Assembly (NCBI RefSeq): GCF_057098645.1 | Contig: NZ_CM169472.1 | DNA length: 64,000 nucleotides | Reading direction: 5' to 3' (one strand) | In this document: positions 1 through 64,000 of the stretch, piece after piece | How the letters are laid out: each line of letters opens with the position of its first letter | Numbering within the stretch: position 1 is the first letter of the stretch | Program-made: the position numbers and the translations under genes | The notes under the pieces: generated by a model | Told to the model about the DNA's origin: nothing | Seen by the model: only the letters and a program-made list of their open reading frames with translations | Databases searched by the model: none

Positions 1-24
1 GTGAGCTGAAAGCTGCGTCGCAAC

Positions 25-37
25 TGCTCTTTAACAA
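25..37 (+). promoter_or_regulatory. rrn leader boxA antitermination element (tgctctttaacaa)
   Basis: Exact boxA-like motif in the leader upstream of the 16S start; window begins inside the rrn leader. Confidence 0.7.
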
Positions 38-168
38 TTTATCAGACAATCTGTGTGGGCACTCGAAGATACGGATTCTTAACGTCGCAAGACGAAAAAT
101 GAATACCAAGTCTCAAGAGTGAACACGTAATTCATTACGAAGTTTAATTCTTTGAGCATCAAACTTTT

Positions 169-1710
<1,542 letters not shown>

Positions 1711-1778
1711 CCTTAAAGAAGCGTACTTTGCAGTGCTCACACAGATTGTCTGATGAAAATGAGCAGTAAAACCTCTAC

Positions 1779-1855
<77 letters not shown>

Positions 1856-1897
1856 AATTTGCACGGCAAATTTGAAGAGGTTTTAACTACATGTTAT

Positions 1898-1973
1898 GGG
1901 GCTATAGCTCAGCTGGGAGAGCGCCTGCTTTGCACGCAGGAGGTCTGCGGTTCGATCCCGCATAGCTCCACCA
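1898..1973 (+). tRNA. alaV: tRNA-Ala (TGC anticodon)
   Basis: ggggctatagctcagctgggagagc...gctccacca, 76 nt, in 16S-23S spacer. Confidence 0.97.
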
Positions 1974-2036
1974 TCTCTGTAGTGATTAAATAAAAAATAC
2001 TTCAGAGTGTACCTGCAAAGGTTCACTGCGAAGTTT

Positions 2037-2049
2037 TGCTCTTTAAAAA
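2037..2049 (+). promoter_or_regulatory. spacer boxA-like antitermination element (tgctctttaaaaa)
   Basis: boxA-like motif between tRNA-Ala and the 23S start. Confidence 0.55.
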
Positions 2050-2156
2050 TCTGGATCAAGCTGAAAATTGAAACACTGAACAACGAGAGTTGTTCGTGAG
2101 TTTCTCAAATTTTCGCAACACGATGATGAATCGAAAGAAACATCTTCGGGTTGTGA

Positions 2157-5061
<2,905 letters not shown>

Positions 5062-5153
5062 ACAACGCCGAAGCTGTTTTGGCGGATGAGAGAAGATTTT
5101 TAGCCTGATACAGATTAAATCAGAACGCAGAAGCGGTCTGATAAAACAGAATT

Positions 5154-5273
5154 TGCCTGGCGGCCTTAGCGCGGTGGTCCCACCTGACCCCATGCCGAAC
5201 TCAGAAGTGAAACGCCGTAGCGCCGATGGTAGTGTGGGGTCTCCCCATGCGAGAGTAGGGAACTGCCAGGCAT
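5154..5273 (+). rRNA. rrfH: 5S ribosomal RNA
   Basis: tgcctggcggcc...gggaactgccaggcat, 120 nt. Confidence 0.97.
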
Positions 5274-5463
5274 CAAATTACGAAGAATGGCAATGACCCT
5301 TGAGGCAGTTCACTACTCGATAGAGAGTAGGACAAAAGCGAAAGCTTTTGAACGTTGCGAAGCAACGGCCCGAAGGGTGAATCACGAAGTGATTCATAAA
5401 CTGCCAGGCATCAAATTAAGCAGTAAGCCGGTCATAAAACCGGTGGTTGTAAAAGAATTCGGT

Positions 5464-5540
5464 GGAGCGGTAGTTCAGTCGGTTAGAATACCTGCCTGTC
5501 ACGCAGGGGGTCGCGGGTTCGAGTCCCGTCCGTTCCGCCA
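5464..5540 (+). tRNA. aspU: tRNA-Asp (GTC anticodon), distal tRNA of the rrn operon
   Basis: ggagcggtagttcagtcggttagaatacctgcctgtcacgcaggg...ccgcca, 77 nt. Confidence 0.96.
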
Positions 5541-5550
5541 CTTATTAAGA

Positions 5551-5581
5551 AGCCTCGAGTTAACGCTTGAGGTTTTTTTTC
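5551..5581 (+). terminator. rrn operon intrinsic terminator
   Basis: GC hairpin cctcgagttaacgcttgagg followed by a T8 run. Confidence 0.7.
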
Positions 5582-5702
5582 GTCTGTATATCTATTATTG
5601 CCAGAATCGCAAAAATCCTCTGCATTTTACGCTCTTTTTCCTCAACAGTCTGAAGCCCATAATCACCTCAGTTAACGAAAATAGCATTAAAAGAGGCATA
5701 TT

Positions 5703-6506
5703 ATGGCTATCCCTGCATTTGGTTTAGGTACTTTCCGTCTGAAAGACGACGTTGTTATTTCATCTGTGAAAACGGCGCTAGAACTTGGTTATCGCGCAAT
5801 TGATACCGCACAAATCTATGATAACGAAGCTGCCGTAGGTCAGGCGATTGCAGAAAGTGGCGTGCCACGTCATGAACTCTACATCACCACTAAAATCTGG
5901 ATTGAAAATCTCAGCAAAGACAAATTGATCCCGAGTCTGCAAGAGAGCCTGCAAAAATTGCGTACCGATTATGTTGATCTGACGCTAATCCACTGGCCGT
6001 CACCAAACGATGAAGTCTCTGTTGAAGAGTTTATGCAGGCGCTGCTGGAAGCCAAAAAACAAGGGCTGACGCGTGAGATCGGTATTTCCAACTTCACGAT
6101 CCCATTGATGGAAAAGGCGATTGCTGCTGTTGGCGCTGAAAACATCGCTACTAACCAGATTGAACTCTCTCCTTATCTGCAAAACCGTAAAGTGGTTGCC
6201 TGGGCTAAACAGCACGGCATCCATATTACTTCCTATATGACGCTGGCGTATGGTAAGGCCCTGAAAGATGAGGTTATTGCTCGTATCGCAGCTAAACACA
6301 ATGCGACTCCGGCACAAGTGATTCTGGCGTGGGCTATGGGGGAAGGTTACTCAGTAATTCCTTCTTCTACTAAACGTAAAAACCTGGAAAGTAATCTTAA
6401 GGCACAAAATTTACAGCTTGATGCCGAAGATAAAAAAGCGATCGCCGCACTGGATTGCAACGACCGCCTGGTTAGCCCGGAAGGTCTGGCTCCTGAATGG
6501 GATTAA
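5703..6506 (+). CDS. dkgB: 2,5-diketo-D-gluconate reductase B (aldo-keto reductase)
   Basis: 267-aa ORF with AKR signature (IHWPSP, ISNF); position directly after rrnH. Confidence 0.9.
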
Positions 6507-7417
6507 GCCTCTCTGACAGCTCCTCCGGGAGCTGTTTTTACATGCTCGCTAAGGAAATCGATAAAAGCCCGGATGCGCGTACTTACCGCACGGTCGCTGT
6601 AATAGACTGCACTGAATGGCATTTCCACTGGCAACACTTTATCTGCCATTAACTCCACCAATTCTCCGCGAGCGATTTCTCTGTCGATCATATAGTCGGA
6701 CAAACACGCAATCCCGTTCCCACTCAGGCAAAGCTGTTTCAGTGTTTCCCCACTATTGGATGACAAACCGTACTTCACCTCATGTAATTGTCCATCGCTA
6801 CAGGCTATCGGCCAGGTATTGAGGGAAGCGGGTTCAGTGAATCCCAGGCAAACATGTTGCTTTAAATCGTCGATCGTTTCTGGCTTCCCGTAGCGGGAAA
6901 TATAATCGGGGGAGGCGATAATTTTTCGATAACTGTTAAATAACGGCCTGGCACGTAAGCTGGAATCCGTTAACGTACCAGCGCGTATCGCGACATCCAC
7001 TTTTCTTTCGATCAAATTAATAATCGTTTCGGAGGAGACTAGCGACAAAGTGACTTCCGGATAGCGTTCACGGAAAGGCTTAATTAACGGCATCAGAAAG
7101 TGCAGCACCACTGGAGTTGCGGCATCGATCCGTAACAGTCCACGCGGTGTATTACGCGTCTCCATAATTTCTGATTCTGCCGCTGCCATCTCCTGCAAAA
7201 TTGACTGTACGCGACGGAAATAACGCTCGCCTTCTTCCGTCAGGCTAAGTTGTCGCGTGGTCCGATTAAGCAGGCTAACGCCAAGTTTCATCTCCAGCTT
7301 TTTCACCGCCCGGCTTACCGCTGAGTTTGCTTGCCCTAATTGTTCCGCTGCCCGGCTAAAGCTGCCGCTTTCTACGACCGAAACAAAAATGGCGAGTTCT
7401 TCCGACGTGGCTTTCAT
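6503..7417 (-). CDS. yafC: LysR-family transcriptional regulator
   Basis: 304-aa ORF, N-terminal wHTH typical of LysR regulators; overlaps dkgB 3' end. Confidence 0.85.
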
Positions 7418-7606
7418 TTTTGCTCCTGTTGCAAAATAGAAGAGATATTTTGAATTTATTTGTCATTAAACCATCAGGATGCGTGATATGTCATCCGATT
7501 TAATGTTCTCAATAATGAGCAAAATTCTGACCGGTGTAAGCACTTGCTTACATAACAATATACAATTGCTCGTTGAAAGAGTGAGCTAAAATCCCTATAA
7601 CAGTAG

Positions 7607-8458
<852 letters not shown>

Positions 8459-8461
8459 GGT

Positions 8462-9085
8462 ATGTCAGGTCTGCCACAGGGCAGACCAACGTTTGTCGCT
8501 GCGCAAAACGTGAGCACGGTGGTGGCGTATGACTTATCTGCCCATATGCTGGATGTCGTGGCACAAGCTGCCGAAGCCCGGCAACTGAAAAATATCACCA
8601 CCCGCCAGGGATATGCCGAAAGTCTGCCATTTGCCGATAACGCATTTGATATTGTTATCAGCCGTTATTCTGCCCATCACTGGCATGATGTTGGTGCAGC
8701 ACTGCGAGAAGTGAATAGGATATTGAAACCTGGCGGTAGGCTGATTGTGATGGACGTAATGTCTCCGGGTCACCCAGTGCGCGACATCTGGTTACAGACG
8801 GTAGAAGCATTACGCGATACCTCTCACGTACGAAACTACGCCAGCGGTGAGTGGTTGACGTTAATCAATGAAGCCAATCTGATAGTTGATAATTTAATTA
8901 CAGATAAGTTACCGCTGGAATTTTCTTCATGGGGCGCGAGAATGCGTACGCCAGAAGCGTTAGTAGACGCTATTCGCATTTACCAACAGAGCGCATCGAC
9001 AGAGGTGAGAACGTATTTTGCCTTGCAGAATGATGGCTCTTTCACCAGTGATATCATCATGGTAGATGCACATAAAGCGGCATAA
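8462..9085 (+). CDS. yafE: SAM-dependent methyltransferase
   Basis: 207-aa ORF with class I methyltransferase motifs; synteny. Confidence 0.8.
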   Translation: MSGLPQGRPTFVAAQNVSTVVAYDLSAHMLDVVAQAAEARQLKNITTRQGYAESLPFADNAFDIVISRYSAHHWHDVGAALREVNRILKPGGRLIVMDVMSPGHPVRDIWLQTVEALRDTSHVRNYASGEWLTLINEANLIVDNLITDKLPLEFSSWGARMRTPEALVDAIRIYQQSASTEVRTYFALQNDGSFTSDIIMVDAHKAA

Positions 9086-9089
9086 ATAA

Positions 9090-9118
9090 AAAAGGCACCG
9101 GGGGAATCGGTGCCTTTT
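9090..9118. terminator. bidirectional intrinsic terminator between yafE and mltD
   Basis: Hairpin ggcaccgggggaatcggtgcc flanked by A-run and T-run. Confidence 0.6.
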
Positions 9119-9132
9119 GATTATCTGATTTG

Positions 9133-10491
9133 TCAGGAATCTGGCATGTTGTTGTTTTTCACAAACAACGTCAGCTTATCGCCTGGTTGCAGATTCGCAG
9201 TGTCGCTGTTCCAGCGCATCACATCTTTGATGTTCACGCCGTGGCGTTTAGCAATGCTTGAAAGCGAATCGCCTTTGCGCACACGATACGTAATGCTATC
9301 GCTGTTGTTTGCCAGTCGCTGTGCGCTACTGCCTGCGCCAATCGTCAAACTTTGGCCTGGCTTCAGCTTAGATCCGCGCAGTTTGTTCCACTGCTGCAAA
9401 TCTTTGGTGCTTACGCCGAGACGTGAAGCGATACTTGAAAGCGTGTCGCCAGAGCGTACGGTGTAAACACGGCTGTTAAGCGGCGTATTGTCGGCAACCA
9501 GCGTCGACTGTACAGCAGCAATTTCGCCTGAAGCCAGAGATTCACGCAGTTGATCTGCATGCTTCTTTGGCACCATCACGTACTGCGGACCACTTGCGCC
9601 CAGCGTGGAGCCTTTCACGCCAGCGTTGAATGTCTTCAGCTTGCTGACGGAAATCCCCGCCATATCTGCAACCTTCGCCATTTCAACCGGGCTGCTCAGG
9701 TGCACACGCGCCAGAGCACGGCTTTCATCGGTCGTTGGCAGACGTACGCCATAACGCTTGCTGTTTTTGAGAATATCACTCAATGCCAGCATTTTAGGCA
9801 CGTACTGCTTCGTTTCCTGCGGCAACGGTAACGACCAGAAGTCCGTGGATTTCCCACGCGCTTTGTTCGTTTTAATTGCCTTCATGACCCGACCTTCGCC
9901 GCTGTTATAAGCCGCTACGGTCAGAAGCCAGTCGCCGTCAAACATTTTGTTCAGACGCTGCATCATGTTCAGCGCGGCAGTTGTTGAAGCAACAACATCG
10001 CGACGCGCGTCATAATTGCGGGTCTGTTTCAAACCATAATTGCGCCCCGTGCTCGGAATGATCTGCCAGATGCCTGCGGCATTGGCACCAGACGTTGCGT
10101 GAGGATCAAAAGCGCTCTCCACTATGGGTAGTAGTACCAGTTCCATAGGCATGTTACGTTTTTTAACTTGCCCGGCTATCCAGTACATATACGGCTCTGC
10201 CCGTAAAGTTACATCGTGGAGATAGCTCTTATTGCGTAAATATTTCTGTTTCTGTTCGCGAATCCGGTCATTTTCCGGAATTCCCATCTTTAGCTCGTCG
10301 CCAATGAAAGCCCACAAGTCACCATCTGGCGCGATAGACGTCCCATCGTCCATCCATCGTGCCTGACTTGTAAACTTTGCTGCTTCCCCTTGACCAGCTG
10401 CAGAAAGGCTCTGTGCGTGCTGTTGAACGTTGCCGGTACTCTGGCAACCCACGAGCAGGACAGAGGCGAGTAATATCGCTTTTGCCTTCAT
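9133..10491 (-). CDS. mltD: membrane-bound lytic murein transglycosylase D (lipoprotein, LysM repeats)
   Basis: 452-aa ORF, lipoprotein signal LLVGC, SLT domain, two C-terminal LysM repeats. Confidence 0.9.
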   Translation of the reverse strand: MKAKAILLASVLLVGCQSTGNVQQHAQSLSAAGQGEAAKFTSQARWMDDGTSIAPDGDLWAFIGDELKMGIPENDRIREQKQKYLRNKSYLHDVTLRAEPYMYWIAGQVKKRNMPMELVLLPIVESAFDPHATSGANAAGIWQIIPSTGRNYGLKQTRNYDARRDVVASTTAALNMMQRLNKMFDGDWLLTVAAYNSGEGRVMKAIKTNKARGKSTDFWSLPLPQETKQYVPKMLALSDILKNSKRYGVRLPTTDESRALARVHLSSPVEMAKVADMAGISVSKLKTFNAGVKGSTLGASGPQYVMVPKKHADQLRESLASGEIAAVQSTLVADNTPLNSRVYTVRSGDTLSSIASRLGVSTKDLQQWNKLRGSKLKPGQSLTIGAGSSAQRLANNSDSITYRVRKGDSLSSIAKRHGVNIKDVMRWNSDTANLQPGDKLTLFVKNNNMPDS

Positions 10492-10562
10492 GTGTGTGTC
10501 AATAGTTGCTTAAAAGACGACCGATCATAACGGCGAACGAAGCCGATGACAAGAAAGTTTTA

Positions 10563-11321
<759 letters not shown>

Positions 11322-11351
11322 TTACCTCTCAGTGTGAAACGGAAGGTTGTG

Positions 11352-12074
11352 ATGAAACCGGCAAGAGTCCCTCAAACTGTCGTGGCTCCTGATTGCTGGG
11401 GCGATTTGCCCTGGGGAGAGCTTTATCGCAAGGCGCTGGAGCGCCAGCTCAACCCATGGTTCACGAAAATGTATGGTTTTCATCTGCTTAAGATTGGCAA
11501 TTTAAGCGCAGAAATCAATTGCGAAGCGTGCGCGGTTTCTCATCAAGTGAATGTTTCTGCTCAAGGAATGCCCGTCCAGGTGCAGGCGGATCCACTTCAT
11601 CTTCCTTTTGCCGATAAATCCGTTGATGTTTGTCTACTGGCACATACATTGCCGTGGTGCACCGATCCGCATCGTTTATTGCGTGAAGCCGATCGGGTAT
11701 TGATTGATGATGGCTGGCTGGTGATTAGTGGCTTCAATCCCATTAGTTTAATGGGATTACGCAAACTTGTGCCGGTATTGCGAAAAACCTCGCCCTATAA
11801 CAGCCGGATGTTTACTCTGATGCGGCAACTGGACTGGCTCTCTTTGTTGAATTTTGAAGTGCTGCACGCCAGCCGTTTCCACGTTCTCCCGTGGAACAAA
11901 CACGGAGGAAAACTTTTGAATGCGCATATTCCTGCGCTTGGTTGCTTACAACTTATTGTTGCCCGGAAACGGACTATTCCTTTAACGCTAAACCCGATGA
12001 AACAGAGTAAAAACAAGCCACGAATTCGCCAGGCGGTTGGAGCCACCCGGCAATGTCGTAAACCACAGGCTTAA
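11352..12074 (+). CDS. yafS: putative SAM-dependent methyltransferase
   Basis: ORF 11334-12074; internal ATG at 11352 with ggaagg RBS gives 240 aa. Confidence 0.8.
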
Positions 12075-12538
12075 ACTTCGACTTGGTAGCCCGTATCTTC
12101 CAGTGTGGGATTCATCGCCGCGGCACGAGCCAGTTCATCACAGCGTTCGTTTTCCGGGTGTCCGGCATGGCCTTTAACCCATTCCCATTTGATTTGATGC
12201 TGCCCCAGCGCAGCATCAAGACGTTGCCAGAGATCGACATTTTTAACTGGTTTTTTGTCTGCTGTTTTCCAGCCACGTTTTTTCCAGTTATGGATCCACT
12301 GGGTGATACCCTGGCGGACATACTGGCTGTCGGTACTCAAAATGACTTCGCAATGTTCTTTTAACGCCTCCAGCGCGACAATAGCGGCCATCAACTCCAT
12401 ACGGTTGTTGGTGGTGCGGGTGTAGCCAGCGCTAAAGGTTTTCTCGCGTCCGCGATAGCGTAAAATAGCGCCATAACCCCCAGGTCCGGGATTGCCCAGA
12501 CACGAACCATCGGTGAAAATTTCTACCTGTTTAAGCAT
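12071..12538 (-). CDS. rnhA: ribonuclease HI
   Basis: 155-aa product [23 protein letters not shown]... from the internal start of a 192-aa ORF. Confidence 0.93.
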
Positions 12539-12602
12539 CTCTGGTAGACTTCCTGTAATTGAATCGAACTGTAAAATGACAAGTCTGACATAAATGACCG
12601 CT

Positions 12603-13334
12603 ATGAGCACTGCAATTACACGCCAGATCGTTCTCGATACCGAAACCACCGGTATGAACCAGATTGGTGCGCACTATGAAGGCCACAAGATCATTGAGAT
12701 TGGTGCCGTTGAAGTGGTGAACCGTCGCCTGACGGGCAATAACTTCCATGTTTATCTCAAACCCGATCGGCTGGTGGATCCGGAAGCCTTTGGCGTACAT
12801 GGTATTGCCGATGAATTTTTGCTCGATAAGCCCACGTTTGCCGAAGTAGCCGATGAGTTCATGGACTATATCCGCGGCGCGGAGTTGGTGATCCATAACG
12901 CAGCGTTCGATATCGGCTTTATGGACTACGAGTTCTCGTTGCTTAAGCGCGATATTCCGAAGACTAATACCTTCTGTAAGGTCACCGATAGCCTTGCGGT
13001 GGCGAGGAAAATGTTTCCCGGTAAACGCAACAGCCTCGATGCGTTATGTGCCCGCTACGAAATAGATAACAGTAAACGAACGCTGCACGGGGCATTACTC
13101 GATGCCCAGATCCTTGCGGAAGTTTATCTGGCGATGACCGGTGGTCAAACGTCGATGGCTTTTGCGATGGAAGGAGAGACACAACAGCAACAAGGTGAAG
13201 CAACAATTCAGCGCATTGTACGTCAGGCAAGTAAGTTACGCGTTGTTTTTGCGACAGATGAAGAGCTTGCAGCACATGAAGCCCGTCTCGATCTGGTGCA
13301 GAAGAAAGGCGGAAGCTGCCTCTGGCGAGCATAA
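12603..13334 (+). CDS. dnaQ: DNA polymerase III epsilon subunit (3'-5' proofreading exonuclease)
   Basis: 243-aa product [19 protein letters not shown]..., DEDDh exonuclease; divergent from rnhA. Confidence 0.93.
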
Positions 13335-13466
13335 ATACCTGTGAAAGGCGCTAAAAATAGCGACTTGGGCGATTTTTGCAGCAAACGATTCAAAAGATGA
13401 GAAAAACCATTGACGACGGGTGAGGCAATCCGTAATATTCGCCTCGTTCCCAACGGAACACAACGC

Positions 13467-13543
13467 GGAGCGGTAGTTCAGTCGGTTAGAATACCTGCCT
13501 GTCACGCAGGGGGTCGCGGGTTCGAGTCCCGTCCGTTCCGCCA
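13467..13543 (+). tRNA. aspV: tRNA-Asp (GTC)
   Basis: Identical 77-nt tRNA-Asp sequence to the rrn-distal copy. Confidence 0.96.
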
Positions 13544-13572
13544 AATTTACCTCATGAAAATGAGGTTCAGAG

Positions 13573-13605
13573 AACCGCAAGATTTTTAATTTTGCGGTTT
13601 TTTGC
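13573..13605 (+). terminator. intrinsic terminator after aspV
   Basis: Hairpin aaccgcaagatttttaattttgcggtt followed by a T-run. Confidence 0.65.
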
Positions 13606-13873
13606 ATTTAAATCCCGCTATTTCTTCGGTCTATGATTTTGTTATGCTGTAAATGTGTTAATCACATATGGTAGACCATATCATTAATATTTAATCATAC
13701 TATCGAATCATTCAATTTAAATATATTTGCATGTTATGATTTTCATTTTTCTATTGATTTAATGAATTTATATTTGCTGTTATTTTTGTTTGTTCTGATT
13801 CAAGTGGAGTATATAATTAAAAATCGTTAGCTAAACATTACCATGATTATGACAGGCGAGGGAGTGTCCGATT

Positions 13874-14659
13874 ATGAATTTAAGAAGGGTTTGTTGTATA
13901 TGTGTATTATTCTCGCTGCTTGCAGGATGTGCCTCTGAATCTCCTATTGATGAAAAAAAGAAAAAAACTCAAACCGCACAAAGTTCTATTAATAAAAACG
14001 TTCCCCAGCAACTAACAGACAAAGATTTATATGGTAATGAAACCACACTGGTTGTATCTGAGGAGGATATTCAAGCTGCGCTTGAAGGAGATGAGTTTCG
14101 TGTGCCTCTTAATTCTCCCGTTATACTTGTTCAGTCTGGCAGTCGCGCACCGGAAACCATTATGCAGGAGGAGATGAGAAAATATTATACAGTTGTCACA
14201 TTTTCTGGCATTCCTGACAGGCAAAAACCTGTAACTTGTAATAAAGACAAAAACAAAGATGAAAGTCTGGATGTTGTAGATGCCGAAAATATGAACTGGA
14301 TGCAGGCATTACGTTTTGTTGCGGCAAAAGGCCATCAGAAAGCGATTATTGTTTTCCAGGATACGTTGCAGACAGGAAAATATGACTCTGGATTGAAATC
14401 AATAGTTTGGTCAGATTATAAAAATCAAAAATTGACTGACACGATGTCACTGCGTTATTTGGTTCGATTCACGCTGGTGGATGTGGCTACAGGTGAGTGG
14501 GCTACCTGGTCGCCTGTGAATTATGAATCGAAAGTGATTTTTCCGCAGATAGGGAATAAAAATTCTGACAGCCTTGATGTGGCAGAACAGCAGATTTCAC
14601 AACTTAAGCAGAAAACGTACGCAGCAGTGGTTAAAGATCTGGTGAATCGCTATCAGTAG
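13874..14659 (+). CDS. yafT: lipoprotein YafT
   Basis: 261-aa ORF, lipobox LLAGCAS; AT-rich surroundings typical of island DNA. Confidence 0.75.
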
Positions 14660-15000
14660 TAAGGTTTTATACCAGACGTTTTAATGGTACTTAGCAAGAA
14701 AGAGCATTTTCTTTTCTATTTATACTCTGGTTCAAGTCTGCTAATTAATTTTACATATATATTTTTTTAGGAGTAGTAAAAAACTTTACTAAAGTTATTT
14801 ATTGTTCTCTCAACATATAAGCTGTAGTTCGAGTTTTCGGTTGAACTGTCAAAAATACATCATACACATCTATAAAACAGCAGGTACGGTTAATTAAGAA
14901 TTTTTATTCGTGATTAACCGTACTTCATCATTTTATTTTATAATGTTAAATTGCCTTTTTAAAATATAACAATAATGCAGATGAAAAACTCCCAGGTAAC

Positions 15001-15480
15001 TTAGAAAATCCGTTCACTCCAAAGGCTGTACGCACTGGTTCCGGCGACGCTGTGCTCCCAGTTGATACTCTCATAGGTAAATGACACAGACTCTTCCGGC
15101 TGTCCTGGGCTGTCGTTAATGGTATGGGGAACGGTAAGGCCAATGTTTGAGATCCGGGCGTTAGTCAGTTTCACCTTGTAGTACGGTTCATTAACACCAA
15201 AGCGGTTGGTGCGATAGAATACAAAATCACAGGTCAGACATTCATTCTCCGAAATGGCCTTGCCCAGCAGGGGGGAAGATTTATCCACCGGTTTCGTGAT
15301 GGTCAGCTCCTGGTGGTTGACATTCTGCGCCCGGCTCAGACCATGGGACAGTGACGTCACCATGATCTGATCCTGATGTGCAATCTGGGCTTTGTTACCG
15401 ATGGACGGCATTGACGAGCATCCGGATGAAATCAGCCCCTGAAGTTCTCCGTTCAGTGTCAGATAGACGGGATTTGCCAT
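15001..15480 (-). CDS. hcp: Hcp family type VI secretion tube protein (orphan)
   Basis: 159-aa product from MANPVYLTLNG... with Hcp-like motifs; aaggag RBS upstream of the ATG at 15480; the ORF track extends it upstream without protein-like sequence. Confidence 0.75.
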   Translation of the reverse strand: MANPVYLTLNGELQGLISSGCSSMPSIGNKAQIAHQDQIMVTSLSHGLSRAQNVNHQELTITKPVDKSSPLLGKAISENECLTCDFVFYRTNRFGVNEPYYKVKLTNARISNIGLTVPHTINDSPGQPEESVSFTYESINWEHSVAGTSAYSLWSERIF

Positions 15481-15718
15481 TGTTATTCTCCTTAAACTCA
15501 ATGAGTCGGAAGGACTGGCACGGTGCTGTTGTCCGTTGCCATATCCTGTCCGGTATTTTTCAGCAACAGCCAGCGGCTTAACAGCCCATCCAGCCGTTGG
15601 TTGATCTCTTTTGCTAGCGCCTGTGTGTCCTGATTCTGCGTGCGGGTCTCCTGTGATCTTACCCAGCAATAGTGGACACGCGGCTAAGTGAGTAAACTCT
15701 CAGTCAGAGGTGACTCAC

Positions 15719-16018
15719 ATGACAAAAACAGTATCAACCAGTAAAAAACCCCGTAAACAGCATTCGCCTGAATTTCGCAGTGAAGCCCTGAAGCTTGCTG
15801 AACGCATCGGTGTTACTGCCGCAGCCCGTGAACTCAGCCTGTATGAATCACAGCTCTACAACTGGCGCAGTAAACAGCAAAATCAGCAGACGTCTTCTGA
15901 ACGTGAACTGGAGATGTCTACCGAGATTGCACGTCTCAAACGCCAGCTGGCAGAACGGGATGAAGAGCTGGCTATCCTCCAAAAGGCCGCGACATACTTC
16001 GCGAAGCGCCTGAAATGA
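15719..16018 (+). CDS. insE: IS3 OrfA (InsE) transposase N-terminal HTH part
   Basis: [32 protein letters not shown]... Confidence 0.9.
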
Positions 16019-16881
16019 AGTATGTCTTTATTGAAAAACATCAGGCTGAGTTCAGCATCAAAGCAATGTGCCGCGTGCTCCGGGTGGCCCGCAGCGGCTG
16101 GTATACGTGGTGTCAGCGGCGGACAAGGATAAGCACGCGTCAGCAGTTCCGCCAACACTGCGACAGCGTTGTCCTCGCGGCTTTTACCCGGTCAAAACAG
16201 CGTTACGGTGCCCCACGCCTGACGGATGAACTGCGTGCTCAGGGTTACCCCTTTAACGTAAAAACCGTGGCGGCAAGCCTGCGCCGTCAGGGACTGAGGG
16301 CAAAGGCCTCCCGGAAGTTCAGCCCGGTCAGCTACCGCGCACACGGCCTGCCTGTGTCAGAAAATCTGTTGGAGCAGGATTTTTACGCCAGTGGCCCGAA
16401 CCAGAAGTGGGCAGGAGACATCACGTACTTACGTACAGATGAAGGCTGGCTGTATCTGGCAGTGGTCATTGACCTGTGGTCACGTGCCGTTATTGGCTGG
16501 TCAATGTCGCCACGCATGACGGCGCAACTGGCCTGCGATGCCCTGCAGATGGCGCTGTGGCGGCGTAAGAGGCCCCGGAACGTTATCGTTCACACGGACC
16601 GTGGAGGCCAGTACTGTTCAGCAGATTATCAGGCGCAACTGAAGCGGCATAATCTGCGTGGAAGTATGAGCGCAAAAGGTTGCTGCTACGATAATGCCTG
16701 CGTGGAAAGCTTCTTTCATTCGCTGAAAGTGGAATGTATCCATGGAGAACACTTTATCAGCCGGGAAATAATGCGGGCAACGGTGTTTAATTATATCGAA
16801 TGTGATTACAATCGGTGGCGGCGGCACAGTTGGTGTGGCGGCCTCAGTCCGGAACAATTTGAAAACAAGAACCTCGCTTAG
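16015..16881 (+). CDS. insF: IS3 OrfB (InsF) transposase catalytic DDE part
   Basis: 288-aa ORF in -1 frame relative to insE with integrase-core motifs. Confidence 0.9.
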
Positions 16882-16949
16882 GCCTGTGTCCATATTACGT
16901 GGGTAGGATCAATACCCCGACTCTCCCCGTCCTTAAACACAACCCCCAC

Positions 16950-17720
16950 TCACCACAACCTAAACTCATCCGCATCCCGCCATGCCGGAAACTTTTCTCT
17001 ATATTCCCGCAATGCCATCATCGACAGCTCCGCATCAATGCGCGTTGCCTGATGCGCGTCGGCAGTAGCGATAATCTCGCCCTGTGGATTAATCACCCGG
17101 CTGTCACCGCGATAATGGCAGCCGTTGCCATCGCTGCCGACGCGATTACATCCCGCCACATACGCCTGATTCTCAATCGCGCGGGCCGTCAGCAATGCCT
17201 GCCAGTGCAGAGAGCGCGGAGCAGGCCAGTTGGCGACGTACAGGGCGAGGTCGTAATCGTTGAGATTGCGCGACCACACCGGAAAACGTAAGTCGTAGCA
17301 CACCAGCGGCAAAATACGCCAGCCGCGCCATTCCACAATCACTCGCTCATTGCCCGCTTTATAATGCAGATGCTCATCTGCCATTCGGAACCGATGACGC
17401 TTGTCATAAAAATGTACCGTGCCGCCCGGCTCAACCAGCAAAAAGCGGTTAACCGAACCAGACTCCGTTTGTAATGCAACACTGCCTGCAATCAGCGCAT
17501 TGCACTGCTGCGCTTTAGCTGTCATCCAGTTCACTACGTCATCTTGCGCTAGCGACGAAGCTGCCGCTTCCATGGCAAAGCCGCTGGTAAACATCTCCGG
17601 TAGAACGATCACATCGCGCCCGGTAATACCTTCCAGTTGACGATCAAAATGACGCAGGTTGGCAGGACCATCCATCCACACCAGTGGTTGCTGCAAAAGC
17701 GTAATCTTCAAACCAGGCAC
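16950..17720 (-). CDS. yafV: C-N hydrolase (omega-amidase family)
   Basis: Nitrilase-superfamily ORF; probable GTG start (MPGLKITLLQQ) with aaggag RBS. Confidence 0.85.
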   Translation of the reverse strand: MPGLKITLLQQPLVWMDGPANLRHFDRQLEGITGRDVIVLPEMFTSGFAMEAAASSLAQDDVVNWMTAKAQQCNALIAGSVALQTESGSVNRFLLVEPGGTVHFYDKRHRFRMADEHLHYKAGNERVIVEWRGWRILPLVCYDLRFPVWSRNLNDYDLALYVANWPAPRSLHWQALLTARAIENQAYVAGCNRVGSDGNGCHYRGDSRVINPQGEIIATADAHQATRIDAELSMMALREYREKFPAWRDADEFRLW

Positions 17721-17873
17721 GGTGTACAACTCCTTTATGCGAAGGGTTTTATAACTTTAACACCTTATCAGGCAGTTGCCTTAGCGCAGAATAAATTGAT
17801 AACAAATGCTGATATTGGAAATATCTGATTTGCAAATTATCGTGTTATCGCCAGGCTTTAGGAGGTTAATTAC

Positions 17874-18347
17874 ATGGGCAGGATAAGCTCGGGAGGAATG
17901 ATGTTTAAGGCAATAACGACAGTCGCCGCACTGCTCATCGCCACCAGTGCAATGGCGCAGGATGATTTAACCATTAGCAGCCTTGCAAAGGGCGAAACCA
18001 CCAAAGCTGCATTTAATCAGATGGTGCAAGGGCATAAGCTGCCTGCCTGGGTGATGAAAGGCGGTACTTATACCCCTGCACAAACCGTGACATTGGGAGA
18101 TGAGACGTATCAGGTGATGAGCGCGTGCAAACCGCATGACTGTGGCTCGCAACGTATCGCTGTGATGTGGTCCGAGAAATCTAATCAGATGACGGGGCTG
18201 TTCTCGACTATTGATGAGAAAACGTCGCAAGAGAAACTCACCTGGTTGAATGTGAACGATGCGCTTTCGATTGATGGTAAAACGGTGCTGTTCGCGGCGT
18301 TGACCGGCAGCCTGGAAAACCATCCGGATGGCTTTAATTTTAAATAA
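17874..18347 (+). CDS. ivy: inhibitor of vertebrate lysozyme (periplasmic)
   Basis: 157-aa ORF with signal peptide and CKPHDC motif. Confidence 0.9.
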   Translation: MGRISSGGMMFKAITTVAALLIATSAMAQDDLTISSLAKGETTKAAFNQMVQGHKLPAWVMKGGTYTPAQTVTLGDETYQVMSACKPHDCGSQRIAVMWSEKSNQMTGLFSTIDEKTSQEKLTWLNVNDALSIDGKTVLFAALTGSLENHPDGFNFK

Positions 18348-18360
18348 TTAGCGGATAAAG

Positions 18361-18383
18361 AAACGGAGCCTTTCGGCTCCGTT
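18361..18383. terminator. bidirectional terminator between ivy and fadE
   Basis: Hairpin aaacggagcctttcggctccgtt. Confidence 0.6.
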
Positions 18384-18389
18384 ATTCAA

Positions 18390-20834
18390 TTACGCGGCTT
18401 CAACTTTCCGCACTTTCTCCGGCAACTTTACCGGCTTCGTCGCCAGCTCTTCCGGATCAAAGTCATCAACGTTAATACTGCGCAGACGGCTTTCTTCAGC
18501 TTTCACCAGAATAGCGGCTTCATCTTTATCAATCAGCCCCTTCGCCAGCGCGTTGTGCGCCAGTTCATCCAGACGGGTAAACGGCAGATTTTTACCCAGC
18601 TCTTTACAGATCCGCTGATGAATTGGGTCGGCGGCAATCACATCCACCAGCGCCTCTTCCAGTAAACCAACCGGGTTATGCTCGCTCGGCGTCAGGTACT
18701 GACCGCGACCAATACGTGAACGGGTGGCGTTCGGCACTTGTAAAATCTTCGCCACCTTATGATCCAGCTTGTCAGACGGTGCTAGATAATGACGTCCGGT
18801 CGGGAAGATCACCACATTCAGCAGCCCGGCAACCACGCGGTTCGGGAAGTTTTGCAGTAAATCGTCCATCGCCTGTTCTGCCTGATACAGCGCATCCTGT
18901 ACGCCCCAGTGCACCAGCGGCAGGTCGGCTTCATTACGGCCTTCGTCGTCATAACGCTTCAGAACGGCAGAGGCGAGGTAAAGCTGGCTTAAAATATCCC
19001 CCAGACGTGCCGAGATACGCTCACGACGTTTCAGGCTGCCACCCAGCACCGCCATCGAGACATCAGAAAGCAGGGCGAGGTTGGCGCTAAGGCGGTTAAG
19101 ATGCTGATAGTAGCGTTTAGTGGCATCGCCGGTTGGCGTGCTGCTGGTTAAACCGCGCGTCAGGCCCAGCCAGAAGCTGCGAACTTTGTTGCTACCGACG
19201 TGACCGATATGTTTGAACAGCAGTTTATCGAACGCGTTAACGTCATTGTTCTTCGCCGCTTCCATCTCTTCCAGCACGTACGGATGGCAACGAATCGCTC
19301 CTTGTCCGAAGATCATCATGCTGCGGGTCAGAATGTTAGCCCCTTCAACGGTGATGGCAATCGGTGCGCCCTGGTAAGCACGCGCCAGGAAGTTGCTTTG
19401 CCCGAGCATAATGCCTTTGCCACCAGTGATATCCATCGCATCAATAATCGACTGCTGCCCGCGGTGAGTACAGTGATACTTAACGATAGCCGACAGCACG
19501 GCAGGTTTTTCGCCGAGCATAATGCCGTAGGTAATCAGCGATGCCGCAGCATCCATCACGTAGGCATTACCGGCAATACGCGCCAGCGGCTCTTCAATCC
19601 CTTCCATCTTACCGATAGAGATTTTGAACTGACGGCGAATGTGAGCATACGCGCCGGTTGCCAGCGCTACCGATTTCACGCCGCCGGTTGAGTTGGAAGG
19701 CAGTGTGATGCCGCGGCCTACCGAGAGGCACTCCACCAGCATCCGCCAGCCTTGCCCGGCCATTTTCGGCCCGCCGATGATGTAATCGATCGGCACGAAG
19801 ACATCTTTACCGCGCGTCGGTCCGTTCTGGAACGGTACGTTCAGCGGGAAGTGGCGACGACCAATTTCCACGCCCGGCGTGGTGGTTGGGATCAGCGCAC
19901 AGGTAATACCTAAATCTTCTGCACCGCCGAGTAATTTTTCCGGGTCGGAGAGTTTAAACGCCAGCCCAAGCACGGTCGCAATCGGTGCCAGCGTAATGTA
20001 GCGTTTGTTCCAGGTCAGTCGCATGCCCAGCACCTGCTGGCCCTGCCATTCACCCATGCAGACAATCCCGGTATCCGGAATCGCGCCCGCATCGGAACCC
20101 GCTTCCGGGCTGGTTAGTGCAAAGCAAGGGATTTCCTGACCACGCGCCAGACGCGGCAGATAGTGATCTTTCTGCTCGTCAGTGCCGTAATGTTGCAGCA
20201 GCTCGCCCGGGCCTAATGAGTTCGGCACGCCGACGGTAATCGCCAGGATCCCGCTCACGCCGGAGAGTTTTTGCAGCACGCGAGACTGGGCATAAGCTGA
20301 GAACTCCAGTCCGCCGTACTCTTTTTTGATAATCATCGCGAAGAAGCGATGCTCTTTAAGGTACGCCCACAACTCCGGCGGCAGATCCGCCAGCTCATGA
20401 GTAATCTGGAAATCATTCGCCATCCGGCAGGCTTCTTCTACCGGGCCGTCGAGAAACGCTTGCTCTTCTGCGGTCAGGCGCGGCTGCGGATAGTTATGCA
20501 GCTTTTTCCAGTCCGGCTTGCCCTGGAACAAGTCGCCCTCCCACCAGGTGGTGCCCGCATCAATCGCTTCTTTCTCAGTGCGCGACATCGGCGGCATCAC
20601 CTTACGGAAACCGCGAAATACCGGCGCGGAAATCATCGACTTACGCATAGGCGCAAAGTTAAATGGCACGAGGATAATGGCCAGAGGCACCAGTACCCAC
20701 GCCGACCACAGACCAGCAACGCCGAGGGCGGCTGTCCAGGCGAGCAAAATCAGACTGCTGATAAATAAGCTCACGCGGTGATAGAACAACGCGCCGAGCA
20801 GGACAACCGTAGCGAGAATACTCAAAATCATCAT
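18390..20834 (-). CDS. fadE: acyl-CoA dehydrogenase FadE
   Basis: 814-aa product from internal start [11 protein letters not shown]... of an 840-aa ORF; acyl-CoA dehydrogenase domains. Confidence 0.92.
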
Positions 20835-21073
20835 AACGAAAAGCCCCTTACTTGTAGGAGGTCTGACCACTTGTGATGATATGGTTGTAGTGGATGTAAA
20901 AACATTTAGCAATGTGTTTACAATATAATTACAACAAAGCTCACATTGTTGCTGTTTTTATCCGCACTTCAGGTCAAAAAGTCCTGGTCATAGCACCTGC
21001 CCGTACTTCTCGCTTTTGGCGGTATCCGGTACACTGCATTTTGTCTATTACATTTATGCTGAAGGATATCCTC

Positions 21074-21652
21074 ATGTACCAGGATCTTATTCGTAACGAA
21101 CTGAACGAAGCGGCGGAAACGCTGGCTAACTTTTTAAAAGATGACGCCAATATTCACGCCATTCAGCGCGCGGCGGTCCTGTTAGCAGATAGCTTTAAAG
21201 CCGGTGGCAAAGTGCTTTCCTGCGGCAACGGCGGCTCCCATTGCGACGCCATGCACTTTGCCGAAGAGTTGACCGGTCGCTACCGTGAAAACCGTCCGGG
21301 CTACCCGGCGATTGCTATTTCTGACGTTAGTCATATTTCATGCGTCGGTAACGATTTCGGTTTCAATGATATTTTCTCCCGTTACGTTGAAGCGGTAGGT
21401 CGCGAAGGCGATGTACTGCTGGGGATCTCCACCTCCGGTAACTCTGCAAACGTGATCAAAGCGATCGCAGCGGCGCGTGAGAAGGGAATGAAAGTGATCA
21501 CCCTGACCGGTAAAGACGGCGGCAAAATGGCTGGCACGGCGGATATCGAAATTCGCGTACCGCACTTTGGTTATGCCGACCGCATTCAGGAGATTCACAT
21601 TAAAGTGATCCATATCCTGATCCAGTTGATTGAAAAAGAGATGGTTAAGTAA
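21074..21652 (+). CDS. gmhA: sedoheptulose-7-phosphate isomerase (phosphoheptose isomerase)
   Basis: 192-aa product [17 protein letters not shown]... with SIS domain; ATG at 21074. Confidence 0.93.
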
Positions 21653-21654
21653 GT

Positions 21655-21800
21655 CTGGCGTAGGCCGGATAAGACGTTTACGCCGCATCCGGCAATTGTG
21701 CACCGATGCCTGATGCGACGCTGACGCGTCTTATCATGCCTACAAATCTGTACGCGAACCGTAGGCCGAATAATGCGTTCACGCCGCATCCGACCTGAAA
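21655..21800. repeat. REP/BIME palindromic units, cluster of about three
   Basis: gccggataagacgtttacgccgcatccggca, gcctgatgcgacgctgacgcgtcttatcatgcctaca and gccgaataatgcgttcacgccgcatccgac REP-type palindromes. Confidence 0.85.
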
Positions 21801-21857
21801 ATTCTTAAATCAATCTTCGCCGGGGGCCATGCGCTCCCGCTGTTGTGGAGGTTACCC

Positions 21858-22625
21858 ATGTGCGAATTGCTCGGGATGAGCGCCAACGTCCCTACCGATA
21901 TCTGCTTTAGTTTCACCGGTCTGGTGCAGCGTGGTGGTGGAACCGGGCCACATAAAGATGGCTGGGGCATTACCTTTTACGAAGGTAAAGGCTGTCGCAC
22001 ATTTAAAGATCCGCAACCCAGCTTTAACTCACCTATCGCCAAACTGGTCCAGGACTACCCGATAAAATCCTGTTCGGTGGTGGCTCATATTCGCCAGGCT
22101 AATCGGGGCGAGGTGGCGCTGGAAAATACTCACCCGTTTACCCGCGAGTTATGGGGGCGTAACTGGACTTATGCCCATAACGGGCAACTGACGGGCTACA
22201 AATCACTGGAAACCGGCAACTTCCGCCCGGTCGGTGAAACCGACAGCGAAAAAGCCTTTTGCTGGCTCCTGCATAAATTAACGCAGCGTTACCCGCGCAC
22301 GCCGGGCAACATGGCGGCAGTGTTTAAATATATCGCCTCACTGGCGGATGAACTGCGGGCGAAGGGCGTTTTCAACATGCTGCTTTCGGACGGTCGCTAT
22401 GTAATGGCGTATTGCTCGACTAATTTACACTGGATCACCCGCCGCGCGCCGTTTGGCGTGGCAACGTTGCTGGATCAGGATGTGGAAATCGACTTCAGCT
22501 CGCAGACCACACCGAATGATGTGGTCACGGTGATTGCAACACAGCCGCTGACGGGCAATGAAACCTGGCAAAAGATTATGCCAGGCGAATGGCGCTTATT
22601 TTGCCTCGGGGAGCGTGTAGTTTGA
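21858..22625 (+). CDS. yafJ: class II glutamine amidotransferase-like protein
   Basis: 255-aa product starting [10 protein letters not shown] (N-terminal Cys nucleophile). Confidence 0.85.
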
Positions 22626-23336
22626 TGCCAGTTGTGGTTGCACAACTTCGTGGCTTAACGGCTTGCTGACCACGTAACGACCATTGACCACAGAAACGGT
22701 CGGTGGCTTACGGGTTTGCTCAAAGTAGTCGTAACCCGGCTTCAGTTGCTCCCAGAAGTCCTTAAAGTTGGAATATTTATGGCGCTTCATATTAGCGTCG
22801 GTCATGCGGAACGGGTAAATGCTCACCTGCACGCTCGGCTGACCAAATACCAGCGCGCCAGTAACGAACTGGAAGATCTCGTCAATGCCCTGATTGGTCA
22901 TCGCGTAGCAGCCGATGGAAACACAATCGCCGTGGATCATCAGGTATTTCCCTTCATAACCATGCGCACGGTCATAGGCGTTAGGAAAACCAATATTAAT
23001 CGCTTTGTAGTAACGGCTATCTGGTTTTAACTGATTACGCTGGACACTATAAAACCCTTCCGGACTTTTGAAATCGCCCTGACGTTGTTTCGGACCTAAC
23101 CCGCCGGAATATTTACAGATTTTATAGCTGTCGAGCAGCTGATATTGCTCGCCCATTTTGACGTAGAGATCGAGCGTACGTTCTTCCTTGAAGATCTGGA
23201 TGTAGACAGGGGATCCCATCAACTGCTGCTTATACTCTTTGCTCACTGGCGTGGTAGAGCTACTGCTGCCCAGCAAACCGGCAAATGAAACGCACGGGAC
23301 CAACAACATCGCAAGAATTAATGCGATTTTACGCAT
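22596..23336 (-). CDS. yafK: L,D-transpeptidase family periplasmic protein
   Basis: 246-aa ORF with signal peptide and YkuD-like HGxxxxxxC signature ([10 protein letters not shown]). Confidence 0.85.
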
Positions 23337-23648
23337 ACTGCTTATTCCTTGATAAAACGGTTACACACGCCAGGACGGCAAAATGGATCCCAAATCGGAA
23401 TAGTCTGGATTTGGAAGGCTCACATTATCACCAAAAGAGTTTTACGCAAGCCTGTCGGAGCAGGGTTTACAAATTTAGCATAAGTAGCGATTTTCAAAAG
23501 TCCGAAAAGCGCATGTAAAACGGATTTATTTCTTATTTCCTAAGATTATGAAACCTCGATAGTAATATGCAAATAAGCAATTAATAATCCCGCTTCTCCT
23601 TTCTGTCCCCTAATATTCTCATCTTCATTCAGCCGGTTTATATCTTCC

Positions 23649-24398
23649 ATGTATTTGTTCTCTCACGACAGATTGCTGCGCCTGGGCGTGTTTTCTTTGC
23701 CCCTTTTGCTTCCTTTACTCGCCAGCGCCGCCACACCGCACATCTCCCTCAGCTACGCCGCCCGCCAGCGGATGCAAAACCGTGCGCGGGTACTCAAACT
23801 GTACCAGGCACATCTGAAAAAACAGGCCAGCTATATTGTGGAAGGCAATGCCGAAAGCAGACGGGCGCTGCGCCAGCACAACCGTGAGCAGATAAAACAG
23901 CACCCGGAGTGGTTTCCTGGCCCGCTGAAATTGAGCGACCGACGCTGGCAGGCGCTGGCGGAAAACAATCACTTTTTAAGCAGCGATCACCTGCATAATA
24001 TTACCGAAGTGGCGATCCACCGCCTGGAGCAGCAGCTTGGCAAGCCTTACGTCTGGGGCGGCACGCGGCCCGATAAAGGCTTCGACTGTAGTGGGTTGGT
24101 TTTTTATGCCTACAACAAGATCCTCGAGGCGAAGCTCCCGCGCACGGCCAATGAGATGTATCACTACTATCGGGCAACAATTGTGGCGAACAACGACCTG
24201 CGCCGGGGAGATTTGCTGTTTTTCCATATCCACAGCCGCGAAATTGCCGATCATATGGGCGTGTATCTGGGCGATGGGCAATTTATCGAGTCGCCACGCA
24301 CCGGGGAAACCATTCGGGTAAGCCAGTTAGCTGAACCTTTCTGGCAGGACCATTTTTTGGGCGCGCGCAGGATTTTGACGGAAGAGACGATTTTGTAA
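23649..24398 (+). CDS. yafL: NlpC/P60 family peptidoglycan endopeptidase
   Basis: 249-aa ORF with signal peptide and NlpC/P60 Cys-His core (DCSGLV...H). Confidence 0.85.
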   Translation: MYLFSHDRLLRLGVFSLPLLLPLLASAATPHISLSYAARQRMQNRARVLKLYQAHLKKQASYIVEGNAESRRALRQHNREQIKQHPEWFPGPLKLSDRRWQALAENNHFLSSDHLHNITEVAIHRLEQQLGKPYVWGGTRPDKGFDCSGLVFYAYNKILEAKLPRTANEMYHYYRATIVANNDLRRGDLLFFHIHSREIADHMGVYLGDGQFIESPRTGETIRVSQLAEPFWQDHFLGARRILTEETIL

Positions 24399-24454
24399 AT
24401 GGGTAATATTGACGAACTGGCAAAAGGCCGGATGCCACACGGCATCCGACTTGT

Positions 24455-24811
24455 TTACATCTGGGCTGAAAACTCACGTTCTAAGACATCAACAATGAGC
24501 TGGTTTTTTGAAATGGAATGTTGTCTGGCGACGATGGTCAGCCGCGAATCAATGTGATGAGGAACACGAAGCGTCAGGCGTTTTTGCTCTTCTTCTTCAC
24601 GAAAAGGGGCAATACCGTCCTCTTCACAATCCGCCATCCACTCATCCAGCGCGCTTTCGCCCTCACGATATAATGCCTCAATGCTTGTGGCTACAAAGTC
24701 ACAATAACCGTTTACATTGAGGAATTTGCCGCGAAATGCATTGATATCGGCTTCAAATGTCACTGCGGCTGGTTGACCTTTAATTGTGATAATGTTCGAT
24801 GCTTTATTCAT
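24455..24811 (-). CDS. HicB-like antitoxin (N-terminal HicB fold, C-terminal ribbon-helix-helix)
   Basis: 118-aa ORF; C-terminus RLTLRVPHHIDSRLTIVARQHSISKNQLIVDVLEREF resembles an RHH DNA-binding domain; 8-nt overlap with the upstream ORF. Confidence 0.55.
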   Translation of the reverse strand: MNKASNIITIKGQPAAVTFEADINAFRGKFLNVNGYCDFVATSIEALYREGESALDEWMADCEEDGIAPFREEEEQKRLTLRVPHHIDSRLTIVARQHSISKNQLIVDVLEREFSAQM

Positions 24812-25103
24812 AATCTACCCCTACACAGTTAACAAACCACTCCTTAAGACCTGCTACTGCGCCTTTATCCATCACATTCTTTGGATGTGGCTCATGTGTA
24901 CTGAATTTGGTCGTTCCAATCTGAAATTTCCTTCTGGACCCATTGTTATTTTTTATTGTTCCACCCGCCGCTTTAATGAGCGCAACAACATCATCCCATT
25001 TAATTCCAGATTTTGGCGGCTCCGTCATTACATCGTCGAATGTTTTTCTATGGCGGGAGCCTAGCGCGCTGACCTTAATCATACTATCAATCCATGACAT
25101 CAT
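24804..25103 (-). CDS. HicA-like (YcfA family) putative mRNA-interferase toxin
   Basis: 99-aa ORF (true start may be internal; MTEPPKSG... gives 74 aa); GSRRKF...THEPHP...GLKEW resembles HicA; translationally coupled to the downstream ORF. Confidence 0.45.
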   Translation of the reverse strand: MMSWIDSMIKVSALGSRHRKTFDDVMTEPPKSGIKWDDVVALIKAAGGTIKNNNGSRRKFQIGTTKFSTHEPHPKNVMDKGAVAGLKEWFVNCVGVDYE

Positions 25104-25186
25104 TGTATGGTGTCATCGTAGTATGTTTGCAATGTGACGTCAATCAATGGTGTCAGATGCATGCAAAGCATGGAAAAGAATCCCCA

Positions 25187-26959
25187 TCAACTCACTGCCC
25201 CCATAATCTTCAACTCCAGCTCATCCGGCACTTCGTTATACGACAGCACATGCAGCCCCGGCGCAAACAACCTTGCATAGCGAGCCAGCAAAGGGCGCAG
25301 CTGCGGCGGCACCAGCAGTACCGGGTCTTTCCCCGCCGCTTTCATCTGCTCTTTTACCTGCGGCATCGTGCTCTGGAACTGGTTGAGCATATTCGGGTCG
25401 ACCGGCACGCTGTCGAGCATCACTTTGCCGCCCTGTTGCGCCTGATTCACCACGTTGGTCAGCAGATTTTCCAGCTCATTATTCAGCATATACACCGTAA
25501 GCTCCTGCTTGCGAACGAACGGATGGGTAATGCTGCGCCGCAGCGCCAGGCGTACATCGGCTGCCAGCAGAATGTGATCTTTAGTCACCGTGCTACTGGC
25601 GACCAGCACGGTGGCGATGGTGACGATATCGCGCAGGGAAACGCCTTCGGTCAGCAGCGCACGGTACACTTTCAGCAACTGGCTGTAATTCAGCGCCGCG
25701 CTCAAATCCTCCGCCAGGCGCGGTGCCATCGACGACAGGCGGTTATGCAACTGTGTGATGTCATCATAGTTAAACAAATCAGGAATATAGCTGCGCACAA
25801 TCTTGTTTACATGGGTGGCAATCACGCTGGCGCTGTCGATTACCTGATACCCCATATTCAGCGCCTTCGCTTTCTGCGCGGGCTGGATCCAGGTCACCGG
25901 CATCCCGTACGCCGGGTCGTTCCCCAGCACGCCGTCTATCTCGCCGTAGGTTTCGCTGGAGGGCAGGGCCATCAGTTTATCCGCCGGAATATCCGCTTCA
26001 TCGGCCTTAATGCCGTTGATGAAAATAGCGTACTGGCTGGGCTTGAGGCGGAAATTTTCCCGAATGCGGATCTCCGGCAGCAGCACGCCGTTGCCGTCAG
26101 AAATCACCTGCCTCACGCCGCGAATCCGCTGGGTGAGTGGGTTGCCCTGCGCTTTATCGACCAGCGCTACTAGCTTGTAGCCAAGGCTTAAACTGATAGG
26201 CTCGATAAGCGGAATGGTTTCCCAACTGACCTGTTGCTCGCTGGTTTCAGTGATAGTGCGGGTCAGCGTTTCGAGGCTTTTCTCTTCCGCCTCCGCCGCC
26301 TGCGGGCGTTTGCTCATCCGCCAGCCGGTAAAACCCAGTAGGGCGCTGAACAGCAAAAACGGCAGGTGCGGCATCCCCGGCACCACTGCCAGCACGAACA
26401 TGATCCCAGTGGCGGTGTAGAGTACCGTCGGGCTTGCCAGCAGCTGGTGGCGCACGTCATGGGCGATATCGCCGTTATCGCTGACGCGGGTGACGATTAT
26501 CGCCGCCGCGGTGGAGAGCAGGAGGGAAGGGATCTGCGCCACCAGGCCGTCGCCGATGGTCATCAGCACATACTGCTGGAAGGCGGCATCGGCGCTCAGG
26601 TTGTATTTGAAGATCCCGATACAGACGCCGCCGATCAGGTTGATCGCCAGAATCATCATCCCGGCGATGGCGTCCCCGCGCACAAACTTAGATGCCCCGT
26701 CCATTGCGCCGTAGAAATCGGCCTCGCTGGCAACATCTTTACGCCGGGTTTGCGCCTGCGCCTGGTTGATCAACCCGGCGTTAAGATCGGCGTCAATCGC
26801 CATCTGCTTGCCGGGCATCGCGTCCAGGGTAAAGCGGGCAGAAACCTCGGAAATACGCTCGGCCCCTTTGGTGACGACGATAAAGTTGATTGTCAACAGC
26901 GTCAGTAAATCCGAGCGCGAAAGTATTATTGCCGCGCTGCACGGGCAGTCGATTTTCAA
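25187..26959 (-). pseudogene. lfhA: FlhA-like lateral-flagellar (Flag-2) export gene remnant, N-terminally truncated
   Basis: 590-aa ORF matching FlhA from ...VVTKGAERISEVSARFTLDAMPGKQM onward; N-terminal transmembrane region missing. Confidence 0.8.
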
Positions 26960-27656
26960 CGGTGGCGGGTTGTCGCCGTTAAATAAAATCAGCCCGTCTC
27001 ATCCGCCAAAACCTGCCACCGTGGCGGTGCCGGAAGAGACGGAGAAAAAAGCGCGCGACGTCAATGAGAAAACGGCGCTGCTGAAGAAGAAATCCGCCAC
27101 CGAGCTTGGTGAGCTGGCAACCAGTATCAACACCATTGCCCGTGATGCGCATATGGAAGCGAATCTGGAGATGGAGATTGTCCCGCAGGGATTACGCGTG
27201 CTGATTAAAGACGACCAGAATCGCAATATGTTCGAACGCGGCAGCGCGCAGATTATGCCGTTCTTTAAAACGCTGCTGGTGGAGTTAGCGCCAGTGTTCG
27301 ACTCGCTCGATAATAAAATTATTATTACCGGGCATACCGATGCGATGGCCTACAAAAACAATATCTACAACAACTGGAACCTTTCGGGTGACCGCGCGCT
27401 TTCGGCTCGTCGGGTGCTGGAAGAGGCCGGAATGCCGGAAGATAAAGTGATGCAGGTAAGCGCAATGGCGGACCAGATGCTGCTGGATGCCAAAAATCCG
27501 CAAAGCGCGGGCAATCGGCGTATTGAGATTATGGTGCTGACCAAAAGTGCGTCCGATACGCTGTATCAATACTTTGGTCAGCATGGGGATAAAGTGGTGC
27601 AGCCGCTGGTGCAAAAGCTGGATAAGCAGCAGGTGCTTTCGCAGCGAATGCGCTAA
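26895..27656 (+). pseudogene. lafU: MotB/LafU-like lateral-flagellar motor gene remnant (C-terminal OmpA-like domain only)
   Basis: C-terminal part of the 296-aa ORF has MotB/OmpA-C features (IIITGHTDAMAY..., NRRIEIMV); N-terminal part of the ORF overlaps lfhA antisense and is not protein-like; start coordinate approximate. Confidence 0.7.
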
Positions 27657-27694
27657 ATGCTGAATCTTTACGCATTTCTCAAACCCTGAAATCA

Positions 27695-27710
27695 CTGTAT
27701 ACTTTACCAG
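27695..27710 (+). promoter_or_regulatory. LexA (SOS) box upstream of dinB
   Basis: ctgtatactttaccag fits CTGT-N8-ACAG, about 17 bp upstream of the dinB ATG. Confidence 0.8.
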
Positions 27711-27726
27711 TGTTGAGAGGTGAGCA

Positions 27727-28782
27727 ATGCGTAAAATCATTCATGTGGATATGGACTGCTTTTTCGCAGCGGTGGAGATGCGCGACAATCCCGCCCTGCG
27801 CGATATCCCTATTGCTATTGGCGGTAGCCGCGAACGTCGGGGGGTGATCAGCACCGCCAATTATCCCGCGCGTAAATTTGGCGTACGTAGCGCTATGCCG
27901 ACAGGGATGGCGCTCAAATTATGCCCACATCTCACCTTGCTTCCGGGGCGCTTTGACGCCTACAAAGAAGCCTCAAATCATATCCGTGAAATCTTCTCGC
28001 GCTACACCTCGCGTATTGAACCGTTGTCACTGGATGAGGCTTATCTCGATGTCACCGATAGCGTCCATTGCCACGGTTCTGCGACCCTCATCGCCCAGGA
28101 AATCCGCCAGACGATCTTCAACGAGCTGCAACTGACGGCATCTGCGGGCGTGGCACCAGTAAAGTTTCTCGCCAAAATCGCCTCCGACATGAATAAACCC
28201 AACGGCCAGTTTGTGATTACGCCGGCAGAAGTTCCGGCATTTTTACAAACCTTACCACTGGCAAAAATCCCCGGCGTCGGCAAAGTCTCGGCGGCAAAAC
28301 TGGAAGCGATGGGGCTGCGGACCTGCGGTGATGTACAAAAGTGTGATCTGGTGATACTGCTTAAACGCTTTGGCAAATTTGGCCGCATTTTGTGGGAGCG
28401 TAGTCAGGGGATTGACGAACGCGATGTTAACAGCGAACGGTTGCGAAAATCCGTCGGCGTGGAACGCACGATGGCGGAAGATATTCATCACTGGTCTGAA
28501 TGTGAGGCGATTATCGAGCGGCTGTATCCGGAACTTGAACGCCGTCTGGCAAAGGTGAAACCTGATTTACTGATTGCTCGCCAGGGGGTGAAATTAAAGT
28601 TCGACGATTTTCAGCAAACCACCCAGGAGCACGTCTGGCCGCGGCTGAATAAAGCTGATCTAATCGCCACCGCGCGTAAAACCTGGGATGAACGCCGCGG
28701 CGGGCGCGGTGTGCGACTGGTGGGGCTGCATGTGACGTTGCTGGATCCGCAAATGGAAAGACAACTGGTGCTGGGATTATGA
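27727..28782 (+). CDS. dinB: DNA polymerase IV (Y-family translesion polymerase)
   Basis: 351-aa ORF starting [33 protein letters not shown]. Confidence 0.95.
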
Positions 28783-29231
28783 ATAACATACAAATAAGAA
28801 ACTATCAGCCTGGCGATTTTCAGCAACTATGCGCTATTTTCATTAGAGCGGTTACGATGACCGCCAGTCAGCATTATTCACCACAACAAATTGCCGCCTG
28901 GGCGCAGATTGACGAATCTCGCTGGAAGGAGAAACTCGCGAAATCACAAGTGCGGGTTGCAGTCATTAATGCACAACCGGTTGGTTTTATTTCCCGCATT
29001 GAACATTATATCGATATGTTATTTGTTGACCCTGAATACACCCGCCGTGGGGTTGCCAGCGCTTTGTTAAAACCTTTGATTAAGTCTGAATCCGAACTTA
29101 CGGTGGACGCAAGCATAACCGCAAAACCCTTTTTTGAACGTTATGGTTTTCAGACAGTTAAGCAGCAGCGCGTTGAATGCCGGGGCGCGTGGTTTATTAA
29201 TTTTTATATGCGTTATAAACCGCAACATTAA
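28779..29231 (+). CDS. yafP: GNAT-family N-acetyltransferase
   Basis: 150-aa ORF; start overlaps the dinB stop (ATGA). Confidence 0.85.
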
Positions 29232-29536
29232 ATCCAGCTTGCAATGAAAATAACGCCCGCCTAATATGTGCGCGTTTTCTTATTCCACAAACTGCAAGGA
29301 GGTAAATCATGACAAATCCTTTATCAATGACTCTTTGCAGACCTTTCCAGGATTAATTCTTTTTTTCTTGCCCTGGATTCGTCTGCCATTTCCTGATTTT
29401 TATATTTATATACTCTAAATAATTCGAGTTGCAGGAAGGCGACAAGCGAGTGAATCGCCAGGAGCTTACATAAGTAAGTGACTGGGGTGAACGAACGCAG
29501 TCGCAGTTCATGCAACTTGAAGTATGACGAGTATAA

Positions 29537-30067
29537 ATGGAATGGTACATGGGCAAATATATTCGTCCCTTATCCGATGCGGTATTTACCATCGCATCTG
29601 ATGACCTGTGGATCGAGAGTTTAGCGATCCAACAATTACACACCACGGCAAATTTACCCAACATGCAGCGCGTAGTGGGGATGCCAGATTTACACCCCGG
29701 ACGCGGCTACCCGATTGGCGCAGCGTTCTTCTCCGCAGGCCGTTTTTACCCAGCACTGGTCGGCAATGATATCGGCTGTGGCATGGCGCTATGGCAAACA
29801 GATATTCTCGCTCGCAAATACAACGCCGATAAGTTTGAAAAGCGATTATCAGCTTTGGATGACGTTGCTGAAGAAAGCTGGCTGGAGGAAAACCTGCCGT
29901 CAGCATTTGCACAGCATCCGTGGCGCAGCTCGCTTGGCTCTATCGGTGGCGGCAATCATTTCGCTGAACTGCAACAAGTTGATCAAATCATCAACGCTGA
30001 ACTGTTTGCACTGGCAGGTCTGGATGCGCAGCATCTGCAACTGCTGGTTCATAGCGGCTCGAGGGGG
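29537..30067 (+). pseudogene. RtcB-family RNA ligase (PrfH-coupled), 5' fragment interrupted by an IS element
   Basis: 187-aa ORF with RtcB-like motifs (GMPDLHPGRGYPIGAAF, GGGNHFAELQ, HSGSRG); reading frame broken by the insertion. Confidence 0.8.
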
Positions 30068-30094
30068 GGTGCCCCTATTAAGTTGTCAAGCATG

Positions 30095-31291
30095 TTATGA
30101 CGCCTGCGGGGTATAAAAAGTCCCGTCGCGCATCATGGCGAACAGAACGTCGCAGCGTCGTCTCGCCAGGGCGATAAGCGCCTGATTGTGTCGTTTTCCC
30201 TGACTCATTTTGCGGGTGTAGTAAGCCCTGGAGAGCGGATCCCTGAGCGCGGCGAAGGCCGACAGGAACAACGCCCGTTTGAGAGCTTTATTACCCCGTC
30301 GCGAGGGATGCTCACCGCGTATTGACGAGCCGGATCGCCGAGTTACCGGCGCAAGGCCAGCATAAGCAGCGAGATGTGCGGCAGAGGCGAAGGCGCGGCA
30401 GGCGACCTCGGTGAGGAGTCTGGCTGCGGTCCTGACACCGACTCCGGGCATACTGGTCAGGACCGGGTAAAGAGGGTGAGCAAGAACTCGCTGTTCTACC
30501 TCAAGCACCACCTCGTCTCTTTGCTTACGCAGCGTGATGAGCTGGAGTGCCAGACGTGGCAGTACTACGGCAGCGGCATTCGTGCCGGGAACGACGACGG
30601 TTTGTTCGGCCAGTGCCTGAGCTATGTCTGCTGCAAGGCGTTTACCCAGACGAGGCGCAAGTTTGCAGAGCTGGGCTGCCAGCTTCTTCTCACCCAGCGA
30701 AGCGAGTTTTTCTGGTGAGGGATATCGCTGGAGAAGATCGAGTACCGCCGGGTGATCAAGTCTCGGACCGAGAACGCGCTCCAGTGCCGGATGTATCTGG
30801 GTCAGAAGGCCGCGGATACGGTTGCTGGCCTGCGTTGTCTGTGCGGCAAGATCATCATCGAAGCCGCAGAGCATGGAGAGTTCGGCGATTTGCTCGTCAG
30901 CCAGTTTCAGCGTGCGTAGCGCGTGAGGCAGGGTACGGGCAGCTTCGGCAATGATGGCAGCGTCACGAGCATCAGTTTTAGCTTCACCGGCGTGTAAGTC
31001 GGCTATGCGGCGCATGGCCAGTCCAGGGAGGTATCCGACAAGGACTCCTTCTGAGCGGGCAACGGCGACAGGTAACGCACCGATGGTAGCTGGCTGATCA
31101 ACAACCAGCAGTATCTGACCATGTTGTTTCAGGTCAGATATTAGCGACCTGAGTTTGTTTTCGTCGTTGGGTAATGCTTTATCGAACAGGCGTTTACCTG
31201 AACGATTAATGGCTACAGCGTGATGCGTATCTTTACCGACATCAACGCCGATAAAGACCTGGACGGATTCGTAATCGCTGGATTCGGTCAT
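30095..31291 (-). CDS. IS110-family DEDD transposase/recombinase
   Basis: N-terminal IGVDVGKDTHHAV (RuvC-like DEDD) and C-terminal MPGVGVRTAARLL...AYAGLAPVTRRSGSS...GNKALKRAL motifs. Confidence 0.88.
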   Translation of the reverse strand: MTESSDYESVQVFIGVDVGKDTHHAVAINRSGKRLFDKALPNDENKLRSLISDLKQHGQILLVVDQPATIGALPVAVARSEGVLVGYLPGLAMRRIADLHAGEAKTDARDAAIIAEAARTLPHALRTLKLADEQIAELSMLCGFDDDLAAQTTQASNRIRGLLTQIHPALERVLGPRLDHPAVLDLLQRYPSPEKLASLGEKKLAAQLCKLAPRLGKRLAADIAQALAEQTVVVPGTNAAAVVLPRLALQLITLRKQRDEVVLEVEQRVLAHPLYPVLTSMPGVGVRTAARLLTEVACRAFASAAHLAAYAGLAPVTRRSGSSIRGEHPSRRGNKALKRALFLSAFAALRDPLSRAYYTRKMSQGKRHNQALIALARRRCDVLFAMMRDGTFYTPQAS

Positions 31292-31517
31292 TCTGTCTCC
31301 CTTGTATATGGGTTAACCAGATAACCACGGGGAGCAGGTACCGGCATCCACGTTACAGACGGTCCCGGCAAAAGTGCCTGACCTGACCCCTATTAGCGGT
31401 TACCAGCGCCCCACCAGACCCGGTGACATCACCCCCCGGATCATGGACGACTGGGGGCAGTAATCATGCCGGGTCTGGCTGGCTAACACCCCATTATAAG
31501 GGGTACGAATAAAGTAA
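31292..31517 (-). ncRNA. candidate IS110-type bridge (guide) RNA in the element's 5' non-coding arm
   Basis: ORF-free, about 225 nt; perfect 10-bp inverted repeat ccagacccgg/ccgggtctgg (31414-31423 and 31469-31478); 8- and 9-nt exact matches to the target flank and the element terminus. Confidence 0.4.
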
Positions 31518-32137
31518 CGGGGCAGTCTATTTTACAGCGGCATATTGCCTCGTTTTCGCATCATGGTTTGCCTGAAGGCAGTGACGATGCGCTACGGTAC
31601 ATTGCGGAACATGACGATGCGCTGGCATTTGCGCGTATTAATAGCCAGATGATCGCTTTGCGCATAATGCAACAGGTTAAGGCCACGGGAAGTCCGGTTC
31701 TGGATGTGGCGCATAACTTTGTTAGCGCGTGTCAAATCGGCGATCAACAGGGCTGGTTGCATCGTAAAGGTGCCACGCCGGATGACAACGGTCTGGTGAT
31801 TATTCCCGGTTCACGCGGTGATTACTCCTGGCTTGTACAGCCTGTTGCGAACGAAAAAACGCTCCACTCGCTGGCGCATGGGGCAGGGCGTAAATGGGGG
31901 CGCACCGAGTGTAAAGGGCGTCTGGCAGCGAAATACACGGCGACGCAACTCTCGCGTACTGAACTTGGCAGTCGGGTAATTTGTCGCGATAAACAACTCA
32001 TCTTTGAAGAAGCGCCACAAGCCTATAAATCGGCTGAAAGCGTGGTGCAATGTCTGGTGCAGGCCGGATTAATTATTCCTGTCGCGCGGCTGCGTCCGGT
32101 GCTAACGCTCAAAAACAGTGGAGGGAAAAAAGGATGA
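31518..32137 (+). pseudogene. RtcB-family RNA ligase (PrfH-coupled), 3' fragment
   Basis: Frame resumes ...GQSILQRHIASFSHHGLPEGSDDALRY...; ends 3 bp after the prfH start. Confidence 0.8.
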
Positions 32138-32748
32138 TCTTGCTACAACTCTCCTCTGCTCAGGGGCCGGAAGAATGTTGTCTCGCAGTGAAAAAGGCGC
32201 TGGACAGGCTGATTAAAGAAGCTGCTCGACAAGACGTCGTGGTAACAGTGCTGGAAACAGAAACAGGTCGTTACTCTGACACGCTGCGTTCGGCGCTGAT
32301 TTCTCTGGATGGCGACAACGCATGGGCGTTAAGCGAAAGTTGGTGCGGCACTATTCAGTGGATTTGTCCGAGTCCGTATCGGCCTCATCATGGGCGCAAA
32401 AACTGGTTTCTGGGCATTGGGCGTTTTACCGCTGATGAGCAGGAGCAATCCGATGCGATCCGGTATGAGACGCTGCGTTCGTCGGGGCCGGGTGGTCAAC
32501 ATGTCAATAAAACCGACTCGGCGGTACGCGCCACGCATTTGGCATCCGGTATTAGCGTGAAGGTTCAGTCAGAACGCAGTCAGCATGCTAACAAGCGGCT
32601 GGCACGATTGCTGATTGCCTGGAAGCTGGAGCAACAGCAACAGGAAAATAGCGCAGTGCGGAAATCGCAGCGGCGAATGTTCCATCACCAGATTGAACGT
32701 GGCAACCCGCGACGAACGTTCACAGGGATGGCTTTTATCGAAGGATAA
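32134..32748 (+). CDS. prfH: peptide chain release factor H homolog (GGQ motif), apparently full length
   Basis: 204-aa product [15 protein letters not shown]... with [16 protein letters not shown]; gaggg RBS; overlaps rtcB 3' end. Confidence 0.85.
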
Positions 32749-32804
32749 TGAAGGATGAAACTGCCGGAAGGCGATTAAACGCCATCCGGCAGCAAATCAA
32801 ATAA

Positions 32805-34262
32805 TTACTTCGCCGGAATTTCTTTCAGCAGTTCAGTCAGCAGTGTCCAGTAATGAGCTACGCTTTCGATGTGAACTTGCTCATCCGGAGAGTGTGGACC
32901 GGTGATTGTTGGCCCGATAGAAACCATGTCCATTTCCGGATACGGTTTTTTGAACAGACCACATTCCAGGCCCGCGTGGATAATCTGGATGTTCGGCGTC
33001 TTGTTGAACAGGCGCTGATAGGTTTCACGTACCAGATGCATCACCGGAGAATTAGCGTCCGGCTGCCAGCCAGGATATGCGCCTTTTGCTTCGGTTTTCG
33101 CGCCAGCCAGTTTACCCAGCGAATCCAGCATGCTCACCACGTAGTCTTTACCGCTGTCGATCAGAGAACGGATCAGGCAGTGAATTTCTACGTTATTGTC
33201 AGTCATGGTCACCACACCGACGTTCAGGGAGGTTTCGACCACACCTTTTGCCACGTCGGAATTGCGGATCACACCGTTCGGGGTGGCGTTCAGCAGACGA
33301 ATAAAGGTATCGCGAGATTTCGCAATCAGGGCAGCTTTATCGTTCGCTACAGAGTCCAGCAACAAGGCCAGATTTTTCTCTTTCTCTGCCAGCTCGTTTT
33401 TCAGGATCTCCTGATAGGTATTCACCAGAGATTTCAGGGCGTCGACTTTATCAGCTGCGACAGCAATGGTCGCAAAGGCTTCACGCGGGATGGCGTTACG
33501 CAGTGTGCCGCCGTTGAAATCAATAAGACGCAGATCCAGTTCTTCTGCATGACCCGCCAGGAAGCGCACCAGCAGTTTGTTGGCATTACCCAGGCCAACG
33601 TGGATTTCACCGCCGGAGTGACCGCCTTTCAGACCTTTTAAGGTTAACTTGAAGGTTTCAAAACCAGCTGGAACCGCTTCACGATCTAAATGCAGGTTGG
33701 AGGTGAAGTCGATACCCCCCGCACAACCCATGTAGATTTCACCTTCTTCTTCGGAGTCGGTGTTAATCAGAATATCAGCCTGCAACCAGTTGCTCTGTAA
33801 GCCGAACGCACCGTCCATACCGGCTTCTTCGGTCATGGTCAGCAGCACTTCCAGCGGGCCGTGAACCACGTTTTCGTCAGCCAGAACCGCCAGCGCAGAG
33901 GCCATACCAATGCCGTTATCCGCACCCAGTGTGGTGCCGCGCGCTTTAACCCATTCGCCATCAATATAAGGCTGGATAGGATCTTTCGTGAAGTCATGCA
34001 CGGTGTCGTTATTTTTCTGCGGCACCATATCGAGGTGGGCCTGTAAGACGACCGGTTTACGATTTTCCATACCTGCTGTAGCAGGTTTACGAATCAGGAT
34101 ATTACCTACCTGATCGCGTTCGACATGGAAACCTTTCTCTTTTGCCCAACCAACAATGTATTCAGCGAGTTGCTCTTCATGATAGGACGGGTGAGGAATA
34201 GAACAGATTTTGGCAAAAATATCCCACAGCGGTTGTGGAGATAATTGAGACAGTTCAGACAC
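32805..34262 (-). CDS. pepD: cytosol non-specific dipeptidase (aminoacyl-histidine dipeptidase)
   Basis: 485-aa ORF, M20-family metallopeptidase motifs. Confidence 0.92.
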   Translation of the reverse strand: MSELSQLSPQPLWDIFAKICSIPHPSYHEEQLAEYIVGWAKEKGFHVERDQVGNILIRKPATAGMENRKPVVLQAHLDMVPQKNNDTVHDFTKDPIQPYIDGEWVKARGTTLGADNGIGMASALAVLADENVVHGPLEVLLTMTEEAGMDGAFGLQSNWLQADILINTDSEEEGEIYMGCAGGIDFTSNLHLDREAVPAGFETFKLTLKGLKGGHSGGEIHVGLGNANKLLVRFLAGHAEELDLRLIDFNGGTLRNAIPREAFATIAVAADKVDALKSLVNTYQEILKNELAEKEKNLALLLDSVANDKAALIAKSRDTFIRLLNATPNGVIRNSDVAKGVVETSLNVGVVTMTDNNVEIHCLIRSLIDSGKDYVVSMLDSLGKLAGAKTEAKGAYPGWQPDANSPVMHLVRETYQRLFNKTPNIQIIHAGLECGLFKKPYPEMDMVSIGPTITGPHSPDEQVHIESVAHYWTLLTELLKEIPAK

Positions 34263-34522
34263 GTTAAGTCTCCTTGTCGATCACCCGCAAAACAGTATTG
34301 CAGGTCACAGGGTTAGCAGAAAATGTTGTCAACACAAGACAGGCTTGCGAGATATGTTTGAGAATACCACTTTATCCCGCGTCAGGGAGAGGCAGTGCGT
34401 AAAAAGACGCGGACTCATGTGAAATACTGGTTTTTAGTGCGCCAGATCTCTATAATCTCGCGCAACCTATTTTCCCCTCGAACACTTTTTAAGCCGTAGA
34501 TAAACAGGCTGGGACACTTCAC

Positions 34523-34981
34523 ATGAGCGAAAAATACATCGTCACCTGGGACATGTTGCAGATCCATGCACGTAAACTCGCAAGCCGACTGATGCCTTCT
34601 GAACAATGGAAAGGCATTATTGCCGTAAGCCGTGGCGGTCTGGTACCGGGTGCGTTACTGGCGCGTGAACTGGGTATTCGTCATGTCGATACCGTTTGTA
34701 TTTCCAGCTACGATCACGACAACCAGCGCGAGCTTAAAGTGCTGAAACGCGCAGAAGGCGATGGCGAAGGCTTCATCGTTATTGATGACCTGGTGGATAC
34801 CGGTGGTACTGCGGTTGCGATTCGTGAAATGTATCCAAAAGCGCACTTTGTCACCATCTTTGCAAAACCGGCTGGTCGTCCGCTGGTTGATGATTATGTT
34901 GTTGATATCCCGCAAGATACCTGGATCGAACAGCCGTGGGATATGGGCGTCGTATTCGTCCCGCCAATCTCCGGTCGCTAA
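34523..34981 (+). CDS. gpt: xanthine-guanine phosphoribosyltransferase
   Basis: 152-aa [23 protein letters not shown]... with PRTase motif [11 protein letters not shown]. Confidence 0.95.
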
Positions 34982-34988
34982 TCTTTTC

Positions 34989-35020
34989 AACGCCTGGCAT
35001 TGCCGGGCGTTGTTCTTTTT
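34989..35020 (+). terminator. intrinsic terminator after gpt
   Basis: Hairpin aacgcctggcattgccgggcgtt followed by a T-run. Confidence 0.6.
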
Positions 35021-35072
35021 AACTTCAGGCAGGTTACAATAGTTTCCAGTAAGTATTCTGGAGGCTGCATCC

Positions 35073-36317
35073 ATGACACAGGCAAACCTGAGCGAAACCC
35101 TGTTCAAACCCCGCTTTAAACATCCTGAAACCTCGACGCTAGTCCGCCGCTTTAATCACGGCGCACAACCGCCTGTGCAGTCGGCCCTTGATGGTAAAAC
35201 CATCCCTCACTGGTATCGCATGATTAACCGTCTGATGTGGATCTGGCGCGGCATTGACCCACGCGAAATCCTCGACGTCCAGGCGCGTATTGTGATGAGC
35301 GATGCCGAACGTACCGACGATGATTTATACGATACGGTAATTGGCTACCGCGGCGGCAACTGGATTTATGAGTGGGCCACCCAGGCGATGGTGTGGCAAC
35401 AAAAAGCCTGTGCGGAAGAAGATCCGCAACTCAGTGGTCGTCACTGGCTGCATGCGGCTACGTTGTACAACATTGCCGCCTATCCTCATCTGAAAGGAGA
35501 TGACCTGGCCGAGCAAGCGCAGGCTTTGTCAAACCGCGCCTATGAAGAGGCCGCTCAGCGTCTGCCGGGCACGATGCGGCAGATGGAGTTTACCGTACCC
35601 GGCGGTGCGCCCATCACCGGCTTTTTGCATATGCCAAAAGGTGATGGCCCGTTTCCAACGGTTCTTATGTGCGGTGGCCTGGATGCAATGCAAACGGATA
35701 ACTACAGCCTGTATGAGCGATATTTTGCGCCACGTGGCATTGCAATGTTGACCATTGATATGCCCTCGGTGGGGTTTTCGTCAAAATGGAAGTTAACGCA
35801 GGATTCCAGCATGCTGCACCAGCATGTATTAAAAGCGCTGCCTAACGTACCGTGGGTGGATCACACTCGCGTCGCGGCCTTTGGTTTCCGTTTCGGCGCT
35901 AACGTTGCCGTGCGTCTGGCATACCTTGAATCGCCGCGTCTGAAAGCGGTTGCCTGTCTTGGTCCGGTAGTTCATACCCTGTTGAGTGATTTTAAGTGCC
36001 AGCAACAGGTGCCGGAAATGTATCTTGACGTTCTGGCCAGTCGTTTGGGGATGCATGATGCTTCCGACGAAGCGTTGCGTGTTGAGCTGAATCGCTACTC
36101 ATTAAAAGTGCAAGGATTGCTGGGGCGTCGTTGCCCAACGCCAATGTTATCAGGCTACTGGAAGAACGATCCGTTTAGCCCGGAAGAGGATTCACGTTTA
36201 ATCACGTCGTCATCTGCTGATGGTAAATTATTAGAGATTCCGTTTAACCCCGTGTATCGGAATTTTGACAAGGCGCTTCAGGAAATCACTAACTGGATCG
36301 AAAAGCGATTGTGTTAA
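35073..36317 (+). CDS. frsA: alpha/beta-fold esterase FrsA
   Basis: 414-aa ORF with alpha/beta hydrolase fold; synteny gpt-frsA-crl. Confidence 0.88.
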
Positions 36318-36776
<459 letters not shown>

Positions 36777-36785
36777 ATGAAATGT

Positions 36786-36806
36786 GCCGGATGCATCACA
36801 TCCGGC
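36786..36806. terminator. bidirectional terminator between crl and phoE
   Basis: Hairpin gccggatgcatcacatccggc. Confidence 0.55.
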
Positions 36807-36814
36807 AATATTCA

Positions 36815-37870
36815 TTAAAATTGATAGGTCATGCCAACCGCGACAATATCATCATTATTGATATTCAGCTTATTATCGCTATTCAGTTGGTTTATTTTAT
36901 AATCAACAAATGCTGACATATTTTTGTTGAAATAATACGTGGCACCGACATCAATATAATTGACCAGATCTTCATCACCGATGCCCTCAATATCTTTCCC
37001 TTTCGATAAGACATAACCCAGCGACGGACGCAGACCAAAGTCAAACTGGTATTGAGCAACCGCTTCAAAGTTCTGTGTCTTATTAGCAAAACCACCAGAT
37101 ATTGGCGTCATTTTACGTGTTTCAGAATAAAAAGTTGCCAGATAAATATTATTGGCATCGTATTTCAGACCTGTTGCCCACGCTTCTGCACGCTTACCTG
37201 TGCCACGGCTTTGCATGTTCTGCTCGTTGGTGCGATCAGAGTTGGTATAGGCACCACTGATAGCGAAATCGCTGCCGCCAAAGTCATATGTCAATGACGT
37301 GCCGAAGCCATCGCCGTTTTGCTTTTTCACATCGCGGTTTTCGTTTTTCCCTTGATATTGCAGGGTTAAGTTCAGACCATCGATAACGCCGAAGAAGTCG
37401 GTGTTCCGATACGTCGCCAGACCGCTGGCGCGTTTGGTCATAAAGTTGTCGGTCTGCGCCGAGGAGTCGCCACCAAATTCCGGGAACATATCGGTCCAGG
37501 CCTCCACGTCATACAGCGCGCCCAGGTTACGACCATAGTCGAAAGAACCCAAATCTTTATATTTCAATCCGGCGAAAGCGAGACGCGTTTTTTGCTGTGC
37601 AGTATCACTCTCCGCTTTATTCCCGGCAAACTCCGCTTCCCAACGACCATAACCAGTCAGTTGATCGTTAATTTGTGTTTCGCCTTTAAAACCAAAACGG
37701 ATATAACTCTGGTCGCCATCTTTACTGTCATTATCACTCATATAATGCATGGCTTTAACTTTGCCATAGATATCCAGTTTATTACCGTCTTTGTTATATA
37801 TTTCTGCGGCCTGTACGGATGCAGATGCCACAATGCCCATCACCACTAATGCCAGAGTGCTCTTTTTCAT
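36815..37870 (-). CDS. phoE: outer membrane phosphoporin PhoE
   Basis: 351-aa porin from internal start [33 protein letters not shown]...; C-terminal ...MTYQF. Confidence 0.93.
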
Positions 37871-37949
37871 TTTCATTCCTGATTTTAATTAACGCGCGGA
37901 TATTCAGCGGGAGAGCCCCGTTGAAAACAGGAAAGTTTTTAACCTGAGA

Positions 37950-37969
37950 TTGTTAAAGATATATTACAG
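37950..37969 (-). promoter_or_regulatory. Pho box (PhoB binding site) upstream of phoE
   Basis: Minus-strand ctgtaatatatctttaacaa, two CTGTAAT-type repeats at the expected distance from the phoE start. Confidence 0.7.
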
Positions 37970-38157
37970 ATTAATGATATTCTTAAAATGTGGTAATTTA
38001 TTAAATCTGTAATAAAAGCGTAAACAACTGCCGCTAGGCTTGCTGATCCCGCGCAACAAAACGCCATGCTTTGCTCGCAGATGGTTGGCAACCGACGACA
38101 GTCCTGCTAAAACGTTCGTTTGATATCATTTTTCCTAAAATTGAATGGCAGAGAATC

Positions 38158-39261
38158 ATGAGTGACAGCCAGACGCTGGTGGTAAAACTCGGCACCAGTG
38201 TGCTAACAGGCGGATCGCGCCGCCTGAACCGTGCCCATATCGTTGAACTTGTTCGCCAGTGCGCGCAGTTACATGCCGCCGGGCATCGGATTGTTATTGT
38301 GACGTCGGGCGCGATCGCCGCCGGACGTGAGCACCTGGGTTACCCGGAACTGCCAGCGACTATCGCCTCGAAACAACTGCTGGCGGCGGTAGGGCAGAGT
38401 CGACTGATTCAACTGTGGGAACAGCTGTTTTCGATTTATGGCATTCACGTCGGGCAAATGCTGCTGACTCGTGCTGATATGGAAGATCGTGAACGCTTCC
38501 TGAACGCCCGCGATACCCTGCGTGCGCTGCTCGATAACAATATCGTTCCGGTAATTAATGAGAACGATGCTGTCGCTACGACAGAGATTAAAGTCGGCGA
38601 TAACGACAACCTTTCTGCACTGGCGGCGATTCTGGCGGGTGCCGATAAACTGTTGCTGCTGACCGATCAAAAAGGTTTGTATACCGCTGACCCGCGCAGC
38701 AATCCGCAGGCAGAACTGATTAAAGATGTTTACGGCATTGATGACGCACTGCGCGCGATTGCCGGTGACAGCGTTTCAGGCCTCGGAACTGGCGGCATGA
38801 GTACCAAATTGCAGGCCGCGGACGTGGCTTGCCGTGCGGGTATCGACACCATTATTGCCGCGGGCAGCAAGCCGGGCGTTATTGGTGATGTGATGGAAGG
38901 CATTTCCGTCGGTACGCTGTTCCATGCCCAGGCGACTCCGCTTGAAAACCGTAAACGCTGGATTTTCGGTGCGCCGCCTGCGGGTGAAATCACGGTAGAT
39001 GAAGGGGCAACCGCCGCCATTCTTGAACGCGGCAGCTCCCTGTTGCCGAAAGGCATCAAAAGCGTGACTGGCAATTTCTCGCGTGGTGAAGTCATCCGCA
39101 TTTGCAACCTCGAAGGTCGCGATATCGCCCACGGCGTCAGTCGTTACAACAGCGATGCATTACGCCGTATTGCCGGACACCACTCGCAAGAAATTGATGC
39201 AATACTGGGATATGAATACGGCCCGGTTGCCGTTCACCGTGATGACATGATTACCCGTTAA
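38158..39261 (+). CDS. proB: glutamate 5-kinase
   Basis: 367-aa product [19 protein letters not shown]... from internal start of a 396-aa ORF. Confidence 0.93.
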
Positions 39262-39272
39262 GGAGCAGGCTG

Positions 39273-40526
39273 ATGCTGGAACAAATGGGCATTGCCGCGA
39301 AGCAAGCCTCGTATAAATTAGCGCAACTCTCCAGCCGCGAAAAAAATCGCGTGCTGGAAAAAATCGCCGATGAACTGGAAGCACAAAGCGAAATCATCCT
39401 CAACGCTAACGCCAAGGATGTTGCTGACGCGCGTGCCAATGGCCTCAGCGAAGCGATGCTTGACCGTCTGGCACTGACGCCCGCACGGCTGAAAGGCATT
39501 GCCGACGATGTACGTCAGGTGTGCAACCTCGCCGATCCGGTGGGGCAGGTAATCGATGGCGGCGTACTGGACAGCGGCCTGCGTCTTGAGCGTCGTCGCG
39601 TACCGCTGGGGGTTATTGGCGTGATTTATGAAGCGCGTCCGAACGTGACGGTTGATGTCGCTTCGCTGTGCCTGAAAACCGGTAACGCGGTGATCCTGCG
39701 TGGAGGCAAAGAAACCTGTCGCACTAACGCGGCAACGGTGGCGGTGATTCAGGACGCCCTGAAATCCTGTGGCTTACCGGCGGGTGCCGTGCAGGCGATT
39801 GATAATCCTGACCGTGCGCTGGTCAGTGAAATGCTGCGTATGGATAAATACATCGACATGCTGATCCCGCGCGGCGGGGCTGGTTTGCATAAACTGTGCC
39901 GCGAACAGTCGACGATCCCGGTGATCACAGGTGGTATAGGCGTATGCCATATTTACGTTGATGAAAGTGCAGAGATCGCTGAAGCATTAAAAGTGATCGT
40001 CAATGCGAAAACTCAGCGTCCGAGCACATGTAATACGGTAGAAACGTTGCTGGTGAATAAAAACCTCGCCGATAGCTTCCTGCCCGCATTAAGCAAACAA
40101 ATGGCGGAAAGCGGCGTGACATTACACGCAGATGCAGCTGCGCTGGCGCAGTTGCAGACAGGCCCCGCGAAGGTGGTGGCTGTTAAAGCCGAAGAGTATG
40201 ACGATGAGTTTCTGTCATTAGATTTGAACGTCAAAATCGTCAGCGATCTTGACGATGCCATCGCCCATATTCGTGAACACGGCACACAACACTCCGATGC
40301 GATCCTGACCCGCGATATGCGCAACGCCCAGCGTTTTGTTAACGAAGTGGATTCGTCCGCTGTTTACGTTAACGCCTCTACGCGTTTTACCGACGGCGGC
40401 CAGTTTGGACTGGGTGCAGAAGTGGCGGTAAGTACACAAAAACTCCACGCGCGTGGCCCAATGGGGCTGGAAGCACTGACCACTTACAAGTGGATCGGCA
40501 TTGGTGATTACACCATTCGTGCGTAG
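39273..40526 (+). CDS. proA: gamma-glutamyl phosphate reductase
   Basis: 417-aa ORF, aldehyde dehydrogenase fold; proBA operon. Confidence 0.93.
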
Positions 40527-40640
40527 ATAAAACCGGGTGATGCAAAAGTAGCCATTTGATTCACAAGGCCATTGACGCATCGCCCGGTTAGTTTTACCCT
40601 TGTCCACCGTGATTCACGTTCGTGAACATGTCCTTTCAGG

Positions 40641-40716
40641 GCCGATATAGCTCAGTTGGTAGAGCAGCGCATTCGTAATGCGAAGGTCGTAGGTTCGACT
40701 CCTATTATCGGCACCA
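40641..40716 (+). tRNA. thrW: tRNA-Thr (CGT anticodon)
   Basis: gccgatatagctcagttggtagagcagcgcattcgtaatgcgaaggtcgtaggttcgactcctattatcggcacca, 76 nt. Confidence 0.95.
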
Positions 40717-40843
40717 TTTAAATCAAGTAGTTACTCCATATTTAAATACACCACCTTTTCCTGCTGTGCCGTATTTGTGCCATTGTAACCCTGGCAATTA
40801 ATCAAAATACTGTTCTGACATCAGGCAATACAGGTGCAGACAT

Positions 40844-41743
40844 TTAAGCCAATTGCTGCCGCCATTCCTTGACGTGGTCAATCAGGGCGCGGAGCTTTGG
40901 TGCAATATTGCGACGCTGTGGGAAATACAGATAGAAGCCCGGAAATTGTGGAAGAAAGTCATCAAGCAGAGATACAAGCTTACCGCTTTCAATATATGGC
41001 CTGAAAGTTTCCTGAGTGGCAATTGTTATTCCTCCGCCGGCAAGAGCCAGCCTCAACATCAGACGCAGATCATTAGTCGTAATCTGTGGTTCAATCGCAA
41101 GGTCGAAAGCTCTCCCGTTTTCTTCAAATGGCCAGCGATAAGGCGCAACATCCGGGGATTGACGCCAGCCGATACACTTATGATTCACAAGTTCACGCGG
41201 ATGAACAGGTGTGCTGTTGGCTGCGAGATAGGAGGGAGAGGCAACGACCATTTCACGCTGCCTGCCGGTAAGGGGCACAGCAATCATGTCTTTTTCAATG
41301 ACCTCTCCGAGCCTTACGCCAGCATCGTAACCTGCGGCCACGATATCGAATTCCTCATCCGTTACAACAATATCAAGCGTAACGGCTGGATTGGCAGCTG
41401 CAAACGAAGCGATTAGCGGACCTGAAAGAAATTCTTCTGCTATCGACGTCACCGCGATTCTGAGAAGTCCGCGTGGCACATGGTCAGAAACCATCTCTTC
41501 GAACGCTGCCTCAATACCGGATAAAGGTAATGACAGCGATTTATGCAGCCGTTCTCCCGCTTCTGTCAAATTAACTGAGCGCGTGGTCCGCATTACAAGC
41601 ATTGTCCCGAATGCATCTTCAAGGCGTCTTATTCCCTGACTGACCGCTGAACGGGTAACGCCCAGCCGTGCGGCGGCTTTACTAAAATTACTCTCTTCTG
41701 CTACCGCGATAAAAATGGGTAAAAGATTAAGATCGATTTTCAT
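40844..41743 (-). CDS. LysR-family transcriptional regulator
   Basis: 299-aa ORF with N-terminal HTH; divergent from the SDR gene. Confidence 0.8.
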   Translation of the reverse strand: MKIDLNLLPIFIAVAEESNFSKAAARLGVTRSAVSQGIRRLEDAFGTMLVMRTTRSVNLTEAGERLHKSLSLPLSGIEAAFEEMVSDHVPRGLLRIAVTSIAEEFLSGPLIASFAAANPAVTLDIVVTDEEFDIVAAGYDAGVRLGEVIEKDMIAVPLTGRQREMVVASPSYLAANSTPVHPRELVNHKCIGWRQSPDVAPYRWPFEENGRAFDLAIEPQITTNDLRLMLRLALAGGGITIATQETFRPYIESGKLVSLLDDFLPQFPGFYLYFPQRRNIAPKLRALIDHVKEWRQQLA

Positions 41744-41841
41744 TGTTTAATGCTGCTAACCACTGAGTACATTGAAAGCAGGATACTGGAACCAATCATA
41801 AAGTTCTATTCTCTCTCCGAACACATTTGAAGGAGAACGTA

Positions 41842-42564
41842 ATGGATAAGGTCATATTAATTACCGGCGCATCAAGTGGTATTGGGGAAGGTATTGCCAG
41901 AGAGCTGGGAACGACAGGTGCAAAGGTTTTACTGGGAGCACGCAGAGTTGAGCGTATCGAAGCCATTGCAACCGAAATCTGCCGCGCAGGAGGAATTGCT
42001 AAAGCGCGGGAGTTGGATGTCACAGACCGACAGTCCATGGCCGATTTCGTGCAAGCAGCGCTGGATAGCTGGGGGCGAGTTGATGTTCTTATCAATAATG
42101 CGGGCGTTATGCCGCTTTCACCGCTTGCAGCAGGAAAACAAGATGAATGGGAGCTCACTATTGACGTGAATATCAAAGGTGTACTGTGGGGAATTGGCGC
42201 TGTACTTCCGGTGATGGAAGCACAGGGTTCCGGTCAGATAATCAATCTTGGTTCTATTGGTGCCCTTTCTGTTGTGCCCACAGGCGCAGTCTATTGTGCA
42301 TCAAAATTTGCAGTACGGGCTATTTCTGATGGCTTACGGCAGGAAAGCTCGAAAATCCGTGTGACCTGCGTAAATCCTGGCGTTGTCGAAAGTGAACTGG
42401 CTTCAACCATTACCCATGTGGAAACCATGAAGGCAATGGACGCCTACCGTTCTGTTGCACTTCAACCTGCGGATATTGCCCGTGCGGTAAGGCATATTAT
42501 TGAATCTCCCGAAAGCGTTGATACAACCGAAATTACCATCAGACCCACTGCATCTGCAAACTGA
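41842..42564 (+). CDS. short-chain dehydrogenase/reductase (SDR) family oxidoreductase
   Basis: TGASSGIG Rossmann motif, NNAG, YxxxK active site (YCASK); ATG at 41842 with aaggag RBS. Confidence 0.85.
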   Translation: MDKVILITGASSGIGEGIARELGTTGAKVLLGARRVERIEAIATEICRAGGIAKARELDVTDRQSMADFVQAALDSWGRVDVLINNAGVMPLSPLAAGKQDEWELTIDVNIKGVLWGIGAVLPVMEAQGSGQIINLGSIGALSVVPTGAVYCASKFAVRAISDGLRQESSKIRVTCVNPGVVESELASTITHVETMKAMDAYRSVALQPADIARAVRHIIESPESVDTTEITIRPTASAN

Positions 42565-42777
42565 AGAATAACTTTTACATTCACGTTTTATTAAATAGAT
42601 CAGAAGGAAGATTTATATATCCCTGTATTTTTCATAGCAAGATGCATTATGTATTGCTCACCCCGAAGGAGATGAAGGTTTAATTACAGAAAGATTATTT
42701 TCACAGGAAGTAAACATGACTCATGTTTAATGCCTTTATATATAAAACTCATTCTCTCAATTGTCAGGAGAATTAGC

Positions 42778-43008
42778 ATGAATACTATCTGTTCTTTAAT
42801 TGTTGTGGTTGCACTGTCTTTATTATCATTCAGTAGCGTCGCCAAAACGATTACTGCCGTCGGTTCAACCATTGACAGCACTGAAAAAGAAATTTCTTTA
42901 CAGGCAGAAAAACAAGGGAAATCATATAAAATTCTGGGCGCGTTTTTTAAGAACAGAGTTTATATGATAGCAAAGTTAACACCAGTCAGTAAAAATGATG
43001 CTTCATAA
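42778..43008 (+). CDS. small secreted protein, YdgH/BhsA/McbA-like (DUF1471)
   Basis: 76-aa product with signal peptide and short C-terminal domain ending ...YMIAKL; caggag RBS. Confidence 0.55.
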   Translation: MNTICSLIVVVALSLLSFSSVAKTITAVGSTIDSTEKEISLQAEKQGKSYKILGAFFKNRVYMIAKLTPVSKNDAS

Positions 43009-43204
43009 GGCTCATGGTATAATTTTAAGACATGATCAAGAAGCACGTCTATTGATTCAAAATTATCATTATGATGGCAATGGAATGCCCGACAAATGAC
43101 GCTATACCCACCTTCTGTACCAGTCGTTCTGCTAATTCTACCGATGCTTCGGTCTGGAGTAGTAAAGTAATATTGGACACAGTTTTATTTTCTCTCTTTT
43201 TCGA

Positions 43205-43450
43205 GGGCTGTATATCAACAGGAAGAATACATCCCTAAGCGGTTAATGCTGGCGTAATCAATAGACCAGCATTAATCACAGATGATTACCAATCAGACAG
43301 AAATGGTTAAATCGTCGAATTCATATTTAATACGTTTTCTTATGCCGCTGAACAGCTTGAAAAGGATGCATATTTTAAATATCAGTGAAATGAACAGTTT
43401 ATTGCCGTTATTAATAGAAATGGAGGGATAAATACGCGTATTCTACTGTT
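43205..43450. repeat. paralogous copy of the ykgMO-flanking sequence (copy A), containing a hairpin and a short 3' remnant of an rpmJ-like gene
   Basis: Aligns with 61858-61965 and 62686-62768; 43335-43367 resembles the 3' end of ykgO. Confidence 0.7.
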
Positions 43451-43709
43451 GCAACAAAAACAACGATATTGATCGGTTTTCATAATGAAGTAACCTGACA
43501 GATATGAAAATGTTGATTGAGGCTAAATGCCCGGATTAAGGTTGTCGAGGGGAGCCAGGTGGTTTTTTCTTTTGGATGATCTCCATTGCTGGATAGTCCC
43601 CTTGTACAGATAAGTCTGATCTTTCTCGCTCAAAGCAGACCCTGGAATTGAACGCAGAGGGACTACCTGACACAATTTTGCACAGTGAAGAGTCGGTCGT
43701 TATTAACGT

Positions 43710-44594
43710 TCAGATTTTCAATGTATCAATGACCATCCGCAGGGCGGGGGAGACGTTGCGATGAGGGTAATAGAGAAACAATCCCTCCATTCGCAGGCTG
43801 TAACGCTGCAACACCCTGATAAGCTTACCGTGTTCTAAATCATCCGCGACCAGTTCAACAGGAACATAGGCCAATCCGAGGCCCAGCCGGGCGGCTTCTG
43901 CTTCCATATAGCTGTCGGATAGGGCCCATTGCCCTTCAGGGCGATGAGTGATTTTTTTATCATCCTGATTGAGTTCCCACTGGTATACGCTGCCGTCGGC
44001 AAACTGATAGGCGATACAGGGATGCGCCTTTAAATCCGCCGGAGTTTGCGGAAAACCATAGCGACGAAAATGTTCCGGAGTCCCCACAATTGCCATCTCC
44101 ATATCGGGCGTGATGCGTACCGCGACCATACCCTGGCCGACTTCAGGCCCCAGGCGGACACCTGCATCGAATCTTTCCTCGATGATATCGACGAACCGGC
44201 TCTCATTTATCAGTTCAAGCCGGATATCAGGATATCGCTGTTTAAATACCGCCAGCTTTGGCAGCAGGCATTTATCAATTGCGTGCTGGCTGGCATTGAT
44301 ACGCACCGTGCCGGAGGGCGTCTCTCGATAGTGCGCCAGTGTGGCAAGCCCAAGATCTAACATTTCAAATCCAGATGCCGTCTTCTGGTAGAGCTGCTCG
44401 CCTGCTTGTGTCAGCGACAGTTTACGCGTGGTGCGCACTAGCAGCTGGACACCCAGCCTTTCTTCAAGCTCGCGAACAGAACGGCTGACTCCTGACTGCG
44501 CAAGACCCAGCCGTTTAGCCGCTGCGGTAAAGCTGCCTTCCCGCACCACCTGCATAAACAGGTACAGCTCGTTGTAGTTCTCCCTTTTCGCCAT
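43710..44594 (-). CDS. LysR-family transcriptional regulator
   Basis: 294-aa ORF with N-terminal HTH; divergent from the hydrolase-MFS pair. Confidence 0.8.
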   Translation of the reverse strand: MAKRENYNELYLFMQVVREGSFTAAAKRLGLAQSGVSRSVRELEERLGVQLLVRTTRKLSLTQAGEQLYQKTASGFEMLDLGLATLAHYRETPSGTVRINASQHAIDKCLLPKLAVFKQRYPDIRLELINESRFVDIIEERFDAGVRLGPEVGQGMVAVRITPDMEMAIVGTPEHFRRYGFPQTPADLKAHPCIAYQFADGSVYQWELNQDDKKITHRPEGQWALSDSYMEAEAARLGLGLAYVPVELVADDLEHGKLIRVLQRYSLRMEGLFLYYPHRNVSPALRMVIDTLKI

Positions 44595-44780
44595 TGAAAC
44601 ATCCCCCCTTCATGCCGGCAATCTTCGCATTAATTTATAACAATATGGTATTAATCTTAGCATTAATCGCCCCCTAATCAGCACTAATTCTGCTCACTAT
44701 AATGACCCCATCAAAGTAAAGCACCGCAGCGTTGTCCGTCGGAAACCTGTATCTCTCTGTTGTTTTTTATGGGGATTTTT

Positions 44781-45917
44781 ATGAAAGCCTTCACCCGAAT
44801 GCTAAAAACCGCGATGCCGGCCATGCTGCTTTTCGCATCATTAAGTGGAGTCACGACAATGAGTTATGCTGATCCAACCAATCCTAATGCCCCTGTGTCC
44901 ATGACAGATAAATGGGATAAAACGTTCGCCGAGAGCCAGAAAGTCGATCACCGTAAAGTCTCGTTCCCGAACCGATATGGCATCACCTTAGTGGGCGATC
45001 TTTACCTGCCTAAAGACCGTGGCGATCGCAAGCTGGCGGCGATTGCGGTCAGTGGGCCATTTGGCGCGGTGAAAGAGCAATCCAGCGGCTTGTATGCGCA
45101 GACGCTGGCGGAACGAGGGTTTGTTACCCTGGCGTTCGATCCTTCTTACACCGGGGAAAGCGGCGGCTATCCGCGAAACGTCGCCTCACCGGATATCAAC
45201 ACTGAAGATTTCAGCGCGGCGGTGGATTTCTTAGGGCTGCAAAAAGAGGTAGATCGCAACCGTATCGGGCTGCTCGGTATTTGTGGCTGGGGCGGCATGG
45301 CGCTGAACGACGCGGCGATGGATACCCGCGTTAAAGCGGTTGCTACCAGCGTGATGTATGACATGAGCCGGGCGATGGGCCATGGTGTGGGGGATGGCGA
45401 AGACCGTTATTCTACCGCCGACCGTCGTGCTGTTCTGCAATATCTGAATGAACAGCGCTGGAAGGATGCGCAGAGCGGAACGTTCGCTCACGGTGGTCAT
45501 GATATTAATGTCGATAGCAACGGCAAGGTCAGTGCGGGCGAGCGCATTCTGCCAGAAACGCTGCCGGCAAATCCTCATCCGGTACTGAAAGAGTTCTTTG
45601 ACTACTATCGCATGCCGCGCGGCTTCCACGAACGTTCCGTTAACTCTACCGGGGCGTGGACGGCAACGATGCCGCTGTCATTTATGAATATGCCGCTGCT
45701 GAGCTACGCCAGTGAAATCACCATCCCGACGCTGATTGTGACCGGTGAGAAAGCGCATTCACGCTATTTTGCTGAAGATGCTTACAAGGCGGTTGGCAGT
45801 AACGACAAAGAGCTGGTGGTGGTACCAGGGGCAAATCACGTGGACCTGTACGATAACGTGGCCGGAAAAATACCTTTCGCGAAGTTCGAACAATTTTTCC
45901 AGACCAAACTGAAATAA
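44781..45917 (+). CDS. secreted alpha/beta-fold hydrolase (dienelactone-hydrolase-like, Cys nucleophile GxCxG)
   Basis: Signal peptide; nucleophile elbow ICGWGG; C-terminal HVDLYD. Confidence 0.7.
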   Translation: MKAFTRMLKTAMPAMLLFASLSGVTTMSYADPTNPNAPVSMTDKWDKTFAESQKVDHRKVSFPNRYGITLVGDLYLPKDRGDRKLAAIAVSGPFGAVKEQSSGLYAQTLAERGFVTLAFDPSYTGESGGYPRNVASPDINTEDFSAAVDFLGLQKEVDRNRIGLLGICGWGGMALNDAAMDTRVKAVATSVMYDMSRAMGHGVGDGEDRYSTADRRAVLQYLNEQRWKDAQSGTFAHGGHDINVDSNGKVSAGERILPETLPANPHPVLKEFFDYYRMPRGFHERSVNSTGAWTATMPLSFMNMPLLSYASEITIPTLIVTGEKAHSRYFAEDAYKAVGSNDKELVVVPGANHVDLYDNVAGKIPFAKFEQFFQTKLK

Positions 45918-45937
45918 AACCTCTCCTGAATTGATGC

Positions 45938-45969
45938 AAAGCCACCGGTCTATGGCCGGTGGCTTTTAT
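45938..45969 (+). terminator. intrinsic terminator after the hydrolase gene
   Basis: Hairpin agccaccggtctatggccggtggct followed by tttt. Confidence 0.6.
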
Positions 45970-45992
45970 CCTGATCTTTGTGAAATTTCACT

Positions 45993-47186
45993 ATGTCGAC
46001 ACTAAGCCAAACACTATCACCTCATCATCAGCGCGCATACTGGGGCGGTATTTTTGCCATGACCCTGTGCGTGTTTGTGCTGATTGCTTCTGAATTTATG
46101 CCCGTCAGCCTGCTCACGCCGATTACCCGCGATTTAGGCGTGACGGAGGGGCTGGCAGGGCAGGGGATTGCTATCTCCGGCGCGCTGGCGGTTCTGACCA
46201 GCCTGACGCTTTCAACGCTAGCTGGAAAGATGAATCGTAAGTTCCTGCTGCTGGGGATGACGGTTCTGATGGCCGTATCGGGGCTTATTATTGCGCTGGC
46301 TACCAGTTATCTGATGTATATGGTCGGTCGTGCGATGATTGGTGTGGCCATTGGCGGATTCTGGTCGATGTCAGCGGCAACGGCGATTCGTCTGGTGCCG
46401 CAGCATCAGGTCACGCGTGCGCTGGCGATTTTCAACGCCGGTAATGCGCTGGCAACGGTCGTGGCCGCACCGCTGGGAAGCTATCTGGGGGCTACGGTCG
46501 GATGGCGAGGCGCTTTCTTGTGCCTGGTGCCTATCGCGGTTGTCGCCTTTATCTGGCAGTGTATTAGTCTGCCCAGCATGGATGCGAATAAAAGCCACGC
46601 GTCATTTGGCGCGGTATTCCGCTTATTTAGCCGCCGCATGGTCGTGGTCGGCATGATAGCTTGTGGCCTGTTTTTCATGGGGCAGTTTGCGCTATTCACC
46701 TATGTGCGCCCGTTTCTGGAGTCGGTGACACGGGTTAATTCCTTAGGCTTGTCGTTGATTTTGCTGATTATCGGCGTGGCCGGTTTTATTGGCACGCTGG
46801 TTGTTTCGACATTTCTCAACAGAAAATTCTACCCCACGCTGATGGCCATACCCGGACTGATGGCCGTCATTGCCATCGGTCTGATGCTTACCGGGCATCA
46901 CGTCTGGACGGTCTCGCTGCTGTTAGGACTCTGGGGCATGCTGGCCACCGCCGCGCCAACCGGATGGTGGACATGGATTGCGCGTACGTTGCCTGACAAC
47001 GCCGAAGCCGGAGGCGGGCTCATGGTCGCGGTGATTCAGCTCTCAATCGCCCTTGGATCAACGGCAGGAGGCATCGTGTTTGACCGCCTTGGCTGGCAGA
47101 GTACGTTTGCCATGAGTAGTGTGCTGCTCCTTTGCGCGGGCGTACTGACCTTTGTTACCGCACGCCAGAAGGCCGGTGCGCTTTAG
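45993..47186 (+). CDS. MFS transporter
   Basis: 397-aa ORF, hydrophobic with a 12-helix-like pattern. Confidence 0.8.
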   Translation: MSTLSQTLSPHHQRAYWGGIFAMTLCVFVLIASEFMPVSLLTPITRDLGVTEGLAGQGIAISGALAVLTSLTLSTLAGKMNRKFLLLGMTVLMAVSGLIIALATSYLMYMVGRAMIGVAIGGFWSMSAATAIRLVPQHQVTRALAIFNAGNALATVVAAPLGSYLGATVGWRGAFLCLVPIAVVAFIWQCISLPSMDANKSHASFGAVFRLFSRRMVVVGMIACGLFFMGQFALFTYVRPFLESVTRVNSLGLSLILLIIGVAGFIGTLVVSTFLNRKFYPTLMAIPGLMAVIAIGLMLTGHHVWTVSLLLGLWGMLATAAPTGWWTWIARTLPDNAEAGGGLMVAVIQLSIALGSTAGGIVFDRLGWQSTFAMSSVLLLCAGVLTFVTARQKAGAL

Positions 47187-47364
47187 TCCGGCGAGGGCGC
47201 GCGTTGCTGAATAAGTTACACAAGGCGATGAGCAACCACTATGGGTAGGGCGCTCTTTTAAACGATTTAGGTGATTTTCTAAAACGGCTACTGCAGATTT
47301 TTCTCTTAATTTATGGTATTTCCCCCGCAGGTGAGAAAGCGCTTTCCACGCCCGGCCGCAAGGA

Positions 47365-48321
47365 TCAGGACGACGGGGGCAGGCATGAATCCTCCTCCTG
47401 ATGGAGACGTACAGAGGCGACTTCTGCCAGCACGGAGAGTGCCAGAGTATGCGCATCCCGGGCTTTGGGGAATATCCCGACGGGTGCCCGGATTTGCGCT
47501 GTCTCCTCCCTGGACCATCCCAGCTCGTGGAGCTTTTGCAGACGTAAAGTGTGGGTTCGATAGCTGCCCAATGCGCCGAGATAAAAGGGTTTTGCCTCTC
47601 GCGCGGCCTGCAACACTGGCAGCTCCCGGTTGAGATCATGGCACAGCAAAATGACCGCCGTATCGGTATCGATCTGAGCGCTGGCTGAGGCCGGAAAAAG
47701 ATCGAAGATATGGCTGTCATAGCCTGTGGCTGCTGCAAGACTCGCGGTTGCCTGCGCCTCAAGAGAACGTCCGTAAATCATCAGCCTGACGCATGGCCTG
47801 AACCCCACCTCAAAGCCATTGAGATTCCAGCCCGTCCGGGTTTGCGTGGGCAGGCACACCAGCGATTGTGCTTGCGGATCGTAGCGCAGACCCGCCGGTT
47901 TTCTCTGTTCCAGGCGGTTCAGCACGGCGAGCAGAGGCTGTGCCGAGCGTAGTTTATGGAGCGTCAGCGTGATCCCACCGCCGCAGGGCAGAACGATGTC
48001 AAACCACGGCGAACCTTCGCCATAGCGAATTTCGCGATCGCGGCCTGAGCCCATCATCTCCAGCGCTTCAAAAGCGGCAGCGGCCTCCACGCAGCCGCCA
48101 GAGACAAAACCGCAGTAACGACCATCTTCGCGAACCACCATCTGCGCCCCGAGCGGGCGCGCCGCGCCGCCGTGTATCTCCATCAGCGTCACCAGCACCG
48201 CTCCTTTACCGGACATTAGCGCCTCTACGGCGAAGCGCAGAATGGTCCGGTGGTCATCGGTGAGAAACGCCTGCTCTGGCTTATGCCAGTGTTCGTCTTT
48301 ATCAAAAAGCGGGTATGACAT
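47365..48321 (-). CDS. paoD: XdhC-like molybdenum cofactor insertion chaperone PaoD
   Basis: 318-aa ORF with XdhC/CoxI signature; directly downstream of paoC. Confidence 0.85.
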   Translation of the reverse strand: MSYPLFDKDEHWHKPEQAFLTDDHRTILRFAVEALMSGKGAVLVTLMEIHGGAARPLGAQMVVREDGRYCGFVSGGCVEAAAAFEALEMMGSGRDREIRYGEGSPWFDIVLPCGGGITLTLHKLRSAQPLLAVLNRLEQRKPAGLRYDPQAQSLVCLPTQTRTGWNLNGFEVGFRPCVRLMIYGRSLEAQATASLAAATGYDSHIFDLFPASASAQIDTDTAVILLCHDLNRELPVLQAAREAKPFYLGALGSYRTHTLRLQKLHELGWSREETAQIRAPVGIFPKARDAHTLALSVLAEVASVRLHQEEDSCLPPSS

Positions 48322-48330
48322 TGTTCCTCC

Positions 48331-64000: not shown

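What the first reader, a model, noticed from the sequence alone, without database searches (positions are those of the whole stretch)
5390..5420. 20-nt repeat of the 5S 3' end between rrfH and aspU
aactgccaggcatcaaatta occurs at the 5S 3' end (5261-5280) and again about 137 bp downstream (5398-5417). This may be a remnant of a second 5S gene or a processing-site duplication.
Basis: seen in the sequence. Interest (0 to 1): 0.2.

Follow-up and report, generated by a model that had tools for sequence, protein, structure and literature searches.

The report
tRNA-linked repeat element after rrfH
The repeated 20 bases are the defining end-repeat of a known kind of small structured RNA element, a tRNA-linked repeat, which here sits between the 5S rRNA gene and tRNA-Asp in the rrnH operon; about 10% of E. 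coli strains carry this copy and K-12 does not, so it is an ordinary new copy of a known family.

Summary

It is the defining repeat of a tRNA-linked repeat (TLR; Egan & Landy 1978, Rudd 1999, Stenum et al. 2021, as described in PMC8144298). A TLR is a structured element that follows a tRNA or rRNA gene and ends in a copy of that gene's 3' end.

The 118 nt between the copies are not 5S-like. They match Rfam RtT (31 bits, below threshold), the tyrT repeats and the K-12 rrnB T1-T2 element (sRNA RrB).

A scan of other genomes found the same core after tRNA-Tyr, Lys, Arg, Pro and 5S genes, and nearly every copy ends in its own host gene's 3' end.

This rrnH copy is absent from K-12; deleting exactly 138 bp reproduces the K-12 sequence. 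It is present in about 573 of 5426 E. coli genomes and at the same position in Kluyvera and Siccibacter, so it is ancestral and K-12 lost it.

Unlike RrA/B/F it has no T1 terminator and only one GGA motif.

It is most likely cut out by RNase E at the duplicated site (inferred). It is a new member of a known kind and of low interest.

The parts
5154..5273 (+). 5S rRNA gene rrfH, the host gene of the element
   Evidence: Rfam 5S_rRNA at 93.2 bits. The 120-nt alignment to K-12 rrfH shows one difference, T at 5166 against G.
5261..5280 (+). Direct repeat copy 1: the last 13 nt of 5S plus 7 nt of trailer. The RNase E maturation site is expected between 5276 and 5277 (CAA|AUU).
   Evidence: Exact match. 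The cut position is inferred from the RrB 5' end mapped 3 nt after the mature 5S end (PMC8144298).
5281..5398 (+). Body of the tRNA-linked repeat (TLR), 118 nt that are absent from K-12 rrnH
   Evidence: Rfam RtT covers 5291-5413 at 31.3 bits, E=1.2e-4. It aligns to the tyrT RtT units and to the K-12 rrnB/A/D elements. Removing 5281-5418 reproduces K-12.
5288..5292 (+). 5' strand (TGGCA) of the outer helix, predicted to pair with TGCCA (5402-5406) inside repeat copy 2
   Evidence: MFE and centroid structure of 5277-5414.
5304..5318 (+). Left arm: an inverted copy of the 5S 3' region. GGCAGTT is complementary to AACTGCC at the start of both repeat copies.
   Evidence: Inverted repeat I1, 15 nt, 93% complementary to 5253-5267.
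5310..5332 (+). Host-like hairpin (CTACTC-GATAGA-GAGTAG). Its 3' strand, GAGAGTAGG, repeats 5S 5251-5259.
   Evidence: Direct repeat D7; fold.
5333..5350 (+). Hairpin 1, CAAAAGC-GAAA-GCTTTTG. Its sequence varies across the family but the pairing is kept.
   Evidence: Folds. 76 distinct hairpin sequences occupy this slot among 147 family members.
5353..5367 (+). Hairpin 2, CGTTGC-GAA-GCAACG, part of the conserved core
   Evidence: Exact core motif, shared by 150 hits in 120 loci.
5368..5378 (+). Hairpin 3, GCCC-GAA-GGGT, part of the conserved core. Alternatively AAGGGT (5373-5378) pairs with ACCCTT (5296-5301).
   Evidence: Inverted repeat I2; MFE; the K-12 rrnB fold shows the local hairpin.
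5378..5396 (+). Hairpin 4, TGAATCAC-GAA-GTGATTCA, variable in sequence. Siccibacter has a compensatory change (TCGC/GCGA).
   Evidence: Inverted repeat I12, 8 of 8 bases complementary. Alignment. 86 distinct hairpin sequences in this slot.
5399..5418 (+). The predicted second RNase E site lies between 5414 and 5415.
   Evidence: Exact match. By analogy, the RrB 3' end maps 3 nt after the repeat (PMC8144298).
5277..5414 (+). Predicted excised TLR RNA, 138 nt (inferred, not observed)
   Evidence: MFE -54.1 kcal/mol, z = -7.75 against 200 shuffles. The ends are set by homology with mapped RrB.
5464..5540 (+). tRNA-Asp(GTC) aspU, downstream in the same transcript. Its leader (5419-5463) is identical to K-12.
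   Evidence: ARAGORN, Rfam, alignment.
5553..5580 (+). Hairpin (CCTCGAG-TTAACG-CTTGAGG) followed by T8: the likely single terminator of the operon, after aspU
   Evidence: Read directly from the sequence. The scan tool did not report it.

Best explanation
The second copy of the 5S 3' end is the defining terminal repeat of a tRNA-linked repeat (TLR), a member of the RtT/RrB family, lying between rrfH and aspU. The element consists of a left arm complementary to the start of the repeat, a 5S-like hairpin, a conserved set of four hairpins, and an exact copy of the last 13 nt of 5S plus 7 nt of trailer. It is transcribed as part of the rrnH primary transcript. No terminator separates 5S from aspU, so it should be made in equal amount with rrnH 5S. 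Because the repeat re-creates the 5S 3' maturation site, RNase E most likely cuts after both copies (5276/5277 and 5414/5415). That would release p5S and a 138-nt structured RNA, and leave a tRNA-Asp precursor with exactly the K-12 leader. At the DNA level the two 20-bp repeats allow precise loss of the element, and K-12 and most E. coli carry that deletion product. Shown here: the repeat, homology to TLRs, host-specific ends across the family, presence/absence variation, and the same position in other genera. Inferred: transcription, the RNase E cuts, and the deletion mechanism. Unknown: what the RNA does. The paralogs RrA/B/F bind Hfq and CsrA in vitro, but their GGA loop motifs are not conserved in this copy. 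The confidence given is for the identity as a TLR; for the RNase E two-site excision I would put it at about 0.6.
For: Repeat and gene order.
Homology:
- Rfam RtT matches over its full length, E=1.2e-4.
- The core aligns closely with the tyrT units and the K-12 rrnA/B/D elements.
Family rule:
- 150 core hits in 120 loci.
- 112 of these have tRNA-Tyr, Lys, Arg or Pro, or 5S, as the nearest same-strand gene within 700 nt upstream.
- Of 93 elements lying directly after such a gene, 82 carry an exact copy of at least 13 nt (up to 27) of that gene's 3' end starting 4-29 nt after the motif.
- The copies include variant-specific matches: CCAGACAT in 5S and CCCCCGCCACCA in tRNA-Tyr.
Literature: TLRs are defined by this feature. 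RrB ends were mapped 3 nt after the 5S end and 3 nt after the repeat, and RNase E was proposed (PMC8144298).
Structure: z = -7.75. Hairpins 1 and 4 keep their pairing across 76 and 86 different sequences, and Siccibacter has a compensatory change.
Variation within E. coli: 573 of 5426 genomes carry it, in 5S-TLR-tRNA-Asp-dkgB order in all three checked. The window minus 138 bp equals K-12 apart from 5 mismatches and one 1-nt gap over 609 nt.
Ancestry: the same slot is filled in E. coli E69, Kluyvera and Siccibacter.
Against: - The Rfam RtT score of 31.3 bits is below the family's gathering score of 45, so formal Rfam membership is not met.
- There is no expression or end-mapping data for this copy. 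The RNase E cuts are taken from a paralog that differs in context: it has T1/T2 and no downstream tRNA.
- The predicted fold of the 5S+TLR precursor pairs the 5S 5' strand with repeat copy 2 rather than copy 1. If that happened in vivo it would complicate simple two-site processing.
- Deletion by recombination between 20-bp repeats is plausible but was not demonstrated.
- The core motif used for the genome scan fixes hairpins 2 and 3, so their conservation in that set is by construction.
Confidence: 0.85

Rival explanations
1. Decayed second 5S gene: rrnH once had tandem 5S genes as rrnD does, and the 138 bp are what is left of the second one.
For: The 3' 13 nt of 5S plus trailer are retained exactly. 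GAGAGTAGG, the 3' strand of 5S helix V, recurs at 5323-5331. AATGGCA at 5286-5292 loosely resembles the 5' strand of helix I and is predicted to pair with the repeat. The element is about the size of 5S.
Against: No 5S covariance-model match in 5276-5463 even at E<=10, while RtT matches over its full length. The central 65 nt are homologous to elements that follow tRNA-Tyr, Lys, Arg and Pro, and to free-standing copies with no rRNA nearby. K-12 rrnD has two intact 5S genes and also a TLR after the second one. The two 5S-like pieces are separated by the core, whereas in 5S they are adjacent.
Confidence: 0.07
2. Mobile-element insertion with target-site duplication: a small non-autonomous element inserted into the 5S 3' end and duplicated 20 bp of target, or an integrase-type element carrying its own copy of the gene end.
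For: Direct repeats flank the element exactly. It is present or absent among E. coli strains. The same core lies after many different genes and also free-standing and in tandem in Pseudomonas, Marinobacter and Alloalcanivorax. In tRNA hosts the repeat starts in the T-loop, which from general knowledge of tRNA-gene integration sites is a common crossover point for integrases.
Against: The same position is filled in Kluyvera, Siccibacter and a divergent Escherichia, which points to old vertical inheritance at this locus, and the two E. coli alleles differ by 2.5-4%. The window sequence around the element shows no terminal inverted repeats, transposase or integrase. The repeat length and sequence are host-specific, not fixed. 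The left arm and the adjacent hairpin also copy host sequence, which a simple target duplication does not explain. The empty site equals a simple deletion between the repeats.
Confidence: 0.1
3. Chance repeat or assembly artefact.
For: None beyond the shortness of the repeat.
Against: 0 of 100 shuffles gave any match. The same structure is found in 573 independent complete genomes and in other genera.
Confidence: 0.01

Closest known systems
tRNA-linked repeats (TLRs) of E. coli (Egan & Landy 1978; Rudd 1999: 22 copies at 10 K-12 loci; as described in PMC8144298)
   Same: It lies directly after a stable-RNA gene in the same operon and on the same strand, and its 3' end is identical to the 3' end of that gene. 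The hairpin core is shared.
   Different: This copy is at rrnH, a locus with no TLR in K-12. The repeat is 20 bp rather than the quoted 18-19.
RrA/RrB/RrF sRNAs of rrnA, rrnB and rrnD (Stenum et al. 2021, PMC8144298)
   Same: They are also linked to 5S and have the same AACTGCCAGGCAT... repeat. The segment GAGTAGGACAAA...TTTGAACGTTGCGAAGCAACGGCCCG.AGGGTG...CATAA is conserved, and the expected RNase E ends are the same.
   Different: - There is no T1 terminator inside the element and no T2 after it; a tRNA-Asp follows instead.
- The period is 138 rather than 168 nt.
- Hairpins 1 and 4 have different sequences.
- It has 1 GGA motif against 5, so CsrA binding is doubtful.
- It should be made in equal amount with rRNA rather than only by read-through of T1, which terminates about 87% of transcripts (Orosz 1991, as cited in PMC8144298).
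RtT RNA of the tyrT operon (Rfam RF00391; rttR)
   Same: The core and overall architecture are the same. The match covers the full length of the model, and the core aligns closely.
   Different: The host is 5S rather than tRNA-Tyr, so the arms differ. The score is 31 bits against 133-137 for the tyrT units and is below the gathering score.
Second 5S gene rrfF of rrnD
   Same: Both are an extra sequence carrying a 5S 3' end, distal to the first 5S gene.
   Different: rrfF is a complete 5S gene scoring 90 bits. This element has no 5S match.

Membership tests
tRNA-linked repeat (TLR) | Located directly downstream of a tRNA or rRNA gene, on the same strand and within its operon | tested here: met
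   The element begins 7 nt after the 5S 3' end, lies upstream of aspU, and is on the + strand.
tRNA-linked repeat (TLR) | The 3' end of the element (18-19 bp) is identical to the 3' end of the upstream gene | tested here: met
   20 of 20 bases are identical; 13 nt lie in mature 5S and 7 nt in the trailer.
tRNA-linked repeat (TLR) | Sequence homology of the body to other TLRs | tested here: met
   Alignment with the tyrT units and rrnA/B/D elements. RtT covariance-model match at E=1.2e-4. The 25-nt core motif is shared with 150 hits.
tRNA-linked repeat (TLR) | Transcribed with the operon and processed to a discrete RNA | not testable with these tools
   This needs RNA data from a strain that carries the element.
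Rfam RF00391 (RtT RNA) | Score at or above the curated gathering score of 45 bits | tested here: not met
   31.3 bits. Other 5S-linked copies score 29.6-32.3 bits, and the K-12 rrnB type gives no match.
RrA/B/F sRNAs | Lies between dual terminators T1 and T2 at the end of an rrn operon | tested here: not met
   There is no T1 hairpin and no run of five or more T between 5274 and 5463. tRNA-Asp follows. The 42 nt on the left of the element replace T1.
RrA/B/F sRNAs | GGA motifs in hairpin loops (CsrA-binding sites) | tested here: not met
   1 GGA (at 5330, not in a loop) against 5 in K-12 rrB. The loops here are GAAA, GAA, GAA and GAA.
RrA/B/F sRNAs | Binds Hfq and CsrA | not testable with these tools
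   This needs pull-down or EMSA experiments.
5S rRNA gene or pseudogene | Recognisable by the 5S covariance model | tested here: not met
   No RF00001 match in 5276-5463 at E<=10.

The most novel reading that the evidence does not exclude
The TLR core may be an old structured RNA module of Gammaproteobacteria, possibly able to spread. It occurs free-standing and in tandem in Pseudomonas, Marinobacter, Alloalcanivorax and Stenotrophomonas. In stable-RNA operons it is embedded in a split, partly inverted copy of the host gene's 3' part, so that the host's own maturation enzymes cut it out. The terminator-less rrnH copy would then give about 10% of E. coli lineages, including O145:H28, O104:H4 and O111, an RNA made in equal amount with rRNA that K-12 lacks. 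Its function may differ from that of RrA/B/F.
Probability: 0.2. Interest if true: 0.5.

Novelty: new member of a known kind. Interest (0 to 1): 0.25.

Why it matters
In itself it matters little. It explains an unannotated 138-bp stretch in the rrnH operon of some E. coli lineages as a copy of a family known since 1978.

It has three modest uses:
- **Annotation gap.** 5S-linked TLRs fall below Rfam's RtT threshold or are missed entirely, and RefSeq leaves the region blank.
- **A natural test case.** TLRs have no established function. This copy is a terminator-less, GGA-poor variant with naturally occurring presence and absence among strains, which could be used to test what TLR RNAs do.
- **A caution.** K-12 is not representative of rrn operon ends in E. 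coli.

Tried and rejected
- **5S remnant.** I searched the insert against all Rfam families at E<=10. There was no 5S match, so this reading is rejected for the body of the element.
- **Rfam on the K-12 rrnA/B/D elements.** No RtT match at E<=0.01, so Rfam does not link the two 5S subtypes. The link rests on direct alignment.
- **Host-specificity of the left arm.** A 10-nt complementarity score was clear for Lys and Tyr hosts, tied for Arg, and not discriminating for 5S. I therefore claim it only from the window's own sequence and from the Lys and Tyr classes.
- **Structural alignment.** MAFFT did not align the variable hairpins in register. I counted hairpins per sequence instead and built no covariance model.
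- **Terminator scan.** It found nothing, but it also missed the obvious terminator after aspU, so its negative result is weak. The absence of T1 rests on reading the sequence.
- **Older papers.** Bosl & Kersten 1991 (PMC329039) is not held. Rudd 1999, Egan & Landy 1978 and Brosius 1981 could not be read, so what they say is taken from PMC8144298.
- **Context of the free-standing copies.** A crude ORF analysis was inconclusive in high-GC genomes.
- **Other rrn operons of this strain.** I did not locate the other six operons of the window's own strain. Sister O145 genomes show only one place for this element.

Full report
**1. Observation.**
The window starts with an E. coli rrnH operon:
- 16S at 169-1710;
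- tRNA-Ile and tRNA-Ala;
- 23S at 2157-5061;
- 5S;
- tRNA-Asp(GTC) at 5464-5540;
- then dkgB.

Over 5276-5463 the window is 100% identical to E. coli O145:H28 RM12761. The 20-mer AACTGCCAGGCATCAAATTA occurs exactly twice, at 5261-5280 and 5399-5418, 138 nt apart. No further copy appears with up to 3 mismatches, and none of 100 shuffles gave a match. By alignment to K-12 rrfH, 5S is 5154-5273. The repeat is therefore the last 13 nt of 5S plus 7 nt of trailer.

**2. Comparison with K-12 rrn operons.**
I fetched the distal ends of all seven MG1655 operons.
- K-12 rrnH and rrnC have a 52-nt 5S-tRNA-Asp spacer with a single copy of the 20-mer.
- rrnG and rrnE also have one copy.
- rrnA and rrnB have a second copy 168 nt downstream, between terminators T1 and T2.
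- rrnD has the same after its second 5S gene. There the variant CCAGACAT is present both in rrfF and in the downstream copy.

Removing exactly 5281-5418 from the window gives the K-12 rrfH-aspU sequence, with 5 mismatches and one 1-nt gap over 609 nt. The right two thirds of the window's insert align with the K-12 T1-T2 spacer: GAGTAGGACAAA [hairpin] TTTGAACGTTGCGAAGCAACGGCCCG.AGGGTG [hairpin] CATAA + repeat. The two bracketed hairpins have different sequences that still pair. The left 42 nt replace T1.

**3. Identity.**
A search of 5276-5463 against all of Rfam at E<=10 gave no 5S match. It did give a full-length match to RtT RNA (RF00391): 31.3 bits, E=1.2e-4, below the gathering score of 45. 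A weaker match was to Aggregatibacter sRNA 22.

RtT is the repeat unit of the tyrT operon. In K-12 each unit ends in a copy of the tRNA-Tyr 3' end, ATCCTTCCCCCACCACCA. The unit aligns closely with the window's insert through AGCGAAAGC...GAACGTTGC..GCAACGGCCCGAAGGGTGA...CGAAG...ATAA.

The literature names this family. The tRNA-linked repeats (TLRs) were first seen in 1978, and Rudd counted 22 copies at ten K-12 loci in 1999. [quoted passage not shown] That paper shows the following for the rrnA, rrnB and rrnD copies:
- They are sRNAs, named RrA, RrB and RrF.
- The 173-nt form starts 3 nt after the mature 5S end, at the known RNase E site.
- It ends 3 nt after the repeat, which the authors propose is also an RNase E site.
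- A 115-nt form is enriched on Hfq.
- The RNA binds CsrA.
- Its half-life is about 2.5 min.
- T1 terminates about 87% of transcripts, so expression depends on read-through.

The paper does not mention rrnH.

**4. The family rule, checked independently.**
I scanned 100,044 species genomes for CGTTGC-N3-5-GCAACGRCCCGRAGGG.
- Of these, 112 have a tRNA-Tyr(GTA), Lys(UUU), Arg(ACG or CCG), Pro(UGG or CGG) or 5S gene as the nearest same-strand gene within 700 nt upstream. For the element directly after the gene the distance is 37-113 nt.
- The rest have no such gene, or the locus ends too close to the hit to tell.
- Of 93 elements lying directly after such a gene, 82 carry an exact copy of at least 13 nt (up to 27) of that gene's own 3' end starting 4-29 nt after the motif.
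- For tRNAs the copy starts in the T-loop, (A)ATCC...CCA.
- For 5S it starts at AACTGCC.
- Variant bases in the gene are mirrored in the copy.

5S-linked elements fall into two subtypes:
- **Period about 137 nt:** no terminator, followed by tRNA-Asp or tRNA-Thr. This is the window's type.
- **Period about 168 nt:** contains T1 and is followed by T2. This is the K-12 rrnA/B/D type.

**5. Anatomy and structure.**
The window's element has these parts, in order:
- an outer-helix strand TGGCA (5288-5292), predicted to pair with TGCCA inside repeat copy 2;
- a left arm, 5304-5318, that is an inverted copy of 5S 5253-5267;
- a hairpin whose 3' strand, GAGAGTAGG, repeats 5S 5251-5259;
- four hairpins, at 5333-5350, 5353-5367, 5368-5378 and 5378-5396;
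- repeat copy 2.

The 138-nt RNA 5277-5414 folds at -54.1 kcal/mol, z = -7.75.

Across 147 family members, the slots of hairpins 1 and 4 hold 76 and 86 different hairpin-forming sequences. In 132 and 121 of the members respectively, the slot forms at least 4 pairs. Both slots are more stable than shuffled controls. Siccibacter shows a two-sided compensatory change in hairpin 4. Hairpins 2 and 3 were fixed by the search motif, so their conservation in this set says nothing.

**6. Distribution and history.**
- The element-specific 118 nt match 573 of 5426 complete E. coli genomes, usually once per genome.
- 27 genomes match at >=99% (the O145 lineage). 546 match at 95-99% (for example O104:H4, O111, O22:H8 and ETEC).
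- The three records I inspected (RM12761, 2012EL-2448 and UTME-6) are all 5S-TLR-tRNA-Asp-dkgB.
- RefSeq annotates nothing over the element.
- The same slot is filled in E. coli E69 (dkgB 96.6% identical at the protein level), Kluyvera (89.9%) and Siccibacter (79.8%).
- The same subtype sits between 5S and tRNA-Thr in Superficieibacter and Pseudocitrobacter.

The long form is therefore ancestral at rrnH. The K-12 short form is best read as a deletion between the two 20-bp repeats (inferred).

**7. How it most likely works.**
- **Shown:** the element lies inside the operon upstream of aspU, with no T1 hairpin and no run of five or more T. The scan tool also found no terminator there, but it missed the obvious one after aspU.
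- **Inferred from RrB:** RNase E cuts after CAA in both repeat copies. This would release p5S and a 138-nt structured RNA, and leave a tRNA-Asp precursor whose leader is identical to K-12's.
- **Expression level (inferred):** because T1 is absent, the RNA should be made in equal amount with rrnH rRNA, not at the roughly 13% read-through level of RrA/B/F.
- **CsrA binding (doubtful):** the GGA loop motifs implicated in CsrA binding are missing, 1 GGA against 5. A CsrA-titrating role is unlikely to carry over.
- **Function:** unknown. The one early functional claim for a TLR (RtT) was retracted.
- **Alternative pairing:** the predicted precursor fold pairs the 5' strand of 5S with repeat copy 2 instead of copy 1. 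This is a thermodynamic prediction only.

**8. Verdict.**
- 'Second 5S remnant' is wrong for the body of the element.
- The element is a TLR of the terminator-less 5S subtype, at a locus where K-12 has none. It falls below Rfam's threshold and RefSeq does not annotate it.
- It is a new member of a known kind, and interest is low.

A side observation may deserve separate follow-up. The same four-hairpin core, with GGA-rich loops, occurs free-standing in Pseudomonas, Marinobacter, Alloalcanivorax and Stenotrophomonas. Rfam found no tRNA or rRNA gene anywhere in the five such loci it scanned, and it has no family for these copies.

Noticed in passing
L029, L030, L031, L115-L117 (Pseudomonas); L069 (Marinobacter); L082, L083, L123 (Alloalcanivorax); L015, L048 (Stenotrophomonas): Free-standing copies of the TLR four-hairpin core, some in tandem, with GGA-rich loops (CGGGAG, AGGGAT). 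No tRNA or 5S was found upstream of any of them. Rfam found no tRNA or rRNA gene anywhere in the five loci it scanned (L015, L029, L069, L083, L116) and has no family for them at E<=0.1.
   Followed up: partly
L024, L025, L063, L064 (Gilliamella); L034 (Zophobihabitans); L019 (Marinobacterium); L032, L033 (Amphritea): tRNA-linked TLRs with host-specific 3' end copies also occur outside Enterobacterales, in Orbales and in the genera Marinobacterium and Amphritea. This is wider than the range described in PMC8144298.
   Followed up: partly
window 5251-5259 / 5323-5331 and 5253-5267 / 5304-5318; tyrT units in L009: TLRs look like a split and partly inverted copy of the host gene's 3' part. Host sequence just upstream of the repeat recurs before the core (GAGAGTAGG here; AAGGTTCGA of the T-arm in tRNA-linked copies), and a complement of the start of the repeat precedes it. 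I could not check whether this is already described in Rudd 1999.
   Followed up: partly
L004 (K-12 rrnD); L035, L059 (Citrobacter): The 5S variant CCAGACAT is mirrored in the TLR repeat copy of the same operon. In K-12 rrfF it is also compensated in the 5' strand of helix I (TGTCTGG). Gene end and repeat copy thus change together.
   Followed up: partly
window 5166: This rrfH has T (U13) where K-12 rrfH has G.
   Followed up: no
K-12 L003:265-412 searched against E. coli genomes: The rrB-type element is found in only 3978 of 5426 E. coli genomes, at 1-10 places per genome. 70 places are on plasmids, which may reflect rrnB T1T2 terminator cassettes or real variation.
   Followed up: no
window 5151-5414: The predicted lowest-energy fold of the 5S+TLR precursor pairs the 5' strand of 5S with repeat copy 2, and pairs copy 1 with TGGCA of the element. 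The two are alternative, mutually exclusive partners.
   Followed up: no
window 5553-5580: An obvious hairpin plus T8 terminator after aspU was not reported by the terminator scan.
   Followed up: no
window 2041-2149: An Rfam StyR-44 (RF01830) match at 120 bits lies in the spacer just upstream of 23S.
   Followed up: no
summary: A few E. coli genomes have up to 3 places matching the rrnH-type element, and 2 places are on plasmids. I did not inspect them; they could be tandem copies or a second operon.
   Followed up: no

Follow-up and report, generated by a model that had tools for sequence, protein, structure and literature searches.

How did a single hcp gene come to lie beside a complete IS3 element at the aspV locus, in DNA that contains no functional type VI secretion system (T6SS)? 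The question was raised by an earlier note on the window (the whole 64-kb stretch of DNA analysed here), in which it was proposed that an IS-mediated deletion or rearrangement may have removed the rest of a secretion cluster. Based on comparison with related genomes, we consider it very probable that the region is the scar of an aspV T6SS island, which was lost in an O145:H28-like E. coli lineage through an IS3-associated deletion that was followed by later imprecise excisions. The features that bear on this reading are listed below in window coordinates, with a slash marking a junction.

13467-13543, plus strand: aspV, tRNA-Asp(GTC) gene (ARAGORN), at which the island integrated and which bounds it on the left; at the same position in all comparison genomes
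13874-14659, plus strand: yafT-like lipoprotein gene (261 aa; open reading frame), the first after aspV; in intact and deleted islands alike
14660-15000: intergenic DNA 3′ of hcp, the native end of the island; GC 0.31, 100% identical in PapM-32-1
15001-15480, minus strand: hcp (tssD), intact, 159 aa, with AAGGAG 7 nt 5′ of the ATG
15498-15653, minus strand: 3′ remnant of vasL, the last 51 codons (residues 402-452 of 452) plus stop, cut at the left end of IS3
15651-15653: left junction triplet CTG, the last vasL bases, contiguous with intact vasL (..TCTCCTG/GTACC..)
15654-16911, plus strand: complete IS3, 1258 bp, orfA/orfB at 15719-16881 with a programmed -1 frameshift
15654-15693 and 16872-16911: IS3 inverted repeats, 28/40 positions matching, ends TG...CA
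16912-16914: right junction triplet ATA, contiguous with GTAGTA/ATACCCCG beside yafV in K-12 (yafF) and FDAARGOS_943/1337
16912-16949: 38-bp spacer from IS3 to the yafV stop, examined by comparison with ISAs1-family ends
16950-17720, minus strand: yafV (2-oxoglutaramate amidase; NF007757, 544 bits; annotation), a core gene and the right border of the island

The identity of the lone gene is clear. In an NCBIfam profile search, its product scored 204.6 bits against TIGR03344 (TssD; trusted cut-off 58.9) over residues 1-156, and it matched the full model of Pfam PF05638 (E 3.3e-24). The protein is 100% identical over 159 aa to the Hcp encoded after vasL-tssM in the intact island of PapM-32-1, as are 994 bp of DNA of the hcp region, so that its ortholog is a gene of a T6SS cluster. 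The description of a 159-aa Hcp-family gene with a strong ribosome-binding site, located after aspV and yafT, was thus borne out. The 261-aa neighbor carries PF25851 (YafT) on its precomputed record and had no NCBIfam match; it is annotated as WP_001053626.1 in PapM-32-1, O145 and other genomes, and its gene shares both the aspV-adjacent position and 83% DNA identity with K-12 yafT. The AT-rich setting that had also been described applies to the intergenic DNA (GC 0.29-0.31 at 13700-13999 and 14600-14899), but not to hcp itself, where the windows have a GC of 0.41 and 0.51.

When 22 proteins of the intact island were used in tblastn searches of the 64-kb window, only Hcp (100% identity) and VasL residues ~402-452 were recovered, confirming that other T6SS genes are absent; the window holds no functional cluster (core tssA-tssM plus vgrG/PAAR). 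The vasL remnant, found with the VasL protein of PapM-32-1 and also by alignment to intact vasL, is annotated as "incomplete, missing N-terminus" in Z1323HEC0399 and in O145 genomes.

The adjacent element has the length, inverted repeats and orfA/orfB frameshift of IS3 (IS3 family, IS3 group), and its orfB scored 339 bits against NF033516 (cut-off 160). The copy in Z1323HEC0399, which is 100% identical to that of the window, is annotated as IS3 with a programmed frameshift and transposase WP_085947771.1, as are IS3 copies in four other strains examined with respect to the transposase; across E. coli, IS3 copies are 99.5-100% identical to the one described here. It is the only IS3 copy within the 64-kb window and begins, as had been noted, 174 bp away from the A of the hcp start codon, with 173 bp lying between hcp and the element.

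Re-inspection of the flanks upheld the reported mismatch between the left (CTG) and right (ATA) triplets, and the 4-bp flanks likewise differ, so that there is no target duplication. Among six control IS3 copies in other genomes, five are bounded by perfect 3-bp duplications (AGT, ATA, ATC, ATG, AAC), and the sixth lies between two different truncated genes, hence is itself at a rearrangement. Given that five of the six controls carry a duplication, its absence here is informative and indicates that this copy does not occupy a simple insertion site, although it does not argue against the element being IS3. One of the controls, from FDAARGOS_1337, had been considered as a possible intermediate with IS3 near yafV; it was rejected as such, as it is an ordinary separate insertion inside ISEc1 with an AGT/AGT duplication.

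The earlier note had suggested comparison with strains that carry a complete cluster at aspV and a search for the deletion junction, and both bear its proposal out. Over the left flank of IS3 (14660-15653), the window and PapM-32-1 are 100% identical; in the latter, the sequence continues into full-length vasL, then tssM, tssA, vasI, tssH, tssL, tssK, tssJ, tagH, tssG, tssF, tssE, tssC and tssB, beyond which another hcp, two vgrG modules and PAAR genes extend as far as yafV. In the ancestral order, tssM-vasL-hcp, hcp is the final gene. The intact hcp-vasL junction is found in 30 genomes at ≥99% identity, and 553 genomes cover at least 80% of the junction query. On the other side, the right flank of IS3, ATACCCCGACTC, directly continues GTAGTA in K-12 and in FDAARGOS_943/1337 (GTAGTA/ATACCCC), the latter being two strains that still carry the island. 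Since the left flank is contiguous with intact vasL and the right flank with the yafV side, IS3 sits precisely on the junction of a 36-40 kb deletion. The missing segment, whose ends lie at codon 401 of vasL and 38 bp away from the stop codon of yafV, amounts to 40.45 kb when measured in PapM-32-1 and to 35.9 kb when measured in FDAARGOS_943. The suggestion that an IS-mediated deletion took away the rest of the secretion cluster is thereby supported. In the 38-bp spacer, the first ~8 bp resemble the outer end, in degenerate form, of an ISAs1-family (H-repeat, yafF) remnant when set against the complete ends (..GGGCTTTCGTAATCTTGCCCTG) in PapM-32-1 and FDAARGOS_943. The affiliation of the window is indicated by positions 39001-62768, which are 99.9% identical to every listed O145:H28 genome, the next best match being 98.8%.

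Five alleles of the junction were distinguished in related strains, given here by the window positions that they join.

15653/IS3/16912: window type, strings GGGTCTCCTGTGATCTTACC and GGTAGGATCAATACCCCGAC; complete genomes Z1323HEC0399 and Z1323HEC0422
15361/IS3/16912: UTME-3 type, a further 292 bp lost, into hcp, with IS3 retained; string GACGTCACCTGATCTTACCC
15651/16827: C325 type, 1-nt overlap (C); string GGGTCTCCAGTTGGTGTGGC
15651/16915: RM8995 type, IS3-free, 2-bp CC overlap, GGGTCT[CC]CCGACTC; string GCGGGTCTCCCCGACTCTCC
15481/A/16917: RM13516 type (RM13516, RM12761), IS3-free, loss up to the hcp ATG with 0-bp overlap and one extra A; string TTTGCCATTACCGACTCTCC

Every allele with any IS3 sequence has the identical right junction. 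This includes C325, in which a deletion ran from the left flank into the element and left an 85-bp stub of its right end. Where IS3 was lost, the junctions overlap by 2 bp (CC), by 1 bp (C), or by 0 bp with an extra A, and right breakpoints are located 0-5 bp from the IS3 end. The scar of the RM13516 type could have been derived from either the IS3-bearing or the RM8995-type allele. In UTME-3, the joint reads GTCACC/TGATCT, and the deletion ends one base from a TGATCT hexamer (15363-15368) that is identical to the IS3 terminus; were the absence of the A at 15362 a sequencing error, this would simply be a deletion across 6 bp of microhomology between the hexamer and that terminus.

The earlier note had named an identical arrangement without IS3 as something that would speak against its proposal. 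Such an arrangement does exist: hcp, the vasL stub and yafV are found together without IS3 in 20 complete O145:H28 genomes, plus further draft assemblies, and these far outnumber the three complete genomes with a whole IS3 at the site (the two of the window type and UTME-3). One might therefore suppose that hcp is naturally isolated here, or that the island was deleted without any IS, with IS3 an unrelated later insertion into an ancestral IS3-free arrangement. However, a simple insertion would have produced a 3-bp duplication, and none is present. Moreover, the IS3-bearing allele contains two extra bp of vasL (TG) and five extra bp on the yafV side (ATACC, or ATA plus a shared CC), all of which it shares with the intact genomes and which the IS3-free alleles do not have; ancestral bases, once lost, cannot be restored by insertion. 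Two of the three complete genomes with a whole IS3 also retain the TG. Together, the retained TG and ATA(CC) bases and the C325 stub, at the identical right junction, indicate that the IS3-free state is derived and the IS3-bearing state ancestral, so that the arrangement without IS3 does not refute the deletion. Nor is an hcp gene with a 51-codon fragment of vasL 17 bp away naturally isolated. We regard a later insertion as highly improbable. The chance that the junction is an assembly artefact, in which the IS3 repeat mis-joined two distant contig ends, appears negligible: IS elements are frequent points of mis-assembly, but identical junctions occur in the independently assembled complete genomes Z1323HEC0399 and Z1323HEC0422, the right junction recurs in UTME-3 and C325, and loss of the island from the lineage is independently evident from the IS3-free scars of over 20 genomes.

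A more serious alternative concerns the route by which the island was lost. Two similarly oriented IS3 copies, one in vasL with a CTG duplication and the other beside yafV with an ATA duplication, could have undergone homologous recombination, leaving one hybrid IS3 with the left flank of the former and the right flank of the latter. This route predicts a single intact element with mismatched flanks, each contiguous with intact sequence, and thus, judged by sequence only, accounts for the window just as well. E. coli carries IS3 in multiple copies (an IS3-containing query matched a median of 4 places per genome, with a maximum of 19), and CTG and ATA occur at the right positions in the intact sequences (TCTCCTG/GTACC and GTAGTAATA/CCCC), making both hypothetical insertions possible. 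Yet neither the single nor the double insertion was encountered in 5,426 complete genomes or in metagenome contigs, and the 292-bp IS-retaining deletion of UTME-3 would need another nearby insertion and recombination, so that a one-ended process is already required at the locus. Recombination between two copies is accordingly a possibility that we take seriously, though at somewhat less than an even chance.

Between aspV and yafV, the ancestor carried a full yafT-linked T6SS island, made up of hcp-vasL-tssM ... tssB, another hcp, vgrG/PAAR effector modules and ISAs1 remnants. Most likely, IS3 inserted at ATA beside yafV, and an event initiated by the transposase at its left end (IRL) removed the DNA as far as vasL but spared the IS itself. 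Such a one-ended "adjacent deletion" may have been completed through microhomology end-joining by the IS-excision enhancer, IEE. In sister strains, the same IS3 copy later gave rise to a further 292-bp deletion that entered hcp and again retained the IS (UTME-3), a partial deletion into the element (C325), a complete but imprecise excision (the 20 O145:H28 genomes), and a larger excision (RM13516/RM12761).

Intermediates that might settle the sequence of events were sought. Neither IS3 beside yafV together with the island, nor IS3 in vasL with the rest of vasL on its other side, was present among the 5,426 complete E. coli genomes; a query spanning hcp-IS3-yafV was covered to at least 80% in only four of them, and in none was the island on either side of IS3. 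The reciprocal junctions, CGTAGTAATA/TGATCTTACCCAGC and GTGGGTAGGATCA/CTGGTACCGCG, gave 0 exact matches each in metagenome contigs. As no intermediate was found, we infer the first step and its direction; the common right junction only shows that the later events took place at the left end, and need not place the first event there.

The series of one IS3-associated deletion and subsequent imprecise IS3 excisions with 0-2 bp of microhomology fits the pattern of IEE, as reported in O145:H28. The O145:H28 strains RM13514 and RM13516 have iee and no T6SS (PMC5567499). IEE promotes excision of IS3-family elements, with deletions next to the IS that range from a few nt to >40 kb; it has microhomology end-joining activity in vitro, and acts on the copy-out-paste-in families IS3, IS1 and IS30 (PMC9943667). 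Typical scars have 2-4 bp of microhomology and intrude into the IS or the flank (bioRxiv 10.1101/2023.06.07.543989). The junctions described here are of this type, as the element belongs to a family on which IEE acts, and short microhomology or fill-in is combined with breakpoints at or near the IS ends. The resemblance extends to the IEE-promoted excision of IS629, an IS3-family element, and the IS-associated deletions in EHEC (Kusumoto et al., 2011, as summarised in PMC9943667 and bioRxiv 10.1101/2023.06.07.543989): here, too, there is an IS3-family element in an EHEC lineage that is iee-positive according to the literature on reference strains, the element is excised imprecisely at joints with 0-2 bp of microhomology, deletions enter the IS (C325) or the flank (RM13516, UTME-3), and the reported size range covers 36-40 kb. 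It differs in that the element is IS3 rather than IS629, and in that these are natural alleles of isolates instead of laboratory products, for which dependence on IEE and transposase would be presumed. In addition, IEE models do not specifically predict IS retention, whereas the first large deletion here kept the IS. A second parallel is the mcr-1 transposon Tn6330, from which ISApl1 has been lost (Snesrud et al., 2018, as summarised in bioRxiv 10.1101/2023.06.07.543989), a natural allele series at one site in which a copy-out-paste-in IS was removed with 2-4 bp microhomology scars that nibble the IS or the flank; as summarised there, that case concerns an IS30-family element in a plasmid context with no large adjacent deletion.

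A close counterpart of the lost island is the aspV/yafT-linked T6SS island known as "T6SS2" of APEC/ExPEC (PMC4232414) or "T6SS/1, subtype i1" (PMC5422975), the numbering of T6SSs differing between papers. The site is the same (tRNA-Asp, yafT ... yafV), the intact relatives share the gene set, and the hcp region is 93-94% identical to UTI89, F11 and APEC strains. Shrunken, probably non-functional versions of this island have been reported in several strains; in the present case only hcp and 51 vasL codons remain, with IS3 on the deletion junction, and no description of this IS3 scar was found in the literature searched. The O157:H7 T6SS island, OI-7 (PMC5363993), occupies the same aspV site in the lineage considered closest to O145:H28, and its absence from O145:H28 has been called an "evolutionary regression". 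However, no O157 strain was among the matches listed, out of 579 genomes matching this hcp region at ≥90% identity, which suggests that the O157 island differs; the remnant matches the island type of PapM-32-1/UTI89. The aspV locus of K-12 (yafT-ykfM-yafU′-yafF′-yafV) has the same borders, likewise is without a T6SS, and carries the same ISAs1/H-repeat remnant (yafF), ending ..GTAGTAATACCCCGACTC beside yafV. It differs in having neither hcp nor IS3, besides the divergence of yafT. K-12 ykfM has the same length (159 aa), position and orientation as hcp; the idea that it is a diverged Hcp, and thus that an orphan hcp is the general state at aspV, was rejected, as BLASTP gave no alignment between them and ykfM has no Hcp similarity.

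What, then, of the surviving gene? The hcp ATG is only 17 bp beyond the vasL stop, which leaves no space for a promoter of its own, and a consensus scan, which is a weak negative, predicted no promoter-like site on the minus strand at 15481-17000, between hcp and the far end of IS3. It is most likely a promoterless, decaying relic rather than a working effector gene, the operon promoter and the secretion machine having gone. That it is silent is suggested by the promoter scan and by operon logic, while the protein is still identical to the intact-island Hcp. In UTME-3 hcp is truncated, and in RM13516/RM12761 its native 5′ region has been replaced, both of which are consistent with an absence of selection to keep the gene. 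Alternatively, the orphan Hcp might still function, whether by serving another secretion system in the genome as its tube or chaperone subunit or in some role that does not involve secretion, with transcription supplied by IS3. The intact reading frame, strong ribosome-binding site and identity to the intact-island Hcp would speak for this, as would conservation of hcp in most genomes of the lineage. Nevertheless, O145:H28 has been reported to be without OI-7 and to have no genes of T6SS-1 or of T6SS-3, T6SS-2 being represented by just five homologues (PMC5567499, PMC9144400), and no complete T6SS gene set was found in it (PMC9144400); no promoter-like site was predicted on the hcp strand, whether upstream of hcp or within IS3; the alleles of UTME-3 and RM13516/RM12761 do not favor a retained function; and identity is to be expected in any case, since the deletion is recent within one clone. 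We consider a functional Hcp distinctly unlikely, and its retention for a T6SS-independent function is the less likely of the two novel readings of this locus.

The other novel reading is that the alleles form a natural time series, of a rare kind, that traces a single IS3 copy within one iee-carrying clone and comprises 36-40 kb and nested IS-retaining deletions, a partial deletion inside the element, and two or more imprecise excisions of independent origin. We think this doubtful, if conceivable; the event is of a known kind, a clear but ordinary IS-driven gene loss and routine genome reduction. If the time series were real, mapping the alleles onto the O145:H28 phylogeny could separate IEE models that invoke end-joining after double-strand breaks from those that invoke strand switching during copy-out, and it could reveal that, in natural populations, IS3 ends direct deletions to cryptic end-like sequences.

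Comparative papers had recorded only that the island is missing from O145:H28, and the junctions explain the absence of the aspV T6SS at base-pair resolution. They also show that an IS-free junction may be younger than an IS-bearing one, which is a caution against taking "no IS present" to mean that an IS was uninvolved. The five alleles can serve as PCR markers to tell apart the sublineages of an important Shiga-toxin-producing clone, and as natural substrates for tests of the removal of IS3-family elements by IEE. Compared with its closest genome, Z1323HEC0399, the window differs by SNPs, does not have the 17-kb island that is present at a tRNA-Thr gene in that strain, and carries one extra IS2.

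The core genes of the window run in the order rnhA, dnaQ, aspV, a yafT-like gene, a spacer, a 159-aa ORF, a 1258-bp element, yafV, ivy, and fadE.

Features of the aspV-yafV interval
13467-13543: aspV, tRNA-Asp
13874-14659: yafT-like lipoprotein gene, 261 aa
between the yafT-like gene and hcp: AT-rich spacer, 340 bp
15001-15480, minus strand: hcp, 159 aa
between hcp and IS3: gap of 173 bp
15654-16911: IS3, 1258 bp
between IS3 and yafV: gap of 38 bp
16950-17720, minus strand: yafV, with ivy and fadE beyond

The 159-aa product is a clear Hcp/TssD protein (TIGR03344, 204.6 bits against a cut-off of 58.9; Pfam PF05638, E = 3.3e-24), and its ATG is preceded at 7 nt by AAGGAG, in keeping with the strong ribosome-binding site that had been claimed for it. 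The 1258-bp element is IS3, with TG...CA ends, terminal repeats that agree at 28 of 40 positions, and orfA/orfB at 15719-16881 (orfB reaches 339 bits against the IS3-family transposase model, where the cut-off is 160). The window holds no other IS3 copy, and this one is 100% identical to the annotated IS3 of strain Z1323HEC0399. The earlier note had described a lone hcp in an aspV/yafT context beside an IS3 with unequal flanks, and all of these observations were correct; on re-inspection, CTG precedes IS3 and ATA follows it, and a matching target duplication is absent.

As controls, six unrelated IS3 copies were drawn from other genomes. Perfect 3-bp duplications flank five of them (AGT, ATA, ATC, ATG, and AAC). 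The sixth, in the unrelated strain Eco_24-2013 (NZ_CM176494.1, 2868965-2870359; stretch L026), has CTG and AAA flanks and no duplication; with a truncated mobQ on one side of it and a frameshifted dgcT (GGDEF-domain) gene on the other, it is another IS3-associated rearrangement junction. Because five controls are duplicated and the sixth lies at a rearrangement, we conclude that a simple IS3 insertion as a rule leaves a duplication, and that where it is missing the copy signals a rearrangement.

What was rearranged can be read from strains that retain their type VI secretion system (T6SS) island. The segment 14660-15653 is present in 579 of 5,426 complete E. coli genomes, as a single chromosomal copy every time, and is 100% identical in the intact-island strain PapM-32-1. 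The 156 bp adjoining IS3 are the 3′ end of vasL, which is full-length (452 aa) in PapM-32-1 and of which the window keeps only residues 402-452. Upstream of vasL, PapM-32-1 carries tssM, tssA, vasI, tssH, tssL (icmH), tssK, tssJ, tagH, tssG, tssF, tssE, tssC, and tssB, followed by a second hcp, two vgrG modules with DUF4123, DUF2169, and PAAR genes, ISAs1-family remnants, and finally yafV. The intact hcp-vasL junction occurs in 30 genomes at ≥99% identity, and in 553 genomes the match extends over 80% or more of the junction query. Beyond IS3, the right flank ATACCCCGACTCTCC runs straight on from GGGCTTTCGTAGTA in K-12 (yafF pseudogene, H-repeat/ISAs1 remnant), as it does in two genomes that have kept T6SS genes, FDAARGOS_943 and FDAARGOS_1337. 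Set against complete ends of the ISAs1 family, the ~8 bp immediately past IS3 appear to be the degenerate tip of this remnant. Since the left flank matches intact vasL and the right one continues the yafV-side sequence, both are ancestral sequence, and the two points are widely separated where the island is intact (by 40.45 kb in PapM-32-1 and by 35.9 kb in FDAARGOS_943, as derived from coordinates). A tblastn search of the 64-kb window with 22 island proteins of PapM-32-1 matched only Hcp and VasL 402-452, which agrees with the reported absence of other T6SS genes. The proposal that a secretion cluster had been lost by IS-mediated deletion is likewise supported: 36-40 kb was deleted, and IS3 lies precisely on the junction.

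Window 39001-62768 is 99.9% identical to every O145:H28 genome among the matches listed (next best genome, 98.8%), and the sequence flanking the locus agrees at 99.9-99.98% with that of RM8995-C1, Z1323HEC0399, UTME-3, C325, and RM13516. Twenty complete O145:H28 genomes (RM13514, RM12581, RM8995-C1, 16003, and 12E115, for example) have hcp, the vasL stub, and yafV without IS3; their junction reads GGGTCTCCCCGACTC and is also found in three draft or other assemblies. The earlier note had held that its proposal would be refuted by strains with this arrangement and no IS3, which would show hcp to be naturally isolated here. Such strains do exist, but they are not counter-examples, as their junctions mark them as descendants. 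The window junction is GGGTCTCC-TG-[IS3]-ATA-CCCCGACTC, in which TG agrees with intact vasL (TCTCCTGGTACC) and ATA with the intact yafV side (GTAGTAATACCCC), whereas in the IS3-free allele TG, IS3, ATA, and two of the six C's are gone, equivalent to a deletion between two CC dinucleotides. As an insertion could not have recreated the lost ancestral bases, the IS3-bearing allele is, by this reasoning, the older one. C325 reads GGGTCTC[C]AGTTGGTG, with its left flank fused to IS3 position 1174, and retains the final 85 bp of IS3 together with the identical right junction (GGATCA followed by ATACCCC), a stub that confirms the IS3-bearing state as older.

Altogether, there are five distinct deletion alleles across 26 complete genomes. 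In UTME-3, IS3 is complete and the right junction unchanged, while the left junction is shifted by 292 bp to 15361 inside hcp (GTCACC joined to TGATCTTACCC), so that the first ~40 hcp codons are gone. One base beyond this breakpoint, hcp contains TGATCT (15363-15368; ~3990-4010 of the UTME-3 stretch, L004), the hexamer with which IS3 begins. The match may be coincidental, or it may reflect a cryptic end or, should the missing A be a sequencing or assembly error, a microhomology of 6 bp. RM13516 and RM12761 have lost 15482-16916, starting at the base that follows the hcp ATG region, with an extra A at the joint (CATT-A-CCGACTC). The right junction is identical in every allele that retains any IS3 sequence, and the right breakpoints of the IS3-free scars all fall within 5 bp of it, whereas the left breakpoints differ (15653, 15651, 15481, and 15361). 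After the large deletion, the same copy underwent one deletion that kept the IS, one that removed part of it, and two or more excisions that were complete but imprecise, with 0-2 bp of microhomology.

For the initial loss, the most likely course, to which we give roughly an even chance, is that IS3 would have inserted at ATA beside yafV, and that a transposase-initiated, one-ended event at its left terminal inverted repeat would then have deleted leftwards as far as vasL. The UTME-3 allele shows that this very copy is capable of an IS-retaining adjacent deletion. The main rival, possible rather than probable in our estimation, is that recombination between two direct IS3 copies removed the island; it predicts the same sequence as the one-ended model. 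No intermediate state was found in the 5,426 complete E. coli genomes or in the metagenome contigs searched. For the later excisions, the IS-excision enhancer (IEE) is considered the most likely agent: iee is carried by the O145:H28 strains RM13514 and RM13516 (PMC5567499), IEE promotes transposase-dependent excision of IS3-family elements (PMC9943667), and it typically leaves scars with short microhomology that extend into the IS or its flank (bioRxiv 10.1101/2023.06.07.543989).

In the intact island, hcp closes a long co-directional gene run and starts only 17 bp from the vasL stop; its promoter therefore almost certainly sat in the deleted part. A consensus scan, a weak indicator, detected nothing promoter-like on the hcp strand from hcp to the distal end of IS3. 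Reports on O145:H28 state that it lacks OI-7 and the T6SS-1 and T6SS-3 genes and holds only five T6SS-2 homologues (PMC5567499, PMC9144400), and it therefore has no machine to secrete Hcp. Among sister strains, hcp is truncated in UTME-3 and has its 5′ region replaced in RM13516/RM12761. The surviving gene is probably a recent relic. Its sequence is intact and unchanged, which would be explained by how young the deletion is and should not be taken as a sign of selection. An inverted repeat (GTACGGTTAAT...ATTAACCGTAC) at 14880-14925, ~80-120 bp downstream of the hcp stop and followed by a T-rich run on the minus strand, could have terminated transcription of the ancestral operon; it is absent from the output of a simple terminator scan.

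The lost island is the aspV/yafT-linked E. coli T6SS, named T6SS2 in PMC4232414 and T6SS/1 subtype i1 in PMC5422975, of which shrunken, probably non-functional versions occur in several strains (PMC5422975). K-12 holds an independent remnant at the aspV site (yafT-ykfM-yafU'-yafF'-yafV), in which ykfM (1758-2237 of the K-12 aspV stretch, L011) equals hcp (15001-15480) in length (159 aa), position, and strand. No similarity of ykfM to Hcp was detectable; the two are unrelated, and the coincidence could mislead synteny-based annotation. IS-mediated deletion and IEE-associated excision are already well described, and the locus adds one more case of a familiar process; we found no description of this scar and its allele series in the papers searched. 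Its value lies in recording IS3 activity cleanly in nature and in providing sublineage markers for O145:H28.

Elsewhere in the window, a truncated flhA-like gene (lfhA) adjoins lafU (~25187-27656). This is apparently the known scar left where the lateral flagellar (Flag-2) cluster was deleted, which K-12 and PapM-32-1 also have, and a HicAB toxin-antitoxin pair (~24455-25082) lies directly beside it. ISEc20 (IS110 family) occupies rtcB beside prfH (~29752-32226; transposase ~30095-31291, minus strand), as in Z1323HEC0399, and is missing from PapM-32-1. None of the complete genomes in the collection is identical to the window. Z1323HEC0399, otherwise nearly identical, differs by a few SNPs and by a 17.3-kb element (P4-like integrase, DUF927 protein, Abi protein, and two IS3-family copies) at tRNA-Thr CGT, which is empty in the window (40641-40722); the window also has an extra IS2-like element at ~62.77 kb (62769-64000 in the window; orfA product, 62815-63225). 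As all O145:H28 complete genomes among the matches listed stop matching at 62768 and lack this IS2, this insertion appears to be specific to the window's strain.

What the first reader, a model, noticed from the sequence alone, without database searches (positions are those of the whole stretch)
24455..25103. HicA/HicB-like toxin-antitoxin pair between yafL and the Flag-2 scar
Two small minus-strand ORFs overlap by 8 nt. The upstream one (99 aa, possibly 74 aa from an internal start) has a HicA/YcfA-like pattern; the downstream one (118 aa) has a HicB-like N-terminus and a ribbon-helix-helix-like C-terminus. From memory, K-12 has rayT (yafM) at this position. Conversely, the yafQ-dinJ module I would expect between yafK and yafL is absent, so toxin-antitoxin content at this locus appears to be strain-variable.
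Basis: partly seen in the sequence, partly recalled or inferred. Interest (0 to 1): 0.6.

Follow-up and report, generated by a model that had tools for sequence, protein, structure and literature searches.

The report
Known HicAB toxin-antitoxin pair in E. coli
The two small overlapping genes are a HicA/HicB-type toxin-antitoxin cassette that replaces the rayT transposase gene in about a quarter of E. coli strains; this was published in 2012 and is annotated in RefSeq, so the finding is correct but ordinary, apart from an untested, unusual active site in the toxin.

Summary
Two minus-strand genes overlap by 8 nt: hicB-like at 24455-24811 (118 aa) and hicA-like at 24804-25082 (92 aa; the 99-aa ORF is an upstream extension).

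Evidence for the family:
- Pfam matches both proteins (HicA_toxin E=4.8e-7; HicB E=4.1e-10).
- AlphaFold2 models match solved HicA and HicB structures.
- The long-HicA plus RHH-HicB pairing recurs in distant relatives.
- Both genes are under strong purifying selection.

The window is E. coli (100% identical to O145 RM9872). RefSeq already names both genes. The pair occurs in 1370 of 5426 complete genomes, always at this locus. Another 109 genomes keep hicB alone and none keeps hicA alone.

K-12 carries rayT here, and the window also lacks dinJ-yafQ and yafNO. The rayT-to-hicAB replacement was published by Ton-Hoang et al. in 2012, and strain-variable toxin-antitoxin content in E. coli is established. 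Verdict: already known, low interest.

One point is not covered in the papers I found. This toxin belongs to a long-form HicA clade in which the catalytic His of every characterised HicA is an Arg ("GSR"), and a clade-specific H-x-P-H-P motif is nearly invariant. Its toxicity and RNase activity are therefore inferred, not shown.

The parts
24804..25082 (-). hicA-like toxin gene, 92 aa. The maximal ORF extends to 25103 (99 aa). It belongs to the long-form HicA clade: N-terminal helix (residues 9-18), then an alpha-beta-beta-beta-alpha core, with G48-S49-R50 and H63-x-P65-H66-P67.
   Evidence: ORF. PGAP coordinates. Pfam HicA_toxin E=4.8e-7. phrog_8887 'toxin' at 5e-20. Homolog start codons. AF2 pLDDT 96.6. 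Foldseek top hits are HicA 6G26, 1WHZ and 6HPB. The profile matches 6G26/4C26 at E=0.003.
24455..24811 (-). hicB-like antitoxin gene, 118 aa. [quoted passage not shown] A GGGG Shine-Dalgarno sequence lies inside the 3' end of hicA.
   Evidence: ORF. Pfam HicB PF05534 E=4.1e-10. phrog_9151 'HicB-like antitoxin' at 4e-13 and Arc-like repressor at 6e-5. AF2 pLDDT 86. Foldseek matches 6G26_A, 4P7D_A, 2DSY, 6U0I and 1B28 (Arc). Sequence.
25115..25143 (-). sigma-70-like promoter, TTGACG - 17 nt - TACGAT, 33 nt upstream of the 92-aa start codon
   Evidence: 9 of 12 matches. The same -35 TTGACG and 17-nt spacing occur upstream of a 65%-identical homolog in L006. This is a consensus match only; function is inferred.
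25094..25143 (.). Cluster of three operator-like 10-bp palindromic sites related to ATGACGTCAT, at 25094-25103, 25107-25116 and 25134-25143. They overlap the -35 hexamer, the -10 hexamer and the predicted transcription start, and are candidate HicB binding sites.
   Evidence: Inverted repeat. The motif was taken from the homolog locus L006, which has four copies. Three of the 40 window-wide matches (at most 2 mismatches) fall within these 50 bp. Binding is not tested.
24429..24448 (.). GC-rich hairpin (8-bp stem, 4-nt loop) between the convergent yafL and hicB genes; a probable bidirectional terminator
24399..25196 (.). The whole variable cassette relative to K-12. It starts directly after the yafL stop codon and ends within the last codons of the lfhA (flhA) fragment. 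GC is 44.5%, against 55-58% in the flanking genes.
   Evidence: Alignment breakpoints. Composition.

Best explanation
This is a horizontally acquired, self-contained type II toxin-antitoxin operon of the classical hicAB kind. In Gerdes' scheme it is 'Class 4': toxin gene first, and a HicB with a C-terminal RHH domain.

Proposed mechanism, with each step marked as shown or inferred:
- A sigma-70 promoter drives a bicistronic hicA-hicB transcript (inferred from a consensus match).
- hicA has a weak ribosome-binding site. hicB has a strong one embedded in the end of hicA, and the two genes overlap by 8 nt, so the antitoxin should be made in excess (inferred from the sequence).
- HicB dimerises through its RHH domain and represses the promoter at ATGACGTCAT-like palindromes (inferred).
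- HicB's N-terminal partial RNase H-like domain covers and neutralises HicA (inferred by homology to 6G26, 4P78 and 6HPB).
- Free HicA, a dsRBD-fold protein, most likely arrests growth by binding and cleaving RNA independently of the ribosome (inferred by homology only).

The toxin belongs to a long-form clade (84-92 aa). In this clade the catalytic His of characterised HicAs is replaced by Arg (R50), and two clade-specific or clade-fixed histidines (H63 and H66, in H-x-P-H-P) are nearly invariant. Catalysis, if it occurs, probably uses a rearranged site.

At the population level the cassette is one of several alternative occupants of the yafL-lfhA interval. The others are the rayT REPtron, an empty site, and hicB alone.
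For: Family and fold:
- Pfam matches for both proteins and PHROGs toxin and HicB-like matches.
- Confident AF2 models whose best PDB matches are HicA and HicB chains.
- The deep family profile finds B. pseudomallei HicA at E=0.003 and Y. pestis HicA3.

Conserved operon architecture:
- A long HicA is followed by an overlapping PF05534 HicB in a 65%-identical relative and in a 38%-identical one, in unrelated contexts.

Selection:
- hicA shows 11 synonymous and 1 non-synonymous differences, and hicB 5 and 0, between alleles.
- G48, S49, H63, P65 and H66 are each present in at least 72 of the 76 aligned sequences of the family (H63 142/146 and H66 143/145 in the larger set).

Dependency asymmetry:
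- hicA is present in 1370 genomes, the same number that carry the full pair.
- 109 genomes have hicB without hicA, and none has hicA alone.
- In the hicB-only allele the toxin domain is cleanly deleted, and hicB is fused in frame to the first ~7 hicA codons.
- Truncated or frameshifted hicA alleles exist.

Regulation and origin:
- Promoter and clustered palindromes.
- Foreign base composition.

Prior annotation and publication as hicA/hicB.
Against: - No member of this long-form clade has been tested for toxicity or RNase activity in anything I found.
- The residue essential in every characterised HicA (His24 of B. pseudomallei and N. gonorrhoeae HicA, His28 of Y. pestis HicA3, His23 of E. coli HicA, His36 of S. 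pneumoniae HicA) is Arg here. It is His in 0 of 76 and 1 of 150 family members.
- In N. gonorrhoeae HicA the His equivalent to H66 was dispensable.
- NCBIfam and PADLOC gave no match, and single-sequence searches of the PDB found nothing.
- The hicB-only state probably stems from one or a few ancestral deletions, so the asymmetry argument rests on few independent events.
- The promoter and operator are consensus matches only.
Confidence: 0.72

Rival explanations
1. The pair is a true HicAB homolog, but the toxin is catalytically inert or strongly attenuated because the catalytic His is lost. The cassette would then persist as a harmless selfish remnant, or HicA would act only as an RNA-binding or regulatory partner of the HicB repressor.
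For: R50 aligns with the catalytic His of three solved HicAs. His at that position is essentially absent from the clade. Every mutagenesis study reviewed found that His essential. hicA-inactivated and hicA-deleted alleles circulate.
Against: An inert protein would not keep a dN/dS of about 0.03. It would also not keep G48, S49, H63, P65 and H66 in at least 72 of 76 sequences across representatives that share only 25-41% identity with it. The one family member that has the canonical GSH lacks both H63 and H66, which points to substitution of catalytic residues rather than loss. hicA never occurs without hicB in 5426 genomes.
Confidence: 0.15
2. The module's biological role is anti-phage defence by abortive infection rather than stress response or genomic addiction. 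This concerns the role, not the mechanism, and is compatible with the best explanation.
For: Gerdes' survey proposes a defence role for HicA domains in general. Relatives are carried by Ralstonia and Burkholderia phages and by plasmids, and have PHROG families. The cassette sits in a hypervariable interval where other mobile modules swap in and out.
Against: There is no PADLOC match. No recognisable defence genes flank it in the window; the neighbours are yafL, the lfhA remnant, lafU and dinB. No phage data exist for this pair.
Confidence: 0.25
3. The two ORFs are not an autonomous module. Instead they are the 3' end of the Flag-2 flhA (lfhA) operon, or chance ORFs in a scar region.
For: They lie 104 nt downstream of lfhA on the same strand. 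In strains with an intact Flag-2 flhA the arrangement is the same.
Against: They have their own promoter-like site and a terminator hairpin. Their GC3 is 0.40-0.42 against 0.75 for lfhA. The pair occurs with unrelated neighbours in other taxa. K-12 has rayT in its place with the same flanks. Purifying selection is strong.
Confidence: 0.03

Closest known systems
Burkholderia pseudomallei HicAB (PDB 6G26, 4C26); classical hicAB with RHH-type HicB (Gerdes Class 4)
   Same: Toxin gene first, then the antitoxin. HicA has the dsRBD alpha-beta-beta-beta-alpha core, with the G-S motif and the P-H-P motif. HicB has a partial RNase H-like N-domain plus a C-terminal RHH. It is the best sequence-profile and Foldseek match for both proteins.
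   Different: B. pseudomallei HicA is about 60 aa and needs His24. The window protein is 92 aa with an extra conserved N-terminal helix, has Arg at the His24 position, and has an additional near-invariant His (H63) where B. pseudomallei HicA has Thr. Sequence identity is only about 18%.
E. coli K-12 HicAB (hicA/yncN-hicB/ydcQ; PDB 6HPB)
   Same: Same superfamily and gene order, and the same host species. The HicA fold matches (6HPB_A, TM 0.64 on the target).
   Different: K-12 HicB uses an HTH domain, not an RHH. K-12 HicA is 58 aa with catalytic His23. It sits at a different chromosomal locus. No similarity is detectable by plain sequence search.
Yersinia pestis HicA3-HicB3 (PDB 4P78, 4P7D)
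   Same: RHH-type HicB. The family profile matches HicA3 weakly and the HicB model matches HicB3.
   Different: The catalytic His28 of HicA3 aligns with Arg here. HicA3 has Tyr where this clade has H66.
hicA-hicB between yafL and fhiA in B1-clade E. coli such as IAI1 (Ton-Hoang et al. 2012, PMC3333891)
   Same: This is the same thing: the same genes at the same locus, described as replacing tnpA_REP (rayT) and its BIMEs.
   Different: Nothing differs in identity. That paper did not analyse the proteins, the hicB-only allele or the active-site substitution.
rayT (yafM, tnpA_REP) REPtron of E. coli K-12
   Same: It occupies exactly the same interval, from the yafL stop codon to the last codons of lfhA.
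   Different: It is an unrelated gene (a HUH Y1 transposase flanked by REP/BIME repeats) on the opposite strand, present in 3575 of 5426 genomes against 1370 for hicAB.

Membership tests
HicA toxin family (Pfam PF07927 / COG1724) | Significant match to the HicA_toxin profile | tested here: met
   E=4.8e-7, 30.2 bits, model positions 1-50 of 58. Precomputed PF07927 hits on homologs. A deep family profile finds PDB HicA 6G26/4C26 at E=0.003. No NCBIfam model matches.
HicA toxin family (Pfam PF07927 / COG1724) | dsRBD-like alpha-beta-beta-beta-alpha fold | tested here: met
   AF2 pLDDT 96.6 with H29-38, E42-45, E50-55, E58-63 and H73-87, plus an extra helix at 9-18. Foldseek's top hits are HicA chains 6G26_E/F (TM 0.61-0.64 on the target), 1WHZ, 6HPB_A and 4C26, although the E-values are weak for so small a domain.
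HicA toxin family (Pfam PF07927 / COG1724) | Catalytic His in the G-S-H motif at the start of beta2 (His24 B. pseudomallei/N. gonorrhoeae, His28 Y. pestis, His23 E. coli, His36 S. pneumoniae), essential in all characterised members | tested here: not met
   The window has G48-S49-R50-R51. HMMER aligns R50 with His24 (mutated to Ala) of 6G26/4C26, with His28 of 4P78_C, and with the His of 9SVK. At this position the clade has Arg in 58 of 76 and His in 0 of 76, and Arg in 124 of 150 and His in 1 of 150. By homology the protein belongs to the HicA superfamily, but it is not a canonical His-dependent HicA.
HicA toxin family (Pfam PF07927 / COG1724) | Growth arrest on expression, RNase activity, and neutralisation by the cognate HicB | not testable with these tools
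   Indirect support only: purifying selection, and hicA never found without hicB in 5426 genomes.
HicB antitoxin family, RHH type | Match to a HicB profile | tested here: met
   Pfam PF05534 E=4.1e-10 over residues 60-110. phrog_9151 'HicB-like antitoxin' at 4e-13 over residues 6-114.
HicB antitoxin family, RHH type | N-terminal partial RNase H-like fold | tested here: met
   The AF2 model has four strands followed by a long helix (44-65), with pLDDT above 90 in that region. Foldseek probabilities are 0.94-1.0 for 6G26_A/B, 4P7D_A, 4P78_A and 2DSY_D. No Pfam HicB_lk_antitox hit and no sequence-level PDB hit.
HicB antitoxin family, RHH type | C-terminal ribbon-helix-helix DNA-binding domain | tested here: met
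   Arc-like repressor PHROG at 6e-5 over residues 72-115. Profile hits to AmrZ (0.015), Arc and MazE7. Foldseek match to Arc 1B28 at TM 0.68 on the target, rmsd 1.8. The conserved strand LTLRV is followed by two helices.
HicB antitoxin family, RHH type | Autorepression through palindromic operators in the hicAB promoter | tested here: inconclusive
   Three ATGACGTCAT-like sites cluster over the promoter. The same motif recurs four times upstream of a 65%-identical homolog. A 38%-identical homolog has a different repeated motif in the same place. There are no binding data.
Type II toxin-antitoxin operon (classical hicAB, Gerdes Class 4) | Bicistronic, toxin gene upstream, genes closely linked or overlapping, and the arrangement conserved across relatives | tested here: met
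   8-nt overlap in the window. Overlaps of 8 and 4 nt in L006 and L007-L009. Class definitions.

The most novel reading that the evidence does not exclude
The long-form HicA clade has several hundred representatives at the 50%-identity cluster level, found on chromosomes, plasmids and phages. It has replaced the canonical catalytic His with Arg and fixed a new His pair (H63 and H66 in H-x-P-H-P) that should lie next to it on the sheet. If so, these toxins cleave RNA through a rewired active site, possibly with a different substrate specificity or a non-nucleolytic activity. That has not been described or tested, and the E. coli B1 pair would be a convenient model for it.
Probability: 0.4. Interest if true: 0.4.

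Novelty: already known. Interest (0 to 1): 0.17.

Why it matters
For genome annotation it matters little. The pair is already named in RefSeq, and its exchange with rayT was described in 2012. It is one more example of toxin-antitoxin cassettes moving in and out of a recombination-prone E. coli interval. In about 10 kb, K-12 has dinJ-yafQ, rayT and yafNO, while this strain has none of them and carries hicAB instead.

The one point of wider use concerns the toxin. A large, widely annotated group of 'HicA family toxins' lacks the residue on which all mechanistic knowledge of HicA rests. The automatic label 'mRNA interferase-type toxin' is therefore an extrapolation for this clade. A simple kill/rescue and mutagenesis experiment on this E. 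coli pair would settle the question.

Tried and rejected
- NCBIfam gave only noise for both proteins (NepR and YlcI at E~0.1), so PGAP's names cannot come from a matching NCBIfam HMM.
- PADLOC had no defence-system model for either protein.
- Single-sequence phmmer against the PDB found nothing relevant for either protein. A narrow 13-sequence profile found only spurious TIR-domain hits. HicA structures appeared only with the 76-sequence profile.
- Rfam found nothing in 23300-25400 on either strand.
- I considered a linker-fused HicA-HicB complex model. I dropped it because model coordinates cannot be read back, so the interface and the distances between R50, H63 and H66 could not be measured.
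- I considered a genome-contig scan for taxonomic range. I dropped it as costly and unable to change the verdict.
- I checked whether the characterised IncI2 mcr-1 plasmid HicAB is of this clade. Only 5 Escherichia plasmid records match, so it is not.
- I rejected the 74-aa and 99-aa forms of the toxin.
- I rejected the idea that hicAB presence is tied to the Flag-2 deletion or to the absence of dinJ-yafQ. Strain 2013C-4538 has hicAB together with dinJ-yafQ and a full-length flhA.

Full report
**Observation**

The ORF list shows two minus-strand ORFs: 24455..24811 (118 aa) and 24804..25103 (99 aa). They share 24804-24811, which is 8 nt.

The true start of the upstream gene is most likely the ATG at 25082, giving 92 aa:
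- Every homolog begins at MIKV.
- PGAP uses this start.
- The ATG at 25103 lies only a few bases after the predicted transcription start.
- The 74-aa internal start would delete a conserved, confidently modelled helix.

**Source and prior knowledge**

The window is E. coli. The region is 100% identical to O145 strain RM9872. RefSeq annotates the two genes there as 'type II toxin-antitoxin system HicA family toxin' and 'HicB family antitoxin'. They sit between yafL (a C40 peptidase) and an N-terminally truncated Flag-2 flhA, followed by lafU.

Ton-Hoang et al. 2012 (PMC3333891) already reported counts for 110 E. coli/Shigella genomes:
- 24, almost all in clade B1, carry hicA-hicB between yafL and fhiA in place of tnpA_REP (rayT) and its BIMEs.
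- 74 carry tnpA_REP.
- 7 B2 strains show a precise excision.

Fraikin et al. 2020 (PMC7167474) document the patchy distribution of toxin-antitoxin systems among E. coli strains. This includes intact dinB-yafP operons in strains that lack yafNO.

**Population picture in 5426 complete genomes**

| State or gene | Genomes |
|---|---|
| Full hicAB pair, one copy, same locus | 1370 |
| hicA on its own query | 1370 |
| hicB without hicA | 109 |
| hicA without hicB | 0 |
| rayT | 3575 |
| dinJ-yafQ | 3340 |

In the hicB-only allele, the first ~7 hicA codons are fused in frame to hicB and the toxin domain is gone. Truncated and frameshifted hicA products also occur in the databases.

Comparison with K-12:
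- The cassette (24399-25196) begins right after the yafL stop codon and ends in the last codons of lfhA. This is exactly where K-12 has rayT and its REP repeats.
- The window also lacks dinJ-yafQ. In its place are 244 bp of unrelated AT-rich sequence at 23477-23720.
- It also lacks yafNO, and dinB overlaps yafP by 4 nt.
- hicAB is not tied to these absences or to the Flag-2 deletion. Strain 2013C-4538 has hicAB together with dinJ-yafQ and a full-length flhA.

The cassette has 44.5% GC. GC3 is 0.40 for hicA and 0.42 for hicB, against 0.75 for lfhA. This indicates horizontal acquisition.

**The antitoxin**

- Pfam HicB (PF05534) matches residues 60-110 at E=4.1e-10.
- PHROGs gives 'HicB-like antitoxin' at 4e-13 over nearly the whole protein, and an Arc-like repressor at 6e-5 over residues 72-115.
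- A 28-sequence family profile finds the RHH proteins AmrZ, Arc and MazE7.
- The AF2 model (pLDDT 86) shows four strands, a long helix, a linker, and two helices that follow the LTLRV strand.
- Foldseek's best PDB matches are B. pseudomallei HicB, Y. pestis HicB3, TTHA0281, E. coli HicB3 and Arc.

This is an RHH-type HicB, which corresponds to Class 4 in Gerdes' classification.

**The toxin**

- Pfam HicA_toxin matches at E=4.8e-7, and phrog_8887 'toxin' at 5e-20.
- An exhaustive profile search finds 636 representatives at the 50%-identity cluster level.
- These form a long-form clade of 84-92 aa. Its consensus is KHxKTLxxIFxxPxxxxIxWxD..L..ALGA......GSR....L.......HxPHP..E..KGAV...R.FL...GV.P.
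- The AF2 model is very confident (pLDDT 96.6). It shows an extra N-terminal helix and then the alpha-beta-beta-beta-alpha dsRBD core.
- The top Foldseek hits are HicA chains 6G26, 1WHZ, 6HPB and 4C26.
- The clade profile finds B. pseudomallei HicA at E=0.003, and more weakly Y. pestis HicA3 and 9SVK.

In all three of those alignments, the clade's Arg (R50 in the window) sits on the catalytic His. This His is His24 in B. pseudomallei and His28 in Y. pestis. Mutagenesis found it essential in every HicA studied.

| Position | 76-sequence set | 150-sequence set |
|---|---|---|
| 50 (catalytic His in canonical HicA) | Arg 58, His 0 | Arg 124, His 1 |
| H63 | 72 of 76 | 142 of 146 |
| H66 | 75 of 76 | 143 of 145 |

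Further points on these residues:
- H66 corresponds to His40 of the N. gonorrhoeae and B. pseudomallei proteins. That residue is described as close in space to His24 but dispensable.
- H63 is Thr in the canonical proteins.
- The single clade member with a canonical G-S-H lacks both H63 and H66.

I read this as a rearranged active site rather than a dead one, but that is an inference. I found no paper that addresses it.

**Selection and architecture**

Between two alleles that differ by ~3%, hicA has 11 synonymous and 1 non-synonymous changes, and hicB has 5 and 0. A long HicA followed by an overlapping PF05534 HicB recurs in a 65%-identical relative and in a 38%-identical one. The genomic contexts are unrelated, and one is on a plasmid-like contig. 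Relatives also occur on plasmids of Salmonella, Piscirickettsia, rhizobia and Deinococcus, and in Ralstonia and Burkholderia phages.

**Regulation (inferred)**

- A TTGACG-17-TACGAT promoter lies at 25143-25115.
- Three ATGACGTCAT-like palindromes cluster within 25094-25143, out of only 40 matches in the whole 64 kb.
- The same motif occurs four times around an equivalent promoter in the 65%-identical homolog. A more distant homolog has a different repeat in the same place.
- hicB has a GGGG ribosome-binding site inside hicA, while hicA's own site is weak.
- A GC-rich hairpin at 24429-24448 separates hicB from the convergent yafL.
- No Rfam family matches the region.

**Verdict**

The finding is already annotated and published, so it rates as already known and of low interest.

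The one loose end is the non-canonical active site of this long-form HicA clade. It means the toxin's RNase activity and toxicity are extrapolations that have never been tested for any member I could find.

Noticed in passing
window 28776-28782 (dinB 27727-28782, yafP 28779-29231): The yafN-yafO toxin-antitoxin pair that K-12 carries between dinB and yafP is absent. dinB and yafP overlap by 4 nt and form an undisturbed operon. This state is known in the literature, for example in UTI89.
   Followed up: partly
window 23477-23720: Where K-12 has yafQ-dinJ, its promoter and the 5' end of yafL, the window has 244 bp of unrelated AT-rich sequence (intergenic GC 0.39). The rest of yafL is only 91.7% identical to K-12, against 97-98% for the flanks. 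This suggests a recombined, divergent segment.
   Followed up: partly
L002 3340-3420 (E. coli AR_0372) and L005: In the hicB-only allele (109 of 5426 genomes), the first ~7 codons of hicA (ATGATGAAAACGCGTTTATTA) are fused in frame to hicB, about 55 bp upstream of the promoter are also missing, and PGAP calls an ATA start. This looks like a clean natural deletion of the toxin that keeps the antitoxin expressed.
   Followed up: partly
L004 (E. coli 2013C-4538): This strain combines hicAB with dinJ-yafQ and a full-length Flag-2 flhA. The modules of this interval therefore assort independently of each other and of the Flag-2 deletion.
   Followed up: no
P0200 versus the other 149 long-form HicA representatives: The only family member with the canonical G-S-H motif lacks both the H63 and H66 histidines (it has PAPKK instead of HxPHP). 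This is an anecdotal sign that the two His arrangements are alternatives.
   Followed up: no
window ~29549-31290 (from the RM9872 annotation, L001 11250-12991): Downstream of yafP the reference annotation shows a truncated RtcB-family gene interrupted by, or abutting, an ISEc20 (IS110-like) transposase. K-12 instead has rtcB and prfH pseudogene fragments there.
   Followed up: no
L007-L009 (metagenome contigs of about 100 kb): A 38%-identical long-HicA/HicB pair sits on plasmid- or phage-plasmid-like contigs beside a StbA/ParM-like (Alp7A) partition gene. A different repeated motif (GGTATCAC / GATACTA) lies upstream of hicA.
   Followed up: no

What the first reader, a model, noticed from the sequence alone, without database searches (positions are those of the whole stretch)
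26860..26910. Flag-2 lateral flagellar cluster reduced to a two-gene scar
The FlhA-like gene lacks its N-terminal membrane region and the MotB-like gene retains only its C-terminal OmpA-like domain. They lie convergently with their truncated ends abutting at about 26880-26900, consistent with one deletion having removed the intervening lateral-flagellar genes.
Basis: partly seen in the sequence, partly recalled or inferred. Interest (0 to 1): 0.4.

Follow-up and report, generated by a model that had tools for sequence, protein, structure and literature searches.

The report
Known Flag-2 flagellar deletion scar
This is the already described scar that most E. coli carry where a 35-kb second flagellar gene cluster was lost, leaving two beheaded genes back to back. 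It is ordinary in itself, but the same junction recurs on unrelated E. coli backgrounds and in other genera, and I could not explain that.

Summary
Window 25187-26890 (minus strand) is a 5'-truncated lfhA (FlhA/FHIPEP family), and 26888-27656 (plus strand) is a 5'-truncated lafU (MotB-like). The two meet at a shared GAT (26888-26890).

Alignment to intact Flag-2 loci shows one clean gap of 35.1-38.1 kb. It removes LfhA residues 1-130, LafU residues 1-51 and 40 whole genes.

LfhA also keeps half of its membrane domain.

This is the published fhiA-mbhA scar of E. coli K-12 (Ren 2005; De Maayer 2020). It is present in 4071 of 5426 complete E. coli genomes.

One result is unexplained. The junction has only 3 bp of microhomology, which is unremarkable. 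Even so, a precise in-silico deletion of four intact genomes that differ by 3-7% gives sequences 100% identical to real scars.

The same junction also occurs with native flanks and open reading frames in one Citrobacter and one Kluyvera genome (dN/dS 0.02-0.045). Either the junction is regenerated repeatedly, or recombination refreshes the flanks right up to the junction.

The parts
25187..26890 (-). lfhA' remnant. It encodes LfhA residues 131-697 (FHIPEP loop, TM5-8, linker, cytoplasmic domain). It has lost its promoter, its start codon and codons 1-130.
   Evidence: Pfam FHIPEP E=6e-189 over profile 99-656/657. TIGR01398 FlhA scores 595 bits, below its 772 cutoff, and starts at profile position 115. 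PGAP calls it a pseudogene 'missing N-terminus'. It is collinear with A41 lfhA up to L002 position 2414. Hydropathy.
26885..26899 (.). Hybrid copy of an imperfect 15-bp direct repeat. Intact loci carry GTTGATGATCATCAG in lfhA and GTGGATTGTCAACAG in lafU (11 of 15 identical). Both flanks align to the window over these 15 bases.
   Evidence: Overlap of the two BLAST blocks and the three-way alignment.
26888..26890 (.). Deletion junction: the only exact microhomology (GAT) shared by the two breakpoints.
   Evidence: Three-way alignment of the window, the A41 lfhA side and the A41 lafU side.
26888..27656 (+). 'lafU remnant. It encodes LafU residues 52/53-307 (periplasmic linker plus OmpA-like peptidoglycan-binding domain). 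It has lost its promoter, its start codon, its cytoplasmic N-terminus and its TM helix.
   Evidence: Pfam OmpA E=1.3e-14. NCBIfam NF005273 LafU scores 478 bits over profile 42-297 of 297, whereas intact A41 LafU covers 1-297. Collinear with A41 lafU from L002 position 37496.
26871..27656 (+). The CDS that PGAP calls 'lafU' (261 aa). It is a chimeric ORF: its GTG start and first codons lie in antisense lfhA sequence.
   Evidence: Annotation of the identical genome RM9872, L001 7872-8657, offset +18999. The GTG is absent in the Kluyvera scar, which reads GGTCAC.
24455..25103 (-). Left boundary context: hicB/hicA toxin-antitoxin pair next to the 3' end of lfhA'. Some other strains have rayT in this position.
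27727..28782 (+). Right boundary context: dinB, immediately downstream of lafU, as in intact loci.

Best explanation
The window, which matches E. coli O145 RM9872, carries the canonical Flag-2 deletion scar, lfhA'-'lafU (called fhiA-mbhA in K-12). Flag-2 is a cluster of about 42 genes for a lateral-type flagellum that sits between yafL/hicAB and dinB. Its two outermost genes, lfhA and lafU, are transcribed outward. One deletion of about 35 kb joined codon 131 of lfhA to codon 52/53 of lafU at a 3-bp GAT. It removed every gene in between, both promoters, both start codons and the first membrane segments of both proteins. Shown: the anatomy, the breakpoints, the size of the gap and the identity with the published scar. 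Inferred: the two remnants are inert leftovers with no flagellar function, because neither has its own 5' end and the rest of the machine is gone. Also inferred: the break itself was an illegitimate (non-homologous) joining event.
For: The window aligns to an intact locus as two collinear blocks separated by one 35,084-bp gap. The gap is 35,582, 38,137 and 37,210 bp in three other intact genomes. Domain searches show both proteins lack the N-terminal part of their family profiles. PGAP annotation of the identical genome agrees. An intact A41 locus shows the 40 missing genes. In 4071 of 5426 complete E. coli genomes a single place covers at least 80% of a query spanning the junction; every such hit that I inspected aligned in one piece across it, apart from WB61 and one genome with an IS4-family insertion. 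About 1290-1301 genomes keep the interior. Published descriptions match (PMC6993521; PMC3032704; PMC11420993). Decay is seen in some scars: a stop codon (Q534*) in E2348/69 and a frameshift in the E. albertii type strain.
Against: The remnants do not look like old pseudogenes. All 8 E. coli scar alleles examined are free of indels. Seven of the 8 have an open lfhA' frame, and dN/dS is 0.027 among scars against 0.029 among intact genes. The window's own private substitutions are 15 synonymous to 3 non-synonymous. PGAP treats lafU as an intact CDS. A weak sigma-70-like site lies upstream of lfhA' on the minus strand at 26952-26925. The 3-bp microhomology is no better than hundreds of alternatives, so the joining mechanism is not established.
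Confidence: 0.9

Rival explanations
1. Origin model A. The canonical junction is not one ancient accident. It is produced repeatedly by a precise, sequence-directed excision of the Flag-2 block, or by short-patch recombination templated on scar DNA from other cells. On this model the scar in this window is a relatively recent, independent loss from an intact allele of its own haplotype.
For: Deleting Flag-2 precisely in silico from four intact genomes that differ by 3-7% gives sequences 100% identical to real scars: K-12-like vs CM2010 and Z0117 vs AZ159, 0 differences in 1894+1113 nt; A41 and muskdeer13-4, 2000/2000 and 1990/1990 nt, at least 6 genomes each. A41 and its scar twin AMSHJX01 show no difference for 5.86 kb to the left and 2.6 kb to the right of the junction, and 1 mismatch plus 1 gap in 12 kb on the right. 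Haplotype-specific SNPs at 11 to 40 bp from the junction follow the matching intact allele. No SNP is specific to scars. The same junction occurs with native flanks (78-82% identical to E. coli) and open frames in Citrobacter sp. MGH106 and Kluyvera ascorbata, with dS above 1 and dN/dS of 0.02-0.045. De Maayer et al. report that lfhA/lafU fragments occur mainly in taxa that also have intact loci.
Against: No mechanism is visible. No recombinase is annotated in the A41 cluster. The shared core is only 3 bp, and 450 other 15-mer pairs between lfhA and lafU match as well or better. The one alternative junction found (WB61) uses a 7-bp microhomology and is unique among 5426 genomes, so ordinary deletions here are rare and varied. 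No intact twin exists among complete genomes for the window's own haplotype or for the phylogroup B2 haplotype. Mosaic scars (23CRST010, DE17) show that scars also move by homologous recombination.
Confidence: 0.5
2. Origin model B. The deletion happened once, or very few times, long ago. Presence and absence have coexisted since then. Homologous recombination with intact alleles keeps overwriting the scar's flanks right up to the edge of the heterology, which erases linkage and prevents decay. The junction reached or persisted in Citrobacter, Kluyvera and E. albertii as an old shared polymorphism or by rare transfer between genera.
For: One junction accounts for all but one of the deletion junctions that I resolved, among roughly 4070-4085 Flag-2-negative genomes. 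This is what a single origin with an unremarkable 3-bp microhomology predicts. The locus is unusually diverse (dS about 0.22 among E. coli alleles), which indicates old alleles and much recombination. Mosaic scars with donor-type SNPs concentrated near the junction exist. Flag-2 is carried by about a quarter of strains in both E. coli and E. albertii.
Against: It needs exchange points within 11-40 bp of the junction on both sides in at least four lineages. That is shorter than the usual minimum homology for RecA-dependent exchange (my own knowledge, not tested here). The A41/AMSHJX01 pair is near-clonal for more than 12 kb with no trace of a donor tract. Among the three genera, 11 of the 12 substitutions in the 8-9 codons next to the junction on either side are synonymous. 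The model also needs a presence/absence polymorphism that lasts across genera, or transfer at about 80% identity.
Confidence: 0.35
3. The two remnants are not dead. LfhA' (residues 131-697) and/or LafU' (periplasmic OmpA-like part) have been kept as working genes, and selection for them explains the open frames and the fixed junction.
For: Frames are open and dN/dS is low in E. coli, Citrobacter and Kluyvera. PGAP calls lafU as a CDS scoring above the NCBIfam cutoff. Both ORFs read through the junction, giving 590 aa and 296 aa. Promoter-like hits in the region number 4, against 1.3 expected by chance.
Against: There is a nonsense mutation in E2348/69 and a frameshift in the E. albertii type strain. 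The GTG start that PGAP uses is not conserved in Kluyvera. According to De Maayer et al., scars are found mainly in taxa that still have intact loci. The low dN/dS is equally explained by the scars being identical to intact alleles. Function would still not explain the perfect twins.
Confidence: 0.07

Closest known systems
fhiA-mbhA (lfhA/lafU pseudogene) scar of E. coli K-12, O157:H7 and most other E. coli. Ren et al. 2005, J Bacteriol 187:1430, as reported in PMC6993521, PMC3032704 and PMC11420993.
   Same: Same chromosomal site (upstream of dinB), same two truncated genes and same junction. A K-12-like genome aligns in one piece across the junction, with the same 1719-bp and 786-bp annotated remnants.
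   Different: The window's allele differs by 4-7% from the other scar alleles sampled. It has hicAB instead of rayT on the left, and dinB-yafP without yafNO on the right.
Intact Flag-2 locus (E. coli 042, W, ATCC 8739 and A41), homologous to the lateral flagellar (laf) system of Vibrio parahaemolyticus and Aeromonas hydrophila.
   Same: The remnants are the 3' parts of its two terminal genes, with 94-97% nucleotide identity to A41.
   Different: The 40 internal genes and the 5' parts of lfhA and lafU are absent, 35.1-38.1 kb in total.
Microhomology-mediated large deletions, such as the WB61 Flag-2 deletion found here or the ETT2 eivJICAEGF deletion between small direct repeats (mentioned in PMC5422975).
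   Same: One copy of a short direct repeat is left at the junction and there is no mobile-element footprint.
   Different: WB61 uses a 7-bp exact repeat and is a singleton. The canonical junction has 3 bp, yet it is found on many haplotypes and in three genera.
Precisely excisable genomic islands, which are bounded by att or dif-like repeats and excised by integrases or XerCD.
   Same: All-or-none presence and an identical 'empty site'. Flanks are unchanged between the occupied and empty states in near-clonal pairs.
   Different: No recombinase gene is annotated in the block and no identical core of 6-8 bp is present. The boundaries lie inside two structural genes.

Membership tests
Canonical Flag-2 deletion scar (lfhA'-'lafU) | Located between yafL (with or without hicAB or rayT) and dinB | tested here: met
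   Gene order yafJ, dpaA, yafL-like C40 peptidase, hicBA, lfhA', 'lafU, dinB, yafP.
Canonical Flag-2 deletion scar (lfhA'-'lafU) | 5'-truncated lfhA and 5'-truncated lafU, divergent, with nothing between them | tested here: met
   The breakpoints are at LfhA codon 131 and LafU codon 52/53.
Canonical Flag-2 deletion scar (lfhA'-'lafU) | Same junction sequence as in K-12, O157:H7 and other scar strains | tested here: met
   In 4071 of 5426 genomes one place covers at least 80% of a junction-spanning query. Eight scar alleles were compared base by base.
FlhA / FHIPEP export-gate family (for lfhA') | Full-length match to the family profile, including the N-terminal TM segments | tested here: not met
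   Pfam match covers profile positions 99-656 of 657 only. TIGR01398 scores 595 bits, below its 772 cutoff. It is a fragment of a family member, not a complete one.
MotB/LafU stator family (for 'lafU) | N-terminal TM helix with the conserved aspartate, plus the C-terminal OmpA-like domain | tested here: not met
   The OmpA domain is present. The TM helix (residues 35-53, FADF motif) is deleted. The NF005273 match starts at profile position 42.
Microhomology-mediated illegitimate deletion | A short direct repeat at both breakpoints in the intact allele, with one copy retained, and better than chance | tested here: inconclusive
   The repeat is present (3 bp exact, 11 of 15 imperfect) but is not exceptional. 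There are 450 equally good 15-mer pairs and 522 exact repeats of 6 bp or more between the two genes.
Site-specifically excisable island | A cognate recombinase gene and an identical crossover core in both boundary sites | tested here: not met
   No integrase or recombinase is annotated among the 42 genes of the A41 locus. The core identity is only GAT. A recombinase encoded elsewhere in the genome was not tested.
Site-specifically excisable island | Occupied and empty sites differ only by the element, in several independent backgrounds | tested here: met
   Four of four intact haplotypes have perfect scar twins.

The most novel reading that the evidence does not exclude
Flag-2 may behave as a precisely excisable block. 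On this reading the canonical lfhA'/'lafU junction is regenerated again and again, in at least four E. coli lineages and separately in Citrobacter and Kluyvera. The cause would be a sequence-directed excision, or a scar-templated short-patch recombination, that needs no recognisable recombinase and almost no microhomology. The 'scar' would then be a recurrent, young state rather than one ancient accident, which would also explain why its gene remnants never look decayed.
Probability: 0.45. Interest if true: 0.7.

Novelty: already known. Interest (0 to 1): 0.35.

Why it matters
As a finding it only re-identifies a textbook E. coli pseudogene pair and corrects its geometry.

What could matter is the population pattern around it:
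- A 35-kb cluster is either wholly present or replaced by one exact junction.
- That junction sits on flanks that are base-for-base those of intact relatives.
- The same junction is seen in three genera.

If this reflects a dedicated or templated precise excision, it would be a new way for bacteria to shed a costly organelle cluster cleanly. If it reflects recombination tracts that stop exactly at the edge of a deletion, it is a clean natural example of how recombination can keep 'dead' gene fragments looking alive. That would mislead dating of pseudogenes and inference of selection from dN/dS.

Tried and rejected
- Ren et al. 2005 (PMC545627) is not held, so their exact statement about the direct repeats is taken second-hand from PMC6993521.
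- Searches for an intact allele matching the window's own haplotype, and the B2 (E2348/69) haplotype, used chimeric queries. The best intact matches were only 96.9% identical, so there is no twin for these two among complete genomes.
It returned almost only distant aquatic flhA genes, plus one more Kluyvera scar (L051, 98.8% identical to K. ascorbata) and one distant intact lfhA (L093). It therefore gave no test of twins outside Escherichia.
- I looked for a jump in divergence exactly at the virtual breakpoint in 7 intact alleles. In CM2010 the change lies about 140-340 bp inside the deleted part, not at the border. The sample is too small to decide.
- The promoter and terminator scan gave only weak consensus hits.
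- I compared the junction by eye with E. coli dif, with integron core sites and with invertase sites. I saw no convincing resemblance. This was not a tool result.
- The idea that the remnants are functional was considered and rated low, for the reasons given under the rival explanations.
- The idea that the microhomology explains the site was rejected on the counts.

Full report
**What is in the window.** ORF listing and domain searches show two ORFs. A 590-codon ORF on the minus strand (25187-26959) matches Pfam FHIPEP at E=6e-189, but only from profile position 99. A 296-codon ORF on the plus strand (26766-27656) has a C-terminal OmpA domain. NCBIfam gives the same picture. The FlhA equivalog model is matched from position 115 and scores below its cutoff. 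The LafU model is matched from position 42 of 297, whereas an intact LafU covers 1-297. The region 25000-27800 is 100% identical to E. coli O145 str. RM9872. There PGAP annotates 'flagellar biosynthesis protein FlhA, incomplete, missing N-terminus' next to 'lafU', flanked by hicBA on one side and dinB on the other.

**Mapping the deletion.** E. coli A41 carries an intact Flag-2 locus of 42 genes, from lfhA (697 aa) to lafU (307 aa), in the same position between hicA and dinB. The window aligns to it as two collinear blocks: 24477-26899 matches L002 1-2423, and 26885-29433 matches L002 37493-40039. The blocks overlap by 15 bases (26885-26899). This is because the intact locus has an imperfect direct repeat, GTTGATGATCATCAG in lfhA and GTGGATTGTCAACAG in lafU (11 of 15 identical). 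The only exact shared bases are GAT at 26888-26890. The missing segment is 35,084 bp relative to A41, and 35,582, 38,137 and 37,210 bp relative to three other intact genomes.

LfhA loses residues 1-130. By hydropathy that removes the first strongly hydrophobic stretch and nearly all of the one at 118-136; read against the known FlhA topology, TM1-TM3 and nearly all of TM4 are lost. LafU loses residues 1-51, its only TM helix with the FADF aspartate. Because lfhA is on the minus strand and lafU on the plus strand, the truncated 5' ends face each other. The CDS that PGAP calls lafU (26871-27656) starts at a GTG inside antisense lfhA sequence, so it is chimeric.

**Is it known?** Yes. De Maayer et al. 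2020 summarise Ren et al. 2005. [quoted passage not shown] The same 'uniform' two-gene site is described for E. albertii, EDL933 and MG1655. [quoted passage not shown]

My census of complete genomes agrees with this. In 4071 of 5426 a single place covers at least 80% of a query spanning the junction, and 1290-1301 keep the sequence just inside either breakpoint.

**The scar does not look like an old pseudogene.** I compared eight scar alleles from different lineages with seven intact alleles.
- There are no indels in 1.7 kb of lfhA' or in 0.77 kb of 'lafU.
- Only E2348/69 has a stop codon, Q534*.
- Scar alleles differ from each other by 4-7% (dS about 0.22), but dN/dS is 0.027 among scars and 0.029 among intact genes.
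- The window's own allele has 15 synonymous and 3 non-synonymous private changes.
- No SNP is specific to scars. SNPs as close as 11, 33, 38 and 40 bp to the junction are shared between individual scars and individual intact alleles.

**Perfect twins.**
- The K-12-like scar is identical to the intact strain CM2010 over 1894 nt to the left and 1113 nt to the right of the junction.
- Scar Z0117 is likewise identical to intact AZ159. Yet the two pairs differ from each other by about 5.7%.
- I then deleted Flag-2 in silico, exactly at the GAT, from intact A41 and from intact muskdeer13-4. Searching these 2-kb constructs found real scars at 100.0% identity over the full length in at least six genomes each.
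- A41 and one such twin (AMSHJX01) have no difference for 5.86 kb on the left and 2.6 kb on the right. Over 12 kb on the right there is just one mismatch and one 1-nt gap.

So four of four tested intact haplotypes have an exact scar counterpart. Other scars (23CRST010, DE17) are mosaics, with differences concentrated near the junction or on one flank. That is the expected trace of a scar imported by homologous recombination. The window's haplotype and the B2 haplotype have no intact twin among complete genomes.

**Other genera.** I made a codon-degenerate pattern across the junction and scanned one genome per species. It hit E. coli, E. albertii, two contigs labelled as Clostridiales and Collinsella MAGs that are about 95% identical to the window (so E. 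coli-like DNA), Citrobacter sp. MGH106 and Kluyvera ascorbata ATCC 33433. The Citrobacter and Kluyvera loci are 78-82% identical to the window and lie in the same gene context. Both begin LfhA' at I131 and LafU' at I53. Both remnants are fully open in Citrobacter. In Kluyvera lfhA' is fully open, and 'lafU is open to the end of the contig, which cuts it short. Between genera dS exceeds 1, yet dN/dS is 0.02-0.045. Eleven of the twelve substitutions in the 8-9 codons flanking the junction on either side are synonymous. A second Kluyvera scar came from a metagenome. The E. albertii type strain has the same junction but a frameshifted lfhA'.

**The microhomology does not explain this.** Between lfhA and lafU of A41 there are 450 pairs of 15-mers matching at 11 or more positions. 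There are 64 matching at 12 or more, and exact direct repeats of up to 11 bp. The one alternative junction I found (strain WB61) uses a 7-bp exact repeat (CCGGGCA) and deletes 35,082 bp. It is unique among 5426 genomes. Ordinary illegitimate deletions here are therefore rare and use better repeats. The canonical junction accounts for all but one of the deletion junctions that I resolved.

**Interpretation.** The identity of the feature is secure: it is the canonical Flag-2 scar, one deletion relative to the intact locus, and already described. How the junction came to sit on so many backgrounds is not settled by my data. I considered three models.

- Model A holds that the junction is regenerated repeatedly, by a site-directed excision or by short-patch recombination templated on scar DNA. 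It explains the twins, the lack of decay, the absence of scar-specific SNPs and the occurrence in other genera. It has no visible mechanism: no recombinase is annotated in the cluster and the shared core is 3 bp.
- Model B holds that there was a single origin, followed by pervasive recombination whose tracts end exactly at the heterology border. It uses only known processes and fits the near-monopoly of one junction. However, it needs exchanges within 11-40 bp of the junction in several lineages. It must also account for a near-clonal twin pair with no donor tract, and for a polymorphism shared across genera.
- A third idea, that the remnants are functional, is weak. There is a stop codon and a frameshift in two lineages, and the PGAP start codon is not conserved. 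By De Maayer's account, scars occur mainly in taxa that still have intact loci.

I rate A at about 0.5, B at about 0.35 and function at under 0.1.

**Verdict.** The errors are the orientation and the extent of each truncation. The feature is already known and of low novelty. The residual interest lies in the unexplained recurrence of one exact junction, which a population-scale analysis or a simple PCR experiment could resolve.

Noticed in passing
window 30095-31291 (minus strand), with flanking fragments at about 29549-30070 and 31516-32137: An IS110-family element (PGAP: ISEc20 family transposase, 398 aa) is inserted in the RtcB-family RNA ligase gene upstream of prfH, splitting it into two pseudogene halves. 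The gene is intact in strain A41.
   Followed up: partly
window 24455-25103: A hicB/hicA toxin-antitoxin pair lies next to the 3' end of lfhA'. O157:H7 Z903, CM2010 and AZ159 have the REP-associated transposase gene rayT at the equivalent place, so the left border of Flag-2 is itself variable.
   Followed up: partly
window 27727-29231: dinB is followed directly by yafP. The yafN-yafO toxin-antitoxin pair found between them in CM2010 and WB61 is absent here, as it is in A41.
   Followed up: no
window 21660-21800: REP-like repeats here have several 78-97% matches in intergenic regions inside the intact Flag-2 cluster of A41 (L002 7120-7202, 14206-14277, 21089-21124, 23117-23153, 26149-26240, 31948-31984).
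   Followed up: no
window 25187-27656 and the homologous loci L002-L022: Allelic diversity at this locus is very high for E. coli: synonymous divergence is about 0.22 among lfhA alleles and 1-7% nucleotide differences among lafU alleles. A few sharply distinct haplotype classes are shared by Flag-2-positive and Flag-2-negative strains.
   Followed up: partly
L023 (E. coli WB61) 2495-2510: This is a second, independent Flag-2 deletion with different endpoints (lfhA' 1632 bp, 'lafU 846 bp). It is joined at a 7-bp microhomology, CCGGGCA, and is found in only this one of 5426 genomes.
   Followed up: yes
window 26443 and 27275: Two Chi sequences (GCTGGTGG, plus strand) lie about 440 bp to the left and 385 bp to the right of the junction. 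Differences in two scar/intact pairs begin at +383 to +385, at the right-hand Chi.
   Followed up: no
window 26885-26897: The junction creates a short palindrome, GTTGA-TTG-TCAAC. The likely reason is that the two divergent genes encode similar peptides at the breakpoints (LfhA IINFIVV, LafU IVNSV). The lfhA-side breakpoint also lies in a perfect 10-bp palindrome, GATGATCATC, which contains a GATC site.
   Followed up: no
L026 and L027: Contigs labelled as Clostridiales and Collinsella MAGs carry the E. coli scar at about 95% identity to the window. They are most likely E. coli contigs that were binned into the wrong genomes.
   Followed up: partly

Follow-up and report, generated by a model that had tools for sequence, protein, structure and literature searches.

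We are highly confident that the 64,000-nt stretch of DNA analysed here (the window) carries the dinB operon, under LexA control, in its common two-gene form and with the allele of E. coli O145:H28; this reading takes in, conditionally, a probable restart of translation on yafP and a proposed history of the yafN-yafO pair (yafNO). The dinB gene (27727-28782, plus strand) encodes a DNA polymerase IV (Pol IV) of 351 aa, and yafP (28779-29231, plus strand) encodes a GNAT-family N-acetyltransferase of 150 aa. Both were called from their Open Reading Frames (ORFs) and from NCBIfam models. The DinB of the window scores 546 bits against NF002677 (DNA polymerase IV equivalog; cut-off 256), and its YafP scores 328 bits against NF007338 (YafP equivalog; cut-off 146) over residues 1-150 of 150. 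Amino-acid identity to the K-12 proteins is 99.7% for DinB and 97.4% for YafP, and in the RM9872 record (E. coli O145), whose sequence is identical, the gene is annotated dinB and the locus lies at about 254-256 kb. Judged by protein similarity, both identities can be regarded as secure.

The two genes meet in a shared ATGA at 28779-28782, which lies inside the interval 28775-28790 where the initial annotation had placed an overlap of the yafP start with the dinB stop. The dinB gene ends in CTG GGA TTA TGA, with its TGA at 28780-28782, and yafP begins with ATG AAT AAC in a different frame, with its ATG at 28779-28781 (positions 28762-28790 read CTGGTGCTGGGATTATGAATAACATACAA). An upstream stop that overlaps or abuts a downstream start is one feature expected of a translationally coupled pair, and the 4-nt ATGA is such an overlap. 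The parts of a two-gene dinB-yafP operon are all present: a Pol IV orthologue, a yafP GNAT orthologue, an ATGA junction without intervening sequence, and a predicted LexA box with a candidate promoter. The view that yafP is directly coupled to dinB in a shortened SOS operon is thereby borne out as to the adjacency and supported as to its interpretation.

It had also been claimed that the yafN-yafO toxin-antitoxin (TA) pair is missing between dinB and yafP, and the search for homologues was extended to the whole 64-kb window. With the K-12 YafN and YafO proteins as queries, tblastn in six frames gave a best E value of 1.6. The 755-bp K-12 insert gave only chance matches in blastn (longest exact match 13 nt; top-scoring match 17 nt at 94%, E=0.48). 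The interval thus holds no homologue of yafNO at any other place, and the claim stands: the genes for a PhdYeFM-type YafN antitoxin and a YafO toxin, which define this type II TA system, are absent from the window.

Upstream of dinB, a candidate sigma-70-like promoter (TTCTCA-16-TATACT; 27676-27703, plus strand; 9/12 consensus matches) has its -10 element overlapped by a predicted LexA (SOS) box, CTGTATACTTTACCAG, at 27695-27710 (plus strand; pattern CTGT-N9-CAG), the sole one in the operon. The promoter scan was at chance level overall (3 found, 3.0 expected), so the dinB promoter call rests on position and on 100% identity to the upstream region of K-12 dinB. Likewise, CTGT-N9-CAG occurs in the whole window at chance frequency (11 found, 6.6 expected), and the evidence for the predicted LexA box is therefore carried by its conservation and position. 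The box CTGTATACTTTACCAG is identical in K-12 and E. marmotae, and its core CTGTATACTT..CAGTG is unchanged also in Citrobacter amalonaticus and Kluyvera sichuanensis. Pattern and consensus scans found no second LexA-type site and no convincing promoter or terminator between dinB and yafP; a scan that was itself at chance level found no terminator 3' of yafP.

The region further upstream of dinB (25187-27656) contains lafU (MotB-like, of the Flag-2 lateral flagellar system) and a minus-strand 590-codon flhA/lfhA-like ORF, which corresponds in K-12 to an annotated pseudogene with a truncated N-terminus. We take this region to be the known Flag-2 deletion scar. E. marmotae (L023) retains genes for a sigma factor and for motA-like and motB-like proteins upstream of dinB. 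In the B2 strain NC101 (L017, 1-1548), a recombinase-family gene occupies the usual place of lafU, and dinB has a different 5' end (1,053 bp, with a different protein accession), so that the left flank of the operon is rearranged there.

Compared with K-12, the window differs by an exact indel. The K-12 order dinB-yafN-yafO-yafP given in the initial annotation is confirmed by the MG1655 RefSeq annotation, the four-gene operon of K-12 being annotated in NZ_CP010444.1. The two-gene and four-gene forms differ by 759 bp bounded by a 7-bp direct repeat, ATTATGA, that is, by 752 bp plus one repeat copy. The repeat occurs twice in K-12, at the dinB stop (...GGGATTATGA followed by TGTATAC...) and at the yafP start (...TTTATATTATGA followed by ATAACAT...), where it brackets yafN-yafO. 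It occurs once in the window (28776-28782, plus strand, as located by comparing the two junctions), and this single copy contains the ATGA overlap. The 759-bp block of K-12 is made up of a 51-bp spacer, yafN, yafO and a 9-bp spacer; yafP thus starts 9 nt past the yafO stop in K-12, whereas it overlaps dinB in the window. Otherwise the two operons are much alike. From 57 nt upstream of the dinB start, the region with the -35 element, LexA box and Shine-Dalgarno sequence is identical, nucleotide identity is 98.7% for dinB and 98.5% for yafP, and yafP is without a strong Shine-Dalgarno sequence in both forms.

The two-gene dinB-yafP operon is already known and has been in the literature since 2011, so the description is correct and not new. 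Gutierrez et al. (2011) reported a two-gene operon with an invariant ATGA overlap in 40-50% of strains; phylogroup A was mostly four-gene, B1 entirely two-gene, and B2 and D were mixed (PMC3105422). Since E. fergusonii has the four-gene form, they proposed three or more deletions of yafNO by recombination between two ATGA sequences (PMC3105422). Fraikin et al. (2020) spoke of an "undisturbed bicistronic operon" and regarded the TA pair as an insertion into it (PMC7167474). Singh et al. (2023) list phylogroups C, B1 and G, together with ST131 and ST73, as groups in which YafO is less prevalent (PMC10790755). The operons of CFT073, UTI89 and all B1 strains (PMC3105422, PMC7167474) agree with that of the window in genes, ATGA overlap, LexA box, absence of yafNO and chromosomal position downstream of lafU. 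The window departs from other two-gene alleles by allelic differences only, with identity of at most 98.7%, and 94-98% to the B1 and B2 examples. A similar case is relA-mazG, a bicistronic operon that is intact without mazEF and has the TA pair between its cistrons in other strains (PMC7167474), although the locus and the TA family are different.

In order to place the window among other strains, as the initial annotation had proposed alongside the comparison with K-12, both states were counted in complete E. coli genomes. A genome was scored as two-gene when a 100-bp query centred on the junction was covered in one piece; otherwise the query splits into two halves. The direct junction of the window was found in 2,569 of 5,414 matching genomes, while the K-12 yafNO block was found in 2,847 of 5,426. 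Since the two counts sum to essentially every genome with the locus, about 47% of the complete E. coli genomes holding it are two-gene and about 53% are four-gene. The two-gene form is one of two about equally common natural variants of E. coli. The 1,505-bp dinB-yafP segment of the window is identical in 23 complete genomes (O145:H28, O145:NM and related Shiga toxin-producing E. coli, STEC), three more match at 99.9%, and all of these close records (26 of 26) are two-gene. The allele of the window is specific to E. coli O145:H28 and is fixed in the STEC of this serotype. The nearest other alleles are at 98.7% (two-gene) and 98.6% (K-12-type four-gene), and no close four-gene sibling of the O145:H28 allele was found among the 5,426 genomes.

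Individual four-gene lineages show other changes. IS5 or IS1 lies inside yafP or yafO in some strains, such as O157:H16 98-3133 (H100), CEA106S (H101) and MINF_8D (H145), and the operon is thus also being disrupted by insertion sequences in individual lineages. In E. coli FCI48 (L012, 1951-2349), an internal stop makes yafO an annotated pseudogene and yafN is intact, so the toxin is inactivated and the antitoxin kept. The complete E. coli genome MEI003 (H169) matches the yafN half of the cassette only.

Outside E. coli, dinB and yafP are found side by side without the TA pair. In C. amalonaticus, the dinB TAA is followed after 5 nt by the yafP ATG, and the pepD-gpt-frsA flank is as in E. coli. 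Two Kluyvera genomes have TAA, 2 nt and ATG, and two further enterobacterial contigs (DinB 86% and 83% identical to that of the window) have TAA, 1-2 nt and ATG. None of these loci contains a TA pair. A contig search for YafP, with peptide patterns that had to match exactly, returned 5 loci, and E. fergusonii and E. albertii were not among them. Two entries (P0025 and P0034; L027 and L028) were left out as coming from heavily frameshifted 'E. coli' assemblies. Within Escherichia, E. marmotae and Escherichia sp. MOD1-EC7003 are two-gene with the ATGA overlap, while E. whittamii, the species representative SCPM-O-B-8794 and a metagenomic Escherichia contig (L032) are four-gene. In a diverged contig (L034; YafP 72% identical), yafP is preceded by the 3' end of yafO, and the junction differs and lacks ATTATGA; this arrangement shows that the yafNO insertion is old in this lineage.

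Escherichia sp. E1V33 (L018, 3176-3510) has a three-gene form at the same locus, with dinB, an intact yafN, a yafO stub and yafP. Here yafO is deleted past its first 26 nt at a 4-bp TTAT microhomology, and the stub of 10 codons (MRVFKTKLIL) ends in the ATGA that starts yafP. As in the window, yafP starts at an ATGA that closes the upstream frame; unlike the window, E1V33 keeps the antitoxin gene and the dinB-yafN spacer, the toxin gene alone being removed. The E1V33 form is a case of toxin-first decay leaving an orphan antitoxin.

Because Citrobacter, Kluyvera, E. marmotae and the two enterobacterial contigs have dinB-yafP without the TA pair, the adjacency appears to be ancestral in Enterobacteriaceae, and yafNO a secondary insertion in the Escherichia lineage. 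For the same reason, that outgroup genera seem to show the adjacency as the older state, we caution that yafNO 'absent' from the window should not be taken as yafNO 'lost'. At the same time, E. whittamii, SCPM-O-B-8794, L032 and, according to the literature, E. fergusonii are four-gene and L034 has yafO, so that the ancestor of E. coli itself may have been four-gene, in which case the O145:H28 lineage did lose the pair. We propose that the yafNO cassette would have entered between dinB and yafP in the Escherichia lineage. Homologous recombination, repeated precise deletion across the heptamer, or both may then have redistributed the two states, which are now about 1:1 in E. coli.

How the O145:H28 lineage came to its two-gene state was weighed with a comparison of haplotypes at 17 E. 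coli loci (9 two-gene and 8 four-gene). The chances look evenly balanced that this state is ancestral or was imported by homologous recombination, yafNO being a younger cassette that spreads, and is replaced, from one Escherichia lineage to another by recombination in the conserved dinB and yafP flanks. The outgroups without the cassette fit this reading, and an insertion view has been published (PMC7167474). The genealogies of cassette and flanks also disagree among four-gene loci: between NC101 and EC19 the difference is 0% for yafN and 0.5% for yafO, against 4.5% for dinB and 3.3% for yafP, and MEI3O23 compared with NC101 gives the reverse pattern. Mean synonymous divergence over eight four-gene loci is 0.19 for dinB, 0.14 for yafP, 0.12 for yafN and 0.04 for yafO, and in the set of four-gene loci L001, L003, L010-L014, L017, L019 and L021 yafO is about 4-5-fold lower than the flanks. 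Between K-12 and E. whittamii, synonymous differences number 8 of 144 in yafNO versus 75 of 340 in the flanks (Fisher p=2.8e-6), and identity is 98-99% for yafN and yafO versus 92-94% for the five neighbouring genes. These values suggest that the cassette, or at least the toxin gene, may have a more recent common ancestor than its surroundings and may have been exchanged by recombination.

Several points weigh on the other side. The four-gene sample is small, with just ten loci compared. The dinB-yafN spacer shows the same divergence as the flanks (6%), so the low divergence is concentrated in yafO, and constraint on yafO might explain it instead of a young age. A search of plasmids for a vehicle returned no genuine plasmid-borne yafNO, and in this search no vehicle other than chromosomal recombination was found. 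All 14 plasmid hits are explained otherwise: they are F-prime plasmids with the chromosomal dinB region, chromosomes filed as plasmids, or pC27A-2 and pC27A-3, whose records are sparsely annotated and apparently error-rich (35-42 annotated features in 135-150 kb).

We also put forward, tentatively and a little short of an even call, that the published model with a four-gene ancestor may run the wrong way at a deeper level. The adjacency of dinB and yafP would then predate Escherichia. The cassette with yafNO would be younger, would have a 7-bp duplication on either side, and would still be exchanged between Escherichia species and between E. coli lineages. The O145:H28 site would be an unoccupied or re-emptied one, and not a decayed operon. 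If true, this younger-cassette reading would refine the deletion model of 2011, and it is already anticipated in the TA literature.

Following the model of Gutierrez et al. (2011), O145:H28 would instead descend from a four-gene ancestor, and replication slippage between the ATTATGA copies would have removed yafN-yafO in a precise deletion that does not need RecA, as one of several independent losses. We consider this possible, though somewhat doubtful. The exact 7-bp direct repeat of the four-gene operon is correctly placed for such an event, and the window keeps one copy. However, a precise excision and a never-occupied site leave the same sequence, so that the junction alone cannot tell which event took place. 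At the 17 E. coli loci, two-gene alleles stand on four or more flank haplotypes, no SNP of dinB or yafP marks the two-gene state, and NC101, a four-gene strain of B2, shares its yafP sequence with the two-gene strains of that group. This pattern fits repeated deletion, but recombination would give the same one, and the discordance between NC101 and EC19 supports recombination. The flanks of the window are about equally near to the K-12-type four-gene and to the other two-gene alleles, which again agrees with deletion, as do the separate yafO-only microhomology deletion of E1V33 and the published parsimony argument (PMC3105422). Against it stand the lack of a close four-gene sibling among the 5,426 genomes and the empty arrangement in the outgroup genera and E. 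marmotae. Recurrent precise deletion across the heptamer may well have acted too, as it and recombination are not mutually exclusive.

As for expression, dinB, coding for the translesion polymerase Pol IV, and yafP are expected to share one transcript from the dinB promoter, which is under SOS repression. For the two-gene operon of CFT073, others have shown co-transcription and a synthesis of YafP that is induced by SOS and in stationary phase, with a YafP-YFP fusion made in stationary phase and after mitomycin C (PMC3105422). The translation signals of the two genes are different. The dinB Shine-Dalgarno sequence GAGG has a pairing energy of -7.1 kcal/mol, while yafP reaches no more than -4.0 kcal/mol in its best anti-Shine-Dalgarno pairing, which stops 1 nt short of the ATG. 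This pairing seems too close to the ATG for use, and by this measure yafP is probably without a usable Shine-Dalgarno sequence. The corresponding stretch of K-12 has no such pairing (+0.4), and 43% of internal dinB 20-mers reach a pairing of at least -3.0. Given the ATGA overlap and the probable lack of a usable ribosome-binding site for yafP, ribosomes that end at the dinB stop would most likely restart at the overlapping yafP ATG (termination-reinitiation), and YafP would then be made only when and where Pol IV is made. In K-12, the same restart on yafP may take place after the yafO stop 9 nt upstream. As a caveat on the coupling, the GGGA motif just 5' of the yafP ATG, which gives the -4.0 pairing, could permit some independent initiation. 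Structure-enforced coupling at the dinB-yafP junction was also considered and is unsupported: compared with shuffled controls, mRNA folding at the junction showed no excess structure (two-gene form, z = -0.21; K-12, z = +0.44).

In the wording of Gutierrez et al. (2011), YafP synthesis is ascribed to 'translational frameshifting' (PMC3105422), by which YafP would be made through a programmed shift from the dinB frame and not by initiation at its own ATG. The yafP gene is indeed out of frame with dinB and has no good Shine-Dalgarno sequence, but we find this mechanism very improbable. The ATG of yafP coincides with the dinB stop, no overlap of stop and start is commoner in E. coli operons than ATGA (PMC3105422), and no slippery heptamer was seen in the last dinB codons. 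The dinB genes of Citrobacter, Kluyvera and the two other enterobacterial contigs have TAA as their stop, with an ATG for yafP 1-5 nt on, and in K-12 yafP begins past the yafO stop; these layouts fit restart or initiation, and none of them fits a frameshift fusion. An assembly or sequencing artefact behind the missing yafNO, such as a collapsed repeat, can be dismissed, as 2,569 genomes in all have the same junction, 23 of them independently assembled complete genomes with 100% identity along 1,505 bp, and a 7-bp repeat is unable to collapse an assembly.

The region downstream of yafP also carries variable elements. A block of about 129 bp between yafP and the next gene (29404-29532) is missing from NC101. 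Its 44-nt core (29450-29493) matches, with 2 mismatches, the enterobacterial repetitive intergenic consensus (ERIC) as represented by the ERIC1R and ERIC2 primers; no match of this quality is expected by chance. The next gene, for an rtcB-family RNA ligase (29537-32137), is split by a 1,452-bp IS110-family element at about 30067-31518. The transposase gene of this element lies at 30095-31291 on the minus strand, and the RM9872 record, of identical sequence, annotates the element as ISEc20-like. Its point of insertion was located by comparison with the intact rtcB of NC101, and the two halves of the ligase gene match positions 1-173 and 192-378 of the NCBIfam RtcB model. K-12 and O157:H7 have a different lesion at this locus, an rtcB/prfH deletion. 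The 3' fragment of rtcB ends at 32137, and prfH (peptide chain release factor H) has a family-consistent ATG at 32134, chosen as its start on the grounds that the NCBIfam match begins at residue 30 of the longer ORF; the two therefore overlap by 4 nt (32134-32137), like dinB and yafP. The prfH gene appears intact although its partner rtcB is disrupted.

For the biology of STEC O145:H28, the absence of the YafO toxin from the dinB locus means that K-12 results on dinB-operon regulation and on yafNO-related persistence and stress should be transferred to this lineage with care. The two-gene operon is the form used in experimental work on YafP. With this layout, the synthesis of YafP would depend directly on that of Pol IV, in agreement with the reported harm by YafP without Pol IV. 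More widely, a TA cassette that is younger than its flanks, inside an ancestrally tight gene pair, would be a modest refinement of the picture of chromosomal TA-module turnover.

What the first reader, a model, noticed from the sequence alone, without database searches (positions are those of the whole stretch)
29309..29356. 15-codon ORF with a near-perfect Shine-Dalgarno site upstream of rtcB
aaggagg lies 7 nt upstream of an ATG that opens MTNPLSMTLCRPFQD followed by a stop. This could be a small protein or a leader peptide for the rtcB-prfH operon. Ordinary ORF calling misses it because of its length.
Basis: seen in the sequence. Interest (0 to 1): 0.3.

Follow-up and report, generated by a model that had tools for sequence, protein, structure and literature searches.

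The report
Leader ORF of ribosome-repair operon
The 15-codon ORF is real and is the unannotated E. coli counterpart of PA5471.1, a Pseudomonas leader peptide that senses ribosome trouble, placed in front of the rtcB2-prfH ribosome-repair operon, so it probably controls when that operon is switched on.

Summary
AAGGAGG (29296-29302), a 6-nt spacer, ATG 29309, 15 codons (MTNPLSMTLCRPFQD) and TAA (29354-29356) are all there.

A perfect Shine-Dalgarno site plus ATG is not by itself beyond chance in 64 kb. Comparison with other genomes settles it. All 22 proteobacterial rtcB2-prfH leaders analysed in detail have an SD-preceded ORF of 13-19 codons at the same place. These include loci with unrelated neighbouring genes.

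The P. aeruginosa copy, MIQFSTLCRLRLA, is PA5471.1. This is the characterised leader peptide of armZ (an RtcB homologue)-prfH, which senses ribosome stalling.

What is conserved is RNA and ORF geometry, not the peptide. The motif UUUGCAG inside the ORF can pair either with CUGCAAAGG, which overlaps the ORF's own SD, or with a downstream GNCUGC. The second pairing shows covariation. The stop codon always lies 11-16 nt after that motif.

Best reading: a cis-acting leader ORF that couples rtcB2-prfH expression to ribosome performance. The output step, RBS occlusion or transcription termination, is inferred.

None of 5,399 E. coli records annotates it, Rfam has no family for it, and the E. coli RtcB2-PrfH papers do not mention it. 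In this strain an ERIC repeat sits in the leader and ISEc20 splits rtcB2.

It is a new member of a known kind, of moderate interest.

The parts
29239..29267 (+). Promoter-like element: -35 TTGCAA (29239-29244), 17-nt spacer, -10 TAATAT (29262-29267). The expected transcription start is about 29274.
   Evidence: TTGCAx-N17-TAxxAT recurs 22-33 nt upstream of the leader motif in most lineages examined, including Pseudomonas, Kangiella, Pragia and Delftia. The generic promoter scan did not call it at its threshold. This is computational evidence only.
29292..29301 (+). Segment a (CTGCAAGGAG). It overlaps the 5' part of the leader ORF's Shine-Dalgarno site and can pair with segment b.
   Evidence: ViennaRNA minimum-free-energy folds show a 10-bp a:b stem. 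CUGCAAAGG and CCUUUGCAG are conserved on both sides across Gammaproteobacteria, Neisseria and Delftia.
29296..29302 (+). Shine-Dalgarno site AAGGAGG of the leader ORF, with a 6-nt spacer to the ATG.
   Evidence: AAGG(A/G)G(G/A) at 5-9 nt from the AUG is conserved in all leaders examined.
29309..29356 (+). Leader ORF: 15 codons plus TAA, MTNPLSMTLCRPFQD.
   Evidence: Orthologous ORFs of 13-19 codons occur upstream of rtcB2 in 22 leaders. The sequence is identical in K-12 at NC_000913.3 253239-253286.
29331..29342 (+). Segment b (CTCTTTGCAGAC, codons 8-12). It pairs either with a (CTCTTTGCAG) or with b' (GCAGAC).
   Evidence: The GCAG is shared by two mutually exclusive helices. UUUGCAG is invariant, but its reading frame differs in Colwellia, Delftia and Neisseria.
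29347..29351 (+). Segment c (CCAGG, codons 13-15). It pairs with c'.
   Evidence: RNAalifold consensus. Pair counts are 96% paired, with AU, UG and CG types at one position.
29372..29376 (+). Segment c' (CCTGG).
29381..29386 (+). Segment b' (GTCTGC). It pairs with GCAGAC of b.
   Evidence: Covariation: position 5 is AU 9, GC 8, GU 2, UG 1, CG 1, and position 6 is CG 16, UG 4, UA 1, with all 21 leaders paired and 0 of 20,000 partner permutations reaching the observed score. The count of structure pairs gives 98.5% paired and a covariation score of 0.258 against 0.163, with 0 of 500 shuffles as high. The BL21 variant GTTTGC keeps a G.U pair.
29386..29393 (+). Segment d (CCATTTCC). It is complementary to the rtcB2 ribosome-binding region d'.
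   Evidence: Duplex energy averages -7.7 kcal/mol over 20 leaders, against -3.7 for shuffled d'. There is no lineage-specific covariation (permutation p=0.44).
29403..29531 (.). ERIC/IRU repeat inserted into the leader between d and d'. It is a secondary insertion, not part of the ancestral element.
   Evidence: It is absent in strain 201609 and partial in two other strains. It matches Rfam V_AS5 below threshold at 29408-29531. It folds on itself in the predicted RNA, which brings d and d' together.
29539..29551 (+). Segment d' (GGAATGG, 29539-29545), the weak SD-like region of rtcB2, and the rtcB2 start codon (29549-29551).
   Evidence: GGA(A/T)TGG-N3-ATGGGCAA is conserved in nearly all leaders. 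The PGAP start is given.
29549..32137 (+). rtcB2, the regulated gene. It is split here: nt 1-520 are at 29549-30068 and nt 522-1140 at 31519-32137, with ISEc20 (IS110 family) at about 30069-31518. The transposase ORF is 30095-31291 on the minus strand.
   Evidence: RefSeq annotation of the 100%-identical strain RM9872. Alignment to an intact rtcB2.
32134..32748 (+). prfH (peptide chain release factor H). Its start overlaps the rtcB2 stop.

Best explanation
The 15-codon ORF is a cis-acting leader ORF of the rtcB2-prfH ribosome-repair operon. It is the enterobacterial orthologue of P. aeruginosa PA5471.1. A conserved sigma-70-like promoter makes a leader RNA whose first feature is a strongly initiated short ORF. 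Inside the ORF the motif CUUUGCAG(A/G)C (segment b, followed by c) can pair in two mutually exclusive ways. It can pair backwards with CUGCAAAGG (a), which overlaps the ORF's own SD. It can pair forwards with CCUGG...GNCUGC (c'-b'). The stop codon is placed so that a terminating ribosome just covers b and c.

Inferred logic, of the trp/ermC type with four segments:
- When ribosomes run through the ORF normally, or when a:b forms afterwards, c'-b'-d is left free. It then pairs with the rtcB2 ribosome-binding region and start (d'-AUGGGCAA), and the operon is held off.
- When ribosomes are held at the SD or the first codons, segment a is occupied and b-c is free. Causes could be damaged ribosomes such as colicin-E3-cleaved ones, or drug-inhibited ones. 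Segment b-c then captures c'-b', the rtcB2 start region is released, and RtcB2 and PrfH are made.

What is shown here: the existence and conservation of the ORF, its homology to PA5471.1, the a/b/b' alternative pairings, and covariation in b:b' and c:c'. What is inferred: that the ORF is translated in E. coli, the direction of the switch, and whether the output is RBS occlusion or transcription termination.
For: (1) Synteny and conservation. An SD-preceded ORF of 13-16 codons lies upstream of rtcB2 in Escherichia, Salmonella, Citrobacter (2 species), Klebsiella (2 species), Kosakonia, Enterobacter, Cronobacter, Pragia, three Pseudomonas, Kangiella, Orbaceae, Colwellia, Delftia and metagenomic relatives. 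Neisseria has a 19-codon one. Pragia, Pseudomonas and others have unrelated flanking genes.

(2) Identity with PA5471.1. The P. aeruginosa ORF at this position is MIQFSTLCRLRLA, 13 codons with Q3 and F4, as described for PA5471.1. Covariance model R1 was built without E. coli K-12, the window or P. aeruginosa. It scores the window at 108 bits (E=1e-17), K-12 at 107 bits and the P. aeruginosa leader at 51 bits (E=4e-7). The chance-pattern loci among the sources searched gave nothing better than E=0.24.

(3) ORF geometry. Frame 0 is open through b and closed before b' in 22 of 22 leaders, against 0 of 22 and 7 of 22 for the other frames. The stop codon starts 11-16 nt after the GCAG. The indels between the 15- and 13-codon versions are in frame.

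(4) RNA, not peptide. UUUGCAG is read as LCR in most taxa but as FFAG in Colwellia and PFAV in Delftia, and as FFAA in Neisseria by direct reading.

(5) Structure. RNAalifold predicts b:b' plus c:c'. Covariation is supported. The a:b and b:b' states are near-isoenergetic. Opening the rtcB2 initiation region costs 0.5-5 kcal/mol more in the a:b state in 17 of 17 leaders. The expected number of base pairs between that region and c'-b'-d falls from 4-14 to 0-6.

(6) Literature. PA5471.1 senses ribosome stalling and responds to all classes of translation inhibitors. E. coli ykfJ (the truncated rtcB2) is reported to be inducible by 4-azaleucine (a secondary citation). RtcB2-PrfH repairs colicin-E3-damaged ribosomes.
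Against: There is no direct evidence of translation in E. coli. The one ribosome-profiling supplement I could search has no entry at K-12 253239-253286, although K-12 carries a truncated operon.

The sequence within E. coli is invariant, so it gives no codon-level test.

The a:b helix is supported by conservation and by independence from reading frame, not by clear compensatory changes.

The d:d' pairing shows no lineage-specific covariation.

Simple ribosome-footprint constraints did not change the predicted accessibility of the rtcB2 start region. The effect appears only when helices are forced, and part of it is trivial, because sequestering c'-b' removes possible partners.

No intrinsic terminator was detected.

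According to my recollection of the Morita 2009 abstract (the paper is not held), a PA5471.1 start-codon mutant is constitutively ON. A strict four-segment model explains this only if a 30S subunit still occupies the SD.

In this strain rtcB2 is disrupted by ISEc20, so the element cannot currently be doing its job here.
Confidence: 0.78

Rival explanations
1. The leader ORF works as in the model published for P. aeruginosa: transcription attenuation. Complete translation of the leader lets a terminator form, either intrinsic or Rho-dependent on the pyrimidine-rich, G-poor RNA downstream. Stalling prevents this. RBS occlusion would then be secondary or absent.
For: Reviews describe PA5471.1 control as transcription attenuation, with a terminator formed by segments 3 and 4. 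The RNA between the ORF and rtcB2 is U/C-rich and G-poor, with a U-run about 10 nt after b' in many lineages. My accessibility calculations give only a modest effect on the rtcB2 start region.
Against: No intrinsic-terminator-like site is found at window 29100-29650. The same scan also finds none in the P. aeruginosa leader, so the scan may be too strict. The enterobacterial leader has only about 65 nt between the sORF stop and rtcB2, and the U-run does not directly follow a stem. The review notes that the attenuation mechanism still needs confirmation.
Confidence: 0.3
2. The region is a conserved non-coding regulatory RNA or promoter-operator, and the ORF is an untranslated by-product of conserved RNA motifs.
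For: The most conserved nucleotides (CUGCAAAGG, CUUUGCAG, CCAGG) are RNA-pairing segments. The peptide sequence is not conserved. A perfect SD plus ATG is not beyond chance in 64 kb.
Against: The AGG(A/G)G part of the SD, the 5-9-nt spacing and the AUG lie outside the helices, yet they are conserved in all leaders. The variable codons 2-8 change freely without frame-breaking indels. Frame 0 is open through b in 22 of 22 leaders, against 0 of 22 and 7 of 22 for the other frames. The orthologous P. aeruginosa ORF is described as expressed, and stop or substitution mutations in it change armZ expression. By my recollection of the Morita 2009 abstract, its translation was shown with a reporter fusion.
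Confidence: 0.08
3. The ORF encodes a free-standing, trans-acting small protein of 15 residues.
For: It has a strong SD and is conserved in length in Enterobacterales, with a C-terminal (L/I)CRxxQ(D/E) motif.
Against: The conserved residues coincide with the RNA pairing segments. The motif is read in another frame in three lineages. The N-terminal half is unconstrained. Pseudomonas versions end differently (…CRSRLA). The ORF always travels with rtcB2-prfH and is never seen alone among the loci examined.
Confidence: 0.04

Closest known systems
PA5471.1, the 13-codon leader peptide of the P. aeruginosa armZ (PA5471, RtcB-like)-PA5470 (prfH) operon (Morita et al. 2009, J Bacteriol 191:4966; reviewed in PMC12057347 and PMC13041342)
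   Same: It has the same position, upstream and on the same strand as an RtcB-family gene followed by prfH. It has the same architecture: a promoter, GCAAAGGAGG, an AUG, a 13-15-codon ORF containing CUUUGCAG, a downstream GNCUGCC, and GGAUUGG-N-AUGGGCAA. It shares the T-L-C-R core. One covariance model detects both. Both operons encode the RtcB2/PrfH pair.
   Different: The E. coli ORF has 15 codons rather than 13. The E. coli leader is short, about 113 nt from the AUG to rtcB2, against about 254 nt in P. aeruginosa. The P. aeruginosa leader carries a GC-rich insert of about 120 nt where terminators have been proposed. E. coli has no MexZ/MexXY target, so the output serves ribosome repair only. 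The E. coli copy is unannotated and untested.
Translation-attenuation leaders of inducible resistance genes (ermCL/ermC, the cat and cmlA leaders)
   Same: A short SD-preceded leader ORF is present. A ribosome stalled in the leader re-pairs four RNA segments so that the downstream gene's ribosome-binding site is exposed. The inducing signal is impaired translation.
   Different: There is no sequence relationship. The erm and cat leaders depend on drug- and peptide-specific arrest motifs. Here the peptide is not conserved, and in Pseudomonas the sensor responds to all classes of inhibitor.
Classical amino-acid attenuators (trpL, hisL, leuL, pheL)
   Same: A leader ORF overlaps segment 1/2 of alternative hairpins, and the position of the ribosome decides the fold.
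   Different: There are no runs of regulatory codons and no canonical terminator hairpin followed by a U-tract. The signal is general ribosome performance, not the charging of one tRNA.
RtcR/sigma-54 control of the paralogous rtcBA RNA-repair operon of E. coli
   Same: It controls an RtcB RNA ligase in response to damage to the translation apparatus.
   Different: The mechanism is entirely different: an enhancer-binding protein and sigma-54, with no leader ORF. The covariance model finds only one copy of the leader in the window.

Membership tests
PA5471.1-type leader of rtcB2(armZ)-prfH operons | A short SD-preceded ORF on the same strand immediately upstream of an RtcB-family gene that is followed by prfH | tested here: met
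   The sORF is at 29309-29356. rtcB2 starts at 29549 and prfH is at 32134-32748. The arrangement is the same in the 22 analysed leaders from other taxa.
PA5471.1-type leader of rtcB2(armZ)-prfH operons | Sequence and structure homology of the leader region to the P. aeruginosa PA5471.1 region | tested here: met
   Covariance model R1 scores the window at 108 bits (E=1e-17) and P. aeruginosa L101 at 51 bits (E=4e-7 and 7e-8). The shared motifs are GCAAAGGAGG, CUUUGCAG, GNCUGCC and GGAUUGG-N-AUGGGCAA.
PA5471.1-type leader of rtcB2(armZ)-prfH operons | Its own constitutive promoter upstream of the leader ORF | tested here: inconclusive
   TTGCAx-N17-TAxxAT is positionally conserved (window 29239-29267). 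However, it matches only 8 of 12 consensus positions, the generic scan did not call it, and no transcription-start data are available.
PA5471.1-type leader of rtcB2(armZ)-prfH operons | The leader ORF is translated | not testable with these tools
   Only indirect evidence exists: conserved SD, AUG and frame. The ribosome-profiling supplement I could search has no entry, and the others are not held.
PA5471.1-type leader of rtcB2(armZ)-prfH operons | Downstream gene induced by ribosome-targeting agents; mutations that stop leader translation derepress it | not testable with these tools
   The only hint comes from the literature: E. coli ykfJ is reported inducible by 4-azaleucine (Morita 2006, as cited in PMC3516279).
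PA5471.1-type leader of rtcB2(armZ)-prfH operons | A terminator between the leader ORF and the gene (transcription attenuation) | tested here: inconclusive
   No terminator-like site is found in window 29100-29650. The same scan finds none in the P. aeruginosa leader either.
Classical amino-acid biosynthetic attenuators (trpL type) | A run of codons for the regulating amino acid in the leader ORF, and an intrinsic terminator | tested here: not met
   MTNPLSMTLCRPFQD has no codon run, and no terminator-like site is found.
ermCL/cat-type translation-attenuation leaders | Alternative pairings in which the leader-ORF segment competes for a segment that otherwise occludes the downstream RBS | tested here: inconclusive
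   Mutually exclusive a:b and b:b' helices are supported. Occlusion of the rtcB2 start region by c'-b'-d is predicted in 17 of 17 leaders, but the effect is modest and d:d' does not covary.
Curated RNA families (Rfam 15) | A match to a described leader or riboswitch model | tested here: not met
   No family matches the leader in the window. The only hit is V_AS5, below threshold, on the ERIC repeat. No family matches the P. aeruginosa leader either.

The most novel reading that the evidence does not exclude
The element is the ancestral ribosome-damage sensor of the RtcB2-PrfH ribosome-repair module, widespread in Proteobacteria. It would be a four-segment switch that acts on rtcB2 translation initiation rather than on a terminator. 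It would turn repair on when ribosomes are held at the SD or the first codons of the leader, for example after colicin E3 cleavage of 16S rRNA. The well-known MexXY induction in P. aeruginosa would then be a late co-option of this older circuit.
Probability: 0.35. Interest if true: 0.65.

Novelty: new member of a known kind. Interest (0 to 1): 0.45.

Why it matters
RtcB2-PrfH is the only known system that rescues and re-ligates ribosomes cut by colicin E3. The E. coli papers on it that I could read express it from foreign promoters and say nothing about its natural control.

A conserved translation-sensing leader supplies a concrete, testable answer to how a cell knows its ribosomes are damaged. 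It also joins two literatures that do not cite each other: ArmZ/PA5471.1 and MexXY antibiotic resistance in Pseudomonas, and RtcB2-PrfH ribosome repair in E. coli.

On the practical side, the leader is missing from all the E. coli annotations examined. It could also serve as a broad reporter for translation inhibitors in enterobacteria, as the armZ leader already does in P. aeruginosa.

Tried and rejected
1. The genome-contig scan with a PrfH alignment was largely wasted. Only L007-L016 were PrfH loci. I recovered enterobacterial and Pseudomonas loci through the look-up of encoding contigs instead.

2. The metagenome pattern scan returned 120 stretches. Only 8 had an RtcB hallmark downstream, one of them a duplicate, and one more (L136) was recognised later by the covariance model. 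The rest are chance matches, and those included in the search served as negative controls for the model.

3. Ribosome-profiling evidence. The Stringer 2021 supplement has no entry for K-12 253239-253286 or the peptide. The supplements or papers of Weaver 2019, Meydan 2019 and the EcoSal small-proteome review are not held.

4. The primary PA5471.1 paper (Morita 2009) is not held. I took the mechanism from reviews and from my recollection of its abstract, and marked it as such.

5. Intrinsic terminators: none were found.

6. Rfam: there is no family.

7. Ribosome-footprint constraints in ViennaRNA gave no clear change in accessibility of the rtcB2 start region. Only the forced-helix ensembles show a consistent direction.

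8. Covariation in d:d' is not supported (p=0.44).

9. My first idea, that the GC-rich stretch after yafP is a terminator, was dropped. That stretch is the conserved promoter and discriminator region.

10. The weak antisense STnc350 hit (E=0.29) was dismissed as chance.

11. Within-E. coli variation was examined for a codon-level test, but the ORF is invariant.

Full report
**Observation.** The window is E. coli. The stretch queried is 100% identical to O145 strain RM9872. The local gene order is dinB (27727-28782), yafP (28779-29231), a 317-nt intergenic region, rtcB2 (start 29549), prfH (32134-32748) and pepD on the other strand. In the intergenic region AAGGAGG sits at 29296-29302. It is followed by a 6-nt spacer, ATG at 29309, 15 codons (MTNPLSMTLCRPFQD) and TAA at 29354-29356. 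The motif AAGGAGG-N4-9-ATG occurs twice in the 64 kb window against 0.55 expected, and 11% of shuffles give two or more. The motif is therefore suggestive, not significant. The second copy is the start of a 318-aa ORF. Nothing is annotated at the sORF in the 5,399 E. coli records that carry this block, including the curated K-12 record. There the identical ORF lies at 253239-253286.

**The lead.** A PGAP note on an rtcB pseudogene in another strain mentioned drug-inducible mexXY expression. This points to P. aeruginosa ArmZ (PA5471). ArmZ is an RtcB-like protein encoded upstream of PA5470 (prfH). Its expression is controlled by a 13-codon leader peptide, PA5471.1, that senses ribosome stalling. 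The question then became whether the E. coli ORF is the same device.

**Comparative evidence.** I collected rtcB2-prfH loci from:
- Citrobacter (2 species), Klebsiella (2 species), Salmonella, Kosakonia, Enterobacter, Cronobacter and Pragia;
- three Pseudomonas, including P. aeruginosa;
- Kangiella, Orbaceae, Colwellia, Delftia and Neisseria;
- several metagenomic relatives.

In Pragia, Pseudomonas and the non-enteric taxa the flanking genes are unrelated to dinB and yafP.

Every leader analysed has an ORF of 13-19 codons preceded by AAGG(A/G)G(G/A) at 5-9 nt, upstream of rtcB2. Two Betaproteobacteria, Massilia and Paucibacter, carry a different 19-codon ORF; they are listed under things seen in passing. 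The Hyphomicrobium and Methylobacterium loci showed no comparable leader and were not analysed further. Examples of the peptides:

| Taxon | Leader peptide |
|---|---|
| E. coli | MTNPLSMTLCRPFQD |
| Salmonella | MTIHSLNALCRHFQD |
| Klebsiella | MNTDFQNILCRPSQE |
| Cronobacter | MTYSTLITLCRLTQE |
| Pragia | MQQLEISTLCRRIQG |
| Pseudomonas sp. | MQALITLCRSRLA |
| Kangiella | MKYTLHLCRSYPV |
| P. aeruginosa | MIQFSTLCRLRLA |

The P. aeruginosa peptide has 13 codons with Q3 and F4, exactly as published for PA5471.1.

A covariance model was built from 13 short leaders and did not include E. coli K-12, this window or P. aeruginosa. It scores window 29272-29420 at 108 bits (E=1e-17), K-12 at 107 bits and the P. 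aeruginosa leader at 51 bits (E=4e-7). Metagenomic loci that match the a...b pattern only by chance were searched in the same call and gave nothing better than E=0.24. I conclude that the E. coli ORF is the orthologue of PA5471.1.

**What is conserved.** The peptide is not. Codons 2-8 vary freely. The apparent C-terminal motif (L/I)CR is the nucleotide motif CUUUGCAG. In Colwellia and Delftia the same nucleotides are read in another frame, as FFAG and PFAV, and in Neisseria as FFAA by direct reading. The geometry of the ORF is conserved:
- The AUG is 22-28 nt before the GCAG (39 nt in the 19-codon Neisseria leader).
- The stop codon begins 11-16 nt after the GCAG.
- Length differences between lineages are in frame.
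- The AUG frame is open through the motif and closed before the downstream partner in 22 of 22 leaders, against 0 of 22 and 7 of 22 for the other two frames.

A sigma-70-like TTGCAx-N17-TAxxAT also recurs 22-33 nt upstream of the leader motif in most lineages. In the window it is at 29239-29267.

**RNA structure.** Segment b (window 29331-42, CTCTTTGCAGAC) can pair in two ways. It can pair with segment a (29292-29301, CTGCAAGGAG), which overlaps the ORF's own SD. It can also pair with b' (29381-86, GTCTGC), with c (29347-51) pairing c' (29372-76). The two pairings share GCAG and so exclude each other.

The b:b' and c:c' helices are the RNAalifold consensus and they covary:
- Position 5 of b:b' is AU 9, GC 8, GU 2, UG 1, CG 1, and position 6 is CG 16, UG 4, UA 1. 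All 21 leaders are paired.
- None of 20,000 partner permutations reached the observed score.
- On the model-derived alignment, 98.5% of cells are paired. The covariation score is 0.258 against 0.163, with 0 of 500 shuffles as high. Slid controls give 16-50% paired.
- The BL21 variant GTTTGC keeps a G.U pair.

These tests do not correct for phylogeny, and the alignment was fitted to the model.

The a:b helix is supported by conservation on both sides of nucleotides that neither the SD nor b:b' needs, and by its independence from reading frame. It is not supported by clear compensatory changes.

Directly 3' of b', segment d (CCATTTCC, 29386-93) is complementary to GGAATGG (29539-45), the weak SD-like sequence of rtcB2. 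This complementarity holds in 20 leaders, at -7.7 kcal/mol against -3.7 for shuffled sequence. It does not covary (p=0.44).

**Mechanism (inferred).** The a:b and b:b' states are near-isoenergetic. Opening the rtcB2 initiation region (-18 to +9) costs 0.5-5 kcal/mol more in the a:b state in 17 of 17 leaders. The expected pairing between that region and c'-b'-d falls from 4-14 bp to 0-6 bp when b:b' is formed.

This fits a four-segment switch. Segment 1 is a, segment 2 is b-c, segment 3 is c'-b'-d, and segment 4 is the rtcB2 start region. The states 1:2 plus 3:4 are OFF and the state 2:3 is ON. A ribosome held at the SD or the first codons occupies segment 1 and leaves segment 2 free, which gives ON. 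A ribosome that runs to the stop codon covers segment 2, which gives OFF.

The support is modest. Simple footprint constraints showed no effect, and part of the forced-helix effect is trivial. The published P. aeruginosa model is transcription attenuation. I found no intrinsic terminator in either leader, so the output step remains open.

The biological sense is clear either way. RtcB2-PrfH rescues and re-ligates colicin-E3-cut ribosomes. In Pseudomonas the leader responds to every class of translation inhibitor. E. coli ykfJ is reported to be inducible by 4-azaleucine (a secondary citation).

**This particular locus.** An ERIC repeat (about 29403-29531) is inserted between d and d'. It is absent or partial in other strains and is predicted to fold on itself. 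ISEc20 splits rtcB2 at nt 520. Here the leader therefore fronts a dead gene. K-12 and O157 keep the leader unchanged in front of a deleted operon.

**Novelty.** PA5471.1 has been known since 2009, and the ykfJ-PA5471 homology is noted in the Pseudomonas literature. In what I could search, no annotation, no Rfam family and none of the E. coli or general RtcB2-PrfH papers mentions an enterobacterial leader. A 2015 riboswitch screen ranked a neighbouring 100-nt window 98th of 100 without comment. I could not read Morita 2009 itself, so I cannot exclude that it mentions an E. coli counterpart. Verdict: a real feature, a new member of a known kind, of moderate interest.

Noticed in passing
window 29403-29531: An ERIC/IRU repeat is inserted inside the rtcB2 leader. 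Among E. coli strains it is full-length, partial (about 55 nt) or absent. The Rfam model V_AS5 (a Vibrio antisense RNA) matches it below threshold, which suggests that model captures an ERIC-like repeat.
   Followed up: partly
window 30069-31518: ISEc20 (IS110 family; transposase ORF 30095-31291, minus strand) is inserted after nt 520 of rtcB2 and inactivates the operon in this strain.
   Followed up: yes
window 28779-29231 vs L001 (K-12): In this strain dinB is followed directly by yafP, with overlapping ATGA. The yafN-yafO toxin-antitoxin pair found in K-12 and some other strains is absent.
   Followed up: no
L224 (BL21 derivative), L223 (O157:H7), L225: The only polymorphisms in the 120-nt leader core are the length of the T-run just after the sORF stop (T6, T7 or T8) and, in BL21, GTCTGC to GTTTGC in b', which keeps a G.U pair.
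   Followed up: yes
L226 (strain I3) 788-1567: An IS1 insertion has removed yafP's 3' end and the 5' half of the leader, up to the TGCAG of segment b. In this strain rtcB2 and prfH are also pseudogenes.
   Followed up: partly
L007 (Massilia) about 2136-2195; L010 (Paucibacter) about 2167-2226: In these Betaproteobacteria rtcB2 is preceded by a different SD-led 19-codon ORF (MQKLNINALFLGLAGYILH and MQKNTTSLWAGSTVAGLFI) without the UUUGCAG motif. This may be a second class of leader. The covariance model gives only a weak hit in Massilia (E=0.004).
   Followed up: partly
window 48319-48332 (minus strand): The only other perfect AAGGAGG-N-ATG in the window is the start of a 318-aa ORF (47365-48321, minus strand).
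   Followed up: yes
window 24455-27656 (L002 annotation): There is a hicAB toxin-antitoxin pair. There are also remnants of the lateral flagellar (Flag-2) cluster: a truncated flhA-like pseudogene and lafU, upstream of dinB.
   Followed up: no
rtcB2 start region in all loci (e.g. window 29537-29556): ATGGA(A/T)TGG-N3-ATGGGCAA is almost invariant from E. coli to Pseudomonas. rtcB2 has only a weak SD-like GGA(A/U)UGG, and in many taxa an in-frame ATG lies 4 codons upstream. The reason for this extreme conservation beyond the MGN N-terminus is unexplained.
   Followed up: partly
L004 annotation: PGAP attaches a Pseudomonas-derived note ('compromised ability for drug-inducible mexXY expression') to an E. 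coli rtcB2 pseudogene.
   Followed up: no

Follow-up and report, generated by a model that had tools for sequence, protein, structure and literature searches.

The rtcB2-prfH operon in the E. coli DNA analysed here has very probably lost its ligase gene to an insertion of ISEc20, with prfH left intact, and the module is predicted to give no working defence, for a cause unlike the deletion found in K-12. The window, by which we mean the whole stretch of 64,000 nucleotides, is 99.9% identical to O145:H28 genomes, and its gene order dinB-yafP-rtcB2-prfH-pepD-gpt-frsA is that of annotated genomes. The locus is the known E. coli ribosome rescue-and-repair pair and its state is ordinary gene loss. 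The rtcB2-prfH system is already known, and the apparent landing of ISEc20 in the rtcB2 G run more than once is only mildly new. The interval 29408-31519, to which no strand is assigned, comprises an upstream repeat, the 5' rtcB2 fragment and ISEc20. The repeat (29408-29531, plus strand) is an intergenic element of the ERIC type directly 5' of rtcB2 and is context outside the module. An Rfam scan of 28.5-33.5 kb matched it to V_AS5 below threshold (48.5 bits against a gathering score of 96), and it contains GTGAATCGCCAGGAGCTTACAT and AAGTAAGTGACTGGGGTGAACG, which closely resemble the primer sites ERIC1R and ERIC2. A simple sigma-70 and terminator scan found no promoter-like site on the plus strand within 29150-32850, the region upstream of rtcB2 included, and is therefore uninformative on prfH transcription.

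The ligase partner had been predicted to be split by an IS element, and indeed a 398-aa IS110-family transposase ORF lies between two rtcB2 fragments. The 5' fragment (29549-30069, plus strand) covers profile positions 1-172 of 379 with the NDIGCG, GGNHF and HSGSR motifs and terminates in a G7 run (30063-30069), and the 3' fragment (31520-32137, plus strand) covers positions 175-378 with the HN metal ligand and the HGAGR nucleotidylation motif. The start of the rtcB-like gene is placed at 29549 by RefSeq in 99.9% identical genomes, the proposed 29537 being an in-frame ATG four codons upstream. Both fragments match NF007153 as well as TIGR03073 ('release_rtcB') over these positions, and jointly they make up the whole RtcB2 profile minus two positions. 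On NF007153 they score 281 bits (5') and 335 bits (3'), both below the 407-bit cut-off, compared to 625 bits for an uninterrupted relative. The break falls after codon 172, directly 3' of the HSGSR metal-binding motif. In RtcB enzymes the roles of the metal-ligand residues and of the guanylylated His are well established. In an alignment with the RtcB proteins of P. horikoshii and T. thermophilus (2EPG, 4DWR), the Asp/Cys/His/His metal ligands fell on the 5' fragment, whereas the 3' fragment has the third His ligand (AHN) and the HGAGR guanylylation His. The split gene encodes neither a full-length RtcB2 as a single polypeptide nor all catalytic residues in a single chain. At the junction the 3' fragment offers no start codon; the earliest in-frame start among the listed open reading frames is a TTG at 31568. 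Complementation between the two halves as a split protein was set aside because the break lies within the metal-binding motif and the 3' fragment lacks this junction start.

The downstream gene is whole. rtcB2 lies directly 5' of prfH and their coding sequences overlap, as in the known module layout. The claim of a 204-aa product with a GGQ motif overlapping the 3' end of the rtcB-like gene held at 32134-32748 (plus strand): GGQ occupies residues 120-122, the prfH ATG (32134-32136) overlaps the rtcB2 TGA (32135-32137) as ATGA, and prfH has a Shine-Dalgarno sequence of its own, GGAGG, at 32120-32124. The product scores 327.5 bits on the NCBIfam PrfH equivalog TIGR03072 (cut-off 166.65) and is identical to the cryo-EM E. 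coli PrfH (PDB 7SA4 chain 8) at 199 of 204 residues (97.5%), the complete list of differences being K20R, A31T, V36A, V175A and R176L. It is a class-I release factor homologue of the PrfH type, with GGQ and without the GTPase-interacting N-terminal domain. Neither the alignment to 7SA4 nor TIGR03072 revealed an inactivating change, so the release-factor partner looks functional, as had been proposed. The exact PrfH protein of the window is present on at least 1000 contigs and also adjoins an uninterrupted rtcB2 in strain C325, and prfH was whole in every IS-bearing genome inspected.

What this arrangement would mean for the cell can be judged from published work. PrfH is active only on damaged 70S ribosomes and not on intact ones, and RtcB2 repairs damaged 30S subunits (PMC9304027). 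In ATCC 25922, deletion of rtcB2 led to colicin E3 sensitivity and plasmid-borne prfH alone gave no colicin E3 protection (PMC9223846). Genomic RtcB1 confers no colicin E3 resistance (PMC9223846), and rtcB2 alone was protective when overexpressed (PMC9223846; PMC13166195). Since prfH alone was non-protective in these studies, the module is most likely inactive in the window, with a loss of ribotoxin protection extrapolated from the published knock-outs. In the rtcB2-prfH system, ribotoxins of the colicin E3 or CdiA-CT type cut 16S rRNA between A1493 and G1494, PrfH frees the peptide from the cut ribosome, and RtcB2 religates the rRNA. In the window ISEc20 has landed in a C run (G on the rtcB2 coding strand), with RNA from its left end as the likely guide. 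This leaves prfH whole and with a ribosome-binding site of its own; the operon start now lies 2.07 kb upstream of prfH, on the far side of an antisense IS. In the absence of the ligase, PrfH would be unable to restore ribosomes, hence the predicted failure of the module as a defence.

Maviza et al. observed that 16S cleavage was weak in single rtcB2 or prfH knock-outs compared to the double knock-out (PMC9223846), so PrfH alone may retain some benefit. It is conceivable, if unlikely, that prfH is kept because it is useful alone, releasing peptides from damaged ribosomes so that the subunits can be recycled or degraded, or else repaired by a different ligase, for example RtcB1; this would amount to a reduced but working rescue system. 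The whole prfH with its own GGAGG in all IS-bearing genomes inspected, the weaker cleavage in the single knock-outs and the fixation of the IS-bearing allele in 25 near-identical genomes are consistent with such a role. However, the colicin E3 results for plasmid-borne prfH, the rtcB2 deletion and genomic RtcB1 (PMC9223846) and the inactivity of E. coli PrfH on intact ribosomes (PMC9304027) argue against it. The insertion also looks recent, the IS copies being 99.9% identical, and an intact prfH is therefore explicable without selection. We retain the reading of a defence module that lost its ligase.

ISEc20 is an IS110-family element of 1450 bp (30070-31519, minus strand) that reads CGTTAC...TAATAGGGGCA in transposase orientation and occurs in roughly one in five complete E. 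coli genomes. Its recombinase CDS (30095-31291, minus strand, 398 aa) combines a DEDD RuvC-like domain (DEDD_Tnp_IS110, PF01548) with a Tnp (serine) domain (Transposase_20, PF02371) and scores 238.6 bits on NF033542, 'IS110 family RNA-guided transposase' (cut-off 140). The non-coding ends measure 228 nt 5' and 25 nt 3' of the CDS. There are no terminal inverted repeats, since the ends agree at 13 of the 40 positions compared as inverted repeats, and insertion leaves no target duplication. TTGACA can be read in the right end (30084-30089, minus strand); if the element circularised, it would stand 17 nt upstream of TACTTT (31511-31516) and form a junction promoter, with TAATAGGGGCACGTTAC as the predicted circle junction. 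The circle-junction sequence was not found, and the short contigs returned by an exact protein look-up were not junctions. This look-up was also discarded as a source of other IS copies, as it yielded only IS-length contigs and single flanks but no empty sites.

A literature search for the target of ISEc20 found no description of it among the papers covered. Ten copies of the element were examined. All ten sit in C runs, with C(n)G-TTAC at the left junction and GGGGCA-C(n) at the right junction, and ISEc20 inserts cleanly, as CGTTAC...GGGGCA, into runs of at least 8 C. At rtcB2 the site is a G tract on the coding strand that encodes the conserved GSRG(V/G)GQ. Removal of CGTTAC...GGGGCA from the ynjI copy gave the allele of many genomes (100% over 240 nt), and removal of ISEc20 from the fadL-yfdF copy gave the C9 run seen in K-12. 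For a second IS-bearing lineage, the exact predicted pre-insertion sequence exists as an intact G11 allele of rtcB2, found in 58 records. Empty sites were thus exactly rebuilt at ynjI, fadL-yfdF and the lineage-2 rtcB2 (G11), as expected of sequence-specific insertion; for the dgcE copy the predicted pre-insertion allele is C11. Several earlier solutions to the boundary question failed. Boundaries at 30066-31517, with C325 as the 'empty' site, were rejected because the C325 allele is unique among 2674 contiguous alleles and keeps bases derived from the element. Conservative-exchange models with a duplicated core of CC, CA, CG or a single C from the canonical G6-T-G4 never gave both junctions, and the K-12 allele proved unsuitable as the empty site for the ynjI copy. 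The question was settled by a ynjI empty allele other than that of K-12 together with the natural G11 rtcB2 allele.

These boundaries bear on how the two fragments would reconstitute a full-length RtcB when joined. Deletion of 30066-31517 (1452 nt) restores an in-frame product of 378 aa that reads SRAGQS, compared to the canonical 379 aa with SRGVGQS or SRGGGQS. In contrast, deletion of 30070-31519 (1450 nt), whose boundaries are validated at other sites, leaves a G10 tract and a -1 frameshift relative to the canonical gene of 1140 nt. With ISEc20 taken out, the window is left with a G tract of 10 nt and RM12581 with one of 9 nt, versus 11 in the G11 allele. The shortening would reflect either slippage after insertion, a tract that was already out of frame, or a homopolymer miscount in the assembly. 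In one genome the rtcB2 tract is expanded to about 63 G.

Among 5426 complete E. coli genomes, 2675 have a contiguous rtcB2-prfH and 34 an rtcB2 split by the IS. A second lineage, with flanks 3-5% divergent from those of the window, has the same ISEc20 in the same orientation at the same rtcB2 site. The two lineages differ by 3.3% in the 5' rtcB2 fragment, 1.8% in the 3' fragment and 4.7% in prfH, and their IS copies differ at 1 of 1452 nt (99.93% identity). Because the same element occupies the same site between flanks of such divergence, the sequence comparison indicates that the second lineage acquired ISEc20 independently. Inheritance of one insertion by both lineages, through descent or horizontal transfer of an IS-bearing segment, would account for the likeness in element, orientation and site and for the near-identical IS copies, yet it is highly unlikely. 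Apart from the flank divergence, the flank SNP closest to the left junction is 4 nt away, the left-junction runs differ (CCCCG versus CCCCCG), and IS-free genomes of the second lineage's own type (L008, L024) match its flanks at 99.8-100% identity; no recombination tract of identical flank around the IS was seen in both lineages. Independent insertion is therefore kept as the reading of this site.

Strain C325 differs from the flanks of the window at 3 of 4760 positions and has the derived base 32085T in common with the IS-bearing genomes. Its rtcB2 is an in-frame 378-aa allele that carries the first two bases of the element, CG, and is the allele that occurs once among the 2674; the exact 378-aa RtcB2 protein is found on 136 contigs. 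Judged from these sequences, this allele is probably a footprint of ISEc20 loss. One could go further and regard the insertion as one state of a reversible on/off switch, in which the G tract is both the landing pad of ISEc20 and prone to slippage and loss of the element restores the ligase. This is fairly unlikely. The two divergent lineages with near-identical IS copies at one site, their different left-junction runs and the SNP beside the junction, the C325 allele with its flanks and its retained CG, the 136 contigs and the tract of about 63 G are all compatible with a switch. However, canonical IS110 excision would leave a plain C/G run unlike that of C325, where an illegitimate deletion is possible, and one SNP is what places C325 inside the IS-bearing clade. 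Moreover, the 378-aa protein lacks one residue of the conserved HxGSRGxG, the insertion occurs in only 34 of the 5426 genomes, and homopolymer lengths in assemblies are error-prone. We hold with similar reserve, as a speculative proposal, that rtcB2 is a defence locus of the contingency type that a bridge recombinase turns on and off, with recurrent ISEc20 landing and the 378-aa 'RAG' allele as a footprint of reactivation; if this were true, E. coli populations would repeatedly lose anti-ribotoxin repair and occasionally regain it. The preferred interpretation is ordinary inactivation by ISEc20.

The 228-nt left end, 5' of the recombinase gene, is predicted to contain a bridge RNA with two stem-loops (31340-31485, minus strand; MFE -98.3 kcal/mol, z = -3.2). 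Across three related sequences the predicted fold is kept in 2 relatives, with changes on both sides in only 2 of the 73 predicted pairs, and no bridge-RNA family matched in the Rfam scan of 28.5-33.5 kb. Loop 1 contains a candidate left target guide, ACUGCCCCCA, on its 5' side (31452-31461, minus strand), which matches ACTGCCCC at the rtcB2 site and also the C run at 10 of 10 insertion sites, and a candidate right target guide, GGGGGGUG, on its 3' side (31430-31437, minus strand), which is complementary to CACCCCCC; both roles are putative. In the minimum-energy fold these C-run and G-run candidates pair with each other. A candidate left donor guide, UAAUAGGGGUCA (31384-31395, minus strand), shares nine bases with the element's right end (TAATAGGGG), a match of a length reached in 24 of 5000 dinucleotide shuffles. 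A candidate right donor guide, GUAACGUG (31349-31356, minus strand), is the reverse complement of CACGTTAC in the predicted circle junction (32 of 5000 shuffles), and none of the 5000 shuffles gave both donor matches jointly. IS110 relatives of 87% identity were tried for covariation and dropped as decayed pseudogenes that are too few, and their right ends do not follow the donor-guide changes. As modelled here, insertion of ISEc20 was most likely guided by RNA from its own left end.

For the module itself these results matter little, as RtcB2-PrfH is already characterised in biochemistry, structure and genetics, and RefSeq annotations of O145:H28 genomes already show the exact configuration of the window. 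They predict that O145:H28 and the second lineage, which is cattle- and human-associated, would be sensitive to colicin E3 as well as to toxins of the CdiA-CT(ECL) type, even with an apparent prfH 'system'. Of modest side value is a concrete, testable target rule for ISEc20. rtcB2 also offers a natural example of one gene apparently struck twice independently, and its 378-aa allele is a candidate revertant open to a ligase assay.

The closest characterised counterpart is RtcB2-PrfH of ATCC 25922 (Tian et al. 2022, PMC9304027; Maviza et al. 2022, PMC9223846; PDB 7SA4), which has the same locus, gene order and ATGA overlap and a PrfH 97.5% identical (199/204) to that of the window. Unlike ATCC 25922, the window has an rtcB2 cut by a 1450-bp IS after codon 172 that cannot encode the ligase, and a loss of protection against colicin E3 and CdiA-CT is predicted. 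The statement that K-12 has only pseudogene remnants here was correct: MG1655 has only the pseudogenes ykfJ (b0235) and prfH (b0236) between yafP and pepD. K-12 resembles the window in the yafP-pepD location and in the inactivity of the module, which is a prediction for the window. The causes differ, as the original prediction had proposed: in K-12 the middle of the operon is deleted, so that ykfJ and prfH are both truncated and K-12-type genomes cover only 42% of the joined rtcB2-prfH pair, whereas in the window an IS insertion leaves all coding sequence present and prfH whole. K-12 also carries yafNO between dinB and yafP, which the window lacks. ISEc20 itself resembles the bridge recombinases of IS621 and its IS110 subgroup (Durrant et al. 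2024, PMC11208160; Hiraizumi et al. 2024, PMC11208158) in its DEDD and Tnp-domain recombinase, its long non-coding left end (228 nt) and short right end (25 nt), the lack of inverted repeats and its site-specific insertion. The likeness would extend to two predicted stem-loops whose segments match the target as well as the ends of ISEc20 itself (9 nt sense, 8 nt antisense), and to a TTGACA-17 nt-TACTTT promoter at the predicted circle junction. The RNA architecture was assigned by analogy with IS621 (PMC11208160), and both the RNA and the circle of ISEc20 are predictions. In contrast to the IS621 subgroup, the target of ISEc20 is a C homopolymer and not a REP-like sequence, and its putative core reads CA in the donor whereas the targets usually have CC, so that no duplication of the core can be seen at the left junction.

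The rtcB-prfH module lies on an E. coli chromosome, in a stretch collinear with one O145:H28 genome from position 1 to 40722, and O145:H28 genomes are 99.9% identical to the window across 29400-32800. The gene order is lafU, dinB, yafP, an rtcB-family gene and prfH, followed by pepD on the opposite strand, gpt and frsA. RefSeq annotation starts the rtcB-family gene at 29549 on the plus strand; 29537, the start proposed earlier, is an ATG in the same frame, four codons further upstream. The original prediction held that this gene is split by an IS element and that K-12 retains only remnants at this position. Both points were borne out: an insertion annotated as IS110-like ISEc20, with a minus-strand ORF of 398 aa (30095-31291), lies inside the gene, and K-12 MG1655 carries only the pseudogenes ykfJ and prfH there.

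Between yafP and rtcB2, an ERIC-type repeat occupies 29408-29531, where Rfam 'Vibrio RNA AS5' scores below threshold (48.5 bits; gathering score 96). dinB and yafP abut directly with a 4-nt overlap at 28779-28782, and the yafN-yafO toxin-antitoxin pair that lies between them in K-12 is absent from the window and the related genomes inspected. By the annotation of the collinear genome L022, the stretch 25187-27656, immediately before dinB, holds what is left of the lateral (Flag-2) flagellar cluster, namely lafU and a truncated flhA-like pseudogene. The same annotation places a hicAB toxin-antitoxin pair at 24455-25082 and, within 15001-16881, an Hcp-family type VI secretion gene with a truncated ORF and an IS3 copy behind it, which looks like another IS-associated gene remnant. 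From 40641-40722 on, Z1323HEC0422 has an integrase/primase (TOPRIM-DUF927) island after tRNA-Thr that the window lacks; the window goes on with core genes (ecp, pao), as do the O145:H28 RM strains.

The release-factor gene had been described as an intact 204-aa reading frame with a GGQ motif that overlaps the 3' end of rtcB, and the analysis agrees. prfH occupies 32134-32748 on the plus strand with GGQ at residues 120-122, its ATG overlaps the rtcB stop codon as ATGA, and it has a GGAGG Shine-Dalgarno sequence of its own at 32120-32124. The product passed TIGR03072, an NCBIfam equivalog model (327.5 bits, cut-off 166.65). Compared with PrfH in the cryo-EM structure 7SA4 it has five substitutions (K20R, A31T, V36A, V175A and R176L), none of them in the GGQ domain motif, and no inactivating change was found. 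The identical protein is found on at least 1000 contigs and adjoins an uninterrupted rtcB2 in strain C325. In the window prfH now stands behind a 1.45 kb antisense IS, and a simple promoter scan of 29150-32850 found no promoter-like site on the plus strand.

The ligase partner is broken. The rtcB pieces cover profile positions 1-172 and 175-378 of NF007153 and TIGR03073, the models for PrfH-coupled RtcB, and alignment to solved RtcB structures places the break immediately after HSGSR. The metal ligands and the guanylylated histidine of RtcB sit in the NDIGCG, GGNHF, HSGSR, AHN and HGAGR motifs. The 5' piece keeps the first three and the 3' piece the last two, therefore neither piece can be a ligase. 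E. coli PrfH releases peptides only from 70S ribosomes with 16S rRNA cut in the decoding centre, and RtcB2 religates the cut 16S in 30S subunits (Tian et al., PMC9304027). Deletion of either rtcB2 or prfH made ATCC 25922 sensitive to colicin E3 (Maviza et al., PMC9223846); plasmid-borne prfH alone gave no protection from this toxin, and overexpressed rtcB2 alone protects (PMC9223846; PMC13166195). From these results, protection against ribotoxin is expected to be lost in this strain. Since 16S cleavage was weaker in single than in double knock-outs (Maviza et al., PMC9223846), PrfH alone may retain some residual benefit. Among 5426 complete E. coli genomes, rtcB2-prfH is contiguous in 2675 and IS-split in 34; the remainder mostly carry the K-12-type deletion (the 42% coverage class) or further reductions.

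The ISEc20 recombinase combines PF01548 and PF02371 domains and is recognised by the model NF033542 ('IS110 family RNA-guided transposase'). Of the 5426 complete genomes, 1119 contain an ISEc20 copy with 80% or more of its length, and genomes with any match have a median of one place and a maximum of nine. Boundaries of 30066-31517, first estimated against C325, were rejected because that comparison is misleading. Ten copies at different loci all have a left junction C(n)G-TTAC and a right junction GGGGCA-C(n). Removal of CGTTAC...GGGGCA from the ynjI copy left a 240-nt sequence with a C8 run that is 100% identical in many genomes, and removal from the fadL-yfdF copy restored the C9 run of K-12. 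The common junctions and restored empty sites therefore place ISEc20 at 30070-31519 (1450 bp). The element inserts cleanly into C runs, and target bases are neither duplicated nor lost. Full copies in L009 and RM12581 lie in a prophage holin region. One copy in the O145:H28 strain RM12581, at 1139210-1140692, has 31 extra nt close to its right end, with an annotated transposase of 414 aa versus 398 aa. Bases 3-62 of the left end also occur alone, at 100% identity, beside phage lysis genes (prophage Rz/i-spanin regions) in several genomes, and may be a truncated remnant.

The left end (228 nt) is predicted to fold into two stem-loops (z = -3.2) and may encode a bridge RNA with donor and target guides. 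One candidate donor guide, UAAUAGGGGUCA, matches 9 nt of the element's right end, and the other, GUAACGUG, is reverse-complementary to CACGTTAC, the sequence that a circle would be expected to have at its junction. Single donor matches arose in 24 and 32 of 5000 dinucleotide shuffles, and both together in none of 5000. The candidate target guides ACUGCCCCCA and GGGGGGUG would recognise a target rich in C; these two segments can also pair with each other. CA or UG stands at the expected core place in all four candidate guides, and in the predicted circle junction the right-end TTGACA would stand 17 nt upstream of TACTTT. An Rfam scan of 28.5-33.5 kb gave no match to the predicted RNA, and only three related sequences were compared for covariation, with 2 of 73 predicted pairs changed on both sides.

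The canonical rtcB2 allele reads CGC-GGGGGG-T-GGGG-CAG (SRGVGQS; genome L008). In 58 records, including AUSMDU00014361, a natural intact allele has an unbroken G11 (SRGGGQS) rather than G6-T-G4 at codons 172-175; it already forms an ISEc20 target, and its run is prone to slippage within a conserved catalytic motif. In a second IS-bearing lineage (e.g. 2014C-3061), the flanks match IS-free genomes of its type at 99.8-100% identity and the two junctions sum exactly to the G11 tract, therefore the element went cleanly into the G11 allele there. This lineage diverges from the window by 3.3% in the 5' fragment, 1.8% in the 3' fragment and 4.7% in prfH, with a flank difference 4 nt from the junction and one more C in the left-junction run; its ISEc20 differs at 1 of 1452 nt. 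Judged from these comparisons, independent insertion at the same site in two lineages is much the simplest reading. The tract left after element removal is 10 nt in the window and Z1323HEC0422 and 9 nt in RM12581, which points to homopolymer slippage or miscounting. About 63 consecutive G occupy the tract in Z1323PEC0008 (198-260 of its locus), where the gene is annotated as frameshifted; either the tract has truly expanded or the assembly is in error.

Among complete genomes, only C325 has the rtcB2-prfH allele of the window lineage without the IS; the class at 99% identity or more counts 26 genomes, in agreement with the 25 near-identical IS-bearing ones and C325. The flanks of C325 and the window show 3 differences over 4760 positions. 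At 32085, C325 and the IS-bearing genomes L001 and L023 have a derived T, and the window and outgroups have C. Its 378-aa rtcB2 reads CGA-GGG-CG-GGG-CAG (SRAGQS), with positions 2020-2040 of its locus corresponding to window 30063-30065 joined to 31518-31525, an allele unique among 2674 contiguous sites in complete genomes. The right half has only 3 C versus 7 at the right junction of the window; given the insertion rule, the window junctions cannot have arisen from this allele. The CG is the first dinucleotide of ISEc20, and no empty site has CG there. The retained CG and the non-precursor tract lead us to favour, with some reserve, the reading that the C325 allele is the footprint of an ISEc20 loss that happened to restore the frame. 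Against this, the deletion is unlike the product of canonical IS110 excision, and the nesting of C325 among IS-bearing genomes rests on the single SNP at 32085. The exact 378-aa protein occurs on 136 contigs, therefore the lineage is not a one-off.

The observation and the interpretation of the original prediction both stand. The RtcB2-PrfH system is already known and this exact configuration is already in RefSeq annotation; to these the present analysis adds the ISEc20 target rule, an rtcB2 G tract that appears to have taken at least two independent insertions, and an allele that may be a revertant.
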